Below are positions 1 through 36,214 of a stretch of DNA of 36,214 nucleotides, one piece after another. Both the position numbers and the translations under genes were made by a program. How positions within the stretch are numbered: the first letter of the stretch is position 1; each line of letters opens with the position of its first letter. The notes below the pieces were generated by a model. The model had not been told where the DNA came from. It was given only the letters and a program-made list of their open reading frames with translations, and did no database searches. The stretch is from a virus. Lineage: Duplodnaviria > Heunggongvirae > Uroviricota > Caudoviricetes. The stretch lies in the IMG/VR virus record IMGVR_UViG_2541047804_000005; one strand, written 5' to 3'.

Positions 1-648
1 TCAGCGACCAATCACCACAACCTGACCACCATCCCCTTCGTCTGCCGTGCTGATCTCCTGAGAAACCACACGTGACCCCACGCGCATTTCACCGTACAGA
101 ACAGGCAGAACATTGCCCTGGGCAACCATGTTATCCAGTGAGGAGAAATAGGTGTTCTGTTTGCCGTTATCTGTACTGGCTGCCGTGGGCGTCCTGGCTT
201 TCGGTGCCAGCATCTGCGCCACTCCGCCCAGGATCATACTGGCCCCTGCCGCATACATGCCCGATACAGCCGCGGCCCCCAGCCAGCCCACAGGGTTCCA
301 CCATGCCACCGCAATCAGCGCCGCCCCAAGCACCACCTGAAACACACCGCCACTTTTAGCTCCCGCCAGACGCGGCACGATGTGGATCACGGCACCATTT
401 GCCAGCGGCTCATTAAGACGGGCAGATAATTCATTTTCGCCTGCATCACGCCCGGCAATGCGCACCTGATACCAGCCCTCATTCAGTTTCTGACGAAACA
501 CCGGGAGCTGTGTGGCCAGTGCCCGGATGGCTTCAGCCCCCGTTTTCACACGAAGGTCGATACGGCGACCAAATCGTTGCAAATCCCCGTAAAGGCAGAT
601 GCGTGCCATGCCCGGTGACGCCAGAGGGAGTGTGTGCGTCGCTGCCAT
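1..648 (-). CDS. Tail assembly protein, lambda gpI-like
   Basis: 215-aa ORF with stop at window position 1-3; sequence and position (after K, before J which would lie left of the window) match lambda gpI as remembered. Not search-verified. Confidence 0.8.
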   Translation of the reverse strand: MAATHTLPLASPGMARICLYGDLQRFGRRIDLRVKTGAEAIRALATQLPVFRQKLNEGWYQVRIAGRDAGENELSARLNEPLANGAVIHIVPRLAGAKSGGVFQVVLGAALIAVAWWNPVGWLGAAAVSGMYAAGASMILGGVAQMLAPKARTPTAASTDNGKQNTYFSSLDNMVAQGNVLPVLYGEMRVGSRVVSQEISTADEGDGGQVVVIGR

Positions 649-1298
649 TTGTCGGTGTACCTCTCTCGTTTACTCAGTTGTTCAGGAATATGGTGCAGCA
701 GCTCGCCGTCGCCACAGTAAATGGCGGCATGATTCGGCACCGATGAACCAAAACAGCACAGCAGCACATCGCCCGGCTGGGCCGCTGACAACGGCACCTG
801 ATACAACCCCGTTGCCTCCATATTATCCAGATAGAGATTCTGGCCGTGACGCCACCAGTCATCCCCGCGATGAAAATCCGGCATCTCAATTCCCGCCAGA
901 TGGTAAGCGTCCCGGAACAGCGTGTAACAGTCCGTCACCCCGTGCTCAAAGCGCCGCCCGGTGAGATGCGGCACACAGCGGAATTTATGAATCGCCCCCC
1001 GGCAGACCAGCCACCACGGCAAATCACTCTGCACCTGCAGCCGCCGGTCGGCCTCACTCAGCCAGGGCAGACCACCGGGGTGGCTGTGGACCAGCGCCAC
1101 AATCTCTCCCTGCATTTCTGCACTCAGCCAGTCCTCCGGCGACATCCGGAAATACGCCTCCGGCTCACCAGAGATATTCACGCAGGGAAAATATCTTTCC
1201 CCCTCCGGTGTTCTCACCACGAAGCCGCACGACTCCGCTGGCGCACATCGCCGGGCGTGCGCCAGAATCGCTGATTCTGTCTCTGTCATGGGATTCAC
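546..1298 (-). CDS. Tail assembly protein, lambda gpK-like (MPN/JAMM plus NlpC/P60-type)
   Basis: 250-aa ORF with HSHP-type JAMM motif and a downstream Cys-containing hydrolase region, sitting between L and I as in lambda. Overlaps I by about 100 nt; true start may be the internal Met at 1289. Confidence 0.75.
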   Translation of the reverse strand: MNPMTETESAILAHARRCAPAESCGFVVRTPEGERYFPCVNISGEPEAYFRMSPEDWLSAEMQGEIVALVHSHPGGLPWLSEADRRLQVQSDLPWWLVCRGAIHKFRCVPHLTGRRFEHGVTDCYTLFRDAYHLAGIEMPDFHRGDDWWRHGQNLYLDNMEATGLYQVPLSAAQPGDVLLCCFGSSVPNHAAIYCGDGELLHHIPEQLSKRERYTDKWQRRTHSLWRHRAWHASAFTGICNDLVAVSTFV

Positions 1299-1993
1299 TG
1301 CGAAAGTTTGTTAATGGAAAGGAAGCCGCCAAAGTTGCCGACGTTATTGCGAAACTTACAGCCGCTCAGGCATTTGCTGCATTTATCCTTCGTGATATCG
1401 GACGTCGGCTGATCATATTCATCCGCGACCGCCGGACCGTGATAACCGCACTCGTCACCGCGATAGGTCCAGGTGCAGGTGTTGGCCAGCATGATGCGCC
1501 CCGGAAAAACGGCACCGTCCGTTTCCGTCGGCGTGGACAGTACAAAAGAGGCACTCACCGCGCTCAGTTCGCTGCACTGCTCGATGCGCCAGCGGCTGAT
1601 CACCTCCTGCTCAGGATCGGCGTCACTGTTTCCGTTGACGAAGTTCACCGCATCCAGAAAACGGGCGTAAACCTTACGCCTGACCACCGTTCCGCCGACC
1701 AGACTCTGCAGATCTTCCGCCATCCCGGTGACCATGCCGTGCAGGTTAGAAACCGTCAGTGTCGGACGGGCAGCACTGCCCTTGCCATTCAGTTCAAATC
1801 CCGTCCCCTGAATGGGGTATGCCTGATACTGCCGCCCCTGCCAGGTAACCGGCTCACCTTTTTCGTTCTGCTCATTACAGAAAAAATAACGTTCACCACC
1901 GACCTCTGTCAGATCGATTTCCCAGAGCACCACCTGGGCTGACTGAGTGAGGCGTGTCGTCTCATGATGTGTTTCCTGTGGAATATCCTGCAT
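1295..1993 (-). CDS. Minor tail protein, lambda gpL-like
   Basis: 232-aa ORF, same length as lambda L, Cys-rich C-terminus, located between M and K. Confidence 0.8.
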   Translation of the reverse strand: MQDIPQETHHETTRLTQSAQVVLWEIDLTEVGGERYFFCNEQNEKGEPVTWQGRQYQAYPIQGTGFELNGKGSAARPTLTVSNLHGMVTGMAEDLQSLVGGTVVRRKVYARFLDAVNFVNGNSDADPEQEVISRWRIEQCSELSAVSASFVLSTPTETDGAVFPGRIMLANTCTWTYRGDECGYHGPAVADEYDQPTSDITKDKCSKCLSGCKFRNNVGNFGGFLSINKLSQ

Positions 1994-2002
1994 CAGAGCC
2001 TC

Positions 2003-2332
2003 CTATGCCACGACCTGTTCAAAATCTGCCGTTATGGTTACCCACAACGCCCCCACGCTTGCCGACCATTTACGACAAACCACCCTGATCGGCTTCCAGT
2101 CATAAGGTGGCGTCCACTGAAATGCGCGGACGCCACCGTGCCGTTCCAGAAAGGCTTTTAAAGATGGGTGTTCACATTTACGAACACGTATCGTCACGCT
2201 GTAAGTCGACAACTGGTTATTCAGTCCCGCCGCACGACGCTGTTCATAACCATCGCCAAGCTTCACTGTCACCACTTTCGGCTCTGATACCACATTCATA
2301 TCCGGGCGCACTTTCCAGTGAAACGTCTCCAT
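2003..2332 (-). CDS. Minor tail protein, lambda gpM-like
   Basis: 109-aa ORF immediately downstream of the tape measure gene, same size and position as lambda M. Confidence 0.75.
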   Translation of the reverse strand: METFHWKVRPDMNVVSEPKVVTVKLGDGYEQRRAAGLNNQLSTYSVTIRVRKCEHPSLKAFLERHGGVRAFQWTPPYDWKPIRVVCRKWSASVGALWVTITADFEQVVA

Positions 2333-5300
2333 TACCGATATGCTCCACTTAACCGACCACCATCACGGGCCTGCTGTTGCATAAAGTCCGCTGCCGCTTT
2401 TTTCCCGAGGTCATAAACCGCCTTCAGGGCAGCCGGACCTATCTGCCCGTTCGTGCCATCGTTATTGATCTCGATGTTGTACTGCGGGGAAAACATCGCC
2501 ATACCTGAACCCCCAATATCCGCCACAACCCCCAGCTTACCGTCAGCACCACGACGCAATGGCAGAATGGCTTCAGGTCCCGCTTCCCCCATCACACCCG
2601 CGCCTTTTGCAAAAGCAAAAAACGTCGGACGGTTAACCACCGTGCCACTGTAACGACTCAAATCAGCAGACTGATAAATCCCCCCATTGGCATTCAGGGA
2701 AAGGCTGCTGAGATCAAATCCCAGCACACTGCCAATCCCTTTTATCGATTTCATCATGGTTGCCTGCGCCAGGATTTTCGCCATATCTGACAGCACAGAA
2801 GAGGTGAAGGATTTGAAATTGAGTTTGCCGGTAGTGACAAAAGTTGCCAGGCCATTTCCCATGTTGCTGAAGGCTGACGAGAACACCTGTTCTGCTGTTC
2901 CTGCCGTATTATCTGCATCCACGGTAAAATCCTGAAATGCACGCAGGACTCCGTTTTTCCAGTTACCCTGCACAACTTCAAGCTGTTGCCAGTAACGGCG
3001 ATTCTCATTCAGTTGTCGGTTCAGGCTCTCCGTCAGCGCCTGCTCGGCCTTTCTGTAGTCATCCGTGTTATATGTTCCTTTCTGCTCACTATCCCGCCTC
3101 AACTGCTCCAGCTGTTGCTGGTATTTCTGGCGAAGACTCAGTTGTACCTGATATCGCTGCCGCTGCTGATCACCCATACCCACCGTGGCGATATCCAGGT
3201 CATGTTGCTGACGCTGAGCGCGCTCTTCTTCAGCCAGTTGACTGGTCAGCTGAATTGTTTTTTTCTTCAGCTCGTTGAGTGCCGTCTGTTTCTGAAGCTC
3301 CTGCTGTTTTACATCCAGCAGCGTCAGTGCCTGAATCAGTTCATCTTTACGGGCCAGCACACTCTTTTCATCTGCCGTCAGTTTTTTCCCGTCCAGGTCG
3401 CTGATGCGCTGCTGCAGAGCCAGAAGCTGTTTATGCGCTTCTGTCATCCTTTCCGTGGCAATGCCTGCTGACTGTCTGGCAGCAGCAATCTGTCCTTCCA
3501 CCTGTGCCTGTTGCTGACTGTACTGCAGCAATAACCGGGTGGCCTCATCATTACGGGGTTCGCGTGTTTTTTTCTTACCGGATGCCAGGGCTTTCTCGTA
3601 ACGTTCATTTTCACGTTGTATCGCTGCATCCCTGACAGCCTGATCGGCGTACTGCATGGAATTAATACGCGCAATTTCACGCTGATGTCGTGCTGCTTCC
3701 GTTTCATTCATCCGGTTCAGTGCAGCATTTTCAGCATTACGTCGTTTCTGTTGCTCCTGATAATTCCGCTCTGCCTGCTCTTTTGCATCCTGCAAATCCT
3801 TCTGGCGTTTTTTCTCCTGAAGATCGTTAAGACGCTGCTGATCGTATTCAACCTGAGAAGATGATGCCGTCCAGGGGAGTCTTTTCGCCCGCGACACTTT
3901 CTCCTGTAAAGCGGCAATCTGTTCATCCAGCGAGTCTTCACGACCAATATTCATGGCCGCATCCCAGAAACGACTCCACAAATCAGACAGATACTTCAGC
4001 GTACTGCCAAGCGCATTGAGGTTATTATCAATATCCGCAGTACGCCGACCGGTTTCCTCTGCCAGTGCAGACATGGCTATCCGTGCAGCATCACTGGACC
4101 GTCCCTGATCCCCAAGGACACGTATCTGCTCAAGCTGAGTGGCAGTAAGAAAATGCAGCTCATTGTCCAGAGCCTTCGCGGCATTTACAGGATCATCCTT
4201 CAGCCGCTTAAACTGATTTATGGTATCGCTGACCGACTGGCCAACCGATCGCTCCATCTGTGCGGCAGCTCTCGCCACCATACCGATATCGTTTCCACGA
4301 AATGCACCACTCCCCACCACCTGAGCCAGCGCACCGGCTGCAGCATGTTGCGTGATACCATTCCCGGAAATAGCACGACTGAGCGTCCACAGCTGCCCGG
4401 CAGTGACTCCGGCATAATGCCCCGTCAGCGACAACTGGCGGTTAAATTCTTCCCCCTCCTTCTGACCGTCATACCAGGCTTTACCCAGACCATAGACGGA
4501 CGCGGCAATACCGCCAATAACCCCGCCAAGCATCATGCCTTTCGGTGACATCAGAGTGTCTATCCATCCGGCACGGTTAGCCAGCGTTATCCCGGATCCC
4601 CTCAGCGCCCCTAAATTGCCGCGGGCCAGTTCACCTATCAGAACGCCAATCTCCTGGCGGGCCGCTGCACTTTTCAGACCCAGCGAATGCGTGGCTTTTC
4701 CTGCCTGCTCCATTTTGCGGATATACACTTCTGCAGCACTGCTTACCCCCAGCTGGGCAGCCTTAGCACGAAGCAACTCAGAAGAAGAAAGATTCTGGCG
4801 GGTTGCCTGCTCTTTAAGCTGACGGATAAACGCCACTTTCTGTCGGGTAGCCTCTTCCTCAGCCTGCGTAAGAACACGGGTTTTCGCCGTAACCTCAGAA
4901 ATCAGCGCCAGATAATCCTGCTGACCAATCCCGCCACTGTTTCTGGCCTGTCGGATCTGCTGCTGAATACGCTGTAATTCCTGCAGCCCCGCACTGGCCT
5001 GTTTCACACTGTCAATCTGACGATAAAACGCGGCAGCCGCTTTATCCTGAGCCTCCGCCAGAGCCATGGCCTGCGCCTGTTCCTCGCGCATTTTCTGGCT
5101 CAGTGCCTCCATACGCTGGCGGGTTTGCTCCACCTCGCGGGCCATGCGTTCATGAGCCTGTGCGCTCTTCTCCACCGTCTGCGCATGGACGGATGCGGCT
5201 GTTGCAGCCGAAGAAGCCGCCTGCATTGTCTGCCGGGCGGCCTGAGTCTGACGCTCCATAAAACGCTGCATACGGGCAGAAGACCGTTCTGCATCGCTGG

Positions 5301-5427
5301 CTGCACCATTCAGAAGGTTTTTGATACGGGGAATTTCATTTTTAAACTCTGCCGCATCAATCCCCAAATCAATGACCAGGTTGGCTATCTGGTCCATAAC
5401 GCACACCTCCGGAAATACCTTCCCCAA
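2332..5427 (-). CDS. Tail tape measure protein (lambda gpH-like)
   Basis: 1031-aa ORF with long coiled-coil, Q/E/R/A-rich repeats and a Gly-rich hydrophobic segment, typical of tape measure proteins; sits between G-T and M. Confidence 0.9.
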   Translation of the reverse strand: MGKVFPEVCVMDQIANLVIDLGIDAAEFKNEIPRIKNLLNGAASDAERSSARMQRFMERQTQAARQTMQAASSAATAASVHAQTVEKSAQAHERMAREVEQTRQRMEALSQKMREEQAQAMALAEAQDKAAAAFYRQIDSVKQASAGLQELQRIQQQIRQARNSGGIGQQDYLALISEVTAKTRVLTQAEEEATRQKVAFIRQLKEQATRQNLSSSELLRAKAAQLGVSSAAEVYIRKMEQAGKATHSLGLKSAAARQEIGVLIGELARGNLGALRGSGITLANRAGWIDTLMSPKGMMLGGVIGGIAASVYGLGKAWYDGQKEGEEFNRQLSLTGHYAGVTAGQLWTLSRAISGNGITQHAAAGALAQVVGSGAFRGNDIGMVARAAAQMERSVGQSVSDTINQFKRLKDDPVNAAKALDNELHFLTATQLEQIRVLGDQGRSSDAARIAMSALAEETGRRTADIDNNLNALGSTLKYLSDLWSRFWDAAMNIGREDSLDEQIAALQEKVSRAKRLPWTASSSQVEYDQQRLNDLQEKKRQKDLQDAKEQAERNYQEQQKRRNAENAALNRMNETEAARHQREIARINSMQYADQAVRDAAIQRENERYEKALASGKKKTREPRNDEATRLLLQYSQQQAQVEGQIAAARQSAGIATERMTEAHKQLLALQQRISDLDGKKLTADEKSVLARKDELIQALTLLDVKQQELQKQTALNELKKKTIQLTSQLAEEERAQRQQHDLDIATVGMGDQQRQRYQVQLSLRQKYQQQLEQLRRDSEQKGTYNTDDYRKAEQALTESLNRQLNENRRYWQQLEVVQGNWKNGVLRAFQDFTVDADNTAGTAEQVFSSAFSNMGNGLATFVTTGKLNFKSFTSSVLSDMAKILAQATMMKSIKGIGSVLGFDLSSLSLNANGGIYQSADLSRYSGTVVNRPTFFAFAKGAGVMGEAGPEAILPLRRGADGKLGVVADIGGSGMAMFSPQYNIEINNDGTNGQIGPAALKAVYDLGKKAAADFMQQQARDGGRLSGAYR

Positions 5428-5698
5428 GATGCATCAGTTCTTCGTCCGTTCGCTCCGGTATCCCGTTCTCTTCCGGTAAAAGGCTGAAATCAGCCACCGC
5501 AGCATCACTGCTACCGGACACCATTCTCACGATCAATGCCTTCAGCGAGGCAAACTGCGCATCCATCCACACATCACTGAAGCTCTGCATCCGGAAATAA
5601 TCGCCCCACTCACCAAGCTCAGTGGCCGACATTTCCGACAGCATCCGCCGCCAGTCTGCCCGCCGGAACTCCCGGGCAAGCCGCATGACAAACTGCAT
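5369..5698 (-). CDS. Tail assembly chaperone T segment (expressed as G-T fusion by -1 frameshift)
   Basis: 109-aa ORF in the -1 frame relative to G, beginning at the 3' end of G and ending inside the tape measure start region, as for lambda G-T. Confidence 0.6.
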   Translation of the reverse strand: MQFVMRLAREFRRADWRRMLSEMSATELGEWGDYFRMQSFSDVWMDAQFASLKALIVRMVSGSSDAAVADFSLLPEENGIPERTDEELMHLGEGISGGVRYGPDSQPGH

Positions 5699-5706
5699 TT
5701 CCCGCG

Positions 5707-5722
5707 TCAGGACTTTTCCGGC
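5707..5722 (-). other. Candidate -1 programmed ribosomal frameshift site (G to G-T)
   Basis: Minus-strand mRNA reads CCG GAA AAG TCC TGA at the end of G; the heptamer GGAAAAG (rc of plus 5713-5719) differs by one base from lambda GGGAAAG and the -1 frame continues into the T ORF. Confidence 0.5.
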
Positions 5723-6135
5723 GTCAGCACCTCATGCTCCAAATCCCCGGCATTCTCAATGACTCCCATACCGCTCAGCGACAGAACCATCTCCGCCCCC
5801 GCTCCCAGGGCATCATACGACCATGTTGTAATAACGGATGCGCAAAGCGTCTCAACATCCTGAGACTGTTCCGCATTCCACAGTGAGCGGGAAACCAGCC
5901 AGGCATTGATATCCATCCCCATCCGCAGAAAAGCAATCTGTCGTTCAGCCTCCGGCAGTTCTCCCTCTTCGGCATCAAACTTTGCCGTTCGCTGCTGAAC
6001 AAACGCCAGATATTCAATTCTCTGCAGCCCGGACAGCTCACTGAGCACCACGGACTGCTTTTCATAATTAAACGTGCCCTGTTTCAGAAACATCATGTTC
6101 TCCACCTGCAAAAAAGCCCCGGATAACCGGGGCAA
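5707..6135 (-). CDS. Tail assembly chaperone, lambda gpG-like
   Basis: 142-aa ORF between major tail protein V and the tape measure gene, acidic C-terminal region; lambda G is 140 aa. Confidence 0.8.
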   Translation of the reverse strand: MPRLSGAFLQVENMMFLKQGTFNYEKQSVVLSELSGLQRIEYLAFVQQRTAKFDAEEGELPEAERQIAFLRMGMDINAWLVSRSLWNAEQSQDVETLCASVITTWSYDALGAGAEMVLSLSGMGVIENAGDLEHEVLTPEKS

Positions 6136-6153
6136 ATGATGAGTATCGTCCTG

Positions 6154-6903
6154 TTAACCTGCGGCGCTGACAGCCACCGCAGCCACTGCCACAAAATCGC
6201 CGTCAGAAGTCATGCCCACAATGCTGACACTGCCCTGCTTCACGCCTTTCACCGTGGCCACAAGCCCGTTCAGGGTCACCGTGGCAGTCTGTGGATCTGT
6301 CGAATGCACACTGATCGCTTTGTCACTGGCTCCGTCAGGTTTTACTGTAAAGGTCAGCGTGGTGGTTGCTCCCACTTTTACACTGGCAGATGCCGGTGCC
6401 ACCGTCAGCCCGGTAACGCTCACTGTTTCAGTGCCTTCCTCTGCCAGATACGGACGCCCCACACCGCTGATTTTCACTGTGCGGGTCATCACGTCTTTTG
6501 AGGCAATGGTTTTACCCAGTGAGCTCAGCCAGCCACGGAAAACATCAACAGTGCCGTTGGGATATTTGATACGAAACGCGCAGACTTCACCGGAGTCGAA
6601 CAACTGAACCAGTTTTTTCTGCCCGCTGTCACCCGGACGCCAGGCCAGCGTCGCCGAAGTATCACCGACGGATTTCTGCCCCTGGGTTGTCGTTTTCCAG
6701 TCTGCATCTTCATCATCGAGATAAGTGTCATCTTCTGCATCAGCGGTCATTTCGCCAGGTTGCAGATCCTTCACCATCGCAAGACGCAGCCAGTCAGTGT
6801 CCGATAAAGGGTTCGCAAACGCATCGCCCTTGCCGGTGTACATCCAGAACGTCGTTCCCGCACCTTTCGTTTTTGCCAGTGGATTTGGTGTGGTCATTGC
6901 CAC
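6154..6903 (-). CDS. Major tail protein, lambda gpV-like, with C-terminal Ig-like domain
   Basis: 249-aa ORF; lambda V is 246 aa. C-terminus is a Thr/Val/Ser-rich beta-strand region typical of Big_2 Ig-like domains. Confidence 0.85.
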   Translation of the reverse strand: MAMTTPNPLAKTKGAGTTFWMYTGKGDAFANPLSDTDWLRLAMVKDLQPGEMTADAEDDTYLDDEDADWKTTTQGQKSVGDTSATLAWRPGDSGQKKLVQLFDSGEVCAFRIKYPNGTVDVFRGWLSSLGKTIASKDVMTRTVKISGVGRPYLAEEGTETVSVTGLTVAPASASVKVGATTTLTFTVKPDGASDKAISVHSTDPQTATVTLNGLVATVKGVKQGSVSIVGMTSDGDFVAVAAVAVSAAG

Positions 6904-6908
6904 CTCCT

Positions 6909-7322
6909 TTAATTCGTGTACGTGATCTGGTACGTGATTTCCGCCATCGCCCAGGTGGCCATCTCATTATCACGTTGATAGTTAAAACCGAGAGGGATCA
7001 GGGTGTCGATGAGTCCGGAAAGTGCCGGTATATCATTCAGGGCCGGGAAAATGGTGCTCTCCATCCACATATCCAGCTCTGAATCCGGTGCCTGTGCCCG
7101 GATGAAGACAGCAATATGCAGAACAGCCTGCCAGTCATCTTCATCCGTCATTTTTCCGGTGTACTGAGCATCACTCAGCCACACCGCCACGGCAGGCAGT
7201 TCCTGCGCATCAATAAATGCCGGAAGCCCGTCAAAAAACGTGGCGCTGTCTCCACACTGTTCCCGAAGGCGTGCCAGTACGGCCTGGCGGATTTGTGTAT
7301 GTCGGTTCATCGGGTCAGCCAT
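6909..7322 (-). CDS. Tail terminator protein, lambda gpU-like
   Basis: 137-aa ORF whose sequence aligns by eye with lambda U as remembered (ATFFDG, PAVAV, DSELD.WMES, IPALS motifs). Confidence 0.85.
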   Translation of the reverse strand: MADPMNRHTQIRQAVLARLREQCGDSATFFDGLPAFIDAQELPAVAVWLSDAQYTGKMTDEDDWQAVLHIAVFIRAQAPDSELDMWMESTIFPALNDIPALSGLIDTLIPLGFNYQRDNEMATWAMAEITYQITYTN

Positions 7323-7885
7323 AACCTCAGTTGTTGTTTCAGTGCATACCCCAGCTGTTTCGGCATTTCCGCAGCAATAATGCGGTCGCGGGCATCTTCA
7401 AATGCCTGTGTCAGCGGTCCGGACAGCGGGACTTTCACCACATCAATGGGGTAACGATTTTTGCCATCAATACGCCGCATCACATGCCAGCGACCATTCG
7501 CCAGTTGCTGAATAAACGCATCCCGGAAAAGATATTTACCCACCTTCAGCACACTGCCACGGTACTGCAGTTTTCCACCACGCCGGGCCAGTCTGACCCG
7601 GGCTGTCCCCAGCTTAATAGCGGGCAGATTGCCCCGGTTAACGCGGATCCTGGCCGTCATTTTTCCTGACGGACTGGCTTTAAACACCCGGACACGCTGA
7701 CGTACCAGTTTCAGGGGGATCCCTTTCACCTGGTTATCTCCCGCAACGGTATTCCCGGCAACCTGCCGGGTGGCGACCGAGACCGCTTTCTGTGCCACAC
7801 GGTTTATCGCCCATGCGCTGGCCTGTGGCACCATACGGGTATCAAGGCTGTTCAGATTACGGATGGCATTCTCAAGCCCCTTCAT
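7307..7885 (-). CDS. Tail completion protein, lambda gpZ-like
   Basis: 192-aa ORF, same length as lambda Z, immediately upstream of U. Confidence 0.75.
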   Translation of the reverse strand: MKGLENAIRNLNSLDTRMVPQASAWAINRVAQKAVSVATRQVAGNTVAGDNQVKGIPLKLVRQRVRVFKASPSGKMTARIRVNRGNLPAIKLGTARVRLARRGGKLQYRGSVLKVGKYLFRDAFIQQLANGRWHVMRRIDGKNRYPIDVVKVPLSGPLTQAFEDARDRIIAAEMPKQLGYALKQQLRLWLTR

Positions 7886-7896
7886 CCCACACCTCT

Positions 7897-8172
7897 TTAC
7901 TCAATAAAGATCATTGGCTTACCGTTAAAACGTTCATGCCGTGTGACCGTCCATTGTTGTCCGTCATAAACAACGCGATCCCCGCGCCGTGGGCGGTATC
8001 CCGAAGAAAACACCACCAGAGAGACCGCAGGTCCGGACAGAGCATTCAGCTCTGCCAGTGTTTCTCCCGGGATCACAGTCATATCGACATCATTAATCGA
8101 GGCTGTCTTTCCCATCTTTCTGACCGTGATAGCATCCATACGCGCTGCCAGCCGGGAAAAGGGATCAGACAT
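7897..8172 (-). CDS. Putative head-tail adaptor / head completion protein
   Basis: 91-aa ORF between the head module and Z, in the position of lambda FII; assignment by position only. Confidence 0.4.
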   Translation of the reverse strand: MSDPFSRLAARMDAITVRKMGKTASINDVDMTVIPGETLAELNALSGPAVSLVVFSSGYRPRRGDRVVYDGQQWTVTRHERFNGKPMIFIE

Positions 8173-8488
8173 TGAGTTTTACCGGCACTTCTTCTGCACT
8201 GGTTCCGGCATCTGCCCAGACAACCCCGACCAGCGGATCAGAGCCGCTGTTAGTCAGCTGAACTTTTCCGGACTTCAGATAAACCTTCTTACCCGTTTTC
8301 ATGTCATCCGTTTTCAGCTTAGGCAGCATAAACACACCTTCGGTCATGCCGTCGCCTGTTTCACCCTGTGGAATATCGGTCAGCGCCACCGCAAAAACAT
8401 CGCCCACCTGCACCAGATCTCCGCTGCTGATGGCTGCACTGGCAACAATCGCCACCGTTTTTCCTTCTTCTACAAAATTCTTTGCCAT
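8165..8488 (-). CDS. Small head-associated protein (possible DUF2190-type decoration or connector protein)
   Basis: ATG at 8486-8488 preceded by GGAG; 107 aa from MAKNFVEEGK; Gly/Val-rich beta-type sequence directly downstream of the capsid gene. The longer track ORF starting at 8533 was rejected. Confidence 0.4.
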   Translation of the reverse strand: MAKNFVEEGKTVAIVASAAISSGDLVQVGDVFAVALTDIPQGETGDGMTEGVFMLPKLKTDDMKTGKKVYLKSGKVQLTNSGSDPLVGVVWADAGTSAEEVPVKLNV

Positions 8489-8531
8489 AACTGTCTCCGC
8501 ACAGCCCCGTTCAGGGGCTGATTTCAGGTAC

Positions 8532-8551
8532 AAAAAAAGCCCTTACGGGCC
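8532..8551 (-). terminator. Rho-independent terminator-like hairpin after the capsid gene
   Basis: On the minus strand GCCCGTAAGGGC stem-loop followed by TTTTTTT, about 25 nt after the capsid stop; a second hairpin CAGCCCCTGAACGGGGCTG follows at 8505-8523. Confidence 0.5.
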
Positions 8552-8574
8552 ATCAGAGTTGTTGTCTGCGACGT

Positions 8575-10533
8575 TTACGCCGTACATTTCACCAGACCGC
8601 GGTGATCAACTGGCGCGACACCGGCGTCAATACGCACTTTCGTTGTCACGCCATCCACACTGAAGCCCTCCATCTGATCAATATATGGCGTATCCACACC
8701 GTTGAGATAAGCCACTTCAATCGTATCGGAGCCTTTTGACGCAGCCAGGTAGAAGGTGGTCTGGCTGTTATCATCAAGACGAGGCTCTGCAATAACGGTC
8801 GCAAAATCTTTCACCGGGTTAATAATACCGGCGTTAATGTCAGCCCCCTTGACACTTGAGGAGCGAATGACCTGGTTAGCAACAGACTCCATCGCCGTCG
8901 GTACCAGTACGAACGCAGGACGAATATTCAGATGACGCTCCCCCTCTTTCTGAACGCGCATCAACTGGCGGGCTTTATCCAGCGATGCCACGTCCATTGC
9001 AGCGCTCTCCAGTACGTTTGCATGTTTCGCTTTATCGAACAGACTTACATTATCTGTGGAGATTTTCGGGTTAGACGTCAGAATGGCATAAACCAGATCG
9101 GCAATAGTGGATTTCGCCGCACGGCCCAGTTTCATCGGGACATCGGTCAGCATATTCAGATCATCATTGATAATGGCCTGACGGGTGATACTGAACAGCT
9201 CGCCATAGGTCGCCAGTGCAATAGTGGCCTGTTTATCTCCGGTGGTGACGTATTTATATTCCGCCCCTTCACGCACCTGACGTAGAGCACTGAAGCCCCC
9301 CATACCCACACGATGGGCAATTTTAAAATCAGACAACTGACCTTTCCGCGTCCACTGTTCATAGGTTTCAGGGGCATCTTCCCAGCCCTGCAGAATGGCT
9401 TTGTTCGCAACATCCAGCAGAATATTACCGAAGTCAGACGTACTGTGTGTGAACGCCGCACCGACCATCTGCATCGGGTTATAACCGGAAACCCCAATAC
9501 CCCGTTCAGTTAGTGACATACGGGCATATTCACGCAGGGTCATCCCGTTGTAGACATTATCACGTTCGGTTTTTTCAAATCCGGCACGCGCCATCAGCGC
9601 CTGGCGAATCCCGTCCCCCACAAAATTACCGTTACCGGCATAAATATGAGCCGGGGTATTTTTATTGGATGGCGTGGACTCGCGCCCCATCTCGTTCAAC
9701 AGCTTTTCACGGGCCTGCTCCAGCGAACATTCAGGATCGGCAAGACACTGGGCCTGCAGCGTCTGATAACGCCCGCCAAACATGGCAAACAGATCATTAA
9801 TACCGTTTACACGCGCTTTTTGCTCTGCCAGTACCTGCGCACGGATACTGTTTTCATCCACCACGGGTGCTGCTGCCTGCACTGGCGTCCGGGAGGCTGC
9901 AGGTTCATCATCCTGTACGCGTGGAGCACTGTTGCGTGGCGGAGTAATCATGTTTCGAATGGATTCCGGCATCTTTTTAAATTCCTCTGTACGTTTTGAC
10001 TGAATACATGCCATTGCCTTAACGGCTGGTGTCACCTGATCAGCAAATCCCTGTGCCAGACATTCGGCACCGGACATCCAGGTCTCATCCGCCAGCATGG
10101 CAGCAATTTCATCGGTGGTTTTCCCGGTTTTCTGTGCATAAGCGGGTAACAGAACCGCCTCAACTTTATCGAGCAGGTCGGCATAGGTGCGCATGTCCTC
10201 CGCATCACCGCCCGTAAAGCCAAATGGTTTATGAATCATCATGAAGGAGTTTTCCGGCATAATGACCGGGTTTCCCACCATCGCAATGACCGACGCCATT
10301 GACGCCGCCACACCGTCGACATAAACGGTAATGGACGCACCATGTGTTTTCAGTGCATTAAAAATGGCGATGCCTTCAAAGACATCGCCACCCGGTGAAT
10401 TAATATGGAGATTAATGTGGGTGATATCGCCCAGTGCATTCAGATCACTGATAAACTGCTTCGCTGTAACACCCCAGAAACCAATCTCGTCATAAATATA
10501 AATATCCGCGTCACTCTGGTGACCTGCCTGCAT
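8575..10533 (-). CDS. Prohead protease (ClpP/S14 family) fused to HK97-fold major capsid protein
   Basis: N-terminal part carries ClpP-like motifs (INSPGG, catalytic Ser region in DGVAASMASVIAM, HKP); C-terminal roughly 400 aa reads as an HK97-type capsid protein. Start placed at ATG 10531-10533 (MQAGHQSDADIYIYDE), just past the portal stop, rather than the track start at 10794. Confidence 0.8.
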   Translation of the reverse strand: MQAGHQSDADIYIYDEIGFWGVTAKQFISDLNALGDITHINLHINSPGGDVFEGIAIFNALKTHGASITVYVDGVAASMASVIAMVGNPVIMPENSFMMIHKPFGFTGGDAEDMRTYADLLDKVEAVLLPAYAQKTGKTTDEIAAMLADETWMSGAECLAQGFADQVTPAVKAMACIQSKRTEEFKKMPESIRNMITPPRNSAPRVQDDEPAASRTPVQAAAPVVDENSIRAQVLAEQKARVNGINDLFAMFGGRYQTLQAQCLADPECSLEQAREKLLNEMGRESTPSNKNTPAHIYAGNGNFVGDGIRQALMARAGFEKTERDNVYNGMTLREYARMSLTERGIGVSGYNPMQMVGAAFTHSTSDFGNILLDVANKAILQGWEDAPETYEQWTRKGQLSDFKIAHRVGMGGFSALRQVREGAEYKYVTTGDKQATIALATYGELFSITRQAIINDDLNMLTDVPMKLGRAAKSTIADLVYAILTSNPKISTDNVSLFDKAKHANVLESAAMDVASLDKARQLMRVQKEGERHLNIRPAFVLVPTAMESVANQVIRSSSVKGADINAGIINPVKDFATVIAEPRLDDNSQTTFYLAASKGSDTIEVAYLNGVDTPYIDQMEGFSVDGVTTKVRIDAGVAPVDHRGLVKCTA

Positions 10534-10546
10534 CCTGAACCAGGAA

Positions 10547-12055
10547 TTATTCTTCGGACTGGTCGTCGGTGTGCTGCGGCTCCTGTCGTTTCGTTGCGGC
10601 ACTGCTGCCTCCTTTATCACTGGCCGGATCGGTATCAAATACCAGATCCAGCTTGCGGTTTTCATCAATTTCGGCCTTGCGCCGACGTTTGACATCATCC
10701 GGATTACGACCACCTGCACGTACCCAGTCTGATTCTGTCGCCGCTCCACCACGAATCTGAATTTTCCAGGCCTCAGCCTCCTTAACAGGGTCAATCCACG
10801 GCATCACCGGTCCGGAATACACCGCGGTATACAGTGAAGAACGATCAAGATCGCGGGGTAGCCTGATAACACCGGATGCCACAGCCTGTTTCAGCCAGGC
10901 ACGATACATCGGGCGGGTGACGGCACCAATAAACCAGTCCTGCAGGATCAGGTAGCCATCAGTGGATTCAACCAGCTCCTGACGCTGGGCGCTGTAAGTG
11001 CCGTTATAGTTGCGTGCCGTACTGGAAAAACTCAGACGACTGCCCGCCGCCACGGCACGCAACTGACCATTACGAAAAGTTTCAAGGTTAGGATTGGGAC
11101 GATCCGACTTCACCATTCCGATTTCTTCGCCGGGTTTCAGATCGTCGTAAATAATGCCTGGCTGAATGGTAAGCTCGCGTTCATTCTCCTTGCTGCCATT
11201 ACCATCCGGTTCATAGCTCTGCCCGTCGCCTTTCCGGATGTACATCCCCAGAGCAGCGGCGATCCTTGCTGCAGTCAGCTCAGAATCTTCATACTCTTTC
11301 AGGGCACTGAGGCGGATCAGCACACCGGACAACAAAGACGTCCCGCGCATCTGGTGCAGACGGCGAACAAATTTAAGATGCAGCATTCGCTCTGCATCCA
11401 CTTCTTTGGTTTCCATCTGCCGCCCGGATACGGGACGGCTTTTATACACCAGATATTTTTCGGGACGCCCCCAGTCATCAACAAACACGCCCTGATTCAG
11501 CCTGTTGCTCTCATCACTGGTCATGGGAATAAAGTCCGGCTCGAGCGCCTCCAGCCAGAAATGAACACCGGCAGAAGGCGTCAGGCTGTTTATGCGCCCG
11601 GAAACCATCTGGGCAAACACCTCACCATCGCGCAGCCAGGTACGCAGCATCAGACGTTCCAGCATCGGACGGGTAAACTGCCCGGTGACTTCCGGACTGA
11701 CAGACCATTCACTCCATCGGGTGCGTATCTCCGCTGCCAGATCACGGGCAATGGCCCCATTGCGTAATACCGGATGTGGCTCGACAATAATCCCGTTTTT
11801 CCCCACCACCCGTTCTTCCAGCTTGTCAAATACACCAATAACCAGATCGTGGTTGTTATCAAGGTAACGGGCCTGCTCACGTAACGACACGGCCCCGTAC
11901 TGGCTTAACTGGTCGGCAGTTCGGTTTTCCCGCCGGGCTTTGTGTGTCCGTGTCGTTTTTACGGCCTCATAAGCCTGGATCACCGCACGGGAACGCAGCC
12001 TTGCCGCTTTCCATCCTGGTGAAAAAACGCCAATCACATCATCAAGAATTGCCAT
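10547..12055 (-). CDS. Portal protein (lambda gpB family)
   Basis: About 500-aa ORF after W and before the protease-capsid gene, with acidic C-terminus. Start set at the ATG overlapping the W stop (TGATG), giving MAILDD... Confidence 0.8.
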   Translation of the reverse strand: MAILDDVIGVFSPGWKAARLRSRAVIQAYEAVKTTRTHKARRENRTADQLSQYGAVSLREQARYLDNNHDLVIGVFDKLEERVVGKNGIIVEPHPVLRNGAIARDLAAEIRTRWSEWSVSPEVTGQFTRPMLERLMLRTWLRDGEVFAQMVSGRINSLTPSAGVHFWLEALEPDFIPMTSDESNRLNQGVFVDDWGRPEKYLVYKSRPVSGRQMETKEVDAERMLHLKFVRRLHQMRGTSLLSGVLIRLSALKEYEDSELTAARIAAALGMYIRKGDGQSYEPDGNGSKENERELTIQPGIIYDDLKPGEEIGMVKSDRPNPNLETFRNGQLRAVAAGSRLSFSSTARNYNGTYSAQRQELVESTDGYLILQDWFIGAVTRPMYRAWLKQAVASGVIRLPRDLDRSSLYTAVYSGPVMPWIDPVKEAEAWKIQIRGGAATESDWVRAGGRNPDDVKRRRKAEIDENRKLDLVFDTDPASDKGGSSAATKRQEPQHTDDQSEE

Positions 12056-12273
12056 CAGAACCTCGCCAGCCGGTACCCGGGATGCCCCCGTCGTCGTGTA
12101 ATCAGAGCCGCAAGGCGGCGCTCCCACTCCTGCCGTCCCTGCCGGATCTCAGATAAGTTTTCCATGGTCATCTGCTGACCATTAAAGGTGACGGATTTTC
12201 CGTCCAGCACCGCCATTTCAGCTTCCGTATAACGCTGAATCATGGCTTCGATATCATTCTGGTTCATAACCAT
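12055..12273 (-). CDS. Head-tail joining protein, lambda gpW-like
   Basis: 72-aa ORF between terminase and portal; C-terminal ITRRRGHPGY resembles the lambda W C-terminus (TQRRRGPAGF) as remembered. Confidence 0.65.
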   Translation of the reverse strand: MVMNQNDIEAMIQRYTEAEMAVLDGKSVTFNGQQMTMENLSEIRQGRQEWERRLAALITRRRGHPGYRLARF

Positions 12274-14366
12274 CCTCCGGAAGTCAGCCAGGGGTTAACA
12301 TCGTCAGTTACTGTTTTCTTCCGTTTTTGTTTTTTAACAGGCGTGGATACCGGTTCCGGTGTGGGTGACGGTTCGGTACTGTCCGGGACACACTCCAGCC
12401 AGGTTTCCCGGCTCGCCCACTCCGGTGCATCCGGCCAGCGGATCTTTTCGTATCCATGCAGAATGACCAGAGCCTCGGCATACACCATCAGGTCAAAAGC
12501 TTCGTTGGCACCGCGACCCGGCTTACTCCATTTCCCGTCACTGCTCCGCTCTTCATACGTCAGTTCGTCGTAAAACCAGCTCCCCAGCCAGTCAGGGAAA
12601 TGCACATAGCCGGGACCTGGCGAGTCACGCCATAACGCGTTATTCACCCGGTCTTTCAGGGCATCCGTCTGAAGAAGCCAGAGCGGCACATCACCTGCGG
12701 CCTGCGCCCGGCGGCCCGTTCGTCCGGTGTTATCAGGGAATGTACGGCTGATCAGTTTTGCGCGCCGGATGCTGTCACCCTTAAACAGGTAAATACGTTT
12801 ACCAAGGCCATCACGACGGCAACGACGCCAGAATTTATAGGCATTATCAGTGACCCCGTCTTCACCGCCGGAGTCCACCGCCATTGCCATCAGTCGCATT
12901 TGTTGAGAAGGATCGGAGGCCAGCGGCCAGCTTTTATGAAAAACATCCGTCAGCAGGACATCCCAGTCTTCCGGATAGCTGGCCGGATCAATTCGCTGGC
13001 TCTCCCCGTCGCTGTCACCGCGCAATGACTGCGTGATGTTGTAACGATCAATAATCCAGCGTTCGCCACGGCTGCCATAGCCCGTTACCTGAACCACAAA
13101 ACGGCGATGACGTCCCGCCTGCACATCCACTGTCGCCACAAGGAAATTAACGCCATCCGGCACACTGCGGGAAGGAACTGGCTCTGCCCGCTGCTCAAGC
13201 AATTCACTTTTTCGTTGCTCCATGCTGGCGCGGGGAAGATAAGGTAATCCCCAGTCGGTATTGATAACCGTCTTGAGTGTCTCTTCACTTCCGGTTGTCT
13301 CGTATTCCTGTTCTGCAGTAAGCAGTTTGTAAACGAGTTGCGAGAGTGTCTGATAAGCAGCTGCCGGACCCTCCATCCAGAATGACGCAATACGTGAACG
13401 CCGGGGATCACCATAACGACTGCCATCTGCATTGATGGATTCACCATCCCGTAACCAGACCCCACGTCCGTTCAGCTCGCGTTTTTGTTCAGGCAAAATC
13501 CGTCCTGAACAGGAAGGACACTGAATATAAGCCGCCTCACTTGCCAGCACAGGATCGGCAATATCACGGAAACCAGCAACCACATCGCCGCAGGGCTGAA
13601 AATACTCACCACAGTGTGGACAGGGCCAGTACCAGCGACGGCGATCGCCACGGTTATAGAGCGACAGGATCCCCGTGGTTGGTGGAGCCTCATGCGGTGA
13701 AGTCCGTCGCCATTTCACATCCTTCACATCCCTGCCGGGGGAACTCTCCACCAGCGTCATACCACTGGACATAAATGTGGTGGTACGTTTTGAGGCAAGA
13801 GAGAAGGCATCCCCCTCACCATCAATATCTTCCGGAAAACGGTCATAATCCGTCAGCGCCACGCATTTATAATCTGATGAAGACATGATATTGACTGACG
13901 GCCAGCCGATTTTCAGGTAGTTGCCAGCAAGGAATGTTCTGTCATAAACGTTGTTGTCATTTTTGTTCGGACTCAGGCGACTGACCACTTCCGGGCTGAC
14001 GCGAAACGTTCTGGCGAGTCGTTTTTTGGAGTGTTCGCGGGCTTTTTCCTCCGTCATCTGAATGATCAGCATATCAGCAGGATCGCAAATCACGTTGTAA
14101 ATCACCCAGCCGTCAATCAGGCCGATAGTCTTGCCGGTTCGTGCCGGGCCAACAAATATCACTGCGTCGTATTCACGCGAGGCCAGGCAGTTCATAGGCT
14201 CAATAACATACGGTGCCACCAGCGGATCCCACGGGACTGAGTTCCCTGCCCCCATAGGCACCCGCATATACTGAGCAACGGCATCAGCAACCCGCATTCG
14301 TCTCGGTGCGCGAAGGATATAACCTGAATCGGTTCGTGCTGCCTTTGCGGTTTCCTGATTCAGCAT
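12264..14366 (-). CDS. Terminase large subunit (GpA family)
   Basis: 700-aa ORF with Walker A motif GPARTGKT near the N-terminus and a zinc-ribbon-like CPHCGEY motif, following the small terminase gene. Confidence 0.9.
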   Translation of the reverse strand: MLNQETAKAARTDSGYILRAPRRMRVADAVAQYMRVPMGAGNSVPWDPLVAPYVIEPMNCLASREYDAVIFVGPARTGKTIGLIDGWVIYNVICDPADMLIIQMTEEKAREHSKKRLARTFRVSPEVVSRLSPNKNDNNVYDRTFLAGNYLKIGWPSVNIMSSSDYKCVALTDYDRFPEDIDGEGDAFSLASKRTTTFMSSGMTLVESSPGRDVKDVKWRRTSPHEAPPTTGILSLYNRGDRRRWYWPCPHCGEYFQPCGDVVAGFRDIADPVLASEAAYIQCPSCSGRILPEQKRELNGRGVWLRDGESINADGSRYGDPRRSRIASFWMEGPAAAYQTLSQLVYKLLTAEQEYETTGSEETLKTVINTDWGLPYLPRASMEQRKSELLEQRAEPVPSRSVPDGVNFLVATVDVQAGRHRRFVVQVTGYGSRGERWIIDRYNITQSLRGDSDGESQRIDPASYPEDWDVLLTDVFHKSWPLASDPSQQMRLMAMAVDSGGEDGVTDNAYKFWRRCRRDGLGKRIYLFKGDSIRRAKLISRTFPDNTGRTGRRAQAAGDVPLWLLQTDALKDRVNNALWRDSPGPGYVHFPDWLGSWFYDELTYEERSSDGKWSKPGRGANEAFDLMVYAEALVILHGYEKIRWPDAPEWASRETWLECVPDSTEPSPTPEPVSTPVKKQKRKKTVTDDVNPWLTSGGWL

Positions 14367-14860
14367 TACTCCTCCTGCTGTAATTCCTCCTCATCATCCG
14401 CACCTGCTTCAGTCACCCGCAGGGCTATCTGATCGCGCAGATCATCAATAATGGACTGAACACGGCTCACAGCGGCAGGCTGCAGACCGCAGTCACGTTC
14501 AAGAATATCCGGTAATGTCTCCAGCACCTGCACGACCGCTTTTGCCCAGATGGCAAACTCCCGTCTGACATCACTGGCCGGAATGAGTTGTGCCGTTTCC
14601 TGTTCGAACTTAAGACGCTCACGTTCAGACTGATACCAGGCTTTGCGCTCATGCGCGTCCATTTCGCCTTCTGCAACCGGCGGTGGTAATGCCAGAAATG
14701 CCGACACAATATCAACCACCCGATAAAGCTTGAGGTTGCTTTCATGCCCCCCTGCAACGGGTAGATTTTGCAGCCTTGCCGCAGCAGTCTGGCGATGTAC
14801 ACCTGACAATGCCGCCAGTTGACTGATATTCAGCGTCAGATTTTTTAACTCTCGATCCAT
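14366..14860 (-). CDS. Terminase small subunit (lambda Nu1-like)
   Basis: 164-aa ORF with N-terminal HTH (LNISQLAALSGVHRQTAAARL), acidic C-terminus, GGAG ribosome binding site, immediately downstream of the cos-like region and upstream of the large terminase. Confidence 0.75.
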   Translation of the reverse strand: MDRELKNLTLNISQLAALSGVHRQTAAARLQNLPVAGGHESNLKLYRVVDIVSAFLALPPPVAEGEMDAHERKAWYQSERERLKFEQETAQLIPASDVRREFAIWAKAVVQVLETLPDILERDCGLQPAAVSRVQSIIDDLRDQIALRVTEAGADDEEELQQEE

Positions 14861-15030
14861 ACCCGCTCCAGAATGTTTTAAACATGCATCTTGCGAACAA
14901 CTTTAGGCAAACGGTGTTAGTGATGAACAAAAAACAATCAGAATCGACACCATAAAAATAAATCCACTGTAATATCAATCAATTACAGTAGTGGTGATGA
15001 CGAATAAAATTTCAAAAACTAGCCTTTTTC

Positions 15031-15050
15031 CGCGACGCTCCCGCCCCGTG
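15031..15050 (-). other. Candidate cos site (cosN cohesive-end region)
   Basis: Reverse complement reads CACG GGGCGGGAGCGT CGCGG, matching the lambda cohesive end GGGCGGCGACCT CGCGGG at 9 of 12 positions, about 175 bp upstream of the small terminase start as in lambda. Confidence 0.55.
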
Positions 15051-15234
15051 GCAGGGGCCCCCACCGGGAGGACCCGACAGCCTGACAGCCTGACAGCCGT
15101 GACGAGCATCTGATACAGCGCTTTACATAATGGCATAGGAATAATTCAGAAGGACATCACAGCATGCCCACACAAATTAGTGTGAGTGTCCTGTTTCTTC
15201 CTACGCACAGGACTGACGAGCATGAGGGGAAAAT

Positions 15235-15402
15235 ATGCGAACCATAAATGCCTCATCTTCAGCAATGCAGCCGGCATCCGAACAGGACGATATTGTAAAT
15301 TCACCTAATTACGAGGACATTGCAGTAGTTGAATTGCAGCTCTGTATTAGCCTGACAGTGACAGAATGCGATATTGACTCTGTCACAGGTGAAATAGTTT
15401 GA
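15235..15402 (+). CDS. Small hypothetical protein (55 aa)
   Basis: ATG at 15235 preceded by GAGGGGA at suitable spacing; ORF MRTINASSSAMQPASEQDD...GEIV ends at TGA 15400-15402. No family recognised. Confidence 0.3.
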   Translation: MRTINASSSAMQPASEQDDIVNSPNYEDIAVVELQLCISLTVTECDIDSVTGEIV

Positions 15403-15422
15403 ATGATTAGCAGTTATGGTGC

Positions 15423-15629
15423 TCAGTCAACCACCAGGGAATAATCCTTCGAATTCTTATCGTGCTTCACCAACGCTGCCTCAATTGCCCTGAATGCTTC
15501 CAGAGACACCTGATGTTCTATACATGCAATTACAACATCCGGGTAACTCATAGAAATGGTGCTATTAAGCATATTTTTTACACGAATCAGATCCAACGAG
15601 AGTTCATCAGCAGATTGTTCTTTATTCAT
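15423..15629 (-). CDS. Hypothetical protein (68 aa)
   Basis: ORF with GGAG about 8 nt upstream of the ATG; no family recognised. Confidence 0.3.
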
Positions 15630-15929
15630 TTTGTCGCTCCATGCGTTTGCTCGTCATCTAGCGGTTAAAATATTACTTCAAATCTTACTGCATAAAAGAG
15701 GAAAAGTATGAAAGTTTGAGTACATCGACCTTACATACATCTGTCGGTTGCATATCCCTCCTGGATGCCAGCAAGGCTCAATTTTGTTACGCAATCAACA
15801 CTATTCATTAAAAACAGGCTTAATATTTGACATAAATCATCAACAAAACACAAAGAGGTCAGACCAGATTAAAACAATAAACACGATAATGCAAACTACG
15901 CGCCATCGTATCACATGGAAGGTTTACCA

Positions 15930-16340
15930 ATGGCTCAGGCTGCCATTTTTAAAGAAATATTCGATCAAGTGCGTAAAGATTTAAACTGTGAATTATTTTA
16001 TTCTGAGCTAAAACGTCACAATATCTCACTTTATATTTACTATTTAGCCACAGATAATATTCACATTGTGTTAGAAAACGACAACATAGTGTTAGTAAAA
16101 GGACTCAAAAAGGTTGTAAATGTTAAATTCTCCAGAAACAAACATCTTATAGAGACCTCCTATAATAAGTTGAAATCAAAAGAAATCACATTTCAACAAT
16201 ACAGGGAAAATCTTGCTAAAGCAGGAGTTTTCCGATGGGTTACAAATATCCAGGAACACCAAAGATATTACTATGCCTTTGATAACTCATTACTATTTAC
16301 TGAAAGCATCCAGAAAACTACACAGATCTTACCACGCTAA
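15930..16340 (+). CDS. DUF1398-family protein (YdfO/YbcV-like)
   Basis: 136 aa from the second ATG (GGAAGG ribosome binding site upstream); position next to gnsB and cspI matches Qin-type cargo. Family assignment from memory only. Confidence 0.45.
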
Positions 16341-16491
16341 ACCATAACGTCCGGCTTCTCTCACTCCTGAGCCGGACTGCATTGGTTTAATAAAAACCAT
16401 CAACAATTGTGATTTAGATATTCGGAACCATTCAAATATAACAAAACCCCGTAAAAACGAGGTTTATGGATAAATTTTATTATTGAATACA

Positions 16492-16668
16492 TCAGATTAA
16501 ATTAATCTTGACATCATAGCTTTCAAGACCCGTCATTTTTTCCCGTGCGGTAAACTGAATACTGGTAACTTCTTTCCCGGTCTTTTTCTTAAGTTCAATA
16601 ATTTTTTTTGTTATATATTCAGAAATATCTGCTTCTGCTTTTGTTTTTAAGTTTTCAATATTCATCAT
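16492..16668 (-). CDS. gnsB: GnsB-like small protein
   Basis: 58-aa ORF missed by the ORF track (below its length cutoff): MMNIENLKTKAEADISEYITKKIIELKKKTGKEVTSIQFTAREKMTGLESYDVKINLI, with AAGAGGAA ribosome binding site; matches GnsA/GnsB as remembered. Confidence 0.6.
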   Translation of the reverse strand: MMNIENLKTKAEADISEYITKKIIELKKKTGKEVTSIQFTAREKMTGLESYDVKINLI

Positions 16669-16836
16669 TTCCTCTTTTAGTCTGTTATGACTTTCCAGTT
16701 ACACAGTAAGTCGATTATATGGTGCAAACGTGTAAAAGATAAGATGAAACATCGCAATAATCAACATACGATAGTCTAAATTTTACACAAACAGACAAAG
16801 AGAATTTTCCTGAATTATCAATACAATAGCATCAAA

Positions 16837-17067
16837 TCAACTCAAGAGCCTTATTGCTGCTTCCAGAATTTCTTCTGAAGTAACATGTCGATCCGCGGCT
16901 ACATAAATGACTTTATGATCTCCGGTCAGAGATGGAAACCCTGCGGCCATTACAGTAAGGTGTGTTTTTTCGCCATTTGGATATTCACGCATGATGGTGT
17001 TAACTCCAGTCATCGCTGGCACTACCACTGCTGGTTCAGAGTTAAAAAAAACTATGATTTTTTTCAT
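16837..17067 (-). CDS. Hypothetical protein (76 aa)
   Basis: ORF from internal ATG at 17065-17067 (MKKIIVFFNSEP...); no family recognised. Confidence 0.3.
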   Translation of the reverse strand: MKKIIVFFNSEPAVVVPAMTGVNTIMREYPNGEKTHLTVMAAGFPSLTGDHKVIYVAADRHVTSEEILEAAIRLLS

Positions 17068-17338
17068 GATGTTACCGTAGTATGTGAGTATCCATCGAAT
17101 AGATACCAAGCAAAAAAGCTCCCGAAGGAGCCTTCATTTTCACTTTTTTAAATCCAACGACAGACGGCTGGCATTTAAGTATTGTGAAATATTATCAAAT
17201 GTAATCATCATTGATTTACAAAAGATACATTTTGCCCCGAAAGGATTCATGTCAGAAACATCAAAAGATGATGTTCTATACTGGGAACCATGACAACACG
17301 GGCATCTAAAGTGAATATGGTTTGTAATATTGTCTACC

Positions 17339-17551
17339 TCAAAGCGCCACTACATGAACAGCGGCAGGACCTTTAGGTCCGTTCTCAATACCAAATTCAA
17401 CTTCCTGATTCTCAGTTAATGTTTTGAAATCGTTGCTCTGAATTGCTGAGAAATGGACAAACACATCTTTGCTGCCATCTTTCGGCGTGATGAAACCAAA
17501 ACCTTTTTCAGGGTTAAACCATTTCACTAAACCAGTCATTTTGTTAGACAT
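17339..17551 (-). CDS. cspI: Cold shock protein, CspA family (CspI-like)
   Basis: 70-aa ORF with the cold-shock domain signature KWFN.EKGFGFI and VFVHFSAI (RNP1/RNP2 motifs); a long AT-rich upstream leader region follows on the minus strand. Confidence 0.8.
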
Positions 17552-17914
17552 AATTATTACCTTTTGAAGAAATTAGCCCTTGGGCAGAATGGTCCGAAAA
17601 AAAATATCAGAGAGAAAAACCAACAAGGAAATCTCAAGAGGTACAAATAATAAAATTATAACAATGACTGCTTCAGATAAATTTGTAACAAACCAGAACA
17701 CCATTAACGCATGATTAACCACCCATAGCAAGGATTACTTTTGTAAAGAAAAACACAGCAATGAAAGAATAGCTTTATTTATTAATAATAACGTGTCATT
17801 CTGATTAAGACCTTTTATCTTACCCTTAAGATTTCAGGAATTTTGGCTCATGGAAGAGTCCTTTTTATTTAAATTTTACATTCCGCGATGTAAATGTTCC
17901 GATTTAATATTACC

Positions 17915-18938
<1,024 letters not shown>

Positions 18939-18942
<4 letters not shown>

Positions 18943-19226
18943 ATATATTTATGATGAGGACGCTCGTGCTTATTGGCAGGATTTTCAATCTTAAAGGAGT
19001 ACTGATGCTGCAGATAAGACTCAACTTTTTCTGACAATTTTTCTGCTACTTCCAGGAAGACTTGCCGGACGCTCCTTCTGGCTGCTGCCTCATAAAACTC
19101 CAGCGCAGCTCCTTCAACACGGTCCATGGCGACATCCAGGTCAAAAATTTCACCGTCAAAGCGTTCTTTGTCCTGTAAGGCTACAGTTACCGTAACTTTA
19201 TTCTCAAAATTACGGACTCCTTTCAC
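18939..19226 (-). CDS. YdfR-like protein (DUF1327) between holin and endolysin
   Basis: 95-aa soluble ORF in the position ydfR occupies between essQ and rrrQ in Qin; family assignment from gene order. Confidence 0.45.
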
Positions 19227-19254
19227 AACCAGTTCATAGTCTTGAGTCGTTGGA

Positions 19255-19470
19255 TTACTCTCCTCTCGCAGCCTTACGCCTGTCTTCTTTAATCTTGAAA
19301 TAAAGATTTGTCAGATACGTCAGCAGGCCAAAAACCAGGCTACCCAGCACACCGATTGCAGCCCACTGTGACGGAGTTACTTTATCGAGTAACTGCAATG
19401 CCCAGAAACCAGCATTACCCGCCGATGTGCCATAGGCAACACCTGTTGTTAACTTATCCATTGATTTCAT
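19255..19470 (-). CDS. Pinholin, phage 21 S-type
   Basis: 71 aa from [23 protein letters not shown]...[10 protein letters not shown]; near-identical to the S21 pinholin as remembered; dual-start MKSM motif; GAGG ribosome binding site upstream. Confidence 0.8.
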
Positions 19471-19689
19471 ATCCTCACCCCGATGTACACGGATGGTGCA
19501 ATATGTTTGAAAAGATCGGAGTCTACGGGGTAGTTTTGACAGCACACGTTGTTCTCAACGGCGCTAAAAAAACATACACATTAAAAATGTGGGTAATTAT
19601 TTTGAAAGAAAGTCATATATAAAATAATAATACGAGAAATGTTTTCATATTTAGTGTACTGTATACGGCCATTTATACAGGAAAAGCCT

Positions 19690-19860
19690 ATGTCAGAACG
19701 TAAAAACTCAAAATCACGCCGTAATTATCTCGTTAAATGTTCCTGCCCAAACTGCACCCAAGAGTCAGAACACAGTTTTTCAAGAGTACAAAAAGGTGCC
19801 CTTTTGATCTGCCCTCATTGCAACAAAGTATTCCAGACAAATCTTAAAGCTGTAGCCTGA
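19690..19860 (+). CDS. YdfK/YnaE-like cold-shock-induced zinc-ribbon protein
   Basis: ORF from ATG 19690 (AGGAAAA upstream) with CxxC...CxxC (CSCPNC, CPHC) motif. Confidence 0.5.
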   Translation: MSERKNSKSRRNYLVKCSCPNCTQESEHSFSRVQKGALLICPHCNKVFQTNLKAVA

Positions 19861-19910
19861 TTGATTTTATTAGTAACAAGTATTTTTTATATTTTAATAA
19901 TATATTTAAA

Positions 19911-19939
19911 GCAGATAATAAAAAACCCGCCTGAGCGGG
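19911..19939 (-). terminator. Rho-independent terminator (minus-strand reading)
   Basis: CCCGC-CTGA-GCGGG hairpin at 19926-19939, followed on the minus strand by TTTTTTATT. Confidence 0.45.
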
Positions 19940-20223
19940 TTTGAGATTGTGGTGCTTTTTGTGGGAGTCATCCACTTACGCACTTTGTTTTGCCATGCCA
20001 GCAGTTAGCTTCTGCTGTAAAACTATTCATGCAGCAAACCTGCACTTCACCACAATGGTTAGCATACTTTTCCTGATTAAGATTTTGCCAAATATGCTAG
20101 CCATTGTTTCATGTATTGGACCTCCTTACTTTTTATTAAAGAGATCCAATATTCACTACTCTGTCCGTATCTCTACTCAGGCATCAGCCTTCTTCGTTAT
20201 CGTATACAGACGAGCGATGAATT

Positions 20224-20439
20224 TTAATCAGTAATGATGACATTTGCTGCTGCAGGACCTTTAGCACCACTCTCTATAGAGAAGGTAACCTTTTGACCTT
20301 CAAATAAGGTTCGATAATTATCATTCTGAATCGCAGAAAAATGCACAAACACATCTTTACTACCATCAACAGGAGAAATAAAGCCGAAACCTTTATCAGC
20401 GTTAAACCATTTTACTAAACCAGTCATTTTATTTGACAT
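20224..20439 (-). CDS. cspB: Cold shock protein, CspA family (CspB-like)
   Basis: 71-aa [26 protein letters not shown]...VFVHFSAI with both RNP motifs; divergent from the cspF-like gene as in Qin. Confidence 0.75.
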
Positions 20440-20739
20440 TCTACATTCCTTAACTTGAGCCTTTCGGCATAAATGGTTTGCATAACAGAAACGACTTCGT
20501 ACTTAATTGGAGAGACTCAAAGAAGGAATAAGTGAATAACACCTGAAATGAGAACTGCTTTAGTAAACTACTTCGTATATCGTCTGTTCTTCAAACCGAC
20601 GCAATCATTAACGCATAGTTGAACATATGAAGCAATGTTTATTTTAGACATCCAGCCATCTTCAACCCCATCAAAAAACTATAGCTTTCTTCAGGAACGT
20701 GTGTATAGTGCGCCAAGTTATCAGTATTAAGGAATTTTT

Positions 20740-20952
20740 TTGTCCCGTAAAATGACAGGAATTGTCAAAACCTTTGACGGCAAAAGCGGCAAGGGTCTTA
20801 TCACCCCATCCGATGGTCGTATCGATGTCCAGCTTCATGTTTCAGCGCTCAATCTCCGCGATGCAGAAGAAATTACCACCGGATTACGCGTGGAATTTTG
20901 CCGGATAAATGGTCTGCGTGGCCCTTCAGCTGCCAATGTTTACCTTTCATGA
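20740..20952 (+). CDS. cspF: Cold shock protein homolog, divergent CspF/CspH-like
   Basis: 70-aa [30 protein letters not shown]... with degenerate RNP motifs typical of CspF/CspH. Confidence 0.65.
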
Positions 20953-21233
20953 GCTATATTAAAGCTTTAATTTCAGGCCCCATCGGATCACACATGGAGA
21001 GTTTTTATGAATAACCCCGTCTGTCTTGATGACTGGTTGATTGGCTTTAAAAGCTTATGCTGTACTTTGGCCGTAATAGCTCTGCTAATAATATAATAAG
21101 CAGACTCATTGTGTTTAGGGACATTGTACTGGAAGAAAATATTTTAAACATCAGGCAAATAACCAAGTCACCAGCTAAATAATAAGTTAACAGACATGAG
21201 TCCCGGGATGAGATTCAACATTACCATTGCCCC

Positions 21234-21265
21234 ATTTAAAGCACAAAACCCGCTCATCAGCGGGT
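21234..21265 (-). terminator. Candidate tR' terminator downstream of Q
   Basis: CCCGC-TGATGA-GCGGG hairpin (plus 21248-21265) followed on the minus strand by TTTTGTGCTTT, about 45 nt downstream of the predicted pR' start. Confidence 0.4.
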
Positions 21266-21313
21266 TTTCTACTTTTTCTTAACGTCGGGTATACAAAGCC
21301 CATCGTTGAAAAA

Positions 21314-21342
21314 ATTTTATCCATATTTTTTGAAAAATGCAA
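21314..21342 (-). promoter_or_regulatory. Candidate late promoter pR'
   Basis: On the minus strand TTGCAT-N17-TAAAAT located 30-60 nt downstream of the Q stop. Confidence 0.4.
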
Positions 21343-21373
21343 ACATCATGTCGCCATCTTCAGCAAAAATCAT

Positions 21374-22126
21374 TTATCTCGTCACCTTCCTCAATTGCGC
21401 TTCCGCGTATGCTTCTTCCTGCCAGCACTTTGTTACCAGTTTATCAATGACGTCCGCATACCCCTTATACCACTGATAATCGGTCAGGTCTGGTACCAGC
21501 TTCTGGACATGACGTCGTGCCAGCGTGGTCGGTAAACGACTAAATCGGTTTCCATTACAACGCCCACAAATCTTATATACCGGTACGCCATGAAACCGGG
21601 TTCTTTTTTCATCCAGAACAATCCCTTTACCCTTACACCCTCTGCACGCTGTGCTGACTTCGCCCTTACCATGGCAATGCTGACATAGTTCCTTCACCCA
21701 TTCTTCCTTGATTACAGATTCCCCGCGTCTGTAGTGTTTCACCACTTCGCGCAATACATTATAAAATCCCGTACCTGAACAATGCTCACAGCGAGCCTTA
21801 CTTGCCGCAGACCTGGAGTAATCAGCAAAGGCAAAATTCACAAGGTAAGGAATAATCTGTAACCGGATTTCTTCACTCAATTTGTTCAATGTCGGGTTAT
21901 CCAGTGCCATCGCGTAATTTAGCAGGCCTTCAATCGCAAACTGAGGGTCCTGAACACCAACTTTTGCCAGAAATAAGGCCAACCCAAGTGGTGCTTTCGA
22001 CTGCACCATCCCCTGCGCTGCCATTACATCCGTAATTGTTAAACAACCGGTGCCTGTCGCTGGAGCGTCATCGCTCAATTTTGGAGATTTTGGGGAGTAA
22101 TATTTTGGTAAGGCTTCAAGGTTCAT
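21374..22126 (-). CDS. Late antiterminator Q (phage 82 / QuuQ type)
   Basis: 250-aa ORF with several CxxC pairs (CEHCSGTG, CQHCHGKG, CRGCKGKG, CGRCNG) characteristic of 82-type Q proteins; located upstream of the lysis region. Confidence 0.8.
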   Translation of the reverse strand: MNLEALPKYYSPKSPKLSDDAPATGTGCLTITDVMAAQGMVQSKAPLGLALFLAKVGVQDPQFAIEGLLNYAMALDNPTLNKLSEEIRLQIIPYLVNFAFADYSRSAASKARCEHCSGTGFYNVLREVVKHYRRGESVIKEEWVKELCQHCHGKGEVSTACRGCKGKGIVLDEKRTRFHGVPVYKICGRCNGNRFSRLPTTLARRHVQKLVPDLTDYQWYKGYADVIDKLVTKCWQEEAYAEAQLRKVTR

Positions 22127-22630
22127 GCTCGTTCTCCACTTACGCCAGTACGCCAGTTGCCAGCGCGCGATCGATAAAACGAAATATCAGCTCCAGTTGG
22201 GAGCCATACTTCTCTTCAAATGCCACTGTATCCGTATGCAGCTCGTTGTGATGCTTTCTGCACAAAGGCAACACAAAGAGATCATGTGCTTTTGTTCCCA
22301 TTCCGCCCTGCCCGTGACCAATCAGATGATGCGGATCGTCGGCTGGCATACCGCAGCAAGCACACGGCTGTGTCTTAACCCAACGAGTGTATTTCTCCTT
22401 AACCCAGCGGCGACGTTTAGGCAGCTTCATGAAAGATTCCGGAGACTCTGGATCAACGGTGATGCTTACCACCGTCTTTTCCTGTGGTGGTTTTTGTTGC
22501 TGGTGGGCGTAAGGCAACGGTGCAAGATTTTCTGTGCGTTGTTTCAATATGCTGGTGGCGGTCTGCTCTCCCTGTACGATGTCGCTTTCGCGGTACACCG
22601 AGCAGATTTTTTCCGCTGGTAATCCCAGCG

Positions 22631-22639
22631 AACGACGCG
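22631..22639. repeat. IS1 target site duplication, left copy (AACGACGCG)
   Basis: Identical 9-mer directly abuts both IS1 termini. Confidence 0.85.
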
Positions 22640-22654
22640 GGTAATGACTCCAAC

Positions 22655-23158
22655 TTATTGATAGTGTTTTATGTTCAGATAATGCCCGATGACTTTGTCA
22701 TGCAGCTCCACCGATTTTGAGAACGACAGCGACTTCCGTCCCAGCCGTGCCAGGTGCTGCCTCAGATTCAGGTTATGCCGCTCAATTCGCTGCGTATATC
22801 GCTTGCTGATTACGTGCAGCTTTCCCTTCAGGCGGGATTCATACAGCGGCCAGCCATCCGTCATCCATATCACCACGTCAAAGGGTGACAGCAGGCTCAT
22901 AAGACGCCCCAGCGTCGCCATAGTGCGTTCACCGAATACGTGCGCAACAACCGTCTTCCGGAGCCTGTCATACGCGTAAAACAGCCAGCGCTGGCGCGAT
23001 TTAGCCCCGACGTATCCCCACTGTTCGTCCATTTCCGCGCAGACGATGACGTCACTGCCCGGCTGTATGCGCGAGGTTACCGACTGCGGCCTGAGTTTTT
23101 TAAATGGCGGAAAATCGTGTTGAGGCCAACGCCCATAATGCGGGCGGTTGCCCGGCAT
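22655..23158 (-). CDS. insB: IS1 transposase InsB frame (expressed as InsAB' by -1 frameshift)
   Basis: 167-aa ORF inside IS1 with the IS1 InsB sequence as remembered. Confidence 0.85.
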
Positions 23159-23352
23159 CCAACGCCATTCATGGCCATATCAATGATTTTCTGGTGCGTA
23201 CCGGGTTGAGAAGCGGTGTAAGTGAACTGCAGTTGCCATGTTTTACGGCAGTGAGAGCAGAGATAGCGCTGATGTCCGGCGGTGCTTTTGCCGTTACGCA
23301 CCACCCCGTCAGTAGCTGAACAGGAGGGACAGCTGATAGAAACAGAAGCCAC
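23077..23352 (-). CDS. insA: IS1 InsA (transposition repressor)
   Basis: 91-aa [46 protein letters not shown]..., the canonical InsA length and zinc-finger sequence. Confidence 0.9.
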
Positions 23353-23407
23353 TGGAGCACCTCAAAAACACCATCATACACTAAATCAGTAAGTTGGCAG
23401 CATCACC

Positions 23408-23416
23408 AACGACGCG
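23408..23416. repeat. IS1 target site duplication, right copy (AACGACGCG)
   Basis: Same 9-mer as at 22631-22639. Confidence 0.85.
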
Positions 23417-23967
23417 ATACAGCCTCAGGTAGTGCATCCACCACCTGATTGCAGACCGCCCACCAGGATAATTCAGCCAAAGATAATTCCCGCTCCTGCG
23501 TACCGCTTATTGCGTGACGGATGACGTCAATCACCCATGCTGTCAGATTTTGTTGAGCAAGCAGCTCCAGTGATTCCGATGTCTGGTCACGCAGTTGGTT
23601 GTCGCAGTGCCAGCACAACACCATTGCGCCGGTACCATAACGGTGAATGACTGTTTCAGTGTGATGGTAATCGCCATTAGGCCACTGGCAGGATGTAACA
23701 TGACGTAATAGCCAGTCAGACAATGCGCCAACGCCGCCAGTAGCACGAATCACCCGTTCGTTACTAAAAAACGGCAGCAATGTTTTGTCTTCTGCCAGCG
23801 GCTGGCGAACGGCAGGAACGACTCCGGATGGCAGATTTCGCATGCTTTTTGGTTCCGGTTCCACCAGCACTCGAGGATTATGAAATATCTGTATGGATTC
23901 ACGGCCCGGCTTAAGGACCACCAGCCCAAGCTCAGGCACCAGAACAGGTCTAAGTAATACCCGCACG

Positions 23968-24246
23968 TTACCTCCAGATCCGTTGCTGGAAAGTGCGGGA
24001 CGCACGTGGTGGGCGTTCGGAATAAGGCAGCCTGACAGAGATTATCCAGTGCCGATAGTCGAGACTGAGAGCTTTCTTAACCTCGAACCCGCGCCTGCGG
24101 TAAGAATGAATCAGCCATTCGGCCTGTTCTGCAGTGCATGGAGGGTGCTGGAACCATTCAGACTTGAATGCGTGAGAATACCGCCCGTGCGTGCAGGCAA
24201 GAACGGGCGAATTATCAGAATTGTAATATTTTACGTTGCGTGCCAT
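23968..24246 (-). CDS. Hypothetical prophage protein (92 aa)
   Basis: ORF upstream of the DUF968 gene, overlapping its start; no family recognised. Confidence 0.35.
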   Translation of the reverse strand: MARNVKYYNSDNSPVLACTHGRYSHAFKSEWFQHPPCTAEQAEWLIHSYRRRGFEVKKALSLDYRHWIISVRLPYSERPPRASRTFQQRIWR

Positions 24247-24312
24247 CGGTTTTCTCCGGTGGCACGGTGTTACTCAGCGGGAGTTCAGCCCCGCGCAAGA
24301 TTGTAGATGAGT

Positions 24313-24564
24313 TTATTCTTCTGCAAAAGCAGAAAAGCCAGCTTTTATTCCGATCTCTTTCAATGCCTGTAATGAAGTGACAAACTCACCTTCGCGCAAG
24401 ATAAATCCGTCCGTGACCCGAGCATCCACAAAATTAATTAACGCAGCCCCATTCTTTCGCAAACACATAATGCGGTAATGACTAACAAGATTTCCATTTT
24501 CAACGCACACAGCATAGAGGCCATCTTCACAAAAAATTTTACGCAGTTCTTCGATGTTCATCAT
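24313..24564 (-). CDS. Hypothetical prophage protein (83 aa), possibly Rem-like by position
   Basis: ORF between hok and the DUF968 gene, where Qin carries rem (83 aa); sequence not independently recognised. Confidence 0.35.
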   Translation of the reverse strand: MMNIEELRKIFCEDGLYAVCVENGNLVSHYRIMCLRKNGAALINFVDARVTDGFILREGEFVTSLQALKEIGIKAGFSAFAEE

Positions 24565-24680
24565 CAGAATCCTTCCGGATAATTAGCTCTCCCCTTTAAG
24601 GGACCATCCCTCTTATCCCTGCGCGCTACTTAAGTATTTTTGATTCTATTCCGGCACCGTCCAGATCTTCAAACGCGTTG

Positions 24681-24710
24681 AAAATAAAAACAAAAACCCG
24701 CCGAAGCGGG
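24681..24710 (-). terminator. Rho-independent terminator of hok mRNA
   Basis: CCCGC-TTCG-GCGGG hairpin (plus 24697-24710) followed on the minus strand by TTTTTGTTTTTATTTT, about 70 nt after the hok stop. Confidence 0.6.
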
Positions 24711-24780
24711 TTAAGTGCGGGTGCGTTGAGGATGCCTGCCACATCAGAGGTGGCGAGGGATTTCTCCCTCGCCGGGTCTC

Positions 24781-24936
24781 TTACTCCTCAGGTTCGTAAG
24801 CTGTGAAGACAGCGACCTCCGTCTGGCCGGTTCGGATTCGTACCTCGCAGAGGTCTTTCCTCGTTACCAGTGCCGTCACTATGACGGTTAAACAGATGAC
24901 GATCAGGGCGATTAACATCGCCTTTTGCTGCTTCAT
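24781..24936 (-). CDS. hokD: Hok-family type I toxin (HokD/RelF-like)
   Basis: 51-aa ORF MKQQKAMLIALIVICLTVIVTALVTRKDLCEVRIRTGQTEVAVFTAYEPEE: single transmembrane helix plus the conserved Hok C-terminal Cys region. Confidence 0.85.
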   Translation of the reverse strand: MKQQKAMLIALIVICLTVIVTALVTRKDLCEVRIRTGQTEVAVFTAYEPEE

Positions 24937-24993
24937 AGCCTGCTTCTCCTTGCCTTTCGGCTCGTAAGAGGCTAACCTACATGTGTCTAGCAT
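24781..24993 (-). CDS. Mok-like reading frame (in-frame N-terminal extension of hok)
   Basis: ATG at 24991-24993 opens a 70-aa frame (MLDTCRLASYEPKGKEKQA-MKQQK...) that runs into hok, resembling MokC-type arrangement. Confidence 0.5.
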   Translation of the reverse strand: MLDTCRLASYEPKGKEKQAMKQQKAMLIALIVICLTVIVTALVTRKDLCEVRIRTGQTEVAVFTAYEPEE

Positions 24994-25050
24994 GAAATTG
25001 GCCTCAGATTAATGTTAAGCGTCTTGCAGGACGCGTAATGTTAACTGGGG
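24985..25050 (+). ncRNA. Predicted Sok-like antisense RNA
   Basis: Plus-strand TTGCCT-N17-TAACCT (24950-24978) would start an antisense transcript across the mok start codon and ribosome binding site; a short hairpin GCGTC-TTGCAG-GACGC lies at 25010-25025. No clear U-tract terminator; ends are approximate. Confidence 0.3.
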
Positions 25051-25111
25051 CTTTTCTCTATCTGCCTTTGGTGTTCATGCCCGAGGCAGATAGCCTCAAG
25101 CACCCGCAGCC

Positions 25112-25140
25112 ATTCTACTTAACTACCGTTACCTCGCCAA
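25112..25140 (-). promoter_or_regulatory. Candidate hok/mok promoter
   Basis: On the minus strand TTGGCG-N17-TAGAAT, followed by a 5' leader with a 9-bp stem hairpin (CTATCTGCC...GGCAGATAG, plus 25056-25091) about 110 nt upstream of mok. Confidence 0.4.
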
Positions 25141-25610
25141 TATGAAATCAGTCAGAAAGGCGATCCATAAGAACAATAGCAAGACAATAAATCGCCATTA
25201 CAGCCGTAATAGCCAGCGCACATTTGAGAACCAGCACCACAACCTCCTGTATTGGACGTAGACCAGTCCTGATGAATATGAGGCTGTCTCGTCAGTGATT
25301 CAATACAACTATTGGGTATAGTTTCTCTGATTTTTTCTGTGGAAATGGGGCACAACCACTAGTCACCACCAGCACTTCTTTTAATACGCAAAGTCCGACA
25401 CAAGCTAACCTTCTAGTCCGCTTTGAGCGAAAAACAGCCATAATTTAGTGCCACGTATATAATGATAGAGCTATTCAAGCTAGCAATTCACATGTAAAAA
25501 TTCAGAGGGTAGAAGCACATAGTTATAAATGTTGGCTCCATCGACAAATTGCGGTCTCAAGTACATTTATTAATGTTGCCCCCGCATTAACAAATCATCA
25601 AGGTGACGAC

Positions 25611-27398
25611 ATGGACGATATTAATATCAGCCTCGACGAACTTAACACTATTGATTTATCCCCCTTAATCCAGAGTAAGCTGCCAGTTACCTGCTTTGAT
25701 ATCACAAAGTATCTTTCTAGCCTAGGTGATGGAAGAGCGGAGATAAGACTGCTAACCCATATTTGCGGTTTTCACTTTCGTCCCGAAAATCCACAGGTAC
25801 CATTTGGTCCGTGCTTTCAAAGCAGCCAAGGTAGATCTGCAATTCCGGATGACATTAACGGGTTGTCGCTGGAGGTACTTTCTCAATTTTGCCCGACGAT
25901 AGAGCTACCCGAACTTCAAGCTCGTATTGCTGATACACTTTGGGTTCGTAAAATTGGTGGAATCCGTTTTCCTTTGCTGGCAGTCCGTGCTTATTATGCG
26001 TCCAGTATAGCTATTATGACATCGCAAGGGACGTGGGTTAGTGCTTTAGAACGCCTAGAGCGTGCGCTTAGGCTGTGTTGTTTTTTTCGAAAGAATACTG
26101 ATTTCAGGGATGAATTTGATCAGCTTTCGGCACATCTACTAGCAGAGTATGAACGTACCAGAGAACAAGGCGATTCACCTTATCCGCTGCGACTCCTGCA
26201 ACTCGATATCGACTGTAAAGTGAGTGAGCCATCTTTTATTGCCCAGGAACTCCTGTTTCTGACAAAAAACTATCTGGCTCAAAAATTATTTTCATTTGCC
26301 GTCGATGCCTGTAAAACCGCAATCACGATTGCGAATAGGTGCTGTGACAGAGATACACAGTTTGAATTCTGGCGGCTTCTTGCCGATACACATCTGGAAG
26401 AGTCAAAATTCCAAGATGGCGGTATGATTTCGGCAGCCTGCATGCAGAATGCTATTGAAGCACTGGCTAATATTCCAGGAACCCGAATAGAACGTCTTGC
26501 GCTGTATGAAGAAATGCGTGATTACCAAATCGAATCCCGTCACCAGATGTCTATCCTTCAGTCTCCCCCTCAAGATATTAGTGAGATTGTCCATCAAGCC
26601 AAGAGTCGGGTAGTCGGAAGAGATATGTTTGATATGGTTTTCAGACTTGCGATGCTGGTCTGTCGGCCAACCAGCATTGAGAGACTTAAGGCTCAAGCAA
26701 TAGAACAAAAGGCCAACAGCATAGCTTGGATGTTTGGATCAACACATATTGATCATGAGGGAATGACACTTGCTCGCATACCCGCAGGATTGGGGATTGA
26801 TGATGCAAATGGGGCAGTTATTTGGCCCATAATGATGACGAGAATGCGTATCGACCATGAGTTGGCAGTAGCTGGGCAAATTATTCCTGCTACAGATGAG
26901 ATCACAATGAAATATCCAATCTCGGAGGCGTTTTTTCGCGATATGTTCATCAATCATCCCTTCATCCCGTTTGGGCATGAAGAGTTTTTCATCAAGGGTA
27001 TGGTTTGCGGTTTCAATGGAGATTTTATGACGGCATGCCACGTGTTGATTCCCCAGATCGAAAATAGTCTGAGATATGTGGCTAAAATTAAAGGTGAGGA
27101 ACCATCGCAGCTTCACGGGGACGGTTCGCAAGAGCGAAATGGACTCAAGGGATTACTAGATAATCCACTGATTATTGAAGCTTTCGGCGTAGACATAATT
27201 GGCAATCTTCAGGCCTTACTGGTAGATAAAATCTATGGTGATTTACGAAATCAACTAGCTCACGGATATGTGCCTGCCGGTTACTACAATCAACCTCCCT
27301 GCATTTTTGCATGGTGGCTTGTATTGCACATTCTAATGAACCCTACGGCGAGATACTGGCAAGCCACTTATGGCCAAGAGAGTGAGGCTCAGACTTAA
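25611..27398 (+). CDS. Orphan 595-aa protein with C-terminal HEPN-like Rx4HxY motif; candidate abortive-infection or defence RNase
   Basis: Long uninterrupted ORF with AGGTGA ribosome binding site, opposite in orientation to both neighbours, lower GC than the flanking phage genes. C-terminal LRNQLAHGY (R546...H551.Y553) fits the HEPN Rx4-6H / HepT Rx4HxY catalytic signature. No N-terminal domain recognised. Confidence 0.6.
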   Translation: MDDINISLDELNTIDLSPLIQSKLPVTCFDITKYLSSLGDGRAEIRLLTHICGFHFRPENPQVPFGPCFQSSQGRSAIPDDINGLSLEVLSQFCPTIELPELQARIADTLWVRKIGGIRFPLLAVRAYYASSIAIMTSQGTWVSALERLERALRLCCFFRKNTDFRDEFDQLSAHLLAEYERTREQGDSPYPLRLLQLDIDCKVSEPSFIAQELLFLTKNYLAQKLFSFAVDACKTAITIANRCCDRDTQFEFWRLLADTHLEESKFQDGGMISAACMQNAIEALANIPGTRIERLALYEEMRDYQIESRHQMSILQSPPQDISEIVHQAKSRVVGRDMFDMVFRLAMLVCRPTSIERLKAQAIEQKANSIAWMFGSTHIDHEGMTLARIPAGLGIDDANGAVIWPIMMTRMRIDHELAVAGQIIPATDEITMKYPISEAFFRDMFINHPFIPFGHEEFFIKGMVCGFNGDFMTACHVLIPQIENSLRYVAKIKGEEPSQLHGDGSQERNGLKGLLDNPLIIEAFGVDIIGNLQALLVDKIYGDLRNQLAHGYVPAGYYNQPPCIFAWWLVLHILMNPTARYWQATYGQESEAQT

Positions 27399-27616
27399 AG
27401 TGAATAAGTTTACGAAGTTGGCACTTCCGGATGCATGTCCATATGAGTTGAGGCGATTTGGTTAATAAGGTTGAGTGCTGCTGAAATTATTCGATGTCCG
27501 CTTTTGGCACAAAGCGGACAACCACGCCAGATCTACCCTGTGCCATGAAAAATGAGAATGTCAATTCACTCCTGAACTAATGCTTTTTAATCTAGTAACG
27601 TCTAAAATACCTAACA

Positions 27617-28018
27617 TTATCCCTGATAAAATGCCAGTATGCGCTGCATAACTTCACTCATCCGGCACTCGCGACAGATTATGTTTAGGCGACTGTCGTA
27701 GCGACGTATTTCTCCATCAGGTAACGACCAGATAAGGTCCGGATCAACCACAGCTGTTTTCTTCACCTTTGCCCTCGAGAGTTTTTTGCGGGCGTTTTGC
27801 CAGTCCTTACGCGCCTGTTCAGACGGGAATAACCCGTAGCCGGAGTTGTATACATCGCCACTGGCTACCAGCTCTCTGGCAAGAACGCTCATCAGATATC
27901 TAGTCGCACCTGTTTTAGCTTCCAGTTGCCGTAACGTCTCACGACCGCTCTGGCGCACGAGTTCCACCACCTGCCCTTTAATTTTTTCCCGCTCTTCTTG
28001 TGTAAAAACTTTTGCCAC
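27617..28018 (-). CDS. Hypothetical protein downstream of the replication initiator (133 aa)
   Basis: ORF in the position occupied by the helicase loader (P) in lambda but far smaller and without recognisable ATPase motifs; C-terminal CRECR. Confidence 0.4.
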   Translation of the reverse strand: MAKVFTQEEREKIKGQVVELVRQSGRETLRQLEAKTGATRYLMSVLARELVASGDVYNSGYGLFPSEQARKDWQNARKKLSRAKVKKTAVVDPDLIWSLPDGEIRRYDSRLNIICRECRMSEVMQRILAFYQG

Positions 28019-28058
28019 AAGTCCCCCTTAAAATTACCTCATGACCTGAAATCAAAAC

Positions 28059-29024
28059 TTATCCTCTGAAACCAGGCGGAATTTCTGTATCCGGTTCAGA
28101 AATATGATTAACACAACGCTGTACAGGTGAACGCCCCAGGCGGATGACCAGTTCGTCCCATTTTTCGCGGAGCTTTGACGGGCTCATGATGTTTTTTACC
28201 CAGAATGGATCCCGCTGTACCCGACCAAACATTTCACAAATTTGTCTGTGGCTTCTGCCATCCAGCATCCGCATTGTGCGCACATCATTGGCCCAGACAG
28301 TCCAGTTAGGCTCTTTTGGTCGCATGATCTCGCCATCATCACTGGCGGCCTGTTCGTAGAGACCCACGATCCGCCCCCATATCCACTGCGCACACGCCAG
28401 ATCCTCCTGGCTACCCCACTGGCGTTTTTTCGCACTAAACACAACTGCGCCAGGGTGCCGGATTAAAAAATCCTGTTCAGCCGTCTGCGGGTCCGGTTGC
28501 GAAGCTTCCGGACGAAAAGTGTTTTTATTCTCTGTAGTAATCTCTGTTGTATTCTCTGTAGGATCATCGGGCCATTTTGACCCGATGACATTGGGTCGTT
28601 TTGAACCAATGGAGCGTTTCATTTTGACCTCTTCCATCGTGTCATTTTGACCTGATGGAGCGGCGCATTTTGAACCGATGGATTCGCTCAATTTGCCATC
28701 ATCTAAAAGCTCGCTTCCATAGTTAATCGTGTAGAAATTGGTCATATCGCGCTTTGATTTATTGAGCTTTTCACAACGCAAAAGCCCCAGCGTTTTCAGA
28801 CTTGCAAACGCGCGCTTTAACGTTGACTCTGACCAGAATGGGAACTGTTCCAGCCATTGTTCCGTTGTGTTGTAAATCCAGCGAACACCATCACATTCCA
28901 TGCCGGAATTGGTATCTCTCAACCAGTAATGCAACTGCTGCAACACAATGGCTTCATTTAAGCCAATCTTCATCGCAAGCTGTGTGTTTATAACCAGTGG
29001 GCGTTCAGCAAAAAGAAGGCTCAT
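28059..29024 (-). CDS. Replication initiator protein (lambda O-like) with embedded origin iterons
   Basis: ATG at 29022-29024 (MSLLFAERPL...); N-terminal winged-helix-like region, central repetitive segment (SIGSK, RSIGSKRPNVIGSK) encoded by DNA iterons, distinct C-terminal domain. The track start at 29078 is a TTG. Confidence 0.7.
   Translation of the reverse strand: MSLLFAERPLVINTQLAMKIGLNEAIVLQQLHYWLRDTNSGMECDGVRWIYNTTEQWLEQFPFWSESTLKRAFASLKTLGLLRCEKLNKSKRDMTNFYTINYGSELLDDGKLSESIGSKCAAPSGQNDTMEEVKMKRSIGSKRPNVIGSKWPDDPTENTTEITTENKNTFRPEASQPDPQTAEQDFLIRHPGAVVFSAKKRQWGSQEDLACAQWIWGRIVGLYEQAASDDGEIMRPKEPNWTVWANDVRTMRMLDGRSHRQICEMFGRVQRDPFWVKNIMSPSKLREKWDELVIRLGRSPVQRCVNHISEPDTEIPPGFRG
28527..28704. 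repeat. Origin of replication iteron array (ori) inside the initiator gene
   Basis: Five to six direct repeats of consensus CATTTTGAMCYGATGG at 28573, 28597, 28620, 28643, 28666 (degenerate copy at 28689), spaced 23-24 bp, adjoined by ATTCTCTGTAG repeats at 28527 and 28551 and an AT-richer stretch. Confidence 0.65.
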
Positions 29025-29526
29025 AATTCCATCCAGCTTTTTGTTGGTATTGCTGTCGATACGCAAGTTTGAAAGCAATTGCTTTTTCTATAAGTTCGTC
29101 AGTTTCACGATCCACTACGGCAGGATCAGCAAAAAGCAGTCCGGACTCCACCACATCGCCATATTCTTTGTTTAACCCGGCGATCATGTACGTGATGCTT
29201 TTTCCGTCACTAATTTCACGATACAACCTGAAATCATTAATCCGGATAGCCTCCATAATTGCAGGCACTAGCGCCGTGAACTTTTCACGCTTATCCCTGG
29301 TGTCGATAGCCTTCCAGCGTTCGAATATCTTCACTCGATTAACGCCAAGCGCTCGCTGATCAACCGCGCCACCTTCATCTGTGACACGCTGAACATCGAT
29401 GTTCGGGCGCTCTTTCAAAGCCCAGAATGCTTCAGTGATTAATATCGTCGCCTGCTCCTGTGTCATTCCTGGTCGACATATCCAGGCATCCAGAGCCTCA
29501 CGAGCCTGTTCAGGAGTGATTTTCAT
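29005..29526 (-). CDS. Hypothetical early protein between the Cro-like gene and the replication initiator (173 aa)
   Basis: ORF in the position of cII/YdaT-type genes; no motif recognised with confidence. Confidence 0.4.
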   Translation of the reverse strand: MKITPEQAREALDAWICRPGMTQEQATILITEAFWALKERPNIDVQRVTDEGGAVDQRALGVNRVKIFERWKAIDTRDKREKFTALVPAIMEAIRINDFRLYREISDGKSITYMIAGLNKEYGDVVESGLLFADPAVVDRETDELIEKAIAFKLAYRQQYQQKAGWNYEPSFC

Positions 29527-29737
29527 TGTTCAACCGCCCCGCCCGCTTCGTCTTACGATATTCGTCATAAACCTTGGGATCATACAGAAGCTCGCCGCCA
29601 GATGCCTCCTGTAGACGCATCGCGCGACCTTCAGGAACCAGCTCTTGCCATTGAGAAACAGCAGATGGGTCAACGCCAGCAGCTTTCGCTACTTTGGCTT
29701 TCGTACCGTAAAAATTAATTACGTCTGATTTAAACAT
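29510..29737 (-). CDS. dicC: Cro-like regulator, DicC-like
   Basis: 75 aa from ATG 29735-29737 (MFKSDVINFYGTKAKVAKAAGVDPSAVSQW...YDPKVYDEYRK...NENHS) with GGAGGT ribosome binding site; divergent from the repressor gene. Confidence 0.7.
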   Translation of the reverse strand: MFKSDVINFYGTKAKVAKAAGVDPSAVSQWQELVPEGRAMRLQEASGGELLYDPKVYDEYRKTKRAGRLNNENHS

Positions 29738-29750
29738 CGCACCTCCAGTA

Positions 29751-29764
29751 TTGAGTTTTCTCAA
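29751..29764. promoter_or_regulatory. Candidate operator in the dicC-dicA intergenic region
   Basis: TTGAG-TTTT-CTCAA inverted half-sites, with further CTCAAG half-site-like repeats at 29774-29797, in the 77-bp divergent promoter region. Confidence 0.45.
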
Positions 29765-29814
29765 TGCTAATCACTCAAGGAATCTCAAGTCAAGGGTTAT
29801 TAAGATATCTAAAT

Positions 29815-30222
29815 ATGAACGAGAAAACTTTAGGTCAACGCATTAGAGAAAGACGTAAGCAGGTAGGTTTAAGTCAAAACGGTTTAAGCAAAGCTGCTGG
29901 CGTATCTGGCTCATCAATTTCATTATGGGAAAGTGACCATACAGCCCCGCGCGGGCAAAATTTGCATCGCCTCGCCGAGGTATTGCAATGTTCACCAACC
30001 TGGATACTGTTTGGCGACGAGGACAAAACACCAGCTCCCCCTGTTTCACTCGATAGTGCCTTAGACTTATCGGAAGATGAGTTAGAGATGCTGCGTTTGT
30101 ATCGCGCACTTCCTAAATCAGAGCAACAAGCACAACTCAGCGAACTCCGCGCCCGCGTTGAGAATTTTAATCGCCTGTTCACCGAGCTATTAGAGGCTCG
30201 CAAACGCAACAAGCATCAATAA
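29815..30222 (+). CDS. dicA: Prophage repressor, DicA-like (HTH-XRE, no peptidase domain)
   Basis: 135 aa from ATG 29815; HTH LGQRIRERRKQVGLSQNGLSKAAGVSGSSISLWE and conserved LQCSPTWILFGDEDK; closely resembles DicA as remembered. Confidence 0.8.
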   Translation: MNEKTLGQRIRERRKQVGLSQNGLSKAAGVSGSSISLWESDHTAPRGQNLHRLAEVLQCSPTWILFGDEDKTPAPPVSLDSALDLSEDELEMLRLYRALPKSEQQAQLSELRARVENFNRLFTELLEARKRNKHQ

Positions 30223-30286
30223 TCATCCCTTCACAAAATTTTAAAGCCTTACATTTCAATGTATTGGCTTTATCTTGCGCCAATAC

Positions 30287-30338
30287 TTGAGTTTTCTCAT
30301 CAAAAAGCCTTGACGAAAAATAATGAGAAAACTAAATT
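30287..30338 (+). promoter_or_regulatory. Candidate dicB-operon promoter flanked by inverted operator copies
   Basis: TTGACG (30310-30315)-N17-TAAATT (30333-30338); TTGAGTTTTCTCA at 30287-30299 and its reverse complement TGAGAAAACT at 30324-30333 bracket the -35 element. Confidence 0.45.
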
Positions 30339-30414
30339 ACCTCCATCAACACACCGCACGGTGTTCTCAGCAAACAGTTCCGCTACCCCGGCGTTAAGGG
30401 GAAATGAGGTCAGC

Positions 30415-30570
30415 ATGGATACTATCGATCTTGGCAACAACGAATCTCTGGTGTACGGCGTGTTTCCAAACCAGGACGGCACGTTCACCGCAATGACGTA
30501 TACCAAAAGCAAAACGTTTAAAACCGAAAATGGTGCCCGTCGCTGGCTGGAAAGAAACTCAGGTGAGTGA
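30415..30570 (+). CDS. ydfA: YdfA-like small protein (51 aa)
   Basis: ATG 30415 with GAGGT upstream; MDTIDLGNNESLVYGVFPNQDGTFTAMTYTKSKTFKTENGARRWLERNSGE; first gene after the repressor as in Qin. Confidence 0.55.
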   Translation: MDTIDLGNNESLVYGVFPNQDGTFTAMTYTKSKTFKTENGARRWLERNSGE

Positions 30571-30571
30571 T

Positions 30572-31147
30572 ATGGATTTCGACACAATCATGGAAAAGGC
30601 TTACGAAGAATACTTCGAAGGCCTTGCCGAAGGCGAAGAAGCTCTCAGCTTCAGTGAGTTTAAACAGGCACTCAGAATAAGAATGCGCTCTCACAATGAC
30701 GCGGAGCACAAATATGAGAAGCAAAATCAGACCGCAGAAAATTTTGTTCTGGAACCCGGAGAAACGCTTTTCAAAATTCCCGTTACGTGCCCCATTTGCG
30801 GTTTTACATCAGAAGAACTTGACGACTCCTGTAACAATCAGGAAACAACCAAGTATGTCGAAGATGATACCGAGTGCGCACGAAGAACGATTATATCCAC
30901 GAGTCCAAACTCCAGGACCAATAAATCTCACTTTGAGAGGGTGATTAATCCACTCCCCCAAACCAATAAAAAAGATGCCGGAGGACAAAAAAACCAATGG
31001 AACAACGGGATATCTGTCAAAAAAAGACGTTCCATTAAAGACAAACAACGCAGCGCCAACAACTGTAAGCGCTTTATACCAGTAATCAATTTTCATGTTC
31101 TTAAGCGGATTTATTGGTGGTTGCGACATTGCTTAATGAATCCTTAA
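30572..31147 (+). CDS. Hypothetical protein in the ydfB/ydfC position (191 aa, zinc-ribbon CPICGF, basic low-complexity C-terminus)
   Basis: ATG 30572 two nt after the ydfA stop; the C-terminal half is unusually basic and overlaps an alternative-frame ORF (30696-30944), so the true gene structure is uncertain. Confidence 0.35.
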   Translation: MDFDTIMEKAYEEYFEGLAEGEEALSFSEFKQALRIRMRSHNDAEHKYEKQNQTAENFVLEPGETLFKIPVTCPICGFTSEELDDSCNNQETTKYVEDDTECARRTIISTSPNSRTNKSHFERVINPLPQTNKKDAGGQKNQWNNGISVKKRRSIKDKQRSANNCKRFIPVINFHVLKRIYWWLRHCLMNP

Positions 31148-31406
31148 AACTGTGGTGATTTTAAGGATACCACCTCGCCTGACGTGGTTAAAAGCAGGCA
31201 CACAACACGAAAGCGCACGGCGAAGTTCGTCTCACTGTACGGTGTCGTCAAATTTAATTCGACCGTGCGCTTCCGGTTGTGGCAACCCGCGAAATGGCGC
31301 GGCGGTAAGTATGGCGGGGTTATTCCTTCCCCGTTGAGGACACCGAGTTGTCAGGTTGACCATACGCTTAAGCGACAACCCCGCTGCAACGCCCTCTGTT
31401 ATCAAT

Positions 31407-31459
31407 TTTCTGGTGACGTTTGGCGGTATCAGTTTTACTCCGTGACTGCTCTGCCGCCG
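31407..31459 (+). ncRNA. dicF: DicF small RNA
   Basis: TTTCTGGTGACGTTTGGCGGTATCAGTTTTACTCCGTGACTGCTCTGCCGCC followed by GTTTTT matches DicF as remembered, including the GGCGG...CCGCC terminator stem; located just upstream of dicB. Confidence 0.75.
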
Positions 31460-31633
31460 TTTTTAAAGTGAATTTTGTGATGCGGTGAATGCGGCTAAGC
31501 GCACGCGGAACAGTTAAAACCAAAAACAGTGTTATGGGTGGATTCTCTGTATCCGGCGTTAATTGTTAACTGGTTAACGTCACCTGGAGGCACCAGGCAC
31601 TGCATCACAAAATTCATTGTTGAGGACGCGATA

Positions 31634-31822
31634 ATGAAAACGTTATTACCAAACGTTAATACGTCTGAAGGTTGTTTTGAAATTGGTGTCACTATCAGTA
31701 ACCCTGTATTTACTGAAGATGCCATTAACAAGAGAAAACAAGAACGGGAGCTATTAAATAAAATATGCATTGTTTCAATGCTGGCTCGTTTACGTCTGAT
31801 GCCAAAAGGATGTGCACAATGA
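31634..31822 (+). CDS. dicB: Cell division inhibitor DicB
   Basis: 62-aa ORF MKTLLPNVNTSEGCFEIGVTISNPVFTEDAINKRKQERELLNKICIVSMLARLRLMPKGCAQ, matching DicB as remembered. Confidence 0.8.
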   Translation: MKTLLPNVNTSEGCFEIGVTISNPVFTEDAINKRKQERELLNKICIVSMLARLRLMPKGCAQ

Positions 31823-32010
31823 ATTCAGCATTTGCGCTTGTTCTGACAGTTTTTCTTGTTTCCGGAGAGCCAGTTGATATTGCAGTCAGTGTTCACAGGA
31901 CAATGCAGGAGTGTATGACTGCAGCAACCGAACAGAAAATTCCCGGTAACTGTTACCCGGTCGATAAAGTTATTCACCAGTATAATATCGAAATCCCGGC
32001 AGGTCTTTAA
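31819..32010 (+). CDS. ydfD: YdfD-like small membrane protein
   Basis: 63-aa ORF from ATG 31819, overlapping the dicB stop (ATGA); N-terminal hydrophobic segment FALVLTVFLV. Confidence 0.55.
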   Translation: MNSAFALVLTVFLVSGEPVDIAVSVHRTMQECMTAATEQKIPGNCYPVDKVIHQYNIEIPAGL

Positions 32011-32103
32011 AACAGTTCCGTAATAAATATCCGGTTTCATTCTTATATGCCAGCAATGGCAGGGATTTGTTCATCCTTAAATCTGTCATGAGGTTAAAAC
32101 AAA

Positions 32104-34575
32104 ATGAGTAAAGTCTTTATTTGCGCCGCTATTCCTGACGAACTGGCAACAAGGGAAGAAGGCGCTGTGGCTGTAGCCACAGCCATTGAAGCTGGCGACG
32201 AACGCCGTGCTCGAGCAAAATTTCACTGGCAATTCCTGGAACATTATCCGGCTGCTCAGGACTGCGCTTATAAATTTATTGTCTGCGAGGATAAACCTGG
32301 CATACCCCGCCCTGCCCTCGATTCATGGGATGCTGAATATATGCAGGAAAACCGCTGGGATGAGGAGTCTGCTTCTTTTGTCCCGGTTGAGACTGAATCC
32401 GATCCGATGAACGTCACTTTTGACAAGCTGGCCCCTGAAGTACAGAACGCTGTCATGGTTAAGTTCGACACATGTGAAAACATCACCGTTGATATGGTTA
32501 TTAGCGCACAGGAATTGTTGCAGGAAGACATGGCAACATTCGACGGACATATCGTTGAAGCGTTGATGAAAATGCCAGAAGTTAACGCCATGTATCCGGA
32601 GCTTAAGTTGCACGCCATTGGGTGGGTTAAGCATAAATGTATTCCTGGTGCTAAATGGCCCGAAATTCAGGCAGAGATGCGCATCTGGAAAAAACGTCGC
32701 GAAGGTGAACGCAAGGAAACCGGAAAATACACGTCTGTTGTTGATCTCGCCCGCGCCAGAGCCAATCAACAGTACACTGAAAATTCAACAGGAAAAATCA
32801 GCCCGGTCATTGCTGCCATTCATCGCGAATACAAGCAGACATGGAAAACACTGGATGACGAACTGGCCTACGCTCTCTGGCCTGGTGATGTGGATGCCGG
32901 AAACATTGACGGCAGCATCCATCGCTGGGCAAAAAATGAAGTTATCGATAACGACCGCGAAGACTGGAAGCGTATCTCGGCATCAATGCGCAAACAGCCT
33001 GATGCCCTTCGCTACGACCGCCAAACTATTTTTGGCCTTGTCCGTGAACGTCCGATCGACATTCACAAAGATCCCGTAGCACTGAACAAATATATCTGCG
33101 AATACCTGACGACAAAGGGCGTGTTTGAGAATGAAGAAACAGACCTGGGCACTGTTGATGTTCTCCAGTCATCAGAAACACAAACTGATGCAGTGGAAAC
33201 TGAGGTATCTGATATCCCAAAAAATGAAACCGCGCCGGAAGCTGAACCATCTGTAGAGCGTGAGGGGCCGTTCTATTTCCTCTTCGCAGATAAGGACGGA
33301 GAAAAATACGGTCGCGCAAACAAACTTTCTGGTCTGGATAAGGCACTGGCTGCTGGCGCCACTGAAATCACAAAAGAAGAATATTTTGCCCGAAAAAATG
33401 GCACATACACGGGCTTACCGCAAAATGTAGATACCGCTGAAGATTCAGAACAACCAGAGCCGATAAAAGTTACCGCTGACGAAGTAAACAAAATTATGCA
33501 GGCAGCCAATATCATCCAGCCTGACGCCGATAAGTTGCTTGCTGCATCACGTGGTGAATTTGTTGAAGGGATTAGTGACCCGAATGATCCGAAATGGGTT
33601 AAGGGGATCCAGACCCGCGATTCTGTGAACCAGAACCAGCATGAATCGGAACGGAACTACCAAAAAGCGGAACAAAACAGCCCAAATGCGTTACAAAACG
33701 AGCCAGAAACGAAACAGCCTGAATCAGTGGCGCAACAGGAAGTGGAAAAAGTCTGCACCGCCTGCGGTCAGACCGGCGGCGGCAACTGCCCTGATTGTGG
33801 CGCGGTAATGGGCGACGCAACATACCAGGAAACATTCGATGAAGAGTATCAGGTTGAAGTTCAGGAAGATGATCCGGAGAAAATGGAAGGCGCTGAACAT
33901 CCACACAAGGAGAACACTGGCGGCAATCAGCATCACGATAGCGATAATGAAACTGGCGAGACGGCAGATCACTCAATTAAGGTGAACGGTCATCACGAAA
34001 TCACATCCACCAGCAGGACGTGTGACCATCTAATGATCGACCTTGAAACCATGGGAAAAAATCCTGATGCCCCGATCATCTCAATAGGTGCAATATTTTT
34101 CGATCCGCAAACCGGAGATATGGGACCGGAATTTATTAAGACTATCGATCTGGAAACTGCTGGCGGAGTCATTGATCGGGACACCATTAAATGGTGGTTT
34201 AAGCAATCACGCGAAGCGCAATCTGCCATTATGACCGATGAAATCCCGTTAGATGATGCACTGTTACAATTGCGGGAATTTATCGACGAAAACTCCGGTG
34301 AATTTTTTGTTCAGGTCTGGGGAAATGGAGCCAACTTCGACAACACGATTTTGCGCCGTTCATACGAACGGCAGGGGATCCCCTGCCCGTGGCGTTACTA
34401 CAACGATCGCGATGTACGCACAATCGTTGAGCTGGGGAAAGCCATAGACTTCGATGCCAGAACGGCTATTCAATTCGAAGGTGAGCGCCATAATGCACTT
34501 GATGACGCCCGTTACCAGGCAAAATACGTTTCAGTTATCTGGCAAAAACTGATCCCGAGTCAGGCTGATTCTTAA
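32104..34575 (+). CDS. Large early protein with C-terminal DEDDh 3'-5' exonuclease domain
   Basis: 823-aa ORF with GAGG ribosome binding site; C-terminal region has DnaQ-like motifs (MIDLETMG; WGNGANFDNTIL; HNALDDARY), preceded by an acidic linker and a CTACG...CPDCG zinc ribbon; sits next to xis-int. Confidence 0.6.
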   Translation: MSKVFICAAIPDELATREEGAVAVATAIEAGDERRARAKFHWQFLEHYPAAQDCAYKFIVCEDKPGIPRPALDSWDAEYMQENRWDEESASFVPVETESDPMNVTFDKLAPEVQNAVMVKFDTCENITVDMVISAQELLQEDMATFDGHIVEALMKMPEVNAMYPELKLHAIGWVKHKCIPGAKWPEIQAEMRIWKKRREGERKETGKYTSVVDLARARANQQYTENSTGKISPVIAAIHREYKQTWKTLDDELAYALWPGDVDAGNIDGSIHRWAKNEVIDNDREDWKRISASMRKQPDALRYDRQTIFGLVRERPIDIHKDPVALNKYICEYLTTKGVFENEETDLGTVDVLQSSETQTDAVETEVSDIPKNETAPEAEPSVEREGPFYFLFADKDGEKYGRANKLSGLDKALAAGATEITKEEYFARKNGTYTGLPQNVDTAEDSEQPEPIKVTADEVNKIMQAANIIQPDADKLLAASRGEFVEGISDPNDPKWVKGIQTRDSVNQNQHESERNYQKAEQNSPNALQNEPETKQPESVAQQEVEKVCTACGQTGGGNCPDCGAVMGDATYQETFDEEYQVEVQEDDPEKMEGAEHPHKENTGGNQHHDSDNETGETADHSIKVNGHHEITSTSRTCDHLMIDLETMGKNPDAPIISIGAIFFDPQTGDMGPEFIKTIDLETAGGVIDRDTIKWWFKQSREAQSAIMTDEIPLDDALLQLREFIDENSGEFFVQVWGNGANFDNTILRRSYERQGIPCPWRYYNDRDVRTIVELGKAIDFDARTAIQFEGERHNALDDARYQAKYVSVIWQKLIPSQADS

Positions 34576-34647
34576 TGTTCAACTGTCGCCGGTTGTGACT
34601 GGTATTCTGCAACCGGCGCTCGTCTAATATAAGAGATAAAGAAATCG

Positions 34648-34899
34648 ATGAGCGAAGTAATCATGATTGTCTCTCCCGGCAAATGGGTATCCGAAGAGCA
34701 GTTAATTGCGCTGAAAGGAATAAAAAAAGGTACGTTAAAAAAGGCCCGGGAAAAATCGTTTATGGAAGGAAGGGAATATAAGCATGTCGCTCATGACGGT
34801 ATGCCATGGGATAACAGTCCATGCTTTTACAACCTGGAAGAAATTGATCGCTGGATTGAGCGCCAGGCATCAGCAAGACCAAGACGTCATCTTACTTGA
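34648..34899 (+). CDS. Putative excisionase / small DNA-binding protein
   Basis: 83-aa ORF immediately upstream of the integrase; assigned by position and size. Confidence 0.5.
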   Translation: MSEVIMIVSPGKWVSEEQLIALKGIKKGTLKKAREKSFMEGREYKHVAHDGMPWDNSPCFYNLEEIDRWIERQASARPRRHLT

Positions 34900-34918
34900 C
34901 TAAAAGCCACACTAACTA

Positions 34919-36214
34919 ATGAGAGAAGTTGAAATGAAATATCCGACAGGCGTGGAAAACCATGGAGGGAAATTACGTATCTGGTTTGTTTATAAAGGCG
35001 TAAGAGTCAGGGAAAACCTGGGGGTTCCTGACACAGCAAAAAACAGGCGCGTTGCAGGTGAGCTACGCGCCTCTGTTTGTTACGCAATAAAAACTGGTGT
35101 TTTCGACTATGCAAAACAGTTTCCCTCCTCACGCAATCTGGAAAAATTTGGTGAGGCCCGACAAGATTTAACCATAAAAGAACTGGCTGAAAAATTTCTG
35201 GCACTGAAAGAAACTGAAGTCGCAAAAACATCACTCAACACATACCGTGCCGTCATCAAAAATATCCTGAGCATAATCGGTGAAAAAAATCTTGCCTCAT
35301 CGATTAATAAAGAAAAATTACTGGAGGTTCGTAAAGAGCTACTGACTGGATACCAGATCCCCAAAAGTAACTATATTGTTACACAACCAGGGAGATCGGC
35401 TGTAACTGTAAATAATTACATGACAAATCTTAACGCCGTGTTCCAGTTTGGTGTTGATAACGGTTACCTGGTAGATAACCCGTTTAAGGGGATCTCGCCA
35501 TTAAAGGAATCAAGAACCATTCCGGATCCTCTTTCGCGGGAGGAATTCATCCGTCTTATCGATGCGTGCAGAAATCAGCAAGCCAAAAATTTATGGTGTG
35601 TTTCTGTTTATACTGGCGTTCGCCCTGGTGAGCTGTGTGCACTTGGATGGGAGGACATAGATCTGAAAAATGGAACAATGATGATCAGGAGAAATTTAGC
35701 AAAAGACCGTTTCACGGTACCAAAAACACAGGCGGGAACCAATCGGGTCATTCATCTTATTAAGCCAGCAATCGACGCTCTCCGGAGTCAGATGACATTA
35801 ACGAGACTGAGCAAAGAGCATATCATTGATGTTCACCTCAGAGAGTATGGCAGAACAGAAAAACAAAAATGCACCTTTGTTTTTCAACCTGAAGTGTCAG
35901 CGAGAGTAAAAAATTATGGTGACCATTTTACCGTTGACTCAATAAGGCAGATGTGGGACGCAGCGATAAAACGTGCCGGACTCCGCCATCGAAAATCATA
36001 TCAGTCGAGACATACTTATGCCTGCTGGTCGCTGACAGCTGGTGCTAACCCGGCATTTATAGCAAACCAGATGGGCCATGCAGATGCGCAAATGGTATTT
36101 CAGGTATACGGAAAATGGATGTCTGAAAACAATAATGCACAGGTAGCTTTGTTAAATACACAGTTAAGCGAGTTTGCCCCAACCATGCCCCATAACGAAG
36201 CAATGAAAAATTAA
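34919..36214 (+). CDS. Tyrosine site-specific integrase
   Basis: 431-aa ORF ending at the window edge; N-terminal arm-binding-like region, C-terminal catalytic region with conserved Arg in YTGVRPGE and an HTYA box. Start could be the Met at 34934. Confidence 0.85.
   Translation: MREVEMKYPTGVENHGGKLRIWFVYKGVRVRENLGVPDTAKNRRVAGELRASVCYAIKTGVFDYAKQFPSSRNLEKFGEARQDLTIKELAEKFLALKETEVAKTSLNTYRAVIKNILSIIGEKNLASSINKEKLLEVRKELLTGYQIPKSNYIVTQPGRSAVTVNNYMTNLNAVFQFGVDNGYLVDNPFKGISPLKESRTIPDPLSREEFIRLIDACRNQQAKNLWCVSVYTGVRPGELCALGWEDIDLKNGTMMIRRNLAKDRFTVPKTQAGTNRVIHLIKPAIDALRSQMTLTRLSKEHIIDVHLREYGRTEKQKCTFVFQPEVSARVKNYGDHFTVDSIRQMWDAAIKRAGLRHRKSYQSRHTYACWSLTAGANPAFIANQMGHADAQMVFQVYGKWMSENNNAQVALLNTQLSEFAPTMPHNEAMKN

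Follow-up and report, generated by a model that had tools for sequence, protein, structure and literature searches.

A predicted lambda-type cos site and an adjoining copy-number-variable repeat in an Escherichia coli lambdoid prophage

Introduction

Among lambda-like phages, the 7-bp cosQ is highly conserved, as are the CG dinucleotides that flank cosN (Feiss et al., PMC4669245). The left half of cosN and these flanking dinucleotides are reported to be under selection, and the half formed by bp 7-12 is naturally variable and tolerates change (PMC4669245). The Salmonella phage Gifsy-1, known here from its published description, has a cosN that differs from that of lambda at positions 8, 9, and 11, and the I2 segment has a role in termination (PMC4669245). 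Tritos corresponds to prophage 3 of E. coli LF82 and yields plaques as well as virions (PMC9928086).

Here we describe the corresponding region of a 36,214-nt stretch of DNA, referred to in its full length as the window, which is an E. coli lambdoid prophage. Two E. coli strains, 118UI and EECO1006, were 100% identical to the window over the 281 bp surrounding the cos site, and of 5426 complete E. coli genomes, 2068 contained related cos-region sequence. Assigning the cos site fixes the ends of the virion genome and thus gives the correct linear map for this prophage type; beyond annotation, the importance of the assignment is small.

Results and Discussion

Based on comparison with lambda and with related phages, positions 14861-15075 of the minus strand very probably form a whole cos site belonging to a lambda-like E. 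coli prophage. With equally high confidence, its parts are arranged in the order cosQ, spacer, cosN, I2-like segment, and cosB, followed by terS and terL. Read on the minus strand, the window showed ...CGGCTGTCAGGCTGTCAGGCTGTC GGGTCCT CCCGGTGGGGGCCCCTGCCACG / GGGCGGGAGCGT / CGCGGAAAAAGGCTAGTTTTTG..., in which slashes mark the predicted nicks, and the lambda junction for comparison is ...CACTTTAC GGGTCCT TTCCGGTGATCCGACAGGTTACG / GGGCGGCGACCT / CGCGGGTTTTCGCTATTTATG... The composite pattern GGGTCCT-N20-25-CGGGGCGG-N6-CG matched the window once and was found in none of 100 shuffled sequences. The ATG of the small terminase gene was located at bp 187, counted from the cohesive end's first base, compared with bp 191 in lambda. 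A preliminary description of this DNA had proposed a lambda-like cos site, and this proposal was borne out by the complete match to cosQ (7/7), the uniqueness of the composite pattern, and the Tritos and cdtI records, which open at this place. Its placement upstream of the gene for the small terminase was likewise correct.

The alignment to lambda cos that had been suggested as a check gave a divided outcome. The cosQ heptamer and cosN positions 1-6 were the same as in lambda, but a generic local alignment of the lambda segment from cosQ to bp 48 against the window reached a score of 20, and the best of 20 mononucleotide shuffles also reached 20. Because the generic alignment was not decisive, the structured motif search and the homologues were used in its place.

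The packaging-termination signal cosQ, GGGTCCT, occupied 15069-15075 (minus strand); it was identical to the lambda heptamer at all seven bases and in the same position. The last 30 bp of lambda start with this heptamer, and lambda cosQ is reported to be bp 48473-48479 (Wieczorek and Feiss, 2001). The distance from cosQ to the nick was 22 bp in the window and 23 bp in lambda. The heptamer was absent from the preliminary description and sits between the palindrome and the repeat that are reported there.

The cohesive end of cosN, 5'-GGGCGGGAGCGT-3' (15035-15046, minus strand), was assigned from homology to lambda and from the ends of deposited records. By homology, nicks are predicted at 15047/15046 on the minus strand and at 15034/15035 on the plus strand, which would leave 12-nt 5' overhangs. 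The reverse complement of 15035-15046, GGGCGGGAGCGT, matched the lambda cohesive end GGGCGGCGACCT at 8 of 12 positions, with mismatches at 7, 8, 9, and 11; the 9 of 12 given in the preliminary description was a miscount. Similarity of the 12-mer was rejected as evidence for a cos site, since a match of 8/12 was equaled or bettered at 18 places elsewhere, compared with 24.2 expected from shuffled sequences. The search behind these counts used the lambda 12-mer with up to three mismatches across the window and did not list 15035-15046 itself. On its own, a likeness of 8/12 to the lambda cohesive end is therefore meaningless.

When the window (GGGCGG, then GAGCGT) was compared with lambda (GGGCGG, then CGACCT), positions 1-6, which make up the left half, were identical, and both nick sites were flanked by CG (...CCACG/GGGCGGGAGCGT/CGCGG...). 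The differences from lambda were confined to bp 7-12 of cosN, and the left half, the flanking CG, and cosQ were unchanged, a pattern that corresponds to the natural cosN variation described in PMC4669245. CCGGTG and ACG/GGGCGG......T/CGCGG are also shared with lambda. Compared with Gifsy-1, the window deviates from lambda at the same three positions and additionally at position 7, where Gifsy-1 retains C and the window has G; the two also differ in host genus. The 12-mer GGGCGGCAGCGT, which is changed at exactly positions 8, 9, and 11 and is one base from that of the window, was found among the viral-contig matches listed, and we infer that it is the Gifsy-1 12-mer. Altogether, the cosQ heptamer, its spacing, and the flanking CG dinucleotides identify the cos site, and the 8/12 match of the cohesive end alone does not.

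Viral contigs were scanned for cosQ-N19-26-CGGGGCGG, which gave at least 120 stretches and 132 listed matches. Among the matches listed, the lambda 12-mer occurred 58 times and GGGCGGGAGCGT occurred 11 times as the second commonest form, and the spacer between cosQ and cosN was 22-24 bp long in 118 of the 132. Because cosQ was the fixed anchor for finding all of the related cos sites, these scans cannot show the conservation of cosQ. One genome per bacterial species was scanned for the cosN variant, and its only real copies were those of E. coli, of E. ruysiae, and of a pair of metagenome-assembled genomes labeled Veillonella and Bacillota. This pair is probably mis-binned, since the sequence in both matches that of these E. 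coli phages. Four matches in high-GC genomes lacked cos-like flanks and appeared to be at chance level. A literature search with GGGCGGGAGCGT and its variants returned unrelated eukaryotic and viral matches only, with no experimental ends for the exact 12-mer.

Deposited phage records were then compared with the predicted nicks. Tritos (OV696610) has the same 12-mer GGGCGGGAGCGT, and its identity to the window was 100% over the stretch that starts with the triple repeat and runs through bp 34. Its record ends with ...GGGTCCTCCCGGTGGGGGCCCCTGCCACG and begins with GGGCGGGAGCGTCGCGG..., so that it was opened exactly at window position 15047/15046. It differs from the window in its cosB, which diverges from bp 34-35, and in its small terminase, which is 42% identical to that of the window. 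The record of cdtI (AB285204) starts with GGGCGGGAGCGT and has the same I2-like segment, but it carries GGGGTGGCC for GGGGGCCCC, has no repeats, and diverges in cosB from bp 34-35. The mEp460_4F5 record was opened 5 nt from the predicted nick. The Tritos paper makes no statement of how the record ends were set (PMC9928086), and since no account of their assignment was found, the ends of the Tritos and cdtI records may be homology-based and are taken as corroboration by other annotators rather than as measurements.

The phages mEp460, Ayreon, phi458, and vB_EcoS-569R4 share the terS/terL genes and cosB of the window (94-99.5% DNA identity) as well as its cosQ and cosN. They carry GGGGTGGCC or GGGGTGGTC in the spacer, and two degenerate repeat units are present in mEp460, Ayreon, and 569R4 and none in phi458. 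According to its genome note, Ayreon was left without a mapped cos site, and terS was chosen by convention as the point at which to open the genome. Some irregularities were observed at cosN in this group. The mEp460 record (JQ182728) has G at cohesive-end position 12 (GGGCGGGAGCGG), Ayreon (MF807953) reads ...CCACGGGG followed by unrelated sequence, and mEp460_4F5 (LR595868) is missing 3 nt (GGGCGGGAGCGCGG). Those of Ayreon and mEp460_4F5 look like assembly artifacts at physical DNA ends.

The genes next to the cos site were examined for packaging functions. The small terminase gene terS (14366-14860, minus strand) encodes a 164-aa protein that matched Pfam DUF1441 (E = 2.7e-41) and PHROG 141, "terminase small subunit" (E = 7e-74), and its homologues are annotated as terminase small subunits in phages 569R4, phi458, and mEp460. 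The 700-aa product of terL (12264-14366, minus strand), a lambda gpA-type large terminase, showed both gpA domains, GpA_ATPase (E = 1.6e-71) and GpA_nuclease (E = 1.1e-85). A lambda-family portal gene follows downstream of the terminase genes (10547-12127, minus strand). The gpA-type terL and the portal, together with CG at both nicks and the A/T tracts after cosN, add to the likeness to lambda. In contrast, the small terminase, of the DUF1441/PHROG 141 type, showed no similarity to lambda Nu1 by BLASTP, and the cosB of the window is unrelated in sequence to that of lambda.

Just to the right of cosN, in the position of lambda I2, an I2-like conserved segment, CGCGGAAAAAGGCTAGTTTTT, occupies bp 13-33 (15014-15034, minus strand). 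It aligns with lambda CGCGGGTTTTCGCTATTTAT, and A/T tracts follow cosN in both. The segment was identical in the window, Tritos, cdtI, and PhiR47_1, although cosB and the small terminase differ among them. Three cosB types were distinguished, all of which were identical from cosN through bp 33-34 and diverged abruptly from bp 34-35; on the other side, the upstream sequences diverged immediately to the left of cosQ. Because identity ends abruptly on both sides, the segment of about 65 bp from cosQ through cosN to I2 looks like a shared recombination joint that would connect different terminase/head modules with different upstream modules. This reading agrees with the description of cosQ, cosN, and I2 as conserved and of cosB as the carrier of packaging specificity (PMC4669245).

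The putative cosB, where the small terminase would bind, extends from I2 to the start codon of terS (14861-15013, minus strand). Loci that carry this terS showed 94-100% conservation of the region. A lambda-style R3/R2/R1 triplet was sought in 14861-15013 and none was recognized; since no set of three R sites was found, cosB is a region that we infer. The IHF consensus WATCAANNNNTTR matched the whole window at two places, one of which (14973-14985, bp 62-74 from cosN) is enclosed by the two arms of an 8-bp inverted repeat (14966-14973 and 14982-14989). Strict conservation of the inverted repeat did not extend to the 569R4 or PhiR47-type loci. A promoter and terminator scan gave matches at background level, and the lone terminator-like match was this inverted repeat.

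The layout of the cos site and its conservation can be read from the sequence; the manner in which it would work is modeled on the lambda paradigm (PMC4669245, PMC9026076). Following induction and rolling-circle replication, cosB would be bound by the small terminase, probably with help from IHF. The bound complex would then position the gpA-type large terminase at cosN, where cutting with a 12-bp stagger, at 15047/15046 on the minus strand and 15034/15035 on the plus strand, is expected to produce 5'-GGGCGGGAGCGT overhangs. Packaging would run toward terS and terL, in the direction of falling window coordinates, as far as the following cos site on the concatemer. At that site, cosQ (15069-15075) together with cosN and I2 would trigger the terminating cut.

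The cos-like sequence could instead be a relic, in which case the prophage would be defective, or the terminase would cut elsewhere or with another stagger and 15035-15046 would not be a real end. The predicted ends of the element rest on homology, many E. coli prophages are cryptic, and with the cos region in so many of the complete E. coli genomes, some copies are necessarily defective. However, the sequence from cosQ through I2 was 100% identical to that of the plaque-forming Tritos, and the DNA of cosB and terS was about 98-99% identical to that of the isolated phages phi458, mEp460, and Ayreon. In addition, terS, terL, and the portal gene were full-length open reading frames with complete domain matches, and no damage was seen in the left half of cosN or in the CG dinucleotides beside the nicks, which are reportedly under selection. 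We therefore consider a relic very improbable and retain the reading of a complete cos site.

The preliminary description had also reported a palindrome, GGGGCCCC, which is indeed present at 15054-15061. It occurs once in the window, with 0.46 occurrences expected and at least one in 39 of 100 shuffled sequences, and it lies within the spacer between cosQ and cosN, CCCGGTGGGGGCCCCTGCCACG (15047-15068, minus strand). In this family, the spacer follows the consensus CCnGGTGGGG...CCTGCCACG, in which the middle bases are variable. The center was GGGGTGGCC in mEp460, cdtI, phi458, and PhiR47_1, GGGGTGGTC in 569R4, GGGGGTCCC in HannyBb and mEp460_ev081, and GGGGGGCCC in other contigs; the GGGGCCCC palindrome, with the center GGGGGCCCC, was specific to the allele of the window and Tritos. 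Because the middle bases of the spacer vary among the relatives, GGGGCCCC is, on this comparative evidence, to be regarded as an allele-specific accident in a G/C-rich spacer rather than as a conserved element.

Upstream of cosQ and directly adjoining it, a noncoding 8-bp tandem repeat was found at 15076-15098 (minus strand), with the unit GACAGCCT on the plus strand and GGCTGTCA on the minus strand and 2.9 exact copies. The three tandem units reported in the preliminary description were real at these coordinates, but in exact terms the array consists of two full GACAGCCT units followed by GACAGCC. Tandem Repeats Finder delimited it as 15076-15103, with a period of 8, 3.4 copies, and 95% matches. 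Copy number was sampled in 120 viral-contig stretches containing AGGCTGTC with cosQ. When exact copies were counted, 77 of these stretches had one copy, 21 had two, 21 had three, and one had four; with one mismatch allowed, the corresponding numbers were 10, 88, 21, and 1. The two-, three-, and four-copy forms share one GGGGGCCCC sequence background. Among the isolated phages, mEp460, HannyBb, 569R4, and PhiR47_1 have two units and Tritos has three. No repeat was found in phi458, cdtI, lambda, or the Stx2 phages, and the sequence upstream of cosQ in phi458, ...ATAATCACTCTCATTTTGGC, is common to cdtI.

The palindrome, the repeats, or both had been proposed to form a cosQ-like or terminase-recognition element that is not shared with lambda. 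Both lie directly beside cosQ and cosN, and the GATAATnATTATC palindrome, found at this position in 45 of 82 distinct lambda-like cos sites among the matches listed, is missing from the repeat lineage, so that the repeat could in principle replace something. This proposal is nevertheless not supported. The real cosQ, identical to that of lambda, is already there as the GGGTCCT that separates the two. The relatives do not conserve the palindrome, which falls within the cosQ-cosN spacer and gives way to the nonpalindromic GGGGTGGCC, GGGGGTCCC, or GGGGGGCCC in the isolated phages mEp460, cdtI, HannyBb, 569R4, and PhiR47_1. The repeat ranges from one to four copies, occurs with three different cosB/small-terminase types, from which it assorts independently, and is missing from phi458, which is 98.3% identical to the window in DNA over terS and cosB. 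Neither the palindrome nor the repeat was conserved among loci with the same terminase while co-varying with terminase type, the pattern sought for an accessory element. An extra recognition element of this phage group is thus very unlikely. It is just as doubtful that the GGCTGTCA array tunes the efficiency of packaging termination or binds a host factor, with its copy number acting as a contingency switch for phage yield.

A small protein-coding gene spanning the cos site, of which the repeat and the spacer would be part, was also considered. A 53-aa open reading frame (14975-15136, minus strand) does span the site, and some relatives have annotated coding sequences there (mEp460_059 and the "putative late gene regulator" of Ayreon). 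The open reading frame had no Pfam or PHROG match, and the coding reading was rejected on this ground. Moreover, changes in copy number of the 8-bp unit would shift its reading frame, virion DNA would have it cut in two, and the conservation tracks the cos subsites rather than codons. A gene at this place is accordingly a most improbable explanation. The GACAGCCT array is best read as a replication-slippage repeat, noncoding and variable in copy number, that would provide no terminase signal. This interpretation is based on the range of one to four copies, the three cosB types, the absence of the repeat from phi458, and the frame-breaking 8-bp unit. The array is also best read as traveling with the upstream, ybcW-side module, and its units lie outside the cos subsites described by Feiss et al. 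(PMC4669245). Since the cos site is built like that of lambda and the palindrome and the 8-base repeat vary among related phages, the cos site of the window is a lambda-type site of an already known kind.

Several features of the flanking DNA were observed as well. The GATAATnATTATC palindrome of other lambda-like cos sites, counted with at most two mismatches, ends 4-8 nt upstream of cosQ at those 45 of the 82 distinct sites among the matches listed, and 101 control 45-mers from 400 nt farther upstream all lacked it. It was absent from window positions 15076-15120, where the 8-bp repeat is found instead, and in other lineages a terminator hairpin occupies its position. Lambda differs from the window in the same way, with the GATAATCATTATC palindrome upstream of its cosQ in place of the 8-bp repeat. 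The lambda copy (J02459, 48447-48465) reads GTAGATGATAATCATTATC, which agrees with the Fur-box consensus of E. coli in 16 of 19 positions. A literature search found no paper naming both cosQ and Fur.

In the noncoding stretch between the cos site and the ybcW homologue, an imperfect 17-nt direct repeat was found (15093-15109, ACAGCCGTGACGAGCAT; 15207-15223, ACAGGACTGACGAGCAT), the copies of which are 82% identical; it may be due to chance. The ybcW homologue (PHROG 657) was located at 15423-15629 on the minus strand and a ybcV homologue (DUF1398) at 15915-16340 on the plus strand. Both lie between the lysis region and the cos site, as they do in Tritos, in which the latter gene is annotated as a homologue of DLP12 prophage ybcV. 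An Rfam scan of 14000-18000 found nothing at the cos site, and its sole match was the cspA thermoregulator at 17312-17697 on the minus strand (112.8 bits, E = 2.8e-29). This match points to the leader of a prophage-borne cold-shock gene; the prophage genes expressed in the Tritos lysogen include those for the cold-shock-like CspI and CspB (PMC9928086).

Follow-up and report, generated by a model that had tools for sequence, protein, structure and literature searches.

An IS1 element interrupts ydfU, a DUF968 gene next to the Q antiterminator gene of a Qin-type lambdoid prophage

Insertion of IS1 into the promoter-proximal gene of an operon is a classical cause of polar mutations, known for example in gal and lac, in which the gene further down lacks its own promoter and polarity is brought about by Rho-dependent termination. 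IS1 is also known to cause deletions and inversions adjacent to it. The described features of the element include a weak promoter that overlaps the terminal inverted repeat IRL and an A6C motif with a role in frameshifting, and IS1A and IS1E were the sole significantly active copies in an assay performed in Escherichia coli K-12 (PMC12428005). The closest known counterpart of the gene reported here is ydfU of the K-12 cryptic prophage Qin (b1560), which has rem and hokD on its upstream side and the Q antiterminator gene quuQ on its downstream side. In the K-12 lysogen, a strong Rho-dependent terminator upstream of ydfU already silences transcription into this gene (PMC9160355). The encoded protein belongs to the DUF968 family, which has been classed with DUF1364/YbcO in group 7 of the His-Me finger proteins (PMC5714182) and whose members have been described as combining an Orf-like DNA-binding portion with an HNH nuclease portion (PMC4118853). 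No biochemical data on YdfU were found in the literature searched, nor did a literature search find a paper on an IS1 insertion in this gene.

The window analysed here (the whole stretch of 36,214 nt) corresponds to a Qin-type lambdoid prophage at the rspAB locus. Unlike K-12 Qin, it appears complete from the integrase to the tail genes, with an excisionase, an exonuclease, dicB, a dicA/dicC-type repressor pair, Q, and lysis, terminase, portal, capsid and tail genes. Its ydfU gene has the same neighbors as the K-12 gene but is interrupted after codon 186 by a copy of IS1 (Table 1). The two prophages also differ in that K-12 Qin carries relBE-ydfV-flxA where the window prophage has a DUF4209 gene. 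The 595-aa product of the latter (window 25611-27398, plus strand) matches PDC-S39, a candidate defence family of PADLOC (E 8e-103), and the gene may be a defence or accessory ("moron") cassette that was swapped in.

Table 1. Position of the IS1 element, its target duplication and the neighboring genes in the window.
Feature	Coordinates	Strand	Remarks
IS1	22640..23407	-	orientation as for ydfU and quuQ
IRL	23385-23407		terminal inverted repeat of IS1; end reads GGTGATGCTGCCAACTTACTGAT on the complementary strand, inward from 23407
IRR	22640-22662		terminal inverted repeat of IS1; end reads GGTAATGACTCCAACTTATTGAT, from 22640
insA	23077..23352	-	91 aa, GTG start; IS1 repressor, also the N-terminal portion of the transposase
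insB' frame	22655..23158	-	DDE catalytic domain; expressed solely as the InsAB' fusion
Programmed -1 frameshift site TTAAAAAAC (A6C motif)	23095..23103	-	intact
Promoter-like site inside IRL	23373..23400	-	9/12 consensus matches, pattern match alone
Target-site duplication next to IRR, AACGACGCG	22631..22639		
Target-site duplication next to IRL, AACGACGCG	23408..23416		
ydfU 5' fragment	23403..23966	-	186 host codons followed by Trp and TGA from IRL, 187 aa in total
ydfU 3' fragment	22140..22639	-	codons 187-349 and stop; no start codon at its 5' end
quuQ/ydfT, Q antiterminator	21374..22126	-	starts 13 nt past the ydfU stop
92-aa hypothetical gene	23968..24246	-	directly upstream of ydfU, unaffected by the insertion

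The element measures exactly 768 bp, and 18 of the 23 positions of its inverted repeats agree. The product of insA is recognized by the Pfam models Zn_ribbon_InsA (3e-21) and HTH_Tnp_IS1 (1.7e-30) and the insB' frame by DDE_Tnp_IS1 (2.3e-78), all three IS1 models (PF03811, PF12759, and PF03400) being matched far above their cut-offs. A -1 shift at TTAAAAAAC joins insA and insB' into the canonical 232-aa InsAB'. This anatomy agrees with the published feature list of IS1, and the promoter-like site found in the window occupies the position of the weak promoter reported there (PMC12428005). The window copy thus shares with the family its length, inverted repeats, insA, insB', the A6C motif, the 232-aa InsAB' and the 9-bp duplication. 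Many copies on chromosomes and plasmids that carry the annotation "IS1-like element IS1B family" show 100% identity to it from end to end, and it differs from them in location alone. With respect to the K-12 copies, there are 2 nt differences from IS1B/IS1C and 7 from IS1A, all of them outside the inverted repeats; likewise, the K-12 "consensus" IS1A/IS1E and the window copy disagree at 7 positions. Judged by its sequence the element is intact, with every sequence determinant of transposition present.

The 9-mer that abuts both ends of the element, AACGACGCG, reads CGCGTCGTT in the orientation of the gene and spans YdfU from the second base of codon 184 to the first base of codon 187. A search of both strands located it only at these two sites in the 36-kb window, and a 9/9 match between two fixed positions would arise by chance with a probability of 3.8e-6. 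Target duplications of IS1 are recognized as direct repeats of 8 or 9 bp, and the one present here has 9. Deletion of positions 22640-23416 in silico produced one continuous frame on the minus strand (...PEAVSRR|SLGLPAEK...). The first-pass annotation, made from the letters alone, had placed an IS1 at these exact limits between perfect 9-bp repeats, and had stated that the split frame resumes in phase once the element and one repeat are removed. These statements were borne out by the Pfam domains, the identity to annotated IS1 copies and the recovery of a 349-aa DUF968 frame, with the correction that ydfU, insA, and insB' are all encoded on the minus strand.

The reconstructed empty site, a 991-bp sequence with a single 9-mer at its centre, is found at 100% identity in many complete E. 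coli genomes. Matches at 99% identity or higher amounted to 189 records, and among the matches listed the site was annotated as a single ydfU in 30 of 30 records. The genome of 118UI (NZ_CP032515.1) carries an IS1-free version of the window prophage beside rspB/rspA, that is, at the Qin locus, with no pseudogene flags set. It is collinear with the whole window and aligns in two BLAST pieces that overlap by exactly 9 bp, meaning that 118UI has one copy of the target; AACGACGCG is single-copy in the empty allele of K-12 as well. The left 22,639 bp of the window are 99.95% identical to 118UI and the right 12,807 bp differ by one SNP, at 31915, while the flanks of IS1 show 100% identity to the empty allele for 4.5 kb on either side. 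The 118UI sequence can be read as a direct view of the allele before the insertion. The comparison with IS1-free relatives that had been proposed as a check on the split gene thus gave an identical empty site and relatives with a single 349-aa ydfU, not two separate genes. All 11 differences on the left side (nine substitutions and two indels) fall within 190 bp, at window 1107-1296, where the tail C40-peptidase and tail-assembly genes overlap; this patch looks like gene conversion from another lambdoid prophage.

The filled allele is rare. When each junction between IS1 and ydfU was queried at a coverage of at least 80%, none of 5,426 complete E. coli genomes gave a match, a count that is near-complete rather than absolute as 378 IS1-rich records were each covered to 40 pieces. 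The exact junction on the IRR side had no match in one-genome-per-species contigs or in JGI metagenomes. Look-up of the exact 187-aa product returned two contigs from three samples, KE700478.1 (GCA_000458515.1) and CAXJUP010000001.1 (GCA_964046045.1), and both are 100% identical to window 13403-33966 (20.5 kb). Based on the identical repeats, the identical flanks, an IS1 sequence identical to that of other copies and this narrow distribution, the insertion is considered a simple and evolutionarily very recent one, restricted to a small lineage, in agreement with the recent origin proposed at first. Its absence from the 5,426 complete genomes and presence in two other assemblies make it useful as a lineage marker.

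The protein restored by the reconstruction is the 349-aa YdfU, fully collinear with K-12 b1560 and 98% identical to it (7 aa differences). It matches the whole Pfam DUF968 profile (PF06147; positions 1-171 of 171, 256.2 bits, cut-off 27.8, E 2e-76) as well as the whole profile of phrog_96, annotated as "HNH endonuclease" (positions 1-334 of 334, E 6e-170). A database search produced 1,570 homologs, the best 120 of which are mostly 348-352 aa long and named DUF968 domain-containing protein. The His-Me/HNH motif (...QPCACCG...DDPHHLIGHG...LCRKHHNELH...) is invariant in 22 homologs, and the HNHc_6 and RecA_dep_nuc models scored slightly below their cut-offs. YdfU is probably a nuclease. Compared with the sequences in the PDB, the reconstructed protein gave nothing significant (best E 0.48), and an AlphaFold2 model built with 22 close homologs (mean pLDDT 51.5, pTM 0.41) was too poor to confirm the fold or to serve for a fold search; low model confidence at residues 189-208 and 221-268 suggests a flexible linker directly after the insertion point. 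The homologs (entries P0003-P0005 and P0055) include 607-aa YdfU-Q fusions (DUF968 plus Antiterm) and one RusA-DUF968 fusion of 447 aa, which could represent genuine read-through or fusion alleles, or else artefacts of gene calling.

For the start of ydfU, the GTG at 23966 is preferable to the GTG of the longest ORF at 24005, since it is preceded by a GGAGG Shine-Dalgarno sequence, lies 1 nt past the stop of the 92-aa gene and is where RefSeq begins the gene in 118UI and K-12. The N-terminal fragment described in the first-pass annotation does exist, but its length of 199 codons, which follows from the GTG at 24005, has to be reduced to 186 host codons; in addition, exact look-up of the 200-aa longest-ORF version found no record, the public assemblies calling the 187-aa version alone. 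The 92-aa gene itself (WP_001309521.1 in 118UI) matches phrog_1212 at 1.7e-35 and has no Pfam match, and at its position in K-12, 346 bp between ydfU and rem carry no annotation.

As a result of the insertion, YdfU stops after Arg186 with one Trp and a TGA contributed by the end of IS1, and the 5' fragment matches positions 1-186 of 334 of the phrog_96 profile. Conversely, the 163 C-terminal codons of the 3' fragment hold the entire His-Me/HNH core and still match DUF968 (3.5e-58), with HNHc_6 (1.5e-6) slightly below its cut-off. As this core is left wholly in a fragment that lacks a start, the activity of full-length YdfU would be lost, which supports the earlier suggestion that the gene may be inactivated. 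Gene callers report a 110-aa ORF in the 3' fragment, starting at a GTG at 22472 with a plausible ribosome-binding site (AGGA) 9 nt before it and keeping the whole His-Me core; this product could still be made from read-through transcripts, so that residual expression is possible.

The interrupted gene had been described as the neighbor of Q, and this is the case: the product of quuQ matches Pfam Antiterm (PF03589; 183.5 bits, cut-off 26.7, E 7.7e-55), its counterpart in 118UI and K-12 is annotated as ydfT, antitermination protein, and its Shine-Dalgarno sequence falls within the short gap that follows ydfU. In a consensus scan, the sole promoter-like site on the minus strand from IS1 to quuQ was the one that IS1 itself carries in IRL; none was found in the 3' fragment of ydfU, nor was an outward hybrid promoter detected at the junction between IRR and ydfU. 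Given the 13-nt distance between ydfU and quuQ and the lack of promoter-like sites in the 3' fragment, transcripts of the early region would have to traverse the 768 bp of IS1, largely untranslated (translation is normally confined to insA), followed by 500 nt of ydfU that are now untranslated as well. Polarity of IS1 through Rho-dependent termination would lower Q and hence late-gene expression. The arrangement is alike to that of the gal and lac mutations, with IS1 in a promoter-proximal gene and a promoterless gene downstream, although for quuQ the argument comes from the gene layout, which indicates that the insertion probably lowers the transcription that reaches it. A C-rich, G-poor stretch in the untranslated 3' fragment (22564-22481; 36% C, 14% G) has the look of a possible Rho entry site, a hint from composition alone that carries no weight.

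Under normal growth the insertion may change nothing, considering that in K-12 ydfU is already silenced by a Rho-dependent terminator. The polarity of IS1 could be overcome if the phage has an antitermination system. Transcription of the early operon entering the element could, in turn, raise the expression of its transposase during induction, as can be derived from PMC12428005. Should IS1 exert polarity on quuQ, late-gene expression would suffer in a Qin-type prophage that is complete in other respects, illustrating the onset of decay in cryptic prophages such as K-12 Qin, and the insertion may be the first disabling lesion of this prophage.

Altogether, we conclude with high confidence that one intact IS1B-like copy of IS1 transposed into the coding sequence of ydfU, a DUF968/His-Me-finger gene directly upstream of quuQ, in what appears to be a complete lambdoid prophage of the Qin type at the rspAB locus. 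InsAB' cut the target in the usual staggered fashion, and repair of the cut duplicated AACGACGCG; YdfU is truncated, and the loss of activity and the polarity on quuQ deduced above would follow. No observation contradicts the insertion itself, which is confirmed as a textbook IS1 insertion mutation, real and unsurprising. For annotation, it means that ydfU in the window strain should be entered as a pseudogene interrupted by IS1; beyond annotation its significance is small.

Look-up of the 110-aa ORF brought out other, independent lesions in ydfU, which bear on the question of whether the insertion has a function. An independent 1310-bp element of the IS3 family, which we take to be IS629-like, interrupts ydfU in another assembly (GCA_037049725.1, JBAIFI010000007.1; positions 1017-2333 of locus L012). 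Its ends read TGAACCGCCCCGGG..., it is bordered by a 3-bp duplication (GTA) 2 bp from the IS1 target, at about window 22640-22644 in the empty allele, and apart from this the sequence on either side shows 100% identity with the window. Further loci show an IS2-like end that lies deeper in ydfU by about 120 bp (L015), a deletion of about 6 kb that joins the ydaT side to mid-ydfU (L013), an internal ydfU deletion (L017) and, judging from split gene calls, probable frameshift or nonsense alleles (L009 and L016). The breakpoints beside the IS1 target in two more loci (L011 and L014) turned out to be runs of N (scaffold gaps) and were discarded as lesions. By a rough estimate, the odds that two different insertion sequences fall by chance within 2 bp of each other are a few percent; the coincidence could be due to chance or to a local insertion hot spot.

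The independent breakage of ydfU by an IS3-family element, an IS2-like end, probable frameshifts and deletions is what speaks for a functional insertion, either one that was selected because it locks the prophage by cutting off Q, or one that frees a stand-alone YbcO-like His-Me nuclease through read-through from IS1. Small stand-alone His-Me relatives do exist, such as YbcO/DUF1364 (PMC5714182) and phrog_1588 (132 aa), and Qin genes in this region have been described as toxic and Rho-silenced (PMC9160355). Against this, neutral decay of a dispensable prophage gene also yields recurrent lesions, with which the breakage of ydfU fits, the IS1 allele is rare with no sign of a sweep, and the consensus scan gave no outward promoter at the IRR junction, so we regard a functional insertion as unlikely. 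It is similarly doubtful that the stretch upstream of Q is a hot spot, or that its breakage is favored by cutting Q off and locking the prophage; if this were true, the first step of prophage domestication would have been caught in progress.

The preferred account, a simple transposition into ydfU, was also weighed against explanations of the junctions that involve no such event. Since IS1 is multi-copy (a median of 11 places per genome) and such repeats are often misassembled, the element might be a misplaced repeat; yet a misplaced repeat would not yield a perfect 9-bp duplication of a single-copy target, and the identical structure is found under two accessions, GCA_000458515.1 and GCA_964046045.1, which makes an assembly artefact very improbable. 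That the flanking ORFs are two separate genes with IS1 in the spacer between them agrees with the gene callers, which list 187-aa and 110-aa ORFs in the filled allele, no other support having been found; it is contradicted by the annotation of the empty-site alleles of 118UI and K-12 as one 349-aa gene, by the continuity of the frame after excision of IS1 and one repeat, and by matches along the full length to phrog_96 and to more than 1,000 homologs, mostly of 348-352 aa, and we give it next to no credence. Equally negligible is an origin of the junctions in a rearrangement (deletion, inversion or recombination between two IS1 copies), which IS1 is able to promote next to itself, as both flanks are contiguous and collinear with 118UI with nothing missing but the duplicated 9 bp, identical direct repeats on both sides are the signature of simple insertion, and the 36-kb window holds neither a second IS1 nor any other long repeat able to recombine with it.

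The only long direct repeat in the window lies elsewhere and corresponds to the two Rfam cspA-thermoregulator 5' leaders (17312-17697 and 20208-20600, both on the minus strand) upstream of cspI and cspB, which are 73% identical between 17352-17551 and 20240-20439. Two small RNAs scored above the Rfam gathering threshold, the sok antitoxin RNA beside hokD (24931-25105, minus strand) and the DicF sRNA (31408-31459, plus strand).

Follow-up and report, generated by a model that had tools for sequence, protein, structure and literature searches.

A probable complete hok/mok/sok cassette of the hokD/hokW subtype in a Qin-like prophage of Escherichia coli

The minus strand from about position 25140 to 24688 of the window very probably carries a complete hok/mok/sok type I toxin-antitoxin cassette of the hokD/hokW subtype, a judgement that takes identity and molecular logic jointly. 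The window is the whole stretch of DNA that was analysed, 36,214 nucleotides of a Caudoviricetes genome (IMG/VR record IMGVR_UViG_2541047804_000005). The integrity of the cassette is well supported at the level of its sequence, and we infer its activity. Every element was found to be present, in register and conserved, and the structural switch of the mRNA was reproduced in silico; processing, expression of Sok, dependence on RNase III, toxicity in situ and biological role would follow by analogy with hok/sok of plasmid R1 and with hokW-sokW. The cassette as such is already known, being RefSeq hokD, very common in E. coli, and nearly identical to the characterised hokW-sokW; its family is the most thoroughly studied among type I toxin-antitoxin systems. 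An earlier note on this DNA had proposed an apparently intact hok/mok/sok locus without relBE, and the sequence bears this out: all elements are present, the named motifs are unchanged relative to hokW-sokW, and no match to RelE or RelB was found.

Results

Prophage setting and elements of the cassette

The window is 100% identical to the chromosome of E. coli strain 118UI, where the cassette belongs to a Qin-like, lambdoid prophage integrated beside rspB. The order of genes in this prophage is portal, terminase, gnsB, cspI, lysis genes, cspB, cspF, Q (ydfT), ydfU, rem and hokD, followed by a DUF4209 gene, a DUF977 gene, a ydaT-like gene, cro/cI-like genes, ydfA, dicB, exonuclease, xis and int. 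The cassette is placed with the replication module on one side and the rem-ydfU-Q region on the other. Rfam models also detected landmarks of the Qin type in the window, namely two cspA-type leaders and DicF. The elements that we assign to the cassette are as follows.

25112-25140, minus strand: candidate sigma-70-like hok/mok promoter from the promoter scan (-35 TTGGCG at 25140-25135, 17-nt spacer, -10 TAGAAT at 25117-25112)
24688-25105, minus strand: predicted full-length hok mRNA of about 415 nt, with a putative start near 25105 and a putative 3' end
25094-25105, minus strand: tac (translational activator) GGGUGCUUGAGG, at the 5' end of the mRNA
25058-25093, minus strand: 5' leader hairpin, mRNA nt 13-48, in both the full-length and the truncated folds
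25047-25053, minus strand: ucb, or anti-SD box, AAGCCCC, from the folds
25002-25005, minus strand: mok Shine-Dalgarno sequence (SD) GAGG, assigned by motif position and aligned with the GAGG mok SD of R1
24993, minus strand: mok AUG, start of the 70-aa frame
24781-24993, minus strand: mok frame from the list of open reading frames, 70 aa, in frame with hok and with 19 extra N-terminal residues
24972-24968, minus strand: dcb GCCUC, assigned by motif position
24968-25005, minus strand: predicted Sok-target hairpin of the truncated mRNA, a stem of mok SD and dcb with the loop CUAG (24990-24987), which fits YUNR
24949-24946, minus strand: hok SD GGAG, read from the sequence
24781-24936, minus strand: hok toxin gene, 51 aa, AUG at 24936 and stop codon at 24783-24781
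24795-24798, minus strand: codon UAC of Tyr47 followed by G, by sequence the context of reported TadA A-to-I editing (Tyr to Cys)
24752-24773, minus strand: 3' UTR hairpin GGCGAGGGA-GAAA-UCCCUCGCC, in both the full-length and the truncated folds
24719-24731, minus strand: fbi (fold-back inhibitory element) CCUCAACGCACCC, 12 bp with tac
24688-24712, minus strand: intrinsic terminator AACCCGC-UUCG-GCGGGUU from the terminator scan, stem 24712-24695 and U tract to about 24688
24950-24978, plus strand: putative Sok promoter (-35 TTGCCT at 24950-24955, 17-nt spacer, -10 TAACCT at 24973-24978)
24985-25058, plus strand: predicted Sok antisense RNA of about 74 nt, with putative ends

The Hok frame, the in-frame Mok extension, the promoter, the leader hairpin, the terminator and the antisense promoter across the mok start, all of which the earlier note had described, could each be located. 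The note had the locus run from 24781 to 25140, a range that takes in hok, mok and the promoter; the 3' UTR (24688-24780), which holds the 3' hairpin, fbi and the terminator, falls outside it and belongs to the cassette as well.

The Hok protein matched the Pfam family HOK_GEF (PF01848) with 81.6 bits against a cutoff of 22 (E 3e-23). It is identical to HokD of K-12, and RefSeq names it HokD (WP_000813254.1, E. coli 118UI). With the NCBIfam Hok models the score stayed under the curated cutoff for Hok (48.5 vs 73 bits), and these models were not used to decide membership. HokD is toxic when overexpressed (Hok survey, bioRxiv 10.1101/2025.08.07.668861), and editing of the hokD mRNA was reported at about 6% (PMC12214031).

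The SD of mok ends 8 nt before its ATG, and coding sequences of identical length (213 nt) are labelled 'MokW-like host killing' in the phages VT2-Sakai and HannyBb. The idea that an in-frame mok is an oddity of this locus was rejected: the R1-type locus, when translated, also has mok in frame with hok, so that this arrangement is the norm of the family.

The transcript is delimited by conservation at its two ends. In all 25 of the 25 related loci inspected, the hok -10 hexamer (TAnnAT) has a fixed position 6 nt before GGGTGC, even where the DNA upstream is unrelated. DNA homology to divergent hok loci extends from about the -10 and the 5' end to just past fbi and thereby outlines the transcript. 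The Rfam model for sok (RF01794) was covered in full, from model position 1 to 157, by a match at 25105-24931 that scored 116 bits (E 6e-26) against a gathering score of 59. This match lies on the strand of the hok mRNA and ends at the hok AUG, which makes the model in effect one of the mRNA leader.

A candidate Sok antisense RNA across the mok start

The sequence holds a putative cis-encoded antisense RNA, Sok, with its promoter inside the 5' region of mok and with complementarity to the mok translation start. The candidate promoter fell below the threshold of a generic promoter scan of the window and was found through sokW and through an alignment of 30 loci, in which its register, TTG(A)CC, 17 nt and TAnnCT, is kept throughout. 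By consensus the hexamers are weak (4/6 and 3/6); they are the same as those of sokW, with a single substitution in the spacer between the two promoters. Mutation of the sokW promoter in its -10 region unleashed the toxicity of HokW (PMC8621323).

The predicted Sok would have a single-stranded 5' tail over the start codon and SD of mok, a long hairpin (25000-25052) and a U-rich tail. Its fold was calculated at -30 to -33 kcal/mol, with z scores of -5.5 to -6.2, and its length of about 74 nt agrees with sokW, for which 71 nt of complementarity were reported (PMC8621323). The expression and instability of Sok and the stability and 3' processing of the hok mRNA have been described for R1 (PMC9841398) and in part for hokW-sokW (PMC8621323).

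The predicted mRNA switches fold when fbi is removed

Folding of the 415-nt mRNA gave a minimum free energy (MFE) of -174.1 kcal/mol compared to a mean of -126.2 for shuffled sequences, none of which (0 of 100) was as stable (z = -8.65). In this full-length fold the molecule is closed by 12 bp between tac (mRNA nt 1-12) and fbi (nt 375-387), and ucb sequesters the mok SD. When fbi was deleted in silico, with the 3' end set at 24745, 24740 or 24735, the MFE structure consisted of the tac/ucb stem, in which U4 is bulged, together with the hairpin of mok SD and dcb; the Sok-target hairpin was seen only in folds from which fbi had been removed. With the 3' end at 24750 the closed form was retained, so that the prediction of a switch depends on where processing stops.

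As modelled, the refolded truncated mRNA matches the open, Sok-binding and translatable form described for R1, and the R1-type hok mRNA, folded likewise, gave the same overall architecture. For R1, pairing has been described between G4-U6 and A70-C72 and, once the mRNA has been processed, between the mok SD and dcb (PMC9841398). The hairpin in the 3' UTR is presumed to protect the 3' end of the processed mRNA, a role taken over from the last stem-loop of R1 (PMC9841398).

The elements and the predicted structure are conserved across genera

When genomes were scanned with the Mok-Hok protein, 63 loci were obtained, from Escherichia, Shigella, Kluyvera, Citrobacter, Photorhabdus, Pantoea, Erwinia and others. 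The 30-sequence alignment was drawn from loci of Escherichia, Shigella, Kluyvera, Pantoea and Erwinia together with the R1-type plasmid locus. When the predicted mRNA structure was imposed on these 30 loci, 89.1% of the cells could pair, compared to 35-44% in controls in which the partner had been slid, and pairs changed on both sides numbered 36 against 12-28 in the same controls. On four of the five measures, the values of the real alignment were reached by no column shuffle.

The individual helices contribute in different ways. The helix of tac and fbi (helix 1) is 94% paired and nearly invariant, showing conservation and little covariation; tac itself, whose partner is fbi in the full-length fold and ucb in the truncated one, is nearly invariant in the alignment, and the dcb block TAGCCTCTTAC varies little or not at all. 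The leader hairpin (helix 2) is 92% paired and the 3' hairpin (helix 20) 94% paired, each with 3 pairs that have changed on both sides.

The window deviates from its relatives at one column that is conserved at 85% or more, nt 337, where it has A for G. This nucleotide pairs with U350 in the 3' hairpin, and the A-U pair is a compensated change. Among the 13 close relatives of the window, no deviation was found at columns conserved at 85% or more. The elements of the R1 type that the earlier note had named for alignment, tac, ucb and fbi, are present and undisrupted. Inactivation in the manner of K-12, by an insertion sequence (IS), point mutation or rearrangement, was ruled out, given that the locus has neither an IS nor a disrupted frame. 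A chance likeness or a degenerate remnant was likewise ruled out by the Rfam and Pfam scores, the z score of the fold and the agreement at conserved columns.

K-12 hokD is a 5'-truncated form of the same locus

The Qin prophage of K-12 carries hokD (relF), which encodes an identical Hok protein and is 99.6% identical at the DNA level over the stretch that starts at the hok SD and takes in fbi and the terminator. Downstream, K-12 Qin shares with the window the neighbours rem-ydfU-ydfT(Q)-cspF-cspB. The match between the two nonetheless spans 24560-24950 of the window only. In the K-12 sequence (...ttgcgttgac-AGGAGAAGCAGGCTATGAAG) homology starts at the A that directly precedes the hok SD, with the end of relE about 70 nt further upstream. 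K-12 thus lacks everything 5' of position 24950, that is, the promoter, tac, ucb, the mok start, the Sok target and the sok gene. It has instead relE, relB, ydfV, flxA, ydfW and a truncated pseudogene of the ydaT family, where the window has the hok leader with sok, a small ORF, the DUF4209 gene, the DUF977 gene and an intact gene of the ydaT family.

A tblastn search of the window with the K-12 proteins found no RelE or RelB (best E 4.5). An operon of the K-12 type, relBE-hokD (relBEF), was accordingly discarded as a description of this locus, which has no relBE and a full hok leader. The hokD of K-12 is a 5'-truncated derivative of the arrangement seen in the window, and the window locus is its untruncated counterpart. 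This makes the locus a base-by-base reference for what hokD has lost in K-12, where relBE-ydfV-flxA has taken the place of all that preceded the hok SD.

hokW-sokW is the nearest characterised system

By BLAST, hokW-sokW of Sakai prophage 5 (Sp5; phage VT2-Sakai) is 93.5% identical over 93% of the 446-bp locus, with 30 differences in 402 aligned nt. Both loci have a 70-aa in-frame Mok and a 51-aa Hok, and both are carried by lambdoid prophages. The sequences of tac, ucb, mok SD, mok AUG, dcb, the Sok hexamers, hok SD and fbi are unchanged between them. The differences fall in hairpin loops, the spacer between SD and AUG, codons of mok and of the target loop, one base of the promoter spacer, the coding sequence and the 3' UTR. 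Six of the changes lie around the mok SD-AUG spacer and the target loop, where the window has CUAG and hokW CUGA, both of which conform to YUNR. The C-terminal tail of Hok reads FTAYEPEE in the window and FVDYESEK in hokW, and the terminators differ. The two loci also differ in position: hokW-sokW lies near one end of the VT2-Sakai genome among unrelated neighbours, whereas the window locus lies between the replication and Q modules.

Experimentally, hokW-sokW was described as a pair of toxin and RNA antitoxin that depends in part on RNase III and Hfq (Takada et al. 2021, PMC8621323). Neutralisation of Hok toxicity by its cognate Sok was shown for this system, and in Sp5 mitomycin C (MMC) led to lower sokW, higher HokW and faster lysis and phage release (PMC8621323). 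HokW was reported to be 44% identical to Hok of R1 (PMC8621323).

The more distant relatives share the architecture with less of the sequence. The hokC/gef-type chromosomal loci of Escherichia (for example, the one labelled L026 in our set) are about 71-75% identical over the whole mRNA and have the same elements; they lack the extended insert in the Sok hairpin, have a CACTCT-like -10 for Sok, and occupy fixed chromosomal sites rather than prophages. Post-segregational killing is proven for the prototype of the family, hok/sok (parB) of R1, which is plasmid-borne where the window locus is prophage-borne. R1 has the same order of elements, the in-frame mok, the closure of tac with fbi and the same overall fold, at about 48% identity over the aligned mRNA; compared to R1, the Sok hairpin of the window has about 16 extra nt, which appear as an insert in the Rfam alignment. 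The refolding logic is also the same, including a bulged base in the tac/ucb stem (PMC9841398), and the Sok promoter stands in the same register. The hokC of K-12 was reported to be inactivated by an insertion element (PMC7232551, PMC12214031).

The full-length cassette is the majority state in E. coli

The earlier note had regarded an intact copy in a prophage as notable, and the prevalence of the cassette argues otherwise. At least 80% of the 446-bp cassette was found in 4007 of 5426 complete E. coli genomes (about 74%), compared to 1166 that have the relE-hokD junction of K-12; counting places that match over any length, the median per genome was two and the maximum ten. The full cassette is present in BL21 too. 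Among phages, at least 74 records cover 80% or more of the locus, many of them Stx2 phages, under labels such as MokW, host-killer and gef homologue. The copy in phage HannyBb is 99.3% identical and has the same rem/DUF968/Q context, and P1-like plasmids carry a version that is 87-89% identical.

The literature points the same way. The five hok loci of K-12 are regarded as non-functional because of IS elements, point mutations or rearrangement (PMC7232551; also PMC12214031), while the hokD homologue of the adherent-invasive (AIEC) strain NRG857c appears intact (PMC7232551). Together with the RefSeq entry for hokD and the characterisation of hokW-sokW (PMC8621323), these reports further undercut the claim that an intact copy is notable. 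The statement that chromosomal hok loci are inactivated describes a peculiarity of K-12 and not a property of the species.

Discussion

The architecture of the cassette suggests the following mode of action. Transcription from the sigma-70 promoter would yield an mRNA of about 415 nt, closed by the pairing of tac at its 5' end with fbi close to the 3' end. As long as it is closed, ucb would keep the mok SD buried, and the mRNA would neither be translated nor bind Sok. Slow trimming from the 3' end as far as the 3' hairpin would remove fbi and allow the 5' end to pair anew with ucb, upon which the mok SD and dcb could form the target hairpin with its CUAG loop. Sok, about 74 nt long and transcribed from the antisense promoter inside mok, would pair over the mok start region, blocking translation of mok and hence the coupled translation of hok, and the duplex would be marked for RNase III. 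Were Sok to drop, because transcription is shut off, because the element is lost or, as shown for sokW, because of SOS or prophage induction, the stable pool of mRNA would be translated. The 51-aa Hok would then insert in the inner membrane and cause depolarisation and cell death.

A caution comes from other chromosomal loci. In earlier post-segregational and rifampicin assays that the Hok survey summarises, hokA of E. coli C, hokB of K-12 and hokC of ECOR24 were inactive (bioRxiv 10.1101/2025.08.07.668861). These loci failed the killing tests though all of their elements are present, and an intact sequence is for that reason no guarantee of activity. Roles proposed for hok/sok in prophages include that of lysis helper, addiction module and phage exclusion system, and the present locus adds nothing specific to this choice.

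The cassette could tentatively be a lysis helper: the SOS response would lower Sok, Hok would build up in the inner membrane, and growth would stop, the cell lyse and phage be released sooner, as was reported for hokW-sokW of Sp5; this is a rival as to role, not as to mechanism. The 93.5% identity to hokW-sokW and the shared regulatory elements favour such a role, as does the apparent completeness of the prophage, with integrase, excisionase, cI/cro-like genes, Q, lysis genes, terminase and portal. When hokW-sokW was deleted, the growth arrest caused by MMC came about 40 min later and only half as much phage was released (PMC8621323). The effect in Sp5 was nevertheless modest, and the position of the cassette in the phage genome is not that of VT2-Sakai.

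Somewhat more doubtful is a role in addiction, by which the cassette would stabilise the prophage or the variable accessory slot beside it by killing cells that have lost either, or in abortive infection when host transcription is shut off by an infecting phage. For hok/sok of plasmid R1 both stabilisation and abortive infection have been described, and by analogy the matching architecture and predicted RNA switch of the window locus would fit either. The cassette also borders a slot with variable cargo, occupied by a PDC-S39 candidate in the window, by a HEPN gene in CT282 and by relBE in K-12. The survey data bear on this reading from two sides. The hok genes are about four-fold enriched in prophages, which speaks for it; they are not enriched beside defence systems, and in the survey's account of the killing assays the chromosomal loci tested showed no post-segregational killing, both of which speak against it (bioRxiv 10.1101/2025.08.07.668861).

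That the locus is intact but silent, with Sok always in excess or processing too slow, and persists only by hitch-hiking on lambdoid prophages, we consider unlikely. The inactivity of hokA, hokB and hokC in the assays that the survey summarises would agree with it, and K-12 tolerates a truncated copy. Against this, the regulatory elements are strongly conserved in different genera and show compensatory changes, which points to selection for the RNA switch; the nearly identical hokW-sokW has phenotypes (PMC8621323), and about 74% of the genomes retain the cassette, often in several copies.

The neighbour of the cassette had been singled out in the earlier note as a HEPN-like gene directly beside it. 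The adjacency is real: the adjoining gene (25611-27398, plus strand) encodes a 595-aa protein with DUF7380 and DUF4209, which matched the candidate defence family PDC-S39 of PADLOC with E 8e-103. The description as HEPN-like is reasonable because the C-terminal part of this protein contains RNQLAH, an Rx4H pattern. The pairing, however, is not specific. The slot between the DUF977 gene and hok/sok, which holds the PDC-S39/DUF4209 gene in the window, contains a HEPN-domain gene in CT282, QueH in an ST131 strain and relBE with ydfV and flxA in K-12, and it is empty in BL21. Since the cargo differs in this way among strains, the presence of the DUF4209 gene beside hok/sok reflects a cargo hotspot and not a particular partnership.

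It is conceivable, though we consider it highly improbable, that hok/sok forms the fixed border of a slot for swap-in cargo in Qin-like and other lambdoid prophages and perhaps cooperates with that cargo. If this were so, the cassette could enforce the retention of the defence gene in the slot, or it could provide a second layer of abortive infection triggered by the same phage-induced shut-off of transcription. Just upstream of the cassette, at 25148-25237, lies an unannotated ORF for a membrane peptide of 29 aa, which might belong to the module as an additional component not yet described.

A variable cargo slot beside hok/sok

Comparison of the window with related loci (L002, L069, L070 and L071) revealed a cargo site, flanked by the DUF977 gene on one side and hok/sok on the other, the content of which varies among related prophages.

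about 25140-27600: slot bounded by the DUF977 gene and hok/sok
25611-27398, plus strand: 595-aa gene with DUF7380 and DUF4209 domains, adjoining hok/sok

The 595-aa protein matched the candidate defence family PDC-S39 in PADLOC (E = 8e-103). The Rx4H pattern, which is HEPN-like, occurs as RNQLAH in the C-terminal part of the protein. PDC-S39 is the cargo in the window. The slot holds relBE-ydfV-flxA in K-12, a HEPN-domain protein in CT282 and QueH in one ST131 strain, and it is empty in BL21.

Genes for integrase, excisionase, terminase and portal are all present, and the Qin-type prophage of the window appears to be complete. We also observed two cspA-type 5' UTRs, the pair preceding cspI and cspB, and DicF, which are usual landmarks of Qin-type prophages.

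17312-17697, minus strand: first cspA-type thermoregulator 5' UTR
20208-20600, minus strand: second cspA-type thermoregulator 5' UTR
31408-31459, plus strand: DicF sRNA

A small hydrophobic ORF upstream of hok

An unannotated ORF, preceded immediately by the Shine-Dalgarno sequence AGGAGG, ends 8 nt ahead of the hok -35 element.

25148-25240, minus strand: small hydrophobic ORF

Its product, (V)MLVLKCALAITAVMAIYCLAIVLMDRLSD (29-30 aa), gave no match in Pfam or NCBIfam. Phages mEp460_ev081, Tritos, Evi and HannyBb, as well as 3 genomic loci, also retain the open frame, with amino-acid identities of 86-100%; the changes are a mixture of synonymous and conservative substitutions. The ORF may encode a small membrane protein that accompanies this hok/sok variant.

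Features of the hok transcript and hok loci in other genera

The Rfam 'sok' model (RF01794) matched the hok-mRNA strand and its match ends at the hok AUG; therefore, the model describes the hok leader and not the antisense Sok transcript. Any annotation based on this model would assign Sok to the wrong strand.

24931-25105, minus strand: RF01794 match
24795-24798, minus strand: Hok Tyr47 codon UAC followed by G, within CAGC-UUACGAA-CCUG

The sequence surrounding the Tyr47 codon is similar to the TadA-recognised anticodon loop of tRNA-Arg. The mRNA of hokD is reported to undergo A-to-I editing that changes Tyr to Cys at about 6% (PMC12214031). The motif is kept in hok of the window and in hokW of phage VT2-Sakai.

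Tandem and multicopy arrangements were seen at loci L053 (Pseudocitrobacter faecalis), L031 and L049 (Photorhabdus). In some genomes, a single 3-kb stretch contains a tandem pair of hok-type loci separated by about 500-600 bp. Photorhabdus species have many copies, and the in-frame Mok extension is kept at 65-72% amino-acid identity.

Follow-up and report, generated by a model that had tools for sequence, protein, structure and literature searches.

What does the large gene lying between the hok locus and the replication module of a lambdoid prophage do? We addressed this question in a window of 36,214 nucleotides (the whole stretch of viral DNA analysed, IMG/VR record IMGVR_UViG_2541047804_000005). 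A previous sequence-only reading of this window had singled out the gene as an uncharacterised orphan, and had proposed that it might encode a single-gene abortive-infection or anti-phage effector ending with a HEPN-type ribonuclease motif.

The 595-aa protein matches a catalogued family

The ORF list and the sequence bear out the gene as it had been delimited, a 595-aa ORF starting with ATG at 25611..27398 on the plus strand, and its product is identical to RefSeq WP_000340970.1, labelled 'DUF4209 domain-containing protein'. The features of the gene and of its product are:

25600..25605, plus strand: Shine-Dalgarno AAGGTG, 5 nt ahead of the ATG (sequence)
25611..27398, plus strand: coding sequence, 595 aa, member of the PADLOC family PDC-S39 (ORF, RefSeq, PADLOC)
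25620..26108, plus strand: DUF7380 domain, aa 4-166 (PF24098, E = 2e-34)
26049..26528, plus strand: TPR-like alpha-helical repeat region, about aa 147-306
26979..27392, plus strand: C-terminal HEPN domain, about aa 457-594
27060-27329, plus strand: Pfam DUF4209 core, aa 484-573
27060..27074, plus strand: HEPN Ex3[KR] motif E484-N-S-L-R488, in the second helix (alignment; definition from PMC3710099)
27246..27263, plus strand: HEPN Rx4H putative catalytic motif R546-N-Q-L-A-H551, followed by the invariant G552 (alignment; definition from PMC3710099)

Profile searches against Pfam gave two matches that beat the curated cut-offs, DUF7380 at the N-terminus (119 bits for a cut-off of 27) and DUF4209 (PF13910) at the C-terminus (34.0 bits with the whole protein and 37 bits with the C-terminal fragment, for a gathering cut-off of 22.3). 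Each of the two families is also matched in 35/35 aligned relatives. The only other Pfam entry at E ≤ 1 was a sub-threshold MreB_Mbl match (E = 0.19, 11 bits against a 27-bit cut-off), and a search of NCBIfam with the 595-aa protein matched no family. In PADLOC, PDC-S39 alone was retrieved at E ≤ 1, with near full-length matches to the profiles PDLC05012 (E = 8.4e-103, aa 43-581 against profile positions 54-602 of 615) and PDLC05011 (E = 2.6e-102); PADLOC had earlier called this single-gene family in E. coli O157:H7 and P. aeruginosa PAO1. We found no structural difference between PDC-S39 and the 595-aa protein. The PHROGs matches, phrog_5183 and phrog_31613, are both families of unknown function. 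The profile occurs in about 7,180 clusters at 50% identity, the best 150 of which are all full-length (550-670 aa), and the family spreads over gamma-proteobacteria, cyanobacteria and P2-like and lambdoid phages. DNA identical over at least 80% of a 2.2-kb query is present in 148 of 5,426 complete E. coli genomes; in one E. coli genome, IS4 splits the gene. By these matches, the 595-aa protein is a member of an already catalogued family, the anti-phage candidate PDC-S39, and the description of the gene as an uncatalogued orphan with no nameable domain has to be abandoned.

PDC-S39 is itself an experimentally unvalidated candidate. The genes nominated as PDC systems were generally those found inside BREX, DISARM or type I R-M loci (Payne et al., 'guilt-by-embedding', bioRxiv 10.1101/2024.01.29.577857), whereas the gene studied here sits in a lambdoid prophage cargo slot; PDC systems have been presented as '145 untested phage defence candidates', and other authors left them out as unvalidated. 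The supplementary tables of Payne et al. gave no text match to PDC-S39 or DUF4209, and we found no functional study on DUF4209, DUF7380, PDC-S39 or ERMARD with HEPN in the searchable literature.

The C-terminal domain carries an intact HEPN active-site signature

DUF4209 was placed in the HEPN superfamily in 2013, within the C6orf70/ERMARD family (Anantharaman et al., PMC3710099), a family with predicted catalytic activity, TPR fusions and R-M related operons (PMC3710099). The profile search that had been suggested as a check on the HEPN assignment therefore retrieves a HEPN family above its gathering cut-off. The conservation of the active site was analysed in the aligned relatives, down to 24% identity. 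The stretch LRNQLAHGY that had drawn attention to the gene corresponds to aa 545-553, and its arginine is indeed encoded at 27246-27248 (R546, CGA), with H551 (CAC) at 27261-27263. R546 is found in 35/35 and H551 in 34/35 sequences, N547 in at least 90% of them, and G552, E484 and R488 are invariant. A bare Rx4-6H occurs four times in the 595-aa protein for 2.7 expected, which is within chance; R546..H551 is the only one of these occurrences to be conserved. The signature had been written Rx4HxY: its arginine and histidine hold across the family, but the 'xY' does not, the conserved residue being G552.

The motifs are also located as expected for a HEPN domain. Firstly, E484-R488 lies inside helix 472-493, the second helix. 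Secondly, Rx4H falls between the third and fourth helices (527-538 and 562-594). Thirdly, the arginine is followed by a polar residue (N547), as the HEPN definition demands (N, D or H). The model of the C-terminal domain is confident and forms the four-helix up-down bundle of the HEPN fold; Las1, RnlA/LsoA and AbiV are among the lower-ranked entries in its list of fold matches. A Foldseek search of the PDB with the C-terminal model returned no significant match, and no second structural method supported HEPN; we attribute the Foldseek result to the method being insensitive to helical domains as divergent as this one, and do not take it as counter-evidence. Sequence-profile searches against PDB chains detected no solved relative, either for the prophage protein group or for the eukaryotic ERMARD group. 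The HEPN domain, of the DUF4209/C6orf70 type, carries an intact active-site signature (Ex3R with RNx3H), and the gene almost certainly encodes a HEPN-type ribonuclease, whose RNase activity we infer.

This HEPN domain is preceded by DUF7380 and then by the TPR-like helical repeats. The alignment reveals conserved polar residues in DUF7380 (R105, D108, Y128, S131 and R151), a domain that may have a sensor or regulatory role. The region upstream of the HEPN motif had also been described as Cys-rich. The protein contains 15 Cys (2.5%), and the family has no conserved Cys column, so that the idea of a Cys-rich metal-binding region was dropped.

The gene occupies a variable cargo slot

We delimited the locus by comparing the window with other E. 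coli prophages. Its features are:

24781..25105, minus strand: left anchor of the slot, hokD with the sok antisense RNA (Rfam, annotation)
25431..27500, plus strand: cargo module, the gene with 180 nt upstream (37% GC) and about 100 nt downstream (homology breakpoints)
25435..25529, plus strand: candidate promoter region, with two weak candidates (by eye, sub-threshold)
-10 at 25458-25463, plus strand: weak promoter candidate 1, CAGCCA-17-TATAAT (by eye)
25501-25529, plus strand: weak promoter candidate 2, TTCAGA-17-TATAAA (by eye)
27495..27518, strand unspecified: perfect 9-bp hairpin GTCCGCTTT-TGGCAC-AAAGCGGAC, on the right-hand recombination breakpoint
27617..28018, minus strand: right anchor of the slot, DUF977 gene, end of the replication module

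The gene is thus flanked by minus-strand genes on both sides, as had been noticed (sok itself is detected by Rfam at 24931-25105, with 116 bits). The hokD and DUF977 flanks are conserved across E. coli strains and the cargo between them differs: in place of the DUF4209 gene, we found a homologue of PD-T7-1/PD-T7-5 (2e-68), a P-loop ATPase, an alpha/beta hydrolase, QueH, methyltransferases and KilA-N. For PD-T7-1, the defence function has been validated by experiment (PMC9519451), and the locus therefore has the conserved flanks and the alternating cargo, known defence genes included, of a prophage defence hotspot. The hokD-DUF977 interval is a variable cargo slot of a Qin-like lambdoid E. coli prophage. 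Compared with loci with other cargo, the segment specific to the DUF4209 gene extends over 25431..27500, with left breakpoints at 25176-25184 or 25430 and right breakpoints at 27501-27505, 27610 or 27642. In K-12 Qin, relE-relB adjoins hokD, as had been stated in support of a swapped cargo position. The slot is indeed swappable, but it does not differ from K-12 by the exchange of one gene: homology to K-12 ends at 24950 and restarts at 29247, and we rejected a clean relBE-for-HEPN swap because the difference (24951-29246) includes replication genes.

The AT-rich spacers of more than 200 bp reported on either side of the gene measure 505 nt upstream (41.8% GC) and 218 nt downstream (40.8% GC), for 48-50% GC in the flanking prophage genes. 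A consensus scan for plus-strand promoters upstream of the gene called none above threshold. The hairpin at 27495-27518 was rejected as a canonical terminator and is classed as non-canonical because a T-run is missing on both strands; the terminator scan left it uncalled and found no canonical terminator for the module above threshold. The region downstream of the gene folds no better than shuffled sequence (z = -1.2).

Neighbourhoods of the relatives and alternative functions

We compared about 12 neighbourhoods from gamma-proteobacteria, cyanobacteria and phages. No adjacent gene is common to them, with the exception of a PIN nuclease gene in the cyanobacterial clade, the only clade with a conserved neighbour. 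The 160-aa downstream ORFs of Vibrio and Aeromonas were considered as a conserved partner and rejected, since they are mutually unrelated. No co-oriented ORF is present within the module 25431-27500, which leaves the gene with no adjacent cognate antitoxin of the HEPN-MNT or RnlAB type. The description of the gene as a solitary one, with no conserved partner, is therefore supported, in keeping with the absence of an obligatory partner in PDC-S39. On balance, we favour the view that this gene is a moron in the variable slot of a Qin-like lambdoid prophage, and that its product would be an anti-phage effector of the PDC-S39 family, self-contained in a single protein. Weighing against this view, the homologues of V. 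cholerae, Aeromonas, Pseudomonas and a metH-adjacent metagenome locus are found amid housekeeping genes, with no defence neighbours, the upstream scan called no promoter above threshold and one E. coli copy is split by IS4.

The location of the relatives bears on a different reading, in which the RNase serves the phage and not host defence, by helping the prophage in competition or during its life cycle (it might, for example, exclude superinfecting close relatives only, or shut off or remodel host RNA at induction). Every close Enterobacteriaceae relative is phage-borne: the Enterobacter prophage gene has the Q antiterminator on one side and the holin on the other, a site for late-operon morons, the Citrobacter gene is at a prophage end, and P2-like phage copies lie beside the position of the old/tin exclusion genes, in the gpA-gpQ old/tin hotspot (PMC9122126). 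However, many relatives are chromosomal and outside prophages, beside R-M or CBASS systems; that of Aliivibrio adjoins a type I R-M system and an AAA_13 ATPase, and that of Oleispira adjoins IS elements and a CBASS system. In addition, the window gene is antisense to the early-right operon and has its own AT-rich upstream region, which fits lysogen and not lytic expression, and excluding competing phages amounts in practice to defence. We consider a purely phage-serving role unlikely.

The neighbouring hok/sok locus, together with relBE at the same position in K-12, offers the model for a selfish addiction or stabilisation module, in which a latent toxin RNase would punish prophage loss with no role in defence. 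This is improbable, since none of the sampled clades conserves an antitoxin-like partner: the small downstream ORFs of Vibrio and Aeromonas bear no relation to one another, and the sole conserved neighbour, in cyanobacteria, is itself a nuclease. A single stable protein moreover offers no obvious logic for post-segregational killing. A cellular role in RNA processing or regulation outside conflict, as predicted for ERMARD or as for the non-catalytic MtlR HEPN, with an incidental prophage site, is very improbable given the patchy distribution among E. coli genomes (148/5,426), the island-like insertions and repeated occurrence on mobile elements, a GC content below that of the flanks and the strictly conserved catalytic R, H and E, which speak against pure binding.

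Proposed mechanism and related systems

As a single-protein anti-phage effector, the gene would have a promoter of its own and be read antisense to the early-right operon of the phage, and expression in the lysogen would therefore be expected. The protein would be kept inactive until the enzyme is switched on by a trigger from a phage, which is most likely a protein that the TPR/DUF7380 part binds. Two HEPN domains would then form a composite, metal-independent RNase site cutting tRNA or mRNA, and this cleavage would halt translation and abort the infection.

HepS offers the best mechanistic template for the 595-aa protein. This solo HEPN abortive-infection protein of the Salmonella prophage Gifsy-1 (Nature 2026, PMC13043305) is likewise a partnerless single HEPN protein with a canonical Rx4-6H, encoded in an accessory slot that adjoins the replication genes of its lambdoid prophage. 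HepS is constitutive, autoinhibited, triggered by a phage structural protein and cuts tRNA anticodon loops (PMC13043305). A similar logic, in which the HEPN RNase effector is joined to a domain that has no catalytic role and serves sensing or regulation, is found in the validated single-protein HEPN defences HEC-08 (DUF3644 HEPN with Zn fingers), DS-11 (CBS with HEPN), DS-38/PD-T7-4 (HEPN with Zn finger) and Tha, and HEPN catalytic mutations abolish defence by HEC-08 and DS-11. These proteins nevertheless belong to other HEPN families, with other partner domains, and gave no PADLOC match at E ≤ 1. The comparison with ApeA, AbiD/AbiF/AbiU and RnlA/LsoA that the sequence-only reading had advised was equally negative (no Pfam or PADLOC match at E ≤ 1), and RnlA/LsoA need an antitoxin partner, whereas the 595-aa gene is devoid of one. 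The likeness to C6orf70/ERMARD lies in the C-terminal domain, which is above the Pfam gathering score and conserves Rx4H. The description of the bacterial C6orf70 forms (TPR fusion, R-M related operons; PMC3710099) suits the 595-aa protein; in contrast, the eukaryotic C6orf70/ERMARD members are described as ER-membrane proteins with a transmembrane region, while the prophage protein has N-terminal DUF7380 and TPR-like regions.

It is possible, if somewhat doubtful, that DUF7380-TPR-HEPN(DUF4209) constitutes a mechanistically new class of one-protein phage sensor, in which direct recognition of a phage protein by the DUF7380/TPR half would set the HEPN RNase free; in that case, the family from which eukaryotic ERMARD also arose would have its first tractable model in this E. 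coli prophage copy. Should this phage-sensor reading be true, the trigger and the RNA target would provide the first experimentally grounded function for the ERMARD HEPN domain. Confirmation of defence would in any case give the first validated PDC-S39 member and, for the DUF4209 HEPN domain that human ERMARD shares, a first functional lead. Current concepts would stay as they are, since HepS and Tha have already established that a single HEPN protein can act as an abortive-infection effector from a prophage accessory slot. As a test case, the gene has the merits of an E. coli host, a module of about 2.07 kb with defined recombination boundaries, no partner gene and obvious point mutants (E484A, R546A and H551A). 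Finally, the hokD-DUF977 interval of Qin-like prophages is documented here as a cargo hotspot, which could be mined for further systems because a PD-T7-1 homologue is present there in other strains.

The 595-aa gene and its family

We confirmed the 595-aa open reading frame that the sequence-only reading had proposed, together with its minus-strand neighbours on both sides and the motif LRNQLAHGY (aa 545-553), in which R546 is encoded by CGA at 27246-27248.

The 595-aa gene and its surroundings
25611-27398, plus strand: 595-aa ORF, ATG at 25611
25600-25605, plus strand: Shine-Dalgarno sequence AAGGTG, seen in the sequence
24931-25105: sok antisense RNA (Rfam, 116 bits) of hokD, the minus-strand left neighbour
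27617-28018, minus strand: DUF977 gene, the right neighbour (ORF/annotation)

The gene lies antisense to the early-right operon between spacers of 505 nt and 218 nt (41-42% GC), and its own GC content is 44.7%, versus 48-50% in the flanking prophage genes. It is not the orphan it had been taken for. Firstly, Pfam places DUF7380 at aa 4-166 (E = 2e-34) and DUF4209 at aa 484-573 (34 bits, cut-off 22.3), and the PADLOC phage defence candidate system PDC-S39 covers nearly the whole protein (E = 8e-103); PHROGs returned two families of unknown function and NCBIfam no match. Secondly, when 1.84 billion cluster representatives were searched with the profile, 7,180 clusters passed E ≤ 1e-3 and, of these, 2,728 also passed E ≤ 1e-30; all of the best 150 are full-length. 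Thirdly, identical DNA over at least 80% of the query is present in 148 of 5,426 complete E. coli genomes, where RefSeq labels the product "DUF4209 domain-containing protein" (WP_000340970.1), and relatives of about 600 aa with the same architecture occur in Citrobacter, Enterobacter, Vibrio, Aeromonas, Pseudomonas, Oleispira and many cyanobacteria. Since neither Pfam nor PADLOC gave a match to ApeA, AbiD/AbiU or RnlA/LsoA at E ≤ 1, we place the protein outside these families. In E. coli FDAARGOS_1290 (NZ_CP070048.1 1198328-1201966), an IS4 splits the gene into separate DUF7380 and DUF4209 annotations. Truncated, N-terminal-only forms (P0012, P0013) are frequent in read-assembly data and may be contig-end artefacts.

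Domain organization

A 2013 study placed DUF4209, under the name C6orf70 (ERMARD) family, in the HEPN superfamily and described it as having a conserved Rx4-6H, as "fused to TPR" and as found "in R-M related operons"; the same work gives an "Ex3[KR]" motif and a polar residue after the R as HEPN hallmarks (PMC3710099). The occurrence of Rx4-6H alone is not beyond chance (4 observed in the protein, 2.7 expected); it is conservation in the aligned sequences, not occurrence, that gives R546..H551 its meaning. In an alignment of 35 family members with identity down to 24%, R546 and G552 never vary and at least 90% of the sequences keep N547 and H551; a second block, L479-IPQIENSLR-488, contains the invariant residues Q482, E484, S486 and R488. 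E484-x3-R488 fits the published "Ex3[KR]", and N547 takes the place of the polar residue that follows R. The Ex3R motif lies within helix 472-493 and the Rx4H motif between helices 527-538 and 562-594, with an inserted beta-hairpin and small helices between the two, an arrangement that matches the published HEPN layout (PMC3710099). The fold-match list for the C-terminal model includes Las1, RnlA/LsoA and AbiV among its lower entries; structural support comes from this one method, because Foldseek with the same model found no significant match (best E = 1.9). Sequence search detected no solved structure of any relative. Conservation of Ex3R and RNx3H, one fold method and topology thus support the HEPN signature that had been read from the motif; the C-terminal domain is very probably HEPN, and this fold carries an intact catalytic signature.

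DUF7380 (window 25620-26108) is found in all aligned relatives, and its conserved polar residues R105, D108, Y128 (invariant), S131 and R151 suggest a binding or catalytic pocket apart from the HEPN site. Residues ~147-306 are TPR-like. The description of the upstream region as Cys-rich held up poorly: the protein has 15 Cys (2.5%), 0 of them in conserved columns.

A variable cargo slot between hokD and DUF977

The gene order in K-12 Qin, rem-hokD-relE-relB-ydfV-flxA-ydfW-ydfX-dicC, bears out the position given for relBE beside hokD. The window is collinear with K-12 from 18885 to 24950, except for an IS1 insertion (22640-23407), and again from 29247. The suggestion of a swapped cargo position therefore stands in part: the two prophages do not differ by a one-gene swap, because the 4.3 kb of difference takes in replication genes, but other E. 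coli strains keep hokD and DUF977 as anchors and vary in the cargo between them.

Slot cargo in other E. coli strains
P-loop ATPase
alpha/beta hydrolase (O157:H7 among the strains)
QueH
SAM-dependent methyltransferases
KilA-N protein
DUF7167 and hypothetical proteins
341-aa protein of GSH8M-2 (locus L018, 1060-2085), matching PD-T7-1 (2e-68) and PD-T7-5 (2e-35)

PD-T7-1 is a defence system validated by experiment (PMC9519451). The alignment of the GSH8M-2 protein is confined to profile positions 142-447 of 452, and the protein may be a shortened variant.

Against loci with other cargo, the left breakpoints are nested, at 25176-25184 or 25430; of the four right breakpoints, two from independent loci fall at 27501-27505, one lies at 27610 and one at 27642. 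The breakpoints delimit a module specific to the DUF4209-gene cargo at ~25431-27500, and their nesting points to repeated recombination. A perfect 9-bp hairpin, GTCCGCTTT-TGGCAC-AAAGCGGAC (27495-27518), lies on the right breakpoint pair; with no T-run on either strand, it may serve recombination or processing and not termination. The 246-nt segment between sok and the module (25185-25430) is common to GSH8M-2 and absent from three other loci, and holds two short ORFs on the minus strand (67 and 49 aa) with no RefSeq annotation.

Genomic homes of relatives

The Citrobacter copy (81% identical) sits at a prophage end, and the Enterobacter copy (39% identical) in a lambdoid prophage between the Q antiterminator and holin genes. 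Distant full-architecture relatives in P2-like phages (C-terminal alignment 1e-23, N-terminal 2e-6) sit between gpA and gpQ, the old/tin hotspot, a demonstrated reservoir of anti-phage systems (PMC9122126). The Oleispira copy is found amid IS elements, group II introns and a CBASS system, and the V. cholerae, Aeromonas, Pseudomonas and one metagenomic copies are small insertions among housekeeping genes. In Aliivibrio fischeri (L022 1-12169), the gene has a type I R-M system on one side and a 771-aa AAA_13 ATPase on the other; three genes are embedded in the R-M locus (His_Phos_1, a 448-aa unknown and a Polbeta-like protein), and this dense defence island may hold further candidates.

No conserved partner gene was found across the examined neighbourhoods; two 160-aa downstream ORFs were rejected as a shared partner, being unrelated to each other. 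A constant neighbour is seen in the cyanobacterial clade alone, a PIN-domain gene overlapping the DUF7380-DUF4209 gene on its 3' side (L008 8926-9348, L025 9938-10372, L026 4311-4745), and this pair may represent a variant system with two nucleases.

A candidate defence gene

We established the domain composition of the protein, its autonomy as a single gene, its position in a cargo hotspot and its antisense orientation. Anti-phage defence is, with slightly better than even confidence, the role we favour. That the protein is an RNase serving the phage itself is unlikely, that it is an addiction module is more unlikely still, and an RNA-processing or regulatory role without conflict is very improbable. 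As a defence effector, the protein would be made in the lysogen and held inactive; a phage component would engage the DUF7380/TPR part, and two HEPN domains would build an RNase site, so that RNA is cut and the infection aborts. HepS of Gifsy-1 offers the best template: this solo HEPN protein, an anticodon nuclease, is encoded in an accessory slot beside replication genes, and a tail-tip protein switches it on (PMC13043305). HEC-08 and DS-11 are HEPN-plus-sensor single proteins that defend, and their HEPN catalytic mutants lose defence.

Every inference of the sequence-only reading was already public, with the HEPN assignment dating from 2013 and PDC-S39 called by PADLOC in E. coli O157:H7 and PAO1. 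Hence the gene is known as a catalogued candidate with a predicted defence role, no surprise to a specialist; we found no experimental work on any family member in the literature covered by our searches. The family is large, uncharacterised and related to a human protein, and this gene makes a clean, tractable test case for it.

Other features of the prophage

The IS1 copy (insA/insB-type ORFs at 22655-23352) breaks a ydfU-like gene that is intact in K-12 Qin. The window holds a complete hok/sok locus (24781-25105), in which sok matches Rfam strongly; in K-12 Qin (L002 5120-5873), homology stops 14 nt upstream of the start codon of hokD, and relBE abuts it, so that the two prophages differ in hokD control. 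Terminase, portal, capsid, tail and integrase ORFs are kept, and the prophage therefore looks far more complete than K-12 Qin. Two kinds of RNA feature are as expected for a Qin-like prophage:

31408-31459: DicF sRNA
17312-17697 and 20208-20600: two cspA-type thermoregulator leaders

Follow-up and report, generated by a model that had tools for sequence, protein, structure and literature searches.

The segment at positions 28514-28703 of the window, the whole 36,214-nucleotide stretch of phage DNA analyzed here, is very probably the vegetative replication origin of this prophage, and as read from its sequence it would lie inside the gene for its own initiator. This gene (28059-29024, minus strand) encodes a protein of 321 amino acids plus a stop codon and carries two adjoining repeat arrays, one of six iteron units and one of three tandem 12-bp units. 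Elements of this kind are classical, as in lambda and the RepA_N plasmids. The particular build found here has no description in the literature searched: an unnamed winged-helix family is joined to a lambda O C-domain and a DnaT tail, a conserved 12-mer module is present, and P is dispensed with. Nor did that literature contain a published account of this family's origin, its activity or initiator binding.

The region is the early-right operon of a lambdoid (Qin/CP-933O-like) E. coli prophage, and structural genes are also present in the window. Lambda and this prophage share the gene context cI, cro, cII, initiator. A divergent HTH repressor gene lies near a pR-like promoter (TTGACT-18-TAGCAT, 29764-29793, minus strand) located by consensus scan, and the promoter and terminator scan returned nothing else beyond chance. 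We infer that this promoter drives the Cro-like gene (29510-29737, minus strand; PF14549 P22_Cro, E 4e-16), the CII-like/YdaT-family gene (29005-29526, minus strand; phrog_163 CII-like, E 2e-40) and the initiator gene, with transcription passing through the origin. Downstream, a gene of the DUF977/LygF/'Ren-like' type (27617-28018, minus strand; PF06163, E 6e-27; phrog_142, E 1.9e-44) sits where lambda has P. The open reading frame enclosing the initiator gene extends over 28059-29078 on the minus strand, and the start annotated in phage mEp460_ev081 corresponds to window position 29024. The module recurs, at 98% identity, in two isolated phages, mEp460_ev081 and HannyBb.

The initiator matches the PHROGs family phrog_391, 'replication initiation O-like' (E 3.5e-92), and Pfam contains no family for it or for any of 40 aligned relatives. 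An AlphaFold2 model built on this 40-sequence alignment divides the protein into an N-domain (residues 1-110), a linker (111-179), a C-domain (180-297) and a tail (302-321). The N-domain is confidently predicted (pLDDT 76-93), and its winged-helix part (residues 1-104, encoded at 28713-29024, minus strand) is presumed to bind the iterons. The C-domain (28134-28487, minus strand) is helical, also confidently predicted, and was recognized as similar to the C-terminal domain of lambda O by BLASTP and hhalign. Residues 111-179 are predicted to be disordered, with pLDDT below 50, and most of the residues encoded by the iterons and the 12-mers fall within them. On this model, we propose that the origin-encoded peptide would merely be a disordered tether joining the N- and C-domains.

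The repeat arrays were defined by repeat search and TRF. The iteron array occupies 28565-28703 and consists of six units at 28565-28587, 28589-28611, 28612-28634, 28635-28657, 28658-28680 and 28681-28703, the first figure of each being its plus-strand start. The units run head-to-tail with spacings of 24, 23, 23, 23 and 23 bp. Four are strong and two degenerate, those starting at 28612 (degenerate right arm) and 28681, in which the core is kept and the arms have decayed. On the gene strand the consensus is CATCrGGTCAAAATGaCCyGATG, with inverted arms meeting at an A-tract; a strong unit reads CATCGGGTCAAAATGACCCGATG, that is, CATCGGGTCA-AAA-TGGCCCGATG, and forms a near-palindrome about the A-tract. 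The dyad symmetry is exemplified by the inverted repeat I2, which is 91% complementary. The 16-mer named in an earlier, sequence-only reading of this DNA gave four matches with up to three mismatches within 28573-28681, and four 23-mers fit it with 0-2 mismatches. Only two scattered matches to the 16-mer (up to three mismatches) occur in the rest of the 36 kb; counting both strands, chance predicts 1.6 for the window as a whole. Thus, the repeat searches, the match statistics and the near-palindromes confirm what that reading had observed, namely direct repeats at 23-24 bp spacing in this part of the initiator coding sequence.

The same reading had noted a second kind of repeat in the initiator coding sequence. 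Next to the iterons lie three tandem 12-bp units starting at 28526, 28538 and 28550 (28526-28561; TATTCTCTGTAG / TAATCTCTGTTG / TATTCTCTGTAG on the plus strand and CTACAGAGAATA / CAACAGAGATTA / CTACAGAGAATA on the gene strand), a candidate DNA-unwinding element and helicase entry site. Allowing two mismatches, the 12-mer has seven matches in comparison with 1.58 expected, a number reached in none of 100 shuffles, and three of the seven form the tandem array. Both arrays are thus in excess of chance. In the direction of the gene the iterons come first and the 12-mer array after them. The surrounding block (28514-28561) is only modestly A+T-rich, at 30% GC, and its strands are strongly asymmetric (AT skew -0.64). 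Of all 40-bp stretches across 27600-29800, the 12-mer array forms the least stable duplex: its nearest-neighbour dG37 is -44.6 kcal/mol, the mean being -54.8 (sd 3.6), and it ranks among the least stable 1.5% of the 36-kb window.

Comparison with lambda bears out computationally the earlier proposal of an ori-within-O arrangement: the repeats lie in the initiator gene, the C-domains are homologous, the elements follow in the same order, and selection acts at the DNA level, as detailed below. In the lambda record, the four iterons inside O are dyad-symmetric and begin at 39034, 39054, 39078 and 39101; their spacings are 20, 24 and 23 bp, and on the coding strand a purine-rich A+T block follows to the right. 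The likeness extends to dyad-symmetric iterons at 20-24-bp spacing within the initiator gene and a purine-rich A+T block downstream. The period, which had been described as different from that of lambda, is not (23-24 bp here, 20/24/23 in lambda). The claim of a different iteron sequence holds for the arms (GGGTCA/TGACCC here, CCCTCA/CGAGGG in lambda), whereas the center, TCAAAAYGA, is common to both. Further differences are the six units here instead of four, an A+T block that is an array of conserved 12-mers, and, after the initiator, no P gene; the protein ends instead in a DnaT-like tail.

At the protein level, homology with lambda O is clear for the C-domain (34% identity over 148 aa, E 3e-27 by BLASTP; hhalign probability 99.2%), and in both searches the aligned region is limited to initiator residues ~147-296. 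No homology was detectable by Pfam or hhalign between the N-domain and that of lambda O (Pfam Phage_rep_O). An N-domain lacking detectable similarity to lambda O, together with divergent iteron arms, supports the suggestion that the initiator would have a distinct specificity. Origin repeats also lie inside the gene for the origin-binding protein in SPP1 (gene 38/oriL) and TP901-1 (rep), so that the replisome-organizer genes of phages from Gram-positive hosts share this feature with the gene described here. The TP901-1 record labels rep 'experimental'; homology of its product to the N-domain was rejected (hhalign probability 0.1%). The 'Eru' replication types of Stx phages were likewise rejected as a match, since they involve different proteins.

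The sequence-only reading was right in its core about the initiator, but it overlooked the RepA_N likeness, the missing P gene and the DnaT-like tail. The DNA-binding half and the iteron design appear closer to RepA_N plasmid replicons than to lambda. Searches of Pfam, NCBIfam and PDB sequences with the N-domain yielded only sub-threshold winged-helix noise, and Pfam gave no sequence-level match of the initiator to PF06970 (RepA_N). By fold, the N-domain comes closest to iteron-binding RepA_N initiators (Foldseek E 0.02), which denotes structural likeness only. The iterons of RepA_N replicons are direct repeats of semi-palindromic form, with inverted repeats that meet at a poly-A tract (PMC7145576), and in pSK41, which encodes a Rep of 319 aa, the origin resides in the linker-coding center of rep (PMC5703833). 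By the definition drawn from these two papers, the linker that such iterons encode is dispensable. The array analyzed here shows the same design, with semi-palindromic iterons converging on an A-tract, placed centrally in the gene and encoding the predicted disordered linker 111-179. It differs from RepA_N systems (RepA of pSK41 and pTZ2162; Vibrio PLE RepA) in that the C-terminal domain is lambda-O-like and not RepA_N/DnaD-like, that the carrier is a temperate phage of Enterobacteria and not a Firmicute plasmid, and that a conserved 12-mer array adjoins the iterons.

A DNA-level binding array need not be an origin. Iteron arrays in plasmids can serve control functions, and the evidence assembled here is entirely computational; the array could therefore act in autoregulation, in titration and incompatibility, or as a superinfection-exclusion decoy, with the true origin located elsewhere. 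We consider this improbable. Scans with the 16-mer and the 12-mer, mismatches allowed, found no second cluster of either motif elsewhere in the 36-kb window; the iterons adjoin the least stable duplex of the region; and the anatomy fits two experimentally defined origin types, those of lambda and pSK41. Moreover, a phmmer search of six-frame open reading frames with queries comprising lambda P, one homologue of P and two proteins like DnaC detected no P-like or DnaC-like loader in the window.

The interpretation as an origin gains further weight from the way the repeats have been conserved. The gene was codon-aligned with 12 relatives from Escherichia, Klebsiella, Citrobacter, Enterobacter, Raoultella, Izhakiella, Trabulsiella and Edwardsiella, and codon identity was scored at residues identical to those of the window and having degenerate codons, with Fisher's p. 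Codon identity amounted to 76-100% in the repeat segment (iterons and 12-mers pooled) and 70-98% in the iteron segment alone, in comparison with 29-55% in the flanking N- and C-domains (divergent relatives only). For example, the origin segment and the domains scored 39/41 and 34/86 in Klebsiella phage Kp4882-3 (p 4e-10), 40/42 and 69/139 in mEp460_4F5 (p 2e-8), 28/34 and 48/120 in Trabulsiella (p 1e-5), and 26/33 and 51/112 in Edwardsiella (p 7e-4). Amino-acid identity shows no such excess, since in divergent relatives the iteron-coded segment reaches 52-68%, not above the 65-78% of the N-domain. The iterons are conserved in the Klebsiella, Citrobacter, Enterobacter, Edwardsiella and Trabulsiella relatives, and the 12-mers are nearly invariant. 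The repeats are thus not synonymous-site noise devoid of conservation, a possibility that the sequence-only reading had raised against itself; they are conserved, with synonymous sites above the level of the domains, and are under purifying selection at the DNA level, not selected as peptide.

More distant relatives extend this picture. The N-domain was found in 155 phage records, including phages of Vibrio, Staphylococcus, Bacillus, Bacteroides, Klebsiella, Pseudomonas and Listeria, and in at least 590 viral contigs. A scan of viral contigs with the family alignment recovered only close relatives (93-100% identity), and the diversity came from a second scan seeded with a Bacillus homologue. 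In diverse relatives, clade-specific semi-palindrome arms lie 3' of the N-domain (CTACCCAAAATGGGTAG; TGTTCAAAATGAACA; TGCTCAAAATGAGCA; GTGCCAATATGGCAC; AGGTCAATATGACCT), and these clade-specific iterons are followed by two to five copies of ACAGAGAnTACn. Among the relatives from Bacillus, Niallia and metagenomic phages, the motif ACAGAGAnTAC reappears 3' of the iterons. Accordingly, the arms vary with the N-domain and the 12-mer motif stays constant. Downstream of the same N-domain and origin, at least two kinds of C-domain occur; one is lambda-O-like, and the other, judged by eye, looks like the 'conserved phage C-terminal' type (Phg_2220_C-like). The C-terminal half alone is common to other initiators, which are named 'helix-turn-helix domain-containing protein' or, in Sakai Sp12, 'phage replication protein'.

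This modularity invites another explanation, in which the high nucleotide identity of the segment reflects the recent recombinational spread of a mosaic N/C junction and not selection. The segment does lie at a module boundary, one N-domain with its repeats is attached to two unrelated C-domains, and the C-terminal parts are shared with other initiators. However, the conservation is motif-shaped: substitutions in the relatives map to the spacers between cores, and the cores are spared. It is also seen in each of the lineages sampled, even where protein identity falls to 48%, and in Firmicute and metagenomic relatives the 12-mer motif has outlasted a change of the iteron arms. Recombinational spread is therefore a very unlikely source of the pattern.

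The peptide encoded by the repeats bears on the remaining alternative. The earlier description of a repetitive SIGSK linker applies to the three units that share a frame and encode IGSK; the others encode SGQND and EVKM. Since the period is 23 bp, the core GGTCAAAATG is read in all three frames, and a frame is shared only between units 69 bp or 24 bp apart. Unrelated peptides arising from one core mean that a peptide repeat is unable to explain the array, and the IGSK linker arises as a side effect of the DNA repeat. The 12-mers are codon multiples, and for this reason codon choice, not frame, was used as the test: in the clustered T-E-x-T repeats that they encode (23 family clusters, <85% identity), Glu is specified by GAG in 44 cases and by GAA in 2, in comparison with 224 GAG and 353 GAA elsewhere in the same genes (p 3e-15). 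That the repeats are a peptide linker alone, kept at the protein level or by neutral slippage and having no DNA function, is scarcely credible: the segment does encode repeated IGSK and TENT/TEIT peptides within a disordered linker, partly in units of whole codons, but the three frames, the synonymous sites conserved far beyond those of the folded domains where amino acids are less conserved, and the nearly constant GAG all speak against it.

Copy number in both arrays changes by whole units. Among close relatives the 12-mer is present in 3, 4 or 5 copies, with variants at loci L008, L129, L134 and L161. The cluster P0018-P0023 lacks 31 aa, that is, 93 nt and exactly four 23-bp units; in this lineage the four units were lost by recombination between in-frame iterons. 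Genomes retaining variants with only two iteron units indicate either that few units suffice or that such prophages are defective.

The origin reading suggests the following course of initiation. Rightward transcription from the pR-like promoter would yield the 321-aa initiator, whose N-terminal winged-helix domains would bind as dimers to the six semi-palindromic 23-bp iterons. The iteron arms would confer specificity, and the central A-tract would aid bending, giving rise to a wrapped nucleoprotein complex that strains the adjoining 12-mer array. Under this stress the array, which combines A+T richness and strand asymmetry with the lowest duplex stability of the region, would open. Finally, the lambda-O-like C-domain and the DnaT-like tail would bring in the host DnaB-DnaC, the phage having no P or DnaC of its own. 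In this scheme the 12-mer array is probably the site of unwinding and helicase entry, as its position, stability and conservation indicate, although with less assurance than attaches to the origin as a whole.

The conservation of the 12-mers across phyla exceeds the needs of a purely thermodynamic role. The ACAGAGAnTACn array is kept at the codon level, with relatives in Enterobacteria, Bacillus, Niallia and many uncultured phages, and analogues for a sequence-specific opening element exist in the DnaA-trios and in the binding of Rep to single-stranded DUE repeats (PMC4081077). A more speculative and rather doubtful proposal is that the array, in its 2-5 units, acts as a sequence-specific opening and helicase-entry element read by the conserved part of the initiator, with the DnaT-like tail serving as the motif that leads into host DnaB-DnaC loading and replaces P.

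The tail itself comprises the last 20 codons (QRCVNHISEPDTEIPPGFRG; 28062-28121, minus strand) and aligns end-to-end with residues 160-179 of E. coli DnaT (primosomal protein I), with 15 of 20 positions identical and a terminus of ...SEPDTEIPPGFRG. The extreme C-terminal motif of DnaT, SEPDxxIPPGFRG, is present in it. The N- and C-terminal folds of DnaT are absent, since the NCBIfam model PRK02854 aligns only at positions 160-179 and, with 16 bits, stays below its cut-off of 201, and PDB matches to DnaT are confined to the last 20-21 residues of the initiator. Relatives in which the C-domain is of another type, and others in which the N-domain differs, end in the same tail (L011, L016-L019). 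Tail types and downstream loaders were compared at 171 loci, counted as distinct C-terminal 60-residue sequences (tail-loader loci L009, 1473-2204, and L014, 3912-4640). Tails ending in ...GFR[GST] accompany no loader in 22 sequences, a DnaC-like gene in 14 and P in none, and the two sequences ending in ...WENTL have a homologue of lambda P downstream (PF06992, E 1e-57). As far as these sequences go, tail type appears to track the downstream loader, in a small sample with two P cases only. The DnaT-like tail may link the initiator to the host DnaB-DnaC, a connection that we regard as plausible yet somewhat short of probable. The preprimosome structure paper calls the mechanism by which DnaT recruits DnaB/DnaC unknown and assigns no function to the DnaT tail (PMC13377028), and the link is accordingly put forward as a hypothesis.

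The prevalence of the gene gives these observations a broader scope. The initiator gene is carried over at least 80% of its length by 1846 of 5426 complete E. coli genomes, about a third, and among the matches listed NCBI's pipeline names it 'hypothetical protein'. Its recognition as an initiator with an internal origin would provide such prophages with a defined replicon. Origin and initiator specificity decides whether co-resident lambdoid prophages cross-activate or interfere with one another, affects the speed of phage amplification after induction and supplies new compatible replicon parts. The protein and its origin form a chimera in which a DNA-binding half that is RepA_N-like in its predicted structure and RepA_N-style iterons are combined with the C-domain of lambda O and a DnaT tail, a build that speaks for lambdoid 'O' genes swapping modules with the RepA_N/DnaD world. 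The pairing of tail and loader constitutes a testable hypothesis for how a phage does without P, and possibly for the contact of DnaT with DnaB-DnaC; if the tail does substitute for P, it would also show which part of DnaT makes the hand-over to DnaB/DnaC.

Several other features were observed in the family and in the prophage. Three loci from Deferribacterales and Proteobacteria MAGs (L024-L026) encode proteins of ~790 aa with two tandem N-domains followed by long arrays of short repeats (RPQPDQS x6 in L026); these may be plasmid- or phage-type initiators with a duplicated DNA-binding module. At two further loci, both in viral contigs (L143, from ~1960 onward, and L156), the initiator gene is broken directly after the first 12-mer by an insert that starts TGTGAACCGCCCCGGG and contains the ORF MTKNTRFSPEVRQRAV. 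This insert may be an element of the IS3 family (IS629-like), which would sit in the putative unwinding region.

Elsewhere in the window, a 595-aa DUF7380 + DUF4209 protein (25611-27398, plus strand) corresponds to the PADLOC candidate defence system PDC-S39 (E 8e-103). Its gene, read from the opposite strand, separates the replication module from hok/sok. In mEp460_ev081 this slot contains a different ORF of 449 aa, which suggests a moron or defence hotspot. Rfam identified a sok antitoxin RNA (24931-25105, minus strand), a DicF RNA (31408-31459, plus strand) and two cspA-type thermoregulator leaders (17312-17697 and 20208-20600, both minus strand) in the prophage.

Follow-up and report, generated by a model that had tools for sequence, protein, structure and literature searches.

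In the window analysed here, a stretch of phage DNA of 36,214 bp, one short sequence recurs on both sides of a repressor gene, and the question this locus raises is which protein, if any, reads it. A sequence-only reading had taken the motif for a DicA-type operator serving both the divergent early promoters between dicC and dicA and the promoter of the operon that carries ydfA, DicF and dicB. The window is a lambdoid prophage of E. coli located at the K-12 Qin site beside rspB. Homology, Rfam and RefSeq annotation, assessed gene by gene, bore out the names given to dicA, dicC, ydfA, DicF and dicB. The genes that matter for the question are the following.

24313-24564, minus strand: rem, homolog of the Qin antirepressor gene (98% identical to K-12 Rem)
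29510-29737, minus strand: dicC homolog, a Cro-type regulator of 75 aa (Pfam P22_Cro, E 3e-16; 70% identical to K-12 DicC, E 8e-41)
29815-30222, plus strand: dicA homolog, a 135-aa repressor (Pfam HTH_3, E 2e-15; 57% identical to K-12 DicA, E 3e-52)
30415-30570, plus strand: ydfA, first gene of the dicB operon (Pfam DUF1391, E 2e-28; RefSeq annotation)
31408-31459, plus strand: DicF small RNA (Rfam RF00039, 72.5 bits against a gathering score of 48)
31634-31822, plus strand: dicB, cell-division inhibitor (RefSeq annotation of an identical locus; ORF)

Over its first 22 kb the window matches the lambda-like structural genes found in live phages, so the prophage is probably intact, in contrast to Qin of K-12, a decayed remnant. 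Its immunity region recurs at 100% identity in many E. coli chromosomes, and of 5426 complete E. coli genomes 767 (~14%) contain at least 80% of a 1.3-kb query drawn from around it. The RefSeq order in strain 118UI runs from ydfU, rem, hokD, a DUF4209 gene, replication genes, a YdaT-family gene and a Cro/CI regulator to an HTH protein divergent from that regulator, followed by ydfA, dicB, ydfD, an exonuclease gene, xis, int and rspB. The immunity module is also 99.2-99.5% identical in the free temperate phages mEp460_ev081 and HannyBb, and the dicA, dicC, dicB, dicF and rem homologs of mEp460_ev081 were already noted by Ragunathan et al. (PMC10448788).

The dicA homolog opens with a P22 C2-type helix-turn-helix, its first 72 residues aligning with the structures 1adr and 2r1j (E 8e-16). 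Because this alignment begins at residue 1 of the 135-aa form, we placed the start codon at 29815 rather than 29764; a 152-aa repressor starting from the ATG at 29764 was rejected. Pfam found only Cro/C1-type helix-turn-helix domains in the protein and no peptidase (S24) domain of the self-cleaving kind, for which a length of 135 aa also leaves it short. Classed by sequence, it is a repressor of the DicA sub-type, not of the CI/C2 sub-type. In its partner, the dicC homolog, the C-terminal 44 residues differ from K-12 DicC by one substitution (L51/Q52), and the N-terminal part that binds DNA has diverged. The features that mark a Qin-type region are present: a 135-aa DicA-like repressor together with a P22-Cro-like DicC, both with conserved C-terminal parts (the motifs QCSPTW..FGDEDK and ALP.SEQ are invariant); a left promoter followed on one strand by ydfA, DicF, dicB and ydfD; and a Rem antirepressor gene on the same element.

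The 13-mer TTGAGTTTTCTCA, reported earlier between dicC and dicA and again 3' of dicA, occurs in exact form at 29751-29763 and at 30287-30299 (sequence read and pattern search). The site claimed at 29751-29764 is thus present, with the 13-mer itself ending at 29763; base 29764 is an A that completes a perfect 14-bp palindrome, TTGAGTTTTCTCAA, at 29751-29764, built from the half-sites TTGAG and CTCAA around TTTT. The inverted copy TGAGAAAACT was found where it had been described, at 30324-30333, and belongs to a longer minus-strand copy with one mismatch, TTTAGTTTTCTCA (30324-30336); TTGACG at 30310-30315 does lie between the two downstream copies. Beyond these two exact copies and the single-mismatch copy, all within 600 bp, the mismatch-tolerant search for the 13-mer also returned 29820-29832 on the minus strand, with three mismatches. 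At up to three mismatches the 36,214-bp window holds 19 matches against 12.7 expected, which is not significant alone, and this uninformative scan was replaced by the copies with 0-1 mismatch and by a 9-mer core, AGTTTTCTC. The core occurs four times in 36,214 bp, always between 29754 and 30333 (within 580 bp), against 0.36 copies expected, and 0 of 100 shuffles gave four. The sequence-only reading had proposed a motif scan of the whole prophage; such a scan added one more copy of the core, the fourth, on the minus strand at 29821-29829, and none distant from the immunity region. Outside 29751-30336, no site anywhere in the window (rem, the late genes and int included) has fewer than three mismatches to the 14-mer. 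The repetition of the motif is real and non-random.

Upstream of dicA and over its first codons, the motif copies and the promoter that they accompany are arranged as follows.

29751-29764, no strand: OR1, counterpart of K-12 Oc, the perfect palindrome
29764-29793, minus strand: predicted dicC promoter (PR analog), -35 TTGACT at 29793-29788, 18-bp spacer, -10 TAGCAT at 29769-29764 (consensus scan)
29775-29788, no strand: OR2, weak candidate, counterpart of K-12 Om, TCAAGGAATCTCAA (half-site scan, 2 mismatches)
29800-29813, no strand: OR3, positional equivalent of K-12 Oa, TTAAGATATCTAAA (half-site scan, 2 mismatches)
29819-29832, minus strand: extra copy inside dicA codons 2-6, TAAAGTTTTCTCGT (exact 9-mer core; 4 half-site mismatches)

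The spacer between dicC and dicA is 77 bp long and contains one perfect and two weaker sites, with a further weak copy just inside dicA; the half-site scan used TTGAG-N4-CTCAA with up to 2 mismatches. OR1 and the dicC -10 meet at the last base of the hexamer, abutting or overlapping, and the expected start of dicC transcription lies within OR1. In a sub-lineage this -10 reads TACTAT in place of TAGCAT, two substitutions that retain the critical A2 and T6. OR3 lies directly before the dicA ATG. The three sites follow one another at 24 bp (OR1 to OR2) and 25 bp; in K-12 both steps, from Oc to Om and from Om to Oa, measure 25 bp. Divergent repressor and cro-type genes, a short spacer, several candidate operator copies overlapping a promoter and a repressor with a Cro/C1-type helix-turn-helix (Pfam HTH_3; P22 C2 structures) are together the makeup of a lambdoid regulatory region. 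OR2 and OR3, as weaker half-site matches, had escaped the earlier reading, and the match at 29775-29788 could be due to chance. The extra copy had likewise been missed; its core at 29821-29829 falls within dicA codons 3-5, and it may be either a weak operator or a remnant.

Downstream of dicA there are two further sites and a second promoter.

30287-30300, no strand: OL2, predicted distal left operator, TTGAGTTTTCTCAT (sequence read and pattern search)
30310-30338, plus strand: predicted dicBp (PL analog), -35 TTGACG at 30310-30315, 17-bp spacer, -10 TAAATT at 30333-30338 (promoter scan)
30323-30336, no strand: OL1, predicted proximal left operator, ATGAGAAAACTAAA (sequence read and pattern search)

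OL2 starts 23 bp before the dicBp -35 and ends 10 bp before it; counted from the sequences, the starting distance is 23 bp in K-12 and 24 bp in another immunity type, type 3. OL1, which starts 13 bp past the beginning of the -35 (12 bp in both K-12 and type 3), takes up the spacer and reaches into the -10 hexamer TAAATT, an overlap that had gone unnoticed. A consensus scan of 29500-30600 returned exactly two sigma-70-like promoters, both of them consensus matches only (9/12 bases each), and the motif sites overlap these two. As in other lambdoid regions, the motif is reused at a second early promoter across the repressor gene. The positions fit the repression of dicCp- and dicBp-type promoters that the sequence-only reading had predicted, since they are the same places that the K-12 Qin operators appear to occupy. 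Folding gave a hairpin at 30256-30290 (z = -3.5) that ends inside OL2; a reading of it as the dicA terminator was dropped because the hairpin, which overlaps OL2, is not conserved in a sub-lineage. A terminator scan found none after dicA, and the leader 3' of dicBp folds no better than shuffles (z = 0.3).

All of these sites fall inside one block that differs from K-12.

29639-30343 (705 bp), no strand: immunity cassette, non-homologous to K-12 Qin (blastn of the window against K-12)

Around it, blastn matched K-12 Qin at 98-99% identity over 24001-24950, 29247-29638, 30344-30672, 31190-32870 and 35055-36214. Within it, the only similarity to K-12 is a 66-bp patch of 82% identity inside dicA. 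In the cassette lie the DNA-binding half of dicC, dicA and the two operator regions, right and left, the latter with dicBp, so that it encloses both DNA-binding regions and every motif copy, and nothing else. Its right edge lies ~5-7 bp past the dicBp -10; alignment identity resumes at ~30344-30345, and from 30344 on, leader and ydfA match K-12 at 99.4% identity. By this alignment, the 705-bp block is a classical immunity-region substitution.

At the operator places, K-12 Qin has dissimilar sequence on the same plan, with sites of the form TTAG-N6-CTAA within about 1 bp of the window's positions (we took the K-12 operator names from PMC3441716 and PMC10448788). Oc, TTGTTAGTCATAACTAACAA, adjoins the dicC -10; TTAGCATTAGCTAA stands just before the dicA ATG; and at K-12 dicBp (TTGACC-17-TAATCT, at the same place as the predicted dicBp), TTAGCTATAGCATA precedes the -35 TTGACC and TTAGTCATGGCTAA overlaps the -10 TAATCT. 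DicA binds Oc in vivo, and a single base change abolishes the binding; Om and Oa were unbound by DicA in the same assay (Yun et al., PMC3441716). Oc overlaps the mapped K-12 dicC promoter, whose start was mapped with the same layout (PMC3441716). DicA represses both dicCp and dicBp (PMC3441716, PMC10448788), and dicBp is the sole promoter feeding DicF (Ragunathan et al., PMC10448788). Reg-Seq recovered the DicA site at dicC and listed the dicB site as of unknown location/low-evidence (PMC7567609). Because Om and Oa were unbound in that K-12 assay, the weaker intergenic sites here may not bind the repressor, and because the DicA site at K-12 dicBp is poorly located, the comparison of the downstream pair is one between sequences.

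The likeness to K-12 Qin extends from the location beside rspB and the order rem, hokD, dicC divergent from dicA, ydfA, dicF, dicB and ydfD to the 135-aa repressor free of a cleavage domain with its P22-Cro-type partner, the three intergenic sites at ~25-bp spacing, the two dicBp sites flanking the -35 and overlapping the -10, and the near-identity of the flanking DNA and of Rem. The differences lie in the operator (TTGAG-N4-CTCAA here, TTAG-N6-CTAA there), in the recognition helices of both proteins, in a DicA that is only 57% identical, and in the extra core copy inside the first dicA codons, which lacks a K-12 counterpart.

Whether the motif follows the repressor can be read from other cassettes. 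Immunity types were collected via the conserved YdfA protein; in front of one and the same leader they have several different repressor cassettes. In each of the five types that precede this ydfA leader, both loci bear a palindrome peculiar to that type. Four kinds of 135-aa DicA-type repressor were compared in detail; the best palindromic 14-mers of the intergenic region, their distances before the repressor ATG and the recognition helices are these.

This window: Oc-type site (OR1) 65 bp and Oa-type site (OR3) 16 bp before the ATG; TTGAG...CTCAA; helix SGSSISLWE
K-12: Oc-type site 67 bp and Oa-type site 17 bp before the ATG; TTAG...CTAA; helix SHVSVSQWE
Type 3: Oc-type site 66 bp and Oa-type site 17 bp before the ATG; TTAG...CTAA; helix AHVTISQWE
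Type 6: Oc-type site 67 bp and Oa-type site 16 bp before the ATG; TTAG...CTAA; helix AHVTISQWE

The fifth type, K-12b (L152), shares its recognition helix with K-12, has TTAG-type sites and was covered by the cross-comparison. At dicBp, every type has two copies, one ~23-24 bp ahead of the -35 and the other 12-13 bp past its start. Across the immunity types, then, the motif changes together with the recognition helix of the repressor. Against its own dicBp the Oc pattern of the window shows 1 and 2 mismatches, versus 3-4 against the dicBp of the other types, and the reverse holds likewise; the 3-4 cross-type mismatches look like background, on a comparison uncalibrated by shuffles. The immunity region contains no TTAG-N6-CTAA, that is, no site of the TTGTTAGTCATAACTAACAA type, and together with the cross-type mismatches this argues for a heteroimmune member rather than the K-12 immunity type. 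On these sequences the repressor is a heteroimmune relative with a different predicted specificity, not K-12 DicA.

We next considered conservation within this immunity type. A viral-contig search with the DicA alignment gave near-identical relatives only and served this test, not that of co-variation. It supplied 80 loci with repressors 96-100% identical, 77 of which were tallied; with the window they amount to 53 distinct sequences of 29700-30420. Counting as common any variant whose minor allele occurs in at least three distinct sequences, common variants affect 0 of the 56 columns of the four core copies and 41 of the 227 columns in the rest of the intergenic sequence (Fisher p = 7.7e-5). 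OR1 is near-invariant, two of the 77 loci carrying one single-base change each, and its flanks vary (CCAATA-TTGAGTTTTCTCAA-TGCTAA versus the same site between CCAAAG and TAGTAA). OL1 is constant except in three related loci, and the 8 bp upstream of it differ completely between sub-lineages (GAAAAATA-ATGAGAAAACTAAA-TTACC versus the same site between CAACATTC and TTACCA). OL2 shows rare variants only (77 related loci). The TTGAC and TAAATT of dicBp are retained in nearly all 77 loci, with four exceptions, and the spacer varies.

Because the motif co-varies with the recognition helix, is conserved within the type and is enclosed, with all its sites, by the cassette boundaries, we consider it very probable that it is the operator of the prophage's own immunity repressor, a heteroimmune DicA relative with a P22 C2-type helix-turn-helix. 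The sites most likely form the two operator sets, right (PR-type) and left (PL-type), of a heteroimmune DicA/DicC switch, and the Cro-like DicC homolog probably uses the same sites. The central TTTT also counts against this explanation: it is asymmetric yet identical in all four core copies, which a simple two-fold model does not require.

It is improbable that the sites serve mainly or only the Cro-like DicC homolog, with the DicA homolog recognising something else. Operators are common to both proteins in lambdoid switches. P22 C2-type domains read two-fold sites of 14-18 bp, and the DicA homolog's domain, being of this kind, would be suited to the motif. The N-terminal DNA-binding part of DicC also lies in the swapped cassette and also differs between immunity types (helix-turn-helix DPSAVSQW here versus RLASLYSW and KLASVAAW), and since it varies in parallel, co-variation cannot separate DicC from the DicA homolog. 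In the prophage CP-933P, moreover, YdaS and PaaR2 footprint overlapping regions (PMC8630535). The evidence from K-12 points the other way, as DicA binds Oc, which holds the equivalent position there, and represses both promoters (PMC3441716, PMC10448788).

Still less likely is that the repeats belong to promoter or terminator structure, as an UP-like A/T-tract or the U-tract of a dicA terminator, or that they are sites for H-NS/Cnu, Fis or IHF. The hairpin at 30256-30290 does end inside OL2, whose T-run could act as a terminator tail, and Cnu/H-NS affect DicA binding in K-12 (PMC3441716). However, the hairpin is lost in a sub-lineage that keeps the 14-mer, the same palindrome stands at the dicC promoter, where no terminator is expected, and a host factor needs no motif that differs per immunity type or changes with the helix of the phage repressor. 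That the copies are chance matches or functionless leftovers of neutral local duplication is scarcely credible: although the count at up to three mismatches does not exceed expectation and the two weakest candidates near the dicA start, 29775-29788 and 29819-29832, could each be chance, the 9-mer core is in excess over every shuffle, the sites are conserved against variable flanks, and their positions agree with four other immunity types within 1-2 bp.

If the motif is the operator of the prophage's own repressor, repressor dimers would bind 14-bp two-fold sites with the consensus TTGAG-TTTT-CTCAA. A dimer on OR1 would block the dicC promoter and keep Cro-type, lytic transcription off, and OL2 and OL1 would silence the left operon of ydfA, DicF, dicB, ydfD, the exonuclease gene, xis and int. 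The weaker sites (29775-29788, 29800-29813 and 29819-29832) lie where the repressor gene must start and could serve the DicC homolog, or repressor in excess, in turning dicA off. In K-12, DicA is without a RecA cleavage site (Ala-Gly), and the Qin protein Rem is an antirepressor that relieves DicA repression (PMC10448788). As the repressor here has no self-cleavage domain and the Rem homolog is 98% identical, induction should follow the Qin route, via the Rem antirepressor or a DicA/DicC bistable switch. We infer binding, repression, cooperativity and the mode of induction from the sequence together with the K-12 experiments.

The operator is absent from the searchable literature, a full-text search giving unrelated primer matches only. 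The novelty is confined to the operator sequence and its mapping for this type, together with comparative support for the positions of DicA-type sites at dicBp. This defines an operator sequence and a promoter layout for an immunity type present in ~14% of complete E. coli genomes and in at least two free temperate phages, and it predicts that the repressor keeps DicF and DicB, two factors with effects on cell division and phage resistance, silent. The cross-type comparison would also locate the DicA sites at K-12 dicBp, whose location a 2020 survey listed as unknown (PMC7567609). Otherwise the locus is a textbook immunity-cassette swap; the motif finding is correct but ordinary and raises no new question.

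We regard it as possible, though doubtful, that the operator set departs from the K-12 plan in two ways, through an autoregulatory copy inside dicA and a Rem that acts independently of immunity type. The first way starts from the asymmetric TTTT that all four core copies share and from the copy in dicA codons 2-6. No Shine-Dalgarno sequence precedes the dicA ATG in any of the immunity types, and if the dicA mRNA is leaderless, the copy inside the gene may give a distinct autoregulatory step that has no K-12 counterpart. Because Rem is 98% identical while the repressors are 57% identical and have different operators, Rem may target a conserved linker or C-terminal part. If true, one antirepressor could induce heteroimmune Qin-like prophages across immunity types.

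The region also resembles other known systems in part. As in CP-933P of E. coli O157:H7 (PaaR2/YdaS/YdaT), where the repressor gene holds the cI/dicA position opposite a ydaS-ydaT type pair, repeated palindromes stand in the intergenic region and at a PL-like promoter, and a YdaT-family gene follows the cro-type gene here too. Unlike here, the CP-933P repressor belongs to another family with another motif (GTTTAGTAA repeats) and has a toxin-antitoxin pair 3' of it. With P22 C2 the repressor shares a homologous N-terminal domain, and with P22 and the OR-OL of lambda CI-Cro the region shares divergent repressor and cro genes and what appears to be one operator reused at the right and left early promoters, overlapping -10/-35 elements. 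Unlike in lambda and P22, only two left operators are visible, the C-terminal part of the repressor is short, of the DicA type, and neither an S24 peptidase nor a RecA-cleavage domain is present, so induction cannot follow the lambda/P22 route. The OR3 sequence resembles TTAAG, which we take to be the half-site of the P22 operator.

In every immunity type, the ATG of the repressor gene (the dicA homolog) lacks an upstream Shine-Dalgarno sequence, as judged from 29798-29815 in the window and the equivalent stretch of L002, L119 and L110. The hexamer TAAGAT (29801-29806) could act as a -10 element, which would place the mRNA start at or near the dicA ATG. Together, these features suggest that the repressor mRNA is leaderless, for which lambda cI and paaR2 are precedents (PMC8630535). 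In the record of HannyBb, a free phage with the window's immunity module, the repressor is annotated with an upstream ATG as a protein of 152 aa (window equivalent 29764-30222), whose start would fall within the perfect operator. This longer form is probably an annotation artefact, since the first residue of the 135-aa form is where the P22 C2 alignment begins.

At the distal left operator, the predicted repressor site before the dicBp -35, folding against shuffles identified an inverted repeat, TCAATGTATTGGC...GCCAATACTTGA (30256-30290, z = -3.5), with its 3' arm covering the operator's first four bases. The T-run of this operator could also serve as the tail of the dicA terminator. The repeat is not retained in a sub-lineage of the window's immunity type (e.g., L145).

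In the dicB operon, the 5' leader (30344-30414) is near-identical between K-12 and all DicA-type immunity types. It includes a perfect hairpin, ACACCGCACGGTGT, at 30351-30364, and its 3' part, GTTCCGCCACCCGGCGTTAAGGGG, is common to Rac-like loci; the leader as a whole folds no better than shuffles (z = 0.3). Two additional cassettes were found upstream of the same ydfA leader in the viral contigs L108/L112 and L116. Their repressors, one of 162 aa and one of 136 aa, are both otherwise unrelated, and each cassette has its own palindrome, which recurs between the divergent genes and at the left promoter (CTAC-N5-GTAG for one cassette, repeats of the CTATAGTTTT/CAATAG type for the other).

The Rem homolog (24313-24564, - strand) is 98% identical to K-12 Rem, whereas its expected target, the repressor (29815-30222, + strand), shares only 57% identity with K-12 DicA and has a predicted operator that differs from that of K-12. 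Rem may act on a conserved portion of the repressor, either the linker or the C-terminal part, in which case it may be active across immunity types.

Other prophage cargo included the following features:

17312-17697, - strand, full-length Rfam match, RF01766 (cspA thermoregulator leader), 113 bits
20208-20600, - strand, full-length Rfam match, RF01766 (cspA thermoregulator leader), 159 bits
24931-25105, - strand, antisense RNA sok from the hokD cassette (Rfam, 116 bits)
about 25611-27398, + strand, DUF4209 gene adjoining the hokD/sok cassette (annotation comparison with K-12 Qin)

The two RF01766 matches indicate that the prophage carries two putative cold-shock-type genes. At the position of the DUF4209 gene, K-12 Qin instead has relBE, ydfV and flxA.

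Genome contigs L004, L006, L013 and L017, from metagenome-assembled genomes that carry the labels Collinsella, Veillonella, Nanosynbacter and Bacillota, also include several fragments of E. coli prophage whose sequence is identical to Qin-type DNA, most likely through binning contamination.

Follow-up and report, generated by a model that had tools for sequence, protein, structure and literature searches.

The stretch at 31407-31822 of the viral DNA analysed here is an intact dicBF module, namely the gene for the small RNA DicF followed by dicB; the module is real, had been correctly interpreted from its letters and is already known. Work on DicF and DicB dates back to the 1980s, and their targets, their regulation and their role in phage exclusion are published. 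We examined the 36,214-nucleotide record IMGVR_UViG_2541047804_000005 (the window) and found that 31407-31822 is almost certainly the canonical dicBF segment in the early-left operon of a Qin/mEp460-like lambdoid prophage lying between ydfJ and rspB on an E. coli chromosome, acting by the published dicBF mechanism. Sequence identity, RNA folds, operon order, promoter and operator motifs and distribution were observed directly in this work, and every biochemical step set out below is carried over from K-12 experiments with identical or near-identical sequences.

From 29815 onward the plus strand carries, in this order, the gene of a DicA-type repressor, a promoter, ydfA, a 191-aa ORF, the DicF leader, dicF, a spacer, dicB, ydfD and the genes for an exonuclease, an excisionase and an integrase, the end of the latter being the end of both the operon and the prophage (Table 1). 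This is the layout of the early-left, lambda PL-type operon of a Qin/mEp460-like lambdoid prophage, and the dicBp operon has been described as the equivalent of the lambda PL operon (PMC10448788 and its preprint). An annotated prophage of E. coli CFSAN061770 (NZ_CP023142) shares 99.98-100% identity with the window; it is sited between a truncated ydfJ and rspB, the location of Qin in K-12, and its annotation contains no pseudogene flags.

Table 1 Features of the dicBF operon and associated prophage elements, in window positions.
Feature	Position	Strand	Basis and remarks
Q antiterminator gene	21374-22126		directly downstream of ydfU in transcription order, rightward operon
IS1, 768 bp	22640-23407	-	in ydfU (DUF968); InsA and InsB Pfam matches
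rem, antirepressor of DicA in K-12 Qin	24313-24564	-	98% identical to K-12 Rem; gene intact
DicC/Cro-type regulator	29510-29737	-	70% identical to K-12 DicC; Pfam P22_Cro, 3.2e-16
Operator-like site, third copy, exact TGAGTTTTCTCA	29752-29763		between the divergent repressor genes
DicA-type repressor, 135 aa, HTH_3	29815-30222	+	Pfam HTH_3, 2.1e-15; 57% identical to K-12 DicA
Operator-like site TGAGTTTTCTCA, 12-mer, outer bases palindromic	30288-30299	+	repeat search; just upstream of the -35
dicBp-equivalent, PL-type promoter-like site, TTGACG-17-TAAATT	30310-30338	+	sigma-70 consensus scan
Operator-like site TGAGAAAACTAA, one mismatch to TGAGTTTTCTCA	30324-30335	+	overlaps the -10
ydfA (DUF1391), first gene of the operon	30415-30570	+	PF07151, 1.7e-28; DNA 99.7% identical to K-12
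191-aa ORF, first ~33 codons ydfB-like	30572-31147	+	phrog_35040, 1.3e-138
Non-coding leader of the 190-nt DicF precursor	31208-31406	+	inverted repeat; near-identity to K-12 from ~31262
DicF sRNA, 53-nt form	31407-31459	+	RF00039 match, K-12 b1574 alignment, fold
Structured dicF-dicB spacer	31460-31626	+	28-pair closing stem, 31460-31487 with 31598-31626
dicB, 62-aa cell-division inhibitor, MinC partner	31634-31822	+	K-12 identity, PF05358
ydfD, 63-aa lysis protein	31819-32010	+	Pfam DUF1482, 9e-26; function from PMC8835842
Full-length exonuclease, 823 aa	32104-34575	+	phrog_2082, PF16473; intact counterpart of K-12 pseudogene ydfE
Excisionase	34648-34899	+	Pfam DUF1233; annotation of the identical locus (NZ_CP023142)
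Tyrosine integrase	34934-36214	+	Pfam Phage_integrase; stop codon is the last base of the window

DicF is located within the dicBF polycistron, between the dicBp equivalent and dicB, and its site was the sole match to the Rfam DicF family (RF00039) in a covariance-model scan of the whole window. The match, at 31408-31459 on the plus strand, scored 72.5 bits (gathering score, 48 bits) with E = 2.7e-14 and was full-length (model positions 1-52 of 52), with zero non-canonical pairs. Aligned with K-12 dicF (b1574, 53 nt), 31407-31459 is identical at 52 of 53 positions, the sole difference being a C to G change at 31459, the final nucleotide (nt 53), which lies past the terminator stem, before the U-tract and outside the ftsZ-pairing loop. 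An 80-nt query around DicF was matched by 3981 E. coli records, and in 891 of these the best match was the exact G53 allele. A search of viral contigs with the loop sequence yielded 108 DicF-like loci, in which C is the commonest base at nt 53, G, A and T also occur, and the remainder of DicF is almost invariant. Judged from these alignments, the position is naturally polymorphic and the change is without meaning for DicF.

The minimum free energy fold of DicF (-16.6 kcal/mol) leaves nt 1-15 unpaired, forms a hairpin from nt 16-52 and ends in GUUUUU, hairpin and U-tract together constituting an intrinsic terminator that ends at 31459-31464. This terminator was not flagged by a generic terminator scan because the hairpin contains internal loops; it is apparent on folding. 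The ribosome-binding site of ftsZ has its complement in the loop (nt 24-36), the seed of which is the same as in the validated K-12 RNA. In an in-silico duplex computed with K-12 ftsZ, the ftsZ of the source genome lying outside the window, nt 24-44 can pair with positions -22 to -1, across the Shine-Dalgarno sequence. The energy of the loop-ftsZ duplex was no better than that of shuffled sequences (124 of 1000 as good), and the full-length duplex energy, for which 32 of 500 shuffles were as good, was rejected as a test of targeting for being non-discriminating. Since the duplex fails to beat shuffles, the assignment of ftsZ as target rests on published compensatory mutations and not on computation. 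In K-12, the 3' half of DicF pairs with ftsZ and the 5' end with xylR (PMC5069750), and the nucleotides engaged in both pairings are all unchanged here.

The dicB frame runs from ATG at 31634 to TGA at 31822 (62 codons plus stop), with the same start and stop as in K-12, and encodes a protein identical to K-12 DicB (b1575) at 62 of 62 residues, the DNA differing by one synonymous base change. The protein matches Pfam PF05358 over positions 1-62 of 62 with 136.8 bits (cut-off, 27 bits; E = 1.9e-40). Given its identity to the K-12 protein for which they were tested (PMC6832061), MinC binding, filamentation and ManYZ inhibition would be expected of it. The frame lies within a longer in-frame ORF (31529-31822, plus strand) that opens with GTG at 31529 and encodes 97 aa; this ORF is annotated as the gene in some phage records, the accepted product being the 62-aa protein from the internal start, and an internal in-phase start of dicB is noted in the reference list of PMC8835842. 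The ATG of ydfD overlaps the dicB stop codon (ATGA), and YdfD differs from its K-12 counterpart by two amino acids. DicB, YdfD, the exonuclease and two overlapping ORFs gave zero matches in PADLOC.

That the DicF-like sequence might have matched by chance or be degenerate, and that the 62-aa frame might be no gene, has practically no probability left: we found no point in its favour, and it is refuted for the RNA by the RF00039 E value and the 52/53 identity and for the frame by the PF05358 E value and the 62/62 identity, in both cases to experimentally characterised genes. Chance is also discounted because the surrounding 871 bases are 100% identical in many E. coli chromosomes, in which dicB and ydfD are annotated. 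The sequence-only reading was therefore accurate on the module itself. Its bounds of 31407-31822 run exactly from the start of DicF through the dicB stop codon, DicF with its terminator stem and the 62-aa frame are intact as it had described, and the alignment to K-12 dicF and dicB that it had proposed revealed a DicF seed without disabling change and an untruncated dicB. Its portrayal of a two-part division-inhibition module agrees with functions published for identical or near-identical sequences (PMC5069750, PMC6832061), and the link to phage exclusion that it mentioned is published for DicB and ManYZ-dependent phages (PMC6832061, PMC10448788).

According to published work, an RNase III cut gives rise to a 190-nt DicF species and an RNase E cut to the 5' end of the 53-nt form (PMC10448788 and its preprint), and a downstream RNase III cut generates a 72-nt form (preprint of PMC10448788; PMC5069750). 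The 5' end of the 190-nt species maps to ~31270, within the 3' arm of a 13-bp stem (31208-31220 with 31263-31275), and the 3' end of the 72-nt form to ~31478, within the 5' arm of the 28-pair stem that closes the spacer. The AU-rich stretch directly before 31407 is, by match to the published processing, the RNase E site. Both predicted RNase III stems and the sequence at the RNase E-generated 5' end of DicF are conserved with respect to K-12; the 190-nt precursor carries substitutions at 31346 and 31373, which cost ~3 kcal/mol in one predicted internal stem.

The spacer between dicF and dicB is strongly structured, with a minimum free energy of -65.5 kcal/mol (z = -5.76; 0 of 200 shuffles as stable) and a 19-nt inverted repeat that is 95% complementary. 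Its closing stem is the expected RNase III site, and cleavage there is predicted to release the 72-nt form of DicF and to leave dicB with a short leader. Across 84 distinct homologous sequences, 98.9% of cells in the closing helix and 98.4% in the fold overall were paired, and the two common polymorphisms of the helix, C/U opposite G and U/C opposite G, preserve pairing. No significant covariation was found in the fold among these 84 sequences, the changes being of wobble type only and without excess over shuffles; the fold accordingly rests on thermodynamics and on the published cut sites.

The spacer together with the dicB start (31457-31666) aligned to the full STnc100 model (RF02076), a gammaproteobacterial sRNA candidate, with a likeness that includes the spacer closing stem and the CACCNGGAGGCACCNGGCAC hairpin; at 34.5 bits, below the gathering score of 47 bits, membership in this family was rejected. 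Rac-SA53 and an Actinobacillus phage match the spacer part only (31454-31618), with 88-90% identity and without the DicF body.

A further proposal, which we consider unlikely, is that the DicF terminator and the RNase III-cleavable, STnc100-like spacer (31460-31626) constitute a regulated gate in intact Qin-type phages. Such a gate would determine the amount of transcription and translation getting through to dicB, ydfD, the exonuclease gene, xis and int, and would couple production of the sRNA mechanistically to the excision decision, and the spacer-only versions in Rac-type and Actinobacillus phages would then mark an independent, mobile regulatory RNA element.

The module had also been placed downstream of a predicted repressed promoter, and the site at 30310-30338 bears this out, being located at the position of K-12 dicBp with operator-like repeats flanking it. 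Its position coincides to the base with that of the K-12 promoter TTGACC-17-TAATCT, and K-12 homology resumes directly past the -10. Repeat and pattern searches located the TGAGWWWWCTCA motif at 29752, 30288 and 30324; the operator pattern has four matches in the window against 0.98 expected, three of the four within the immunity region. At the same places K-12 Qin has sites of the TTAG..CTAA type, whereas those of the window are of the TGAG..CTCA type. The arrangement is that of a lambdoid immunity region, with divergent repressor and Cro genes and with putative operators repeated there and at the PL-type promoter. The repressor carries HTH_3 as its only Pfam domain, the S24 peptidase (self-cleavage) domain being absent. 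By these comparisons the immunity region is of a type different from that of K-12, recombined onto the same dicBF cargo. With a repressor that shares no more than 57% identity with DicA and with operators unlike those of K-12, repression of the promoter and its relief by Rem are steps that we infer; the role of Rem as an antirepressor of DicA is described in the preprint of PMC10448788. The combination of the dicBF cargo with a different immunity region provides a natural test of Rem action across immunity types.

In a lysogen, the DicA-type repressor (29815-30222) probably binds the TGAG-WWWW-CTCA operators that flank the -35 and overlap the -10, and its binding at the promoter would keep the operon almost silent. 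Repression might be lost through the Rem antirepressor (24313-24564), a spontaneous flip of the DicA/DicC switch, or stress, and derepression would then produce a polycistronic RNA spanning ydfA, the long ydfB-like ORF, dicF, dicB, ydfD, the exonuclease gene, xis and int. An RNase III cut at ~31270, an RNase E cut at 31407 and termination at 31459-31464 would yield the 53-nt DicF, and in read-through transcripts RNase III would cut within the 28-bp stem to give the 72-nt form. DicF is known to block translation of ftsZ mRNA (PMC5069750); here, with Hfq, its loop (nt 24-36) would pair with the ftsZ ribosome-binding site and its 5' end with the xylR and pykA mRNAs, manX presumably being acted on as well, and the predicted outcome is reduced FtsZ synthesis and a shifted sugar metabolism. 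Read-through transcripts would supply DicB, a protein reported to act via MinC and to exclude ManYZ-dependent phages (PMC6832061, PMC10448788). It would be expected to bind MinC and bring it to the septum, leading to dismantling of the Z ring, and DicB-MinC would disable the ManYZ permease and so block DNA injection by lambda-type phages. YdfD would act as a lysis protein translationally coupled to dicB, its effect being offset by DicB.

The sequence-only reading further described the module as retained in an otherwise complete prophage, which is only partly right. The gene classes within the window are present, namely int, xis, repressor, cro, replication, Q, lysis, terminase, portal, capsid and tail, but IS1 splits ydfU upstream of Q. 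The window starts inside a tail assembly gene, and gpJ, lom, tail-fibre, tfa and pin genes, seen in CFSAN061770, lie beyond it. IS1 is bounded by terminal inverted repeats and a 9-bp target duplication, AACGACGCG, and its removal in silico restores the ydfU reading frame. A search of complete E. coli genomes for the same insertion as a single piece found none; the 12 records that seemed to span the IS1 junction proved to be joined pieces spanning 1.9-2.0 kb. The perfect target duplication, the existence of an otherwise 99.98-100% identical but uninterrupted copy in CFSAN061770 and the absence of the insertion from complete genomes indicate that it is very recent.

IS1 insertions are classically polar and, with this one lying upstream of Q, Q-dependent activation of the late genes may be impaired. 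It could be argued from this polarity, and from the splitting of ydfU directly upstream of the Q antiterminator gene, that the prophage is defective and that dicF and dicB are carried without selection as a silent relic. We deem this very improbable, as the insertion is so recent and sits in the rightward operon, outside the dicBF operon. Moreover, DicF is nearly invariant across the 108 viral loci and DicB, which diverges to ~61% identity, is nevertheless kept in frame and at the same spacing.

The module is also widespread. An 871-bp block comprising dicF, dicB and ydfD matched 4740 of 5426 complete E. coli genomes (~87%), at a median of two places per genome, and 60 phage records, including several Stx-converting phages. 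Its identity is 99% in HannyBb and 97% in both mEp460_ev081 and Tritos, all isolated phages, and the Tritos record annotates DicF. The retention of dicBF by a complete phage is not unusual, and the angle is not new, since Ragunathan et al. (PMC10448788 and preprint) already point to mEp460_ev081, a functional phage carrying dicB, dicF, dicAC and rem. Of the 100 viral loci whose sequence extends 450 nt or more past DicF, 96 have DicB downstream, nearly always starting at +228 from the DicF 5' end, as it does in the window; across these loci DicF is nearly fixed.

RefSeq annotation at identical loci, NZ_CP023142 among them, lists dicB and ydfD and leaves dicF unannotated (eight listed records), and dicF seems to be commonly unannotated outside K-12; the practical value of the present assignment accordingly lies in annotation. 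In the record of Aeromonas phage AP1 (MT713136, 254 kb), 247 nt at 249906-250152 are 100% identical to window positions 31397-31643. The shared stretch, E. coli DicF plus spacer, is near the end of the record and probably reflects contamination or a chimeric assembly.

The occurrence of the module in free phages bears on whom it serves. It is possible, although we would not favour it, that the module chiefly serves the phage lytic programme, providing on induction a 'kil-type' division stop together with closure of the ManYZ entry route, the benefits observed in K-12 being side effects of a crippled prophage. Compatible with this are the position of the module where lambda carries kil, in a PL-type operon upstream of the exonuclease, xis and int genes, its presence at 97-99% identity in the isolated phages HannyBb, mEp460_ev081 and Tritos, its repression in the lysogen (PMC10448788 and preprint) and the action of lambda Kil as an FtsZ inhibitor (PMC3961180). 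However, DicF accumulates in stationary phase without full induction (preprint of PMC10448788), transient expression confers ~100-fold resistance to lambda (PMC6832061), and K-12 Qin, which is unable to make phage, has retained the module intact. A role in the lytic programme and a role in the lysogen are compatible and do not exclude one another. Lambda Kil and Rac KilR occupy the same operon position and block FtsZ ring assembly upon derepression (PMC3961180), but they are proteins unrelated to DicB, described as acting directly on FtsZ/ZipA, with neither an sRNA partner nor a dependence on MinC.

Compared with the Qin prophage of K-12 MG1655 (dicF b1574, dicB b1575, ydfD b1576), the window shares the ydfJ-rspB site, the gene order from ydfA through dicF, dicB, ydfD and a ydfE-type exonuclease to int, the conserved leader, spacer and processing stems, the promoter position, and the presence of rem, hokD/sok and Q. 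It differs in its repressor (57% identity), Cro (70% identity) and operators. K-12 Qin is truncated and carries IS2, whereas the exonuclease, xis, int, replication, head and tail genes of the window are intact; the window in turn has IS1 in ydfU and a PDC-S39 candidate defence gene in place of relBE-ydfV-flxA. The isolated temperate phage HannyBb (PP925841) is 98.9% identical over 27621-36214, covering replication, immunity, dicBF, exonuclease, xis and int, and 96% identical in the tail genes, but differs between 25280 and 27621, where it is without the DUF4209 gene. Both HannyBb and mEp460_ev081 (LR597641) are free phage genomes with an intact ydfU, whereas the window is an integrated copy with IS1.

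Within the operon itself, 30673-31190 is an alternative cassette that replaces the 3' end of K-12 ydfB and ydfC and was present in 14 of the fetched loci. Positions 30670-31189 have zero DNA match in K-12, and what the 191-aa ORF has in common with K-12 and most viral loci is limited to its ydfB-like first 101 nt; K-12 homology picks up again ~70 nt ahead of the stem in the DicF precursor that RNase III is expected to cut. On the opposite strand, overlapping the C-terminal two-thirds of the 191-aa ORF, lies a 106-aa ORF (30809-31129, minus strand) with three hydrophobic segments and zero Pfam, PHROG or PADLOC matches. Substitutions in 30809-31129 among 14 near-identical loci were 6 synonymous and 14 non-synonymous when read on the plus strand, and 9 and 11, respectively, on the minus strand.

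Elsewhere in the window, the DUF7380/DUF4209 protein (595 aa; 25611-27398, plus strand) matches the PADLOC candidate defence family PDC-S39 (E = 8e-103). Its gene is an opposite-strand insert in the rightward early operon, at the place of relBE-ydfV-flxA in K-12 Qin, and is absent from phage HannyBb. Rfam matches above threshold were also obtained for the sok antitoxin RNA adjoining hokD (24931-25105, minus strand), which matches K-12 Qin, and for cspA-type thermoregulator leaders at 17312-17697 and 20208-20600 (both minus strand), which precede cspI and cspB as they do in K-12 Qin.
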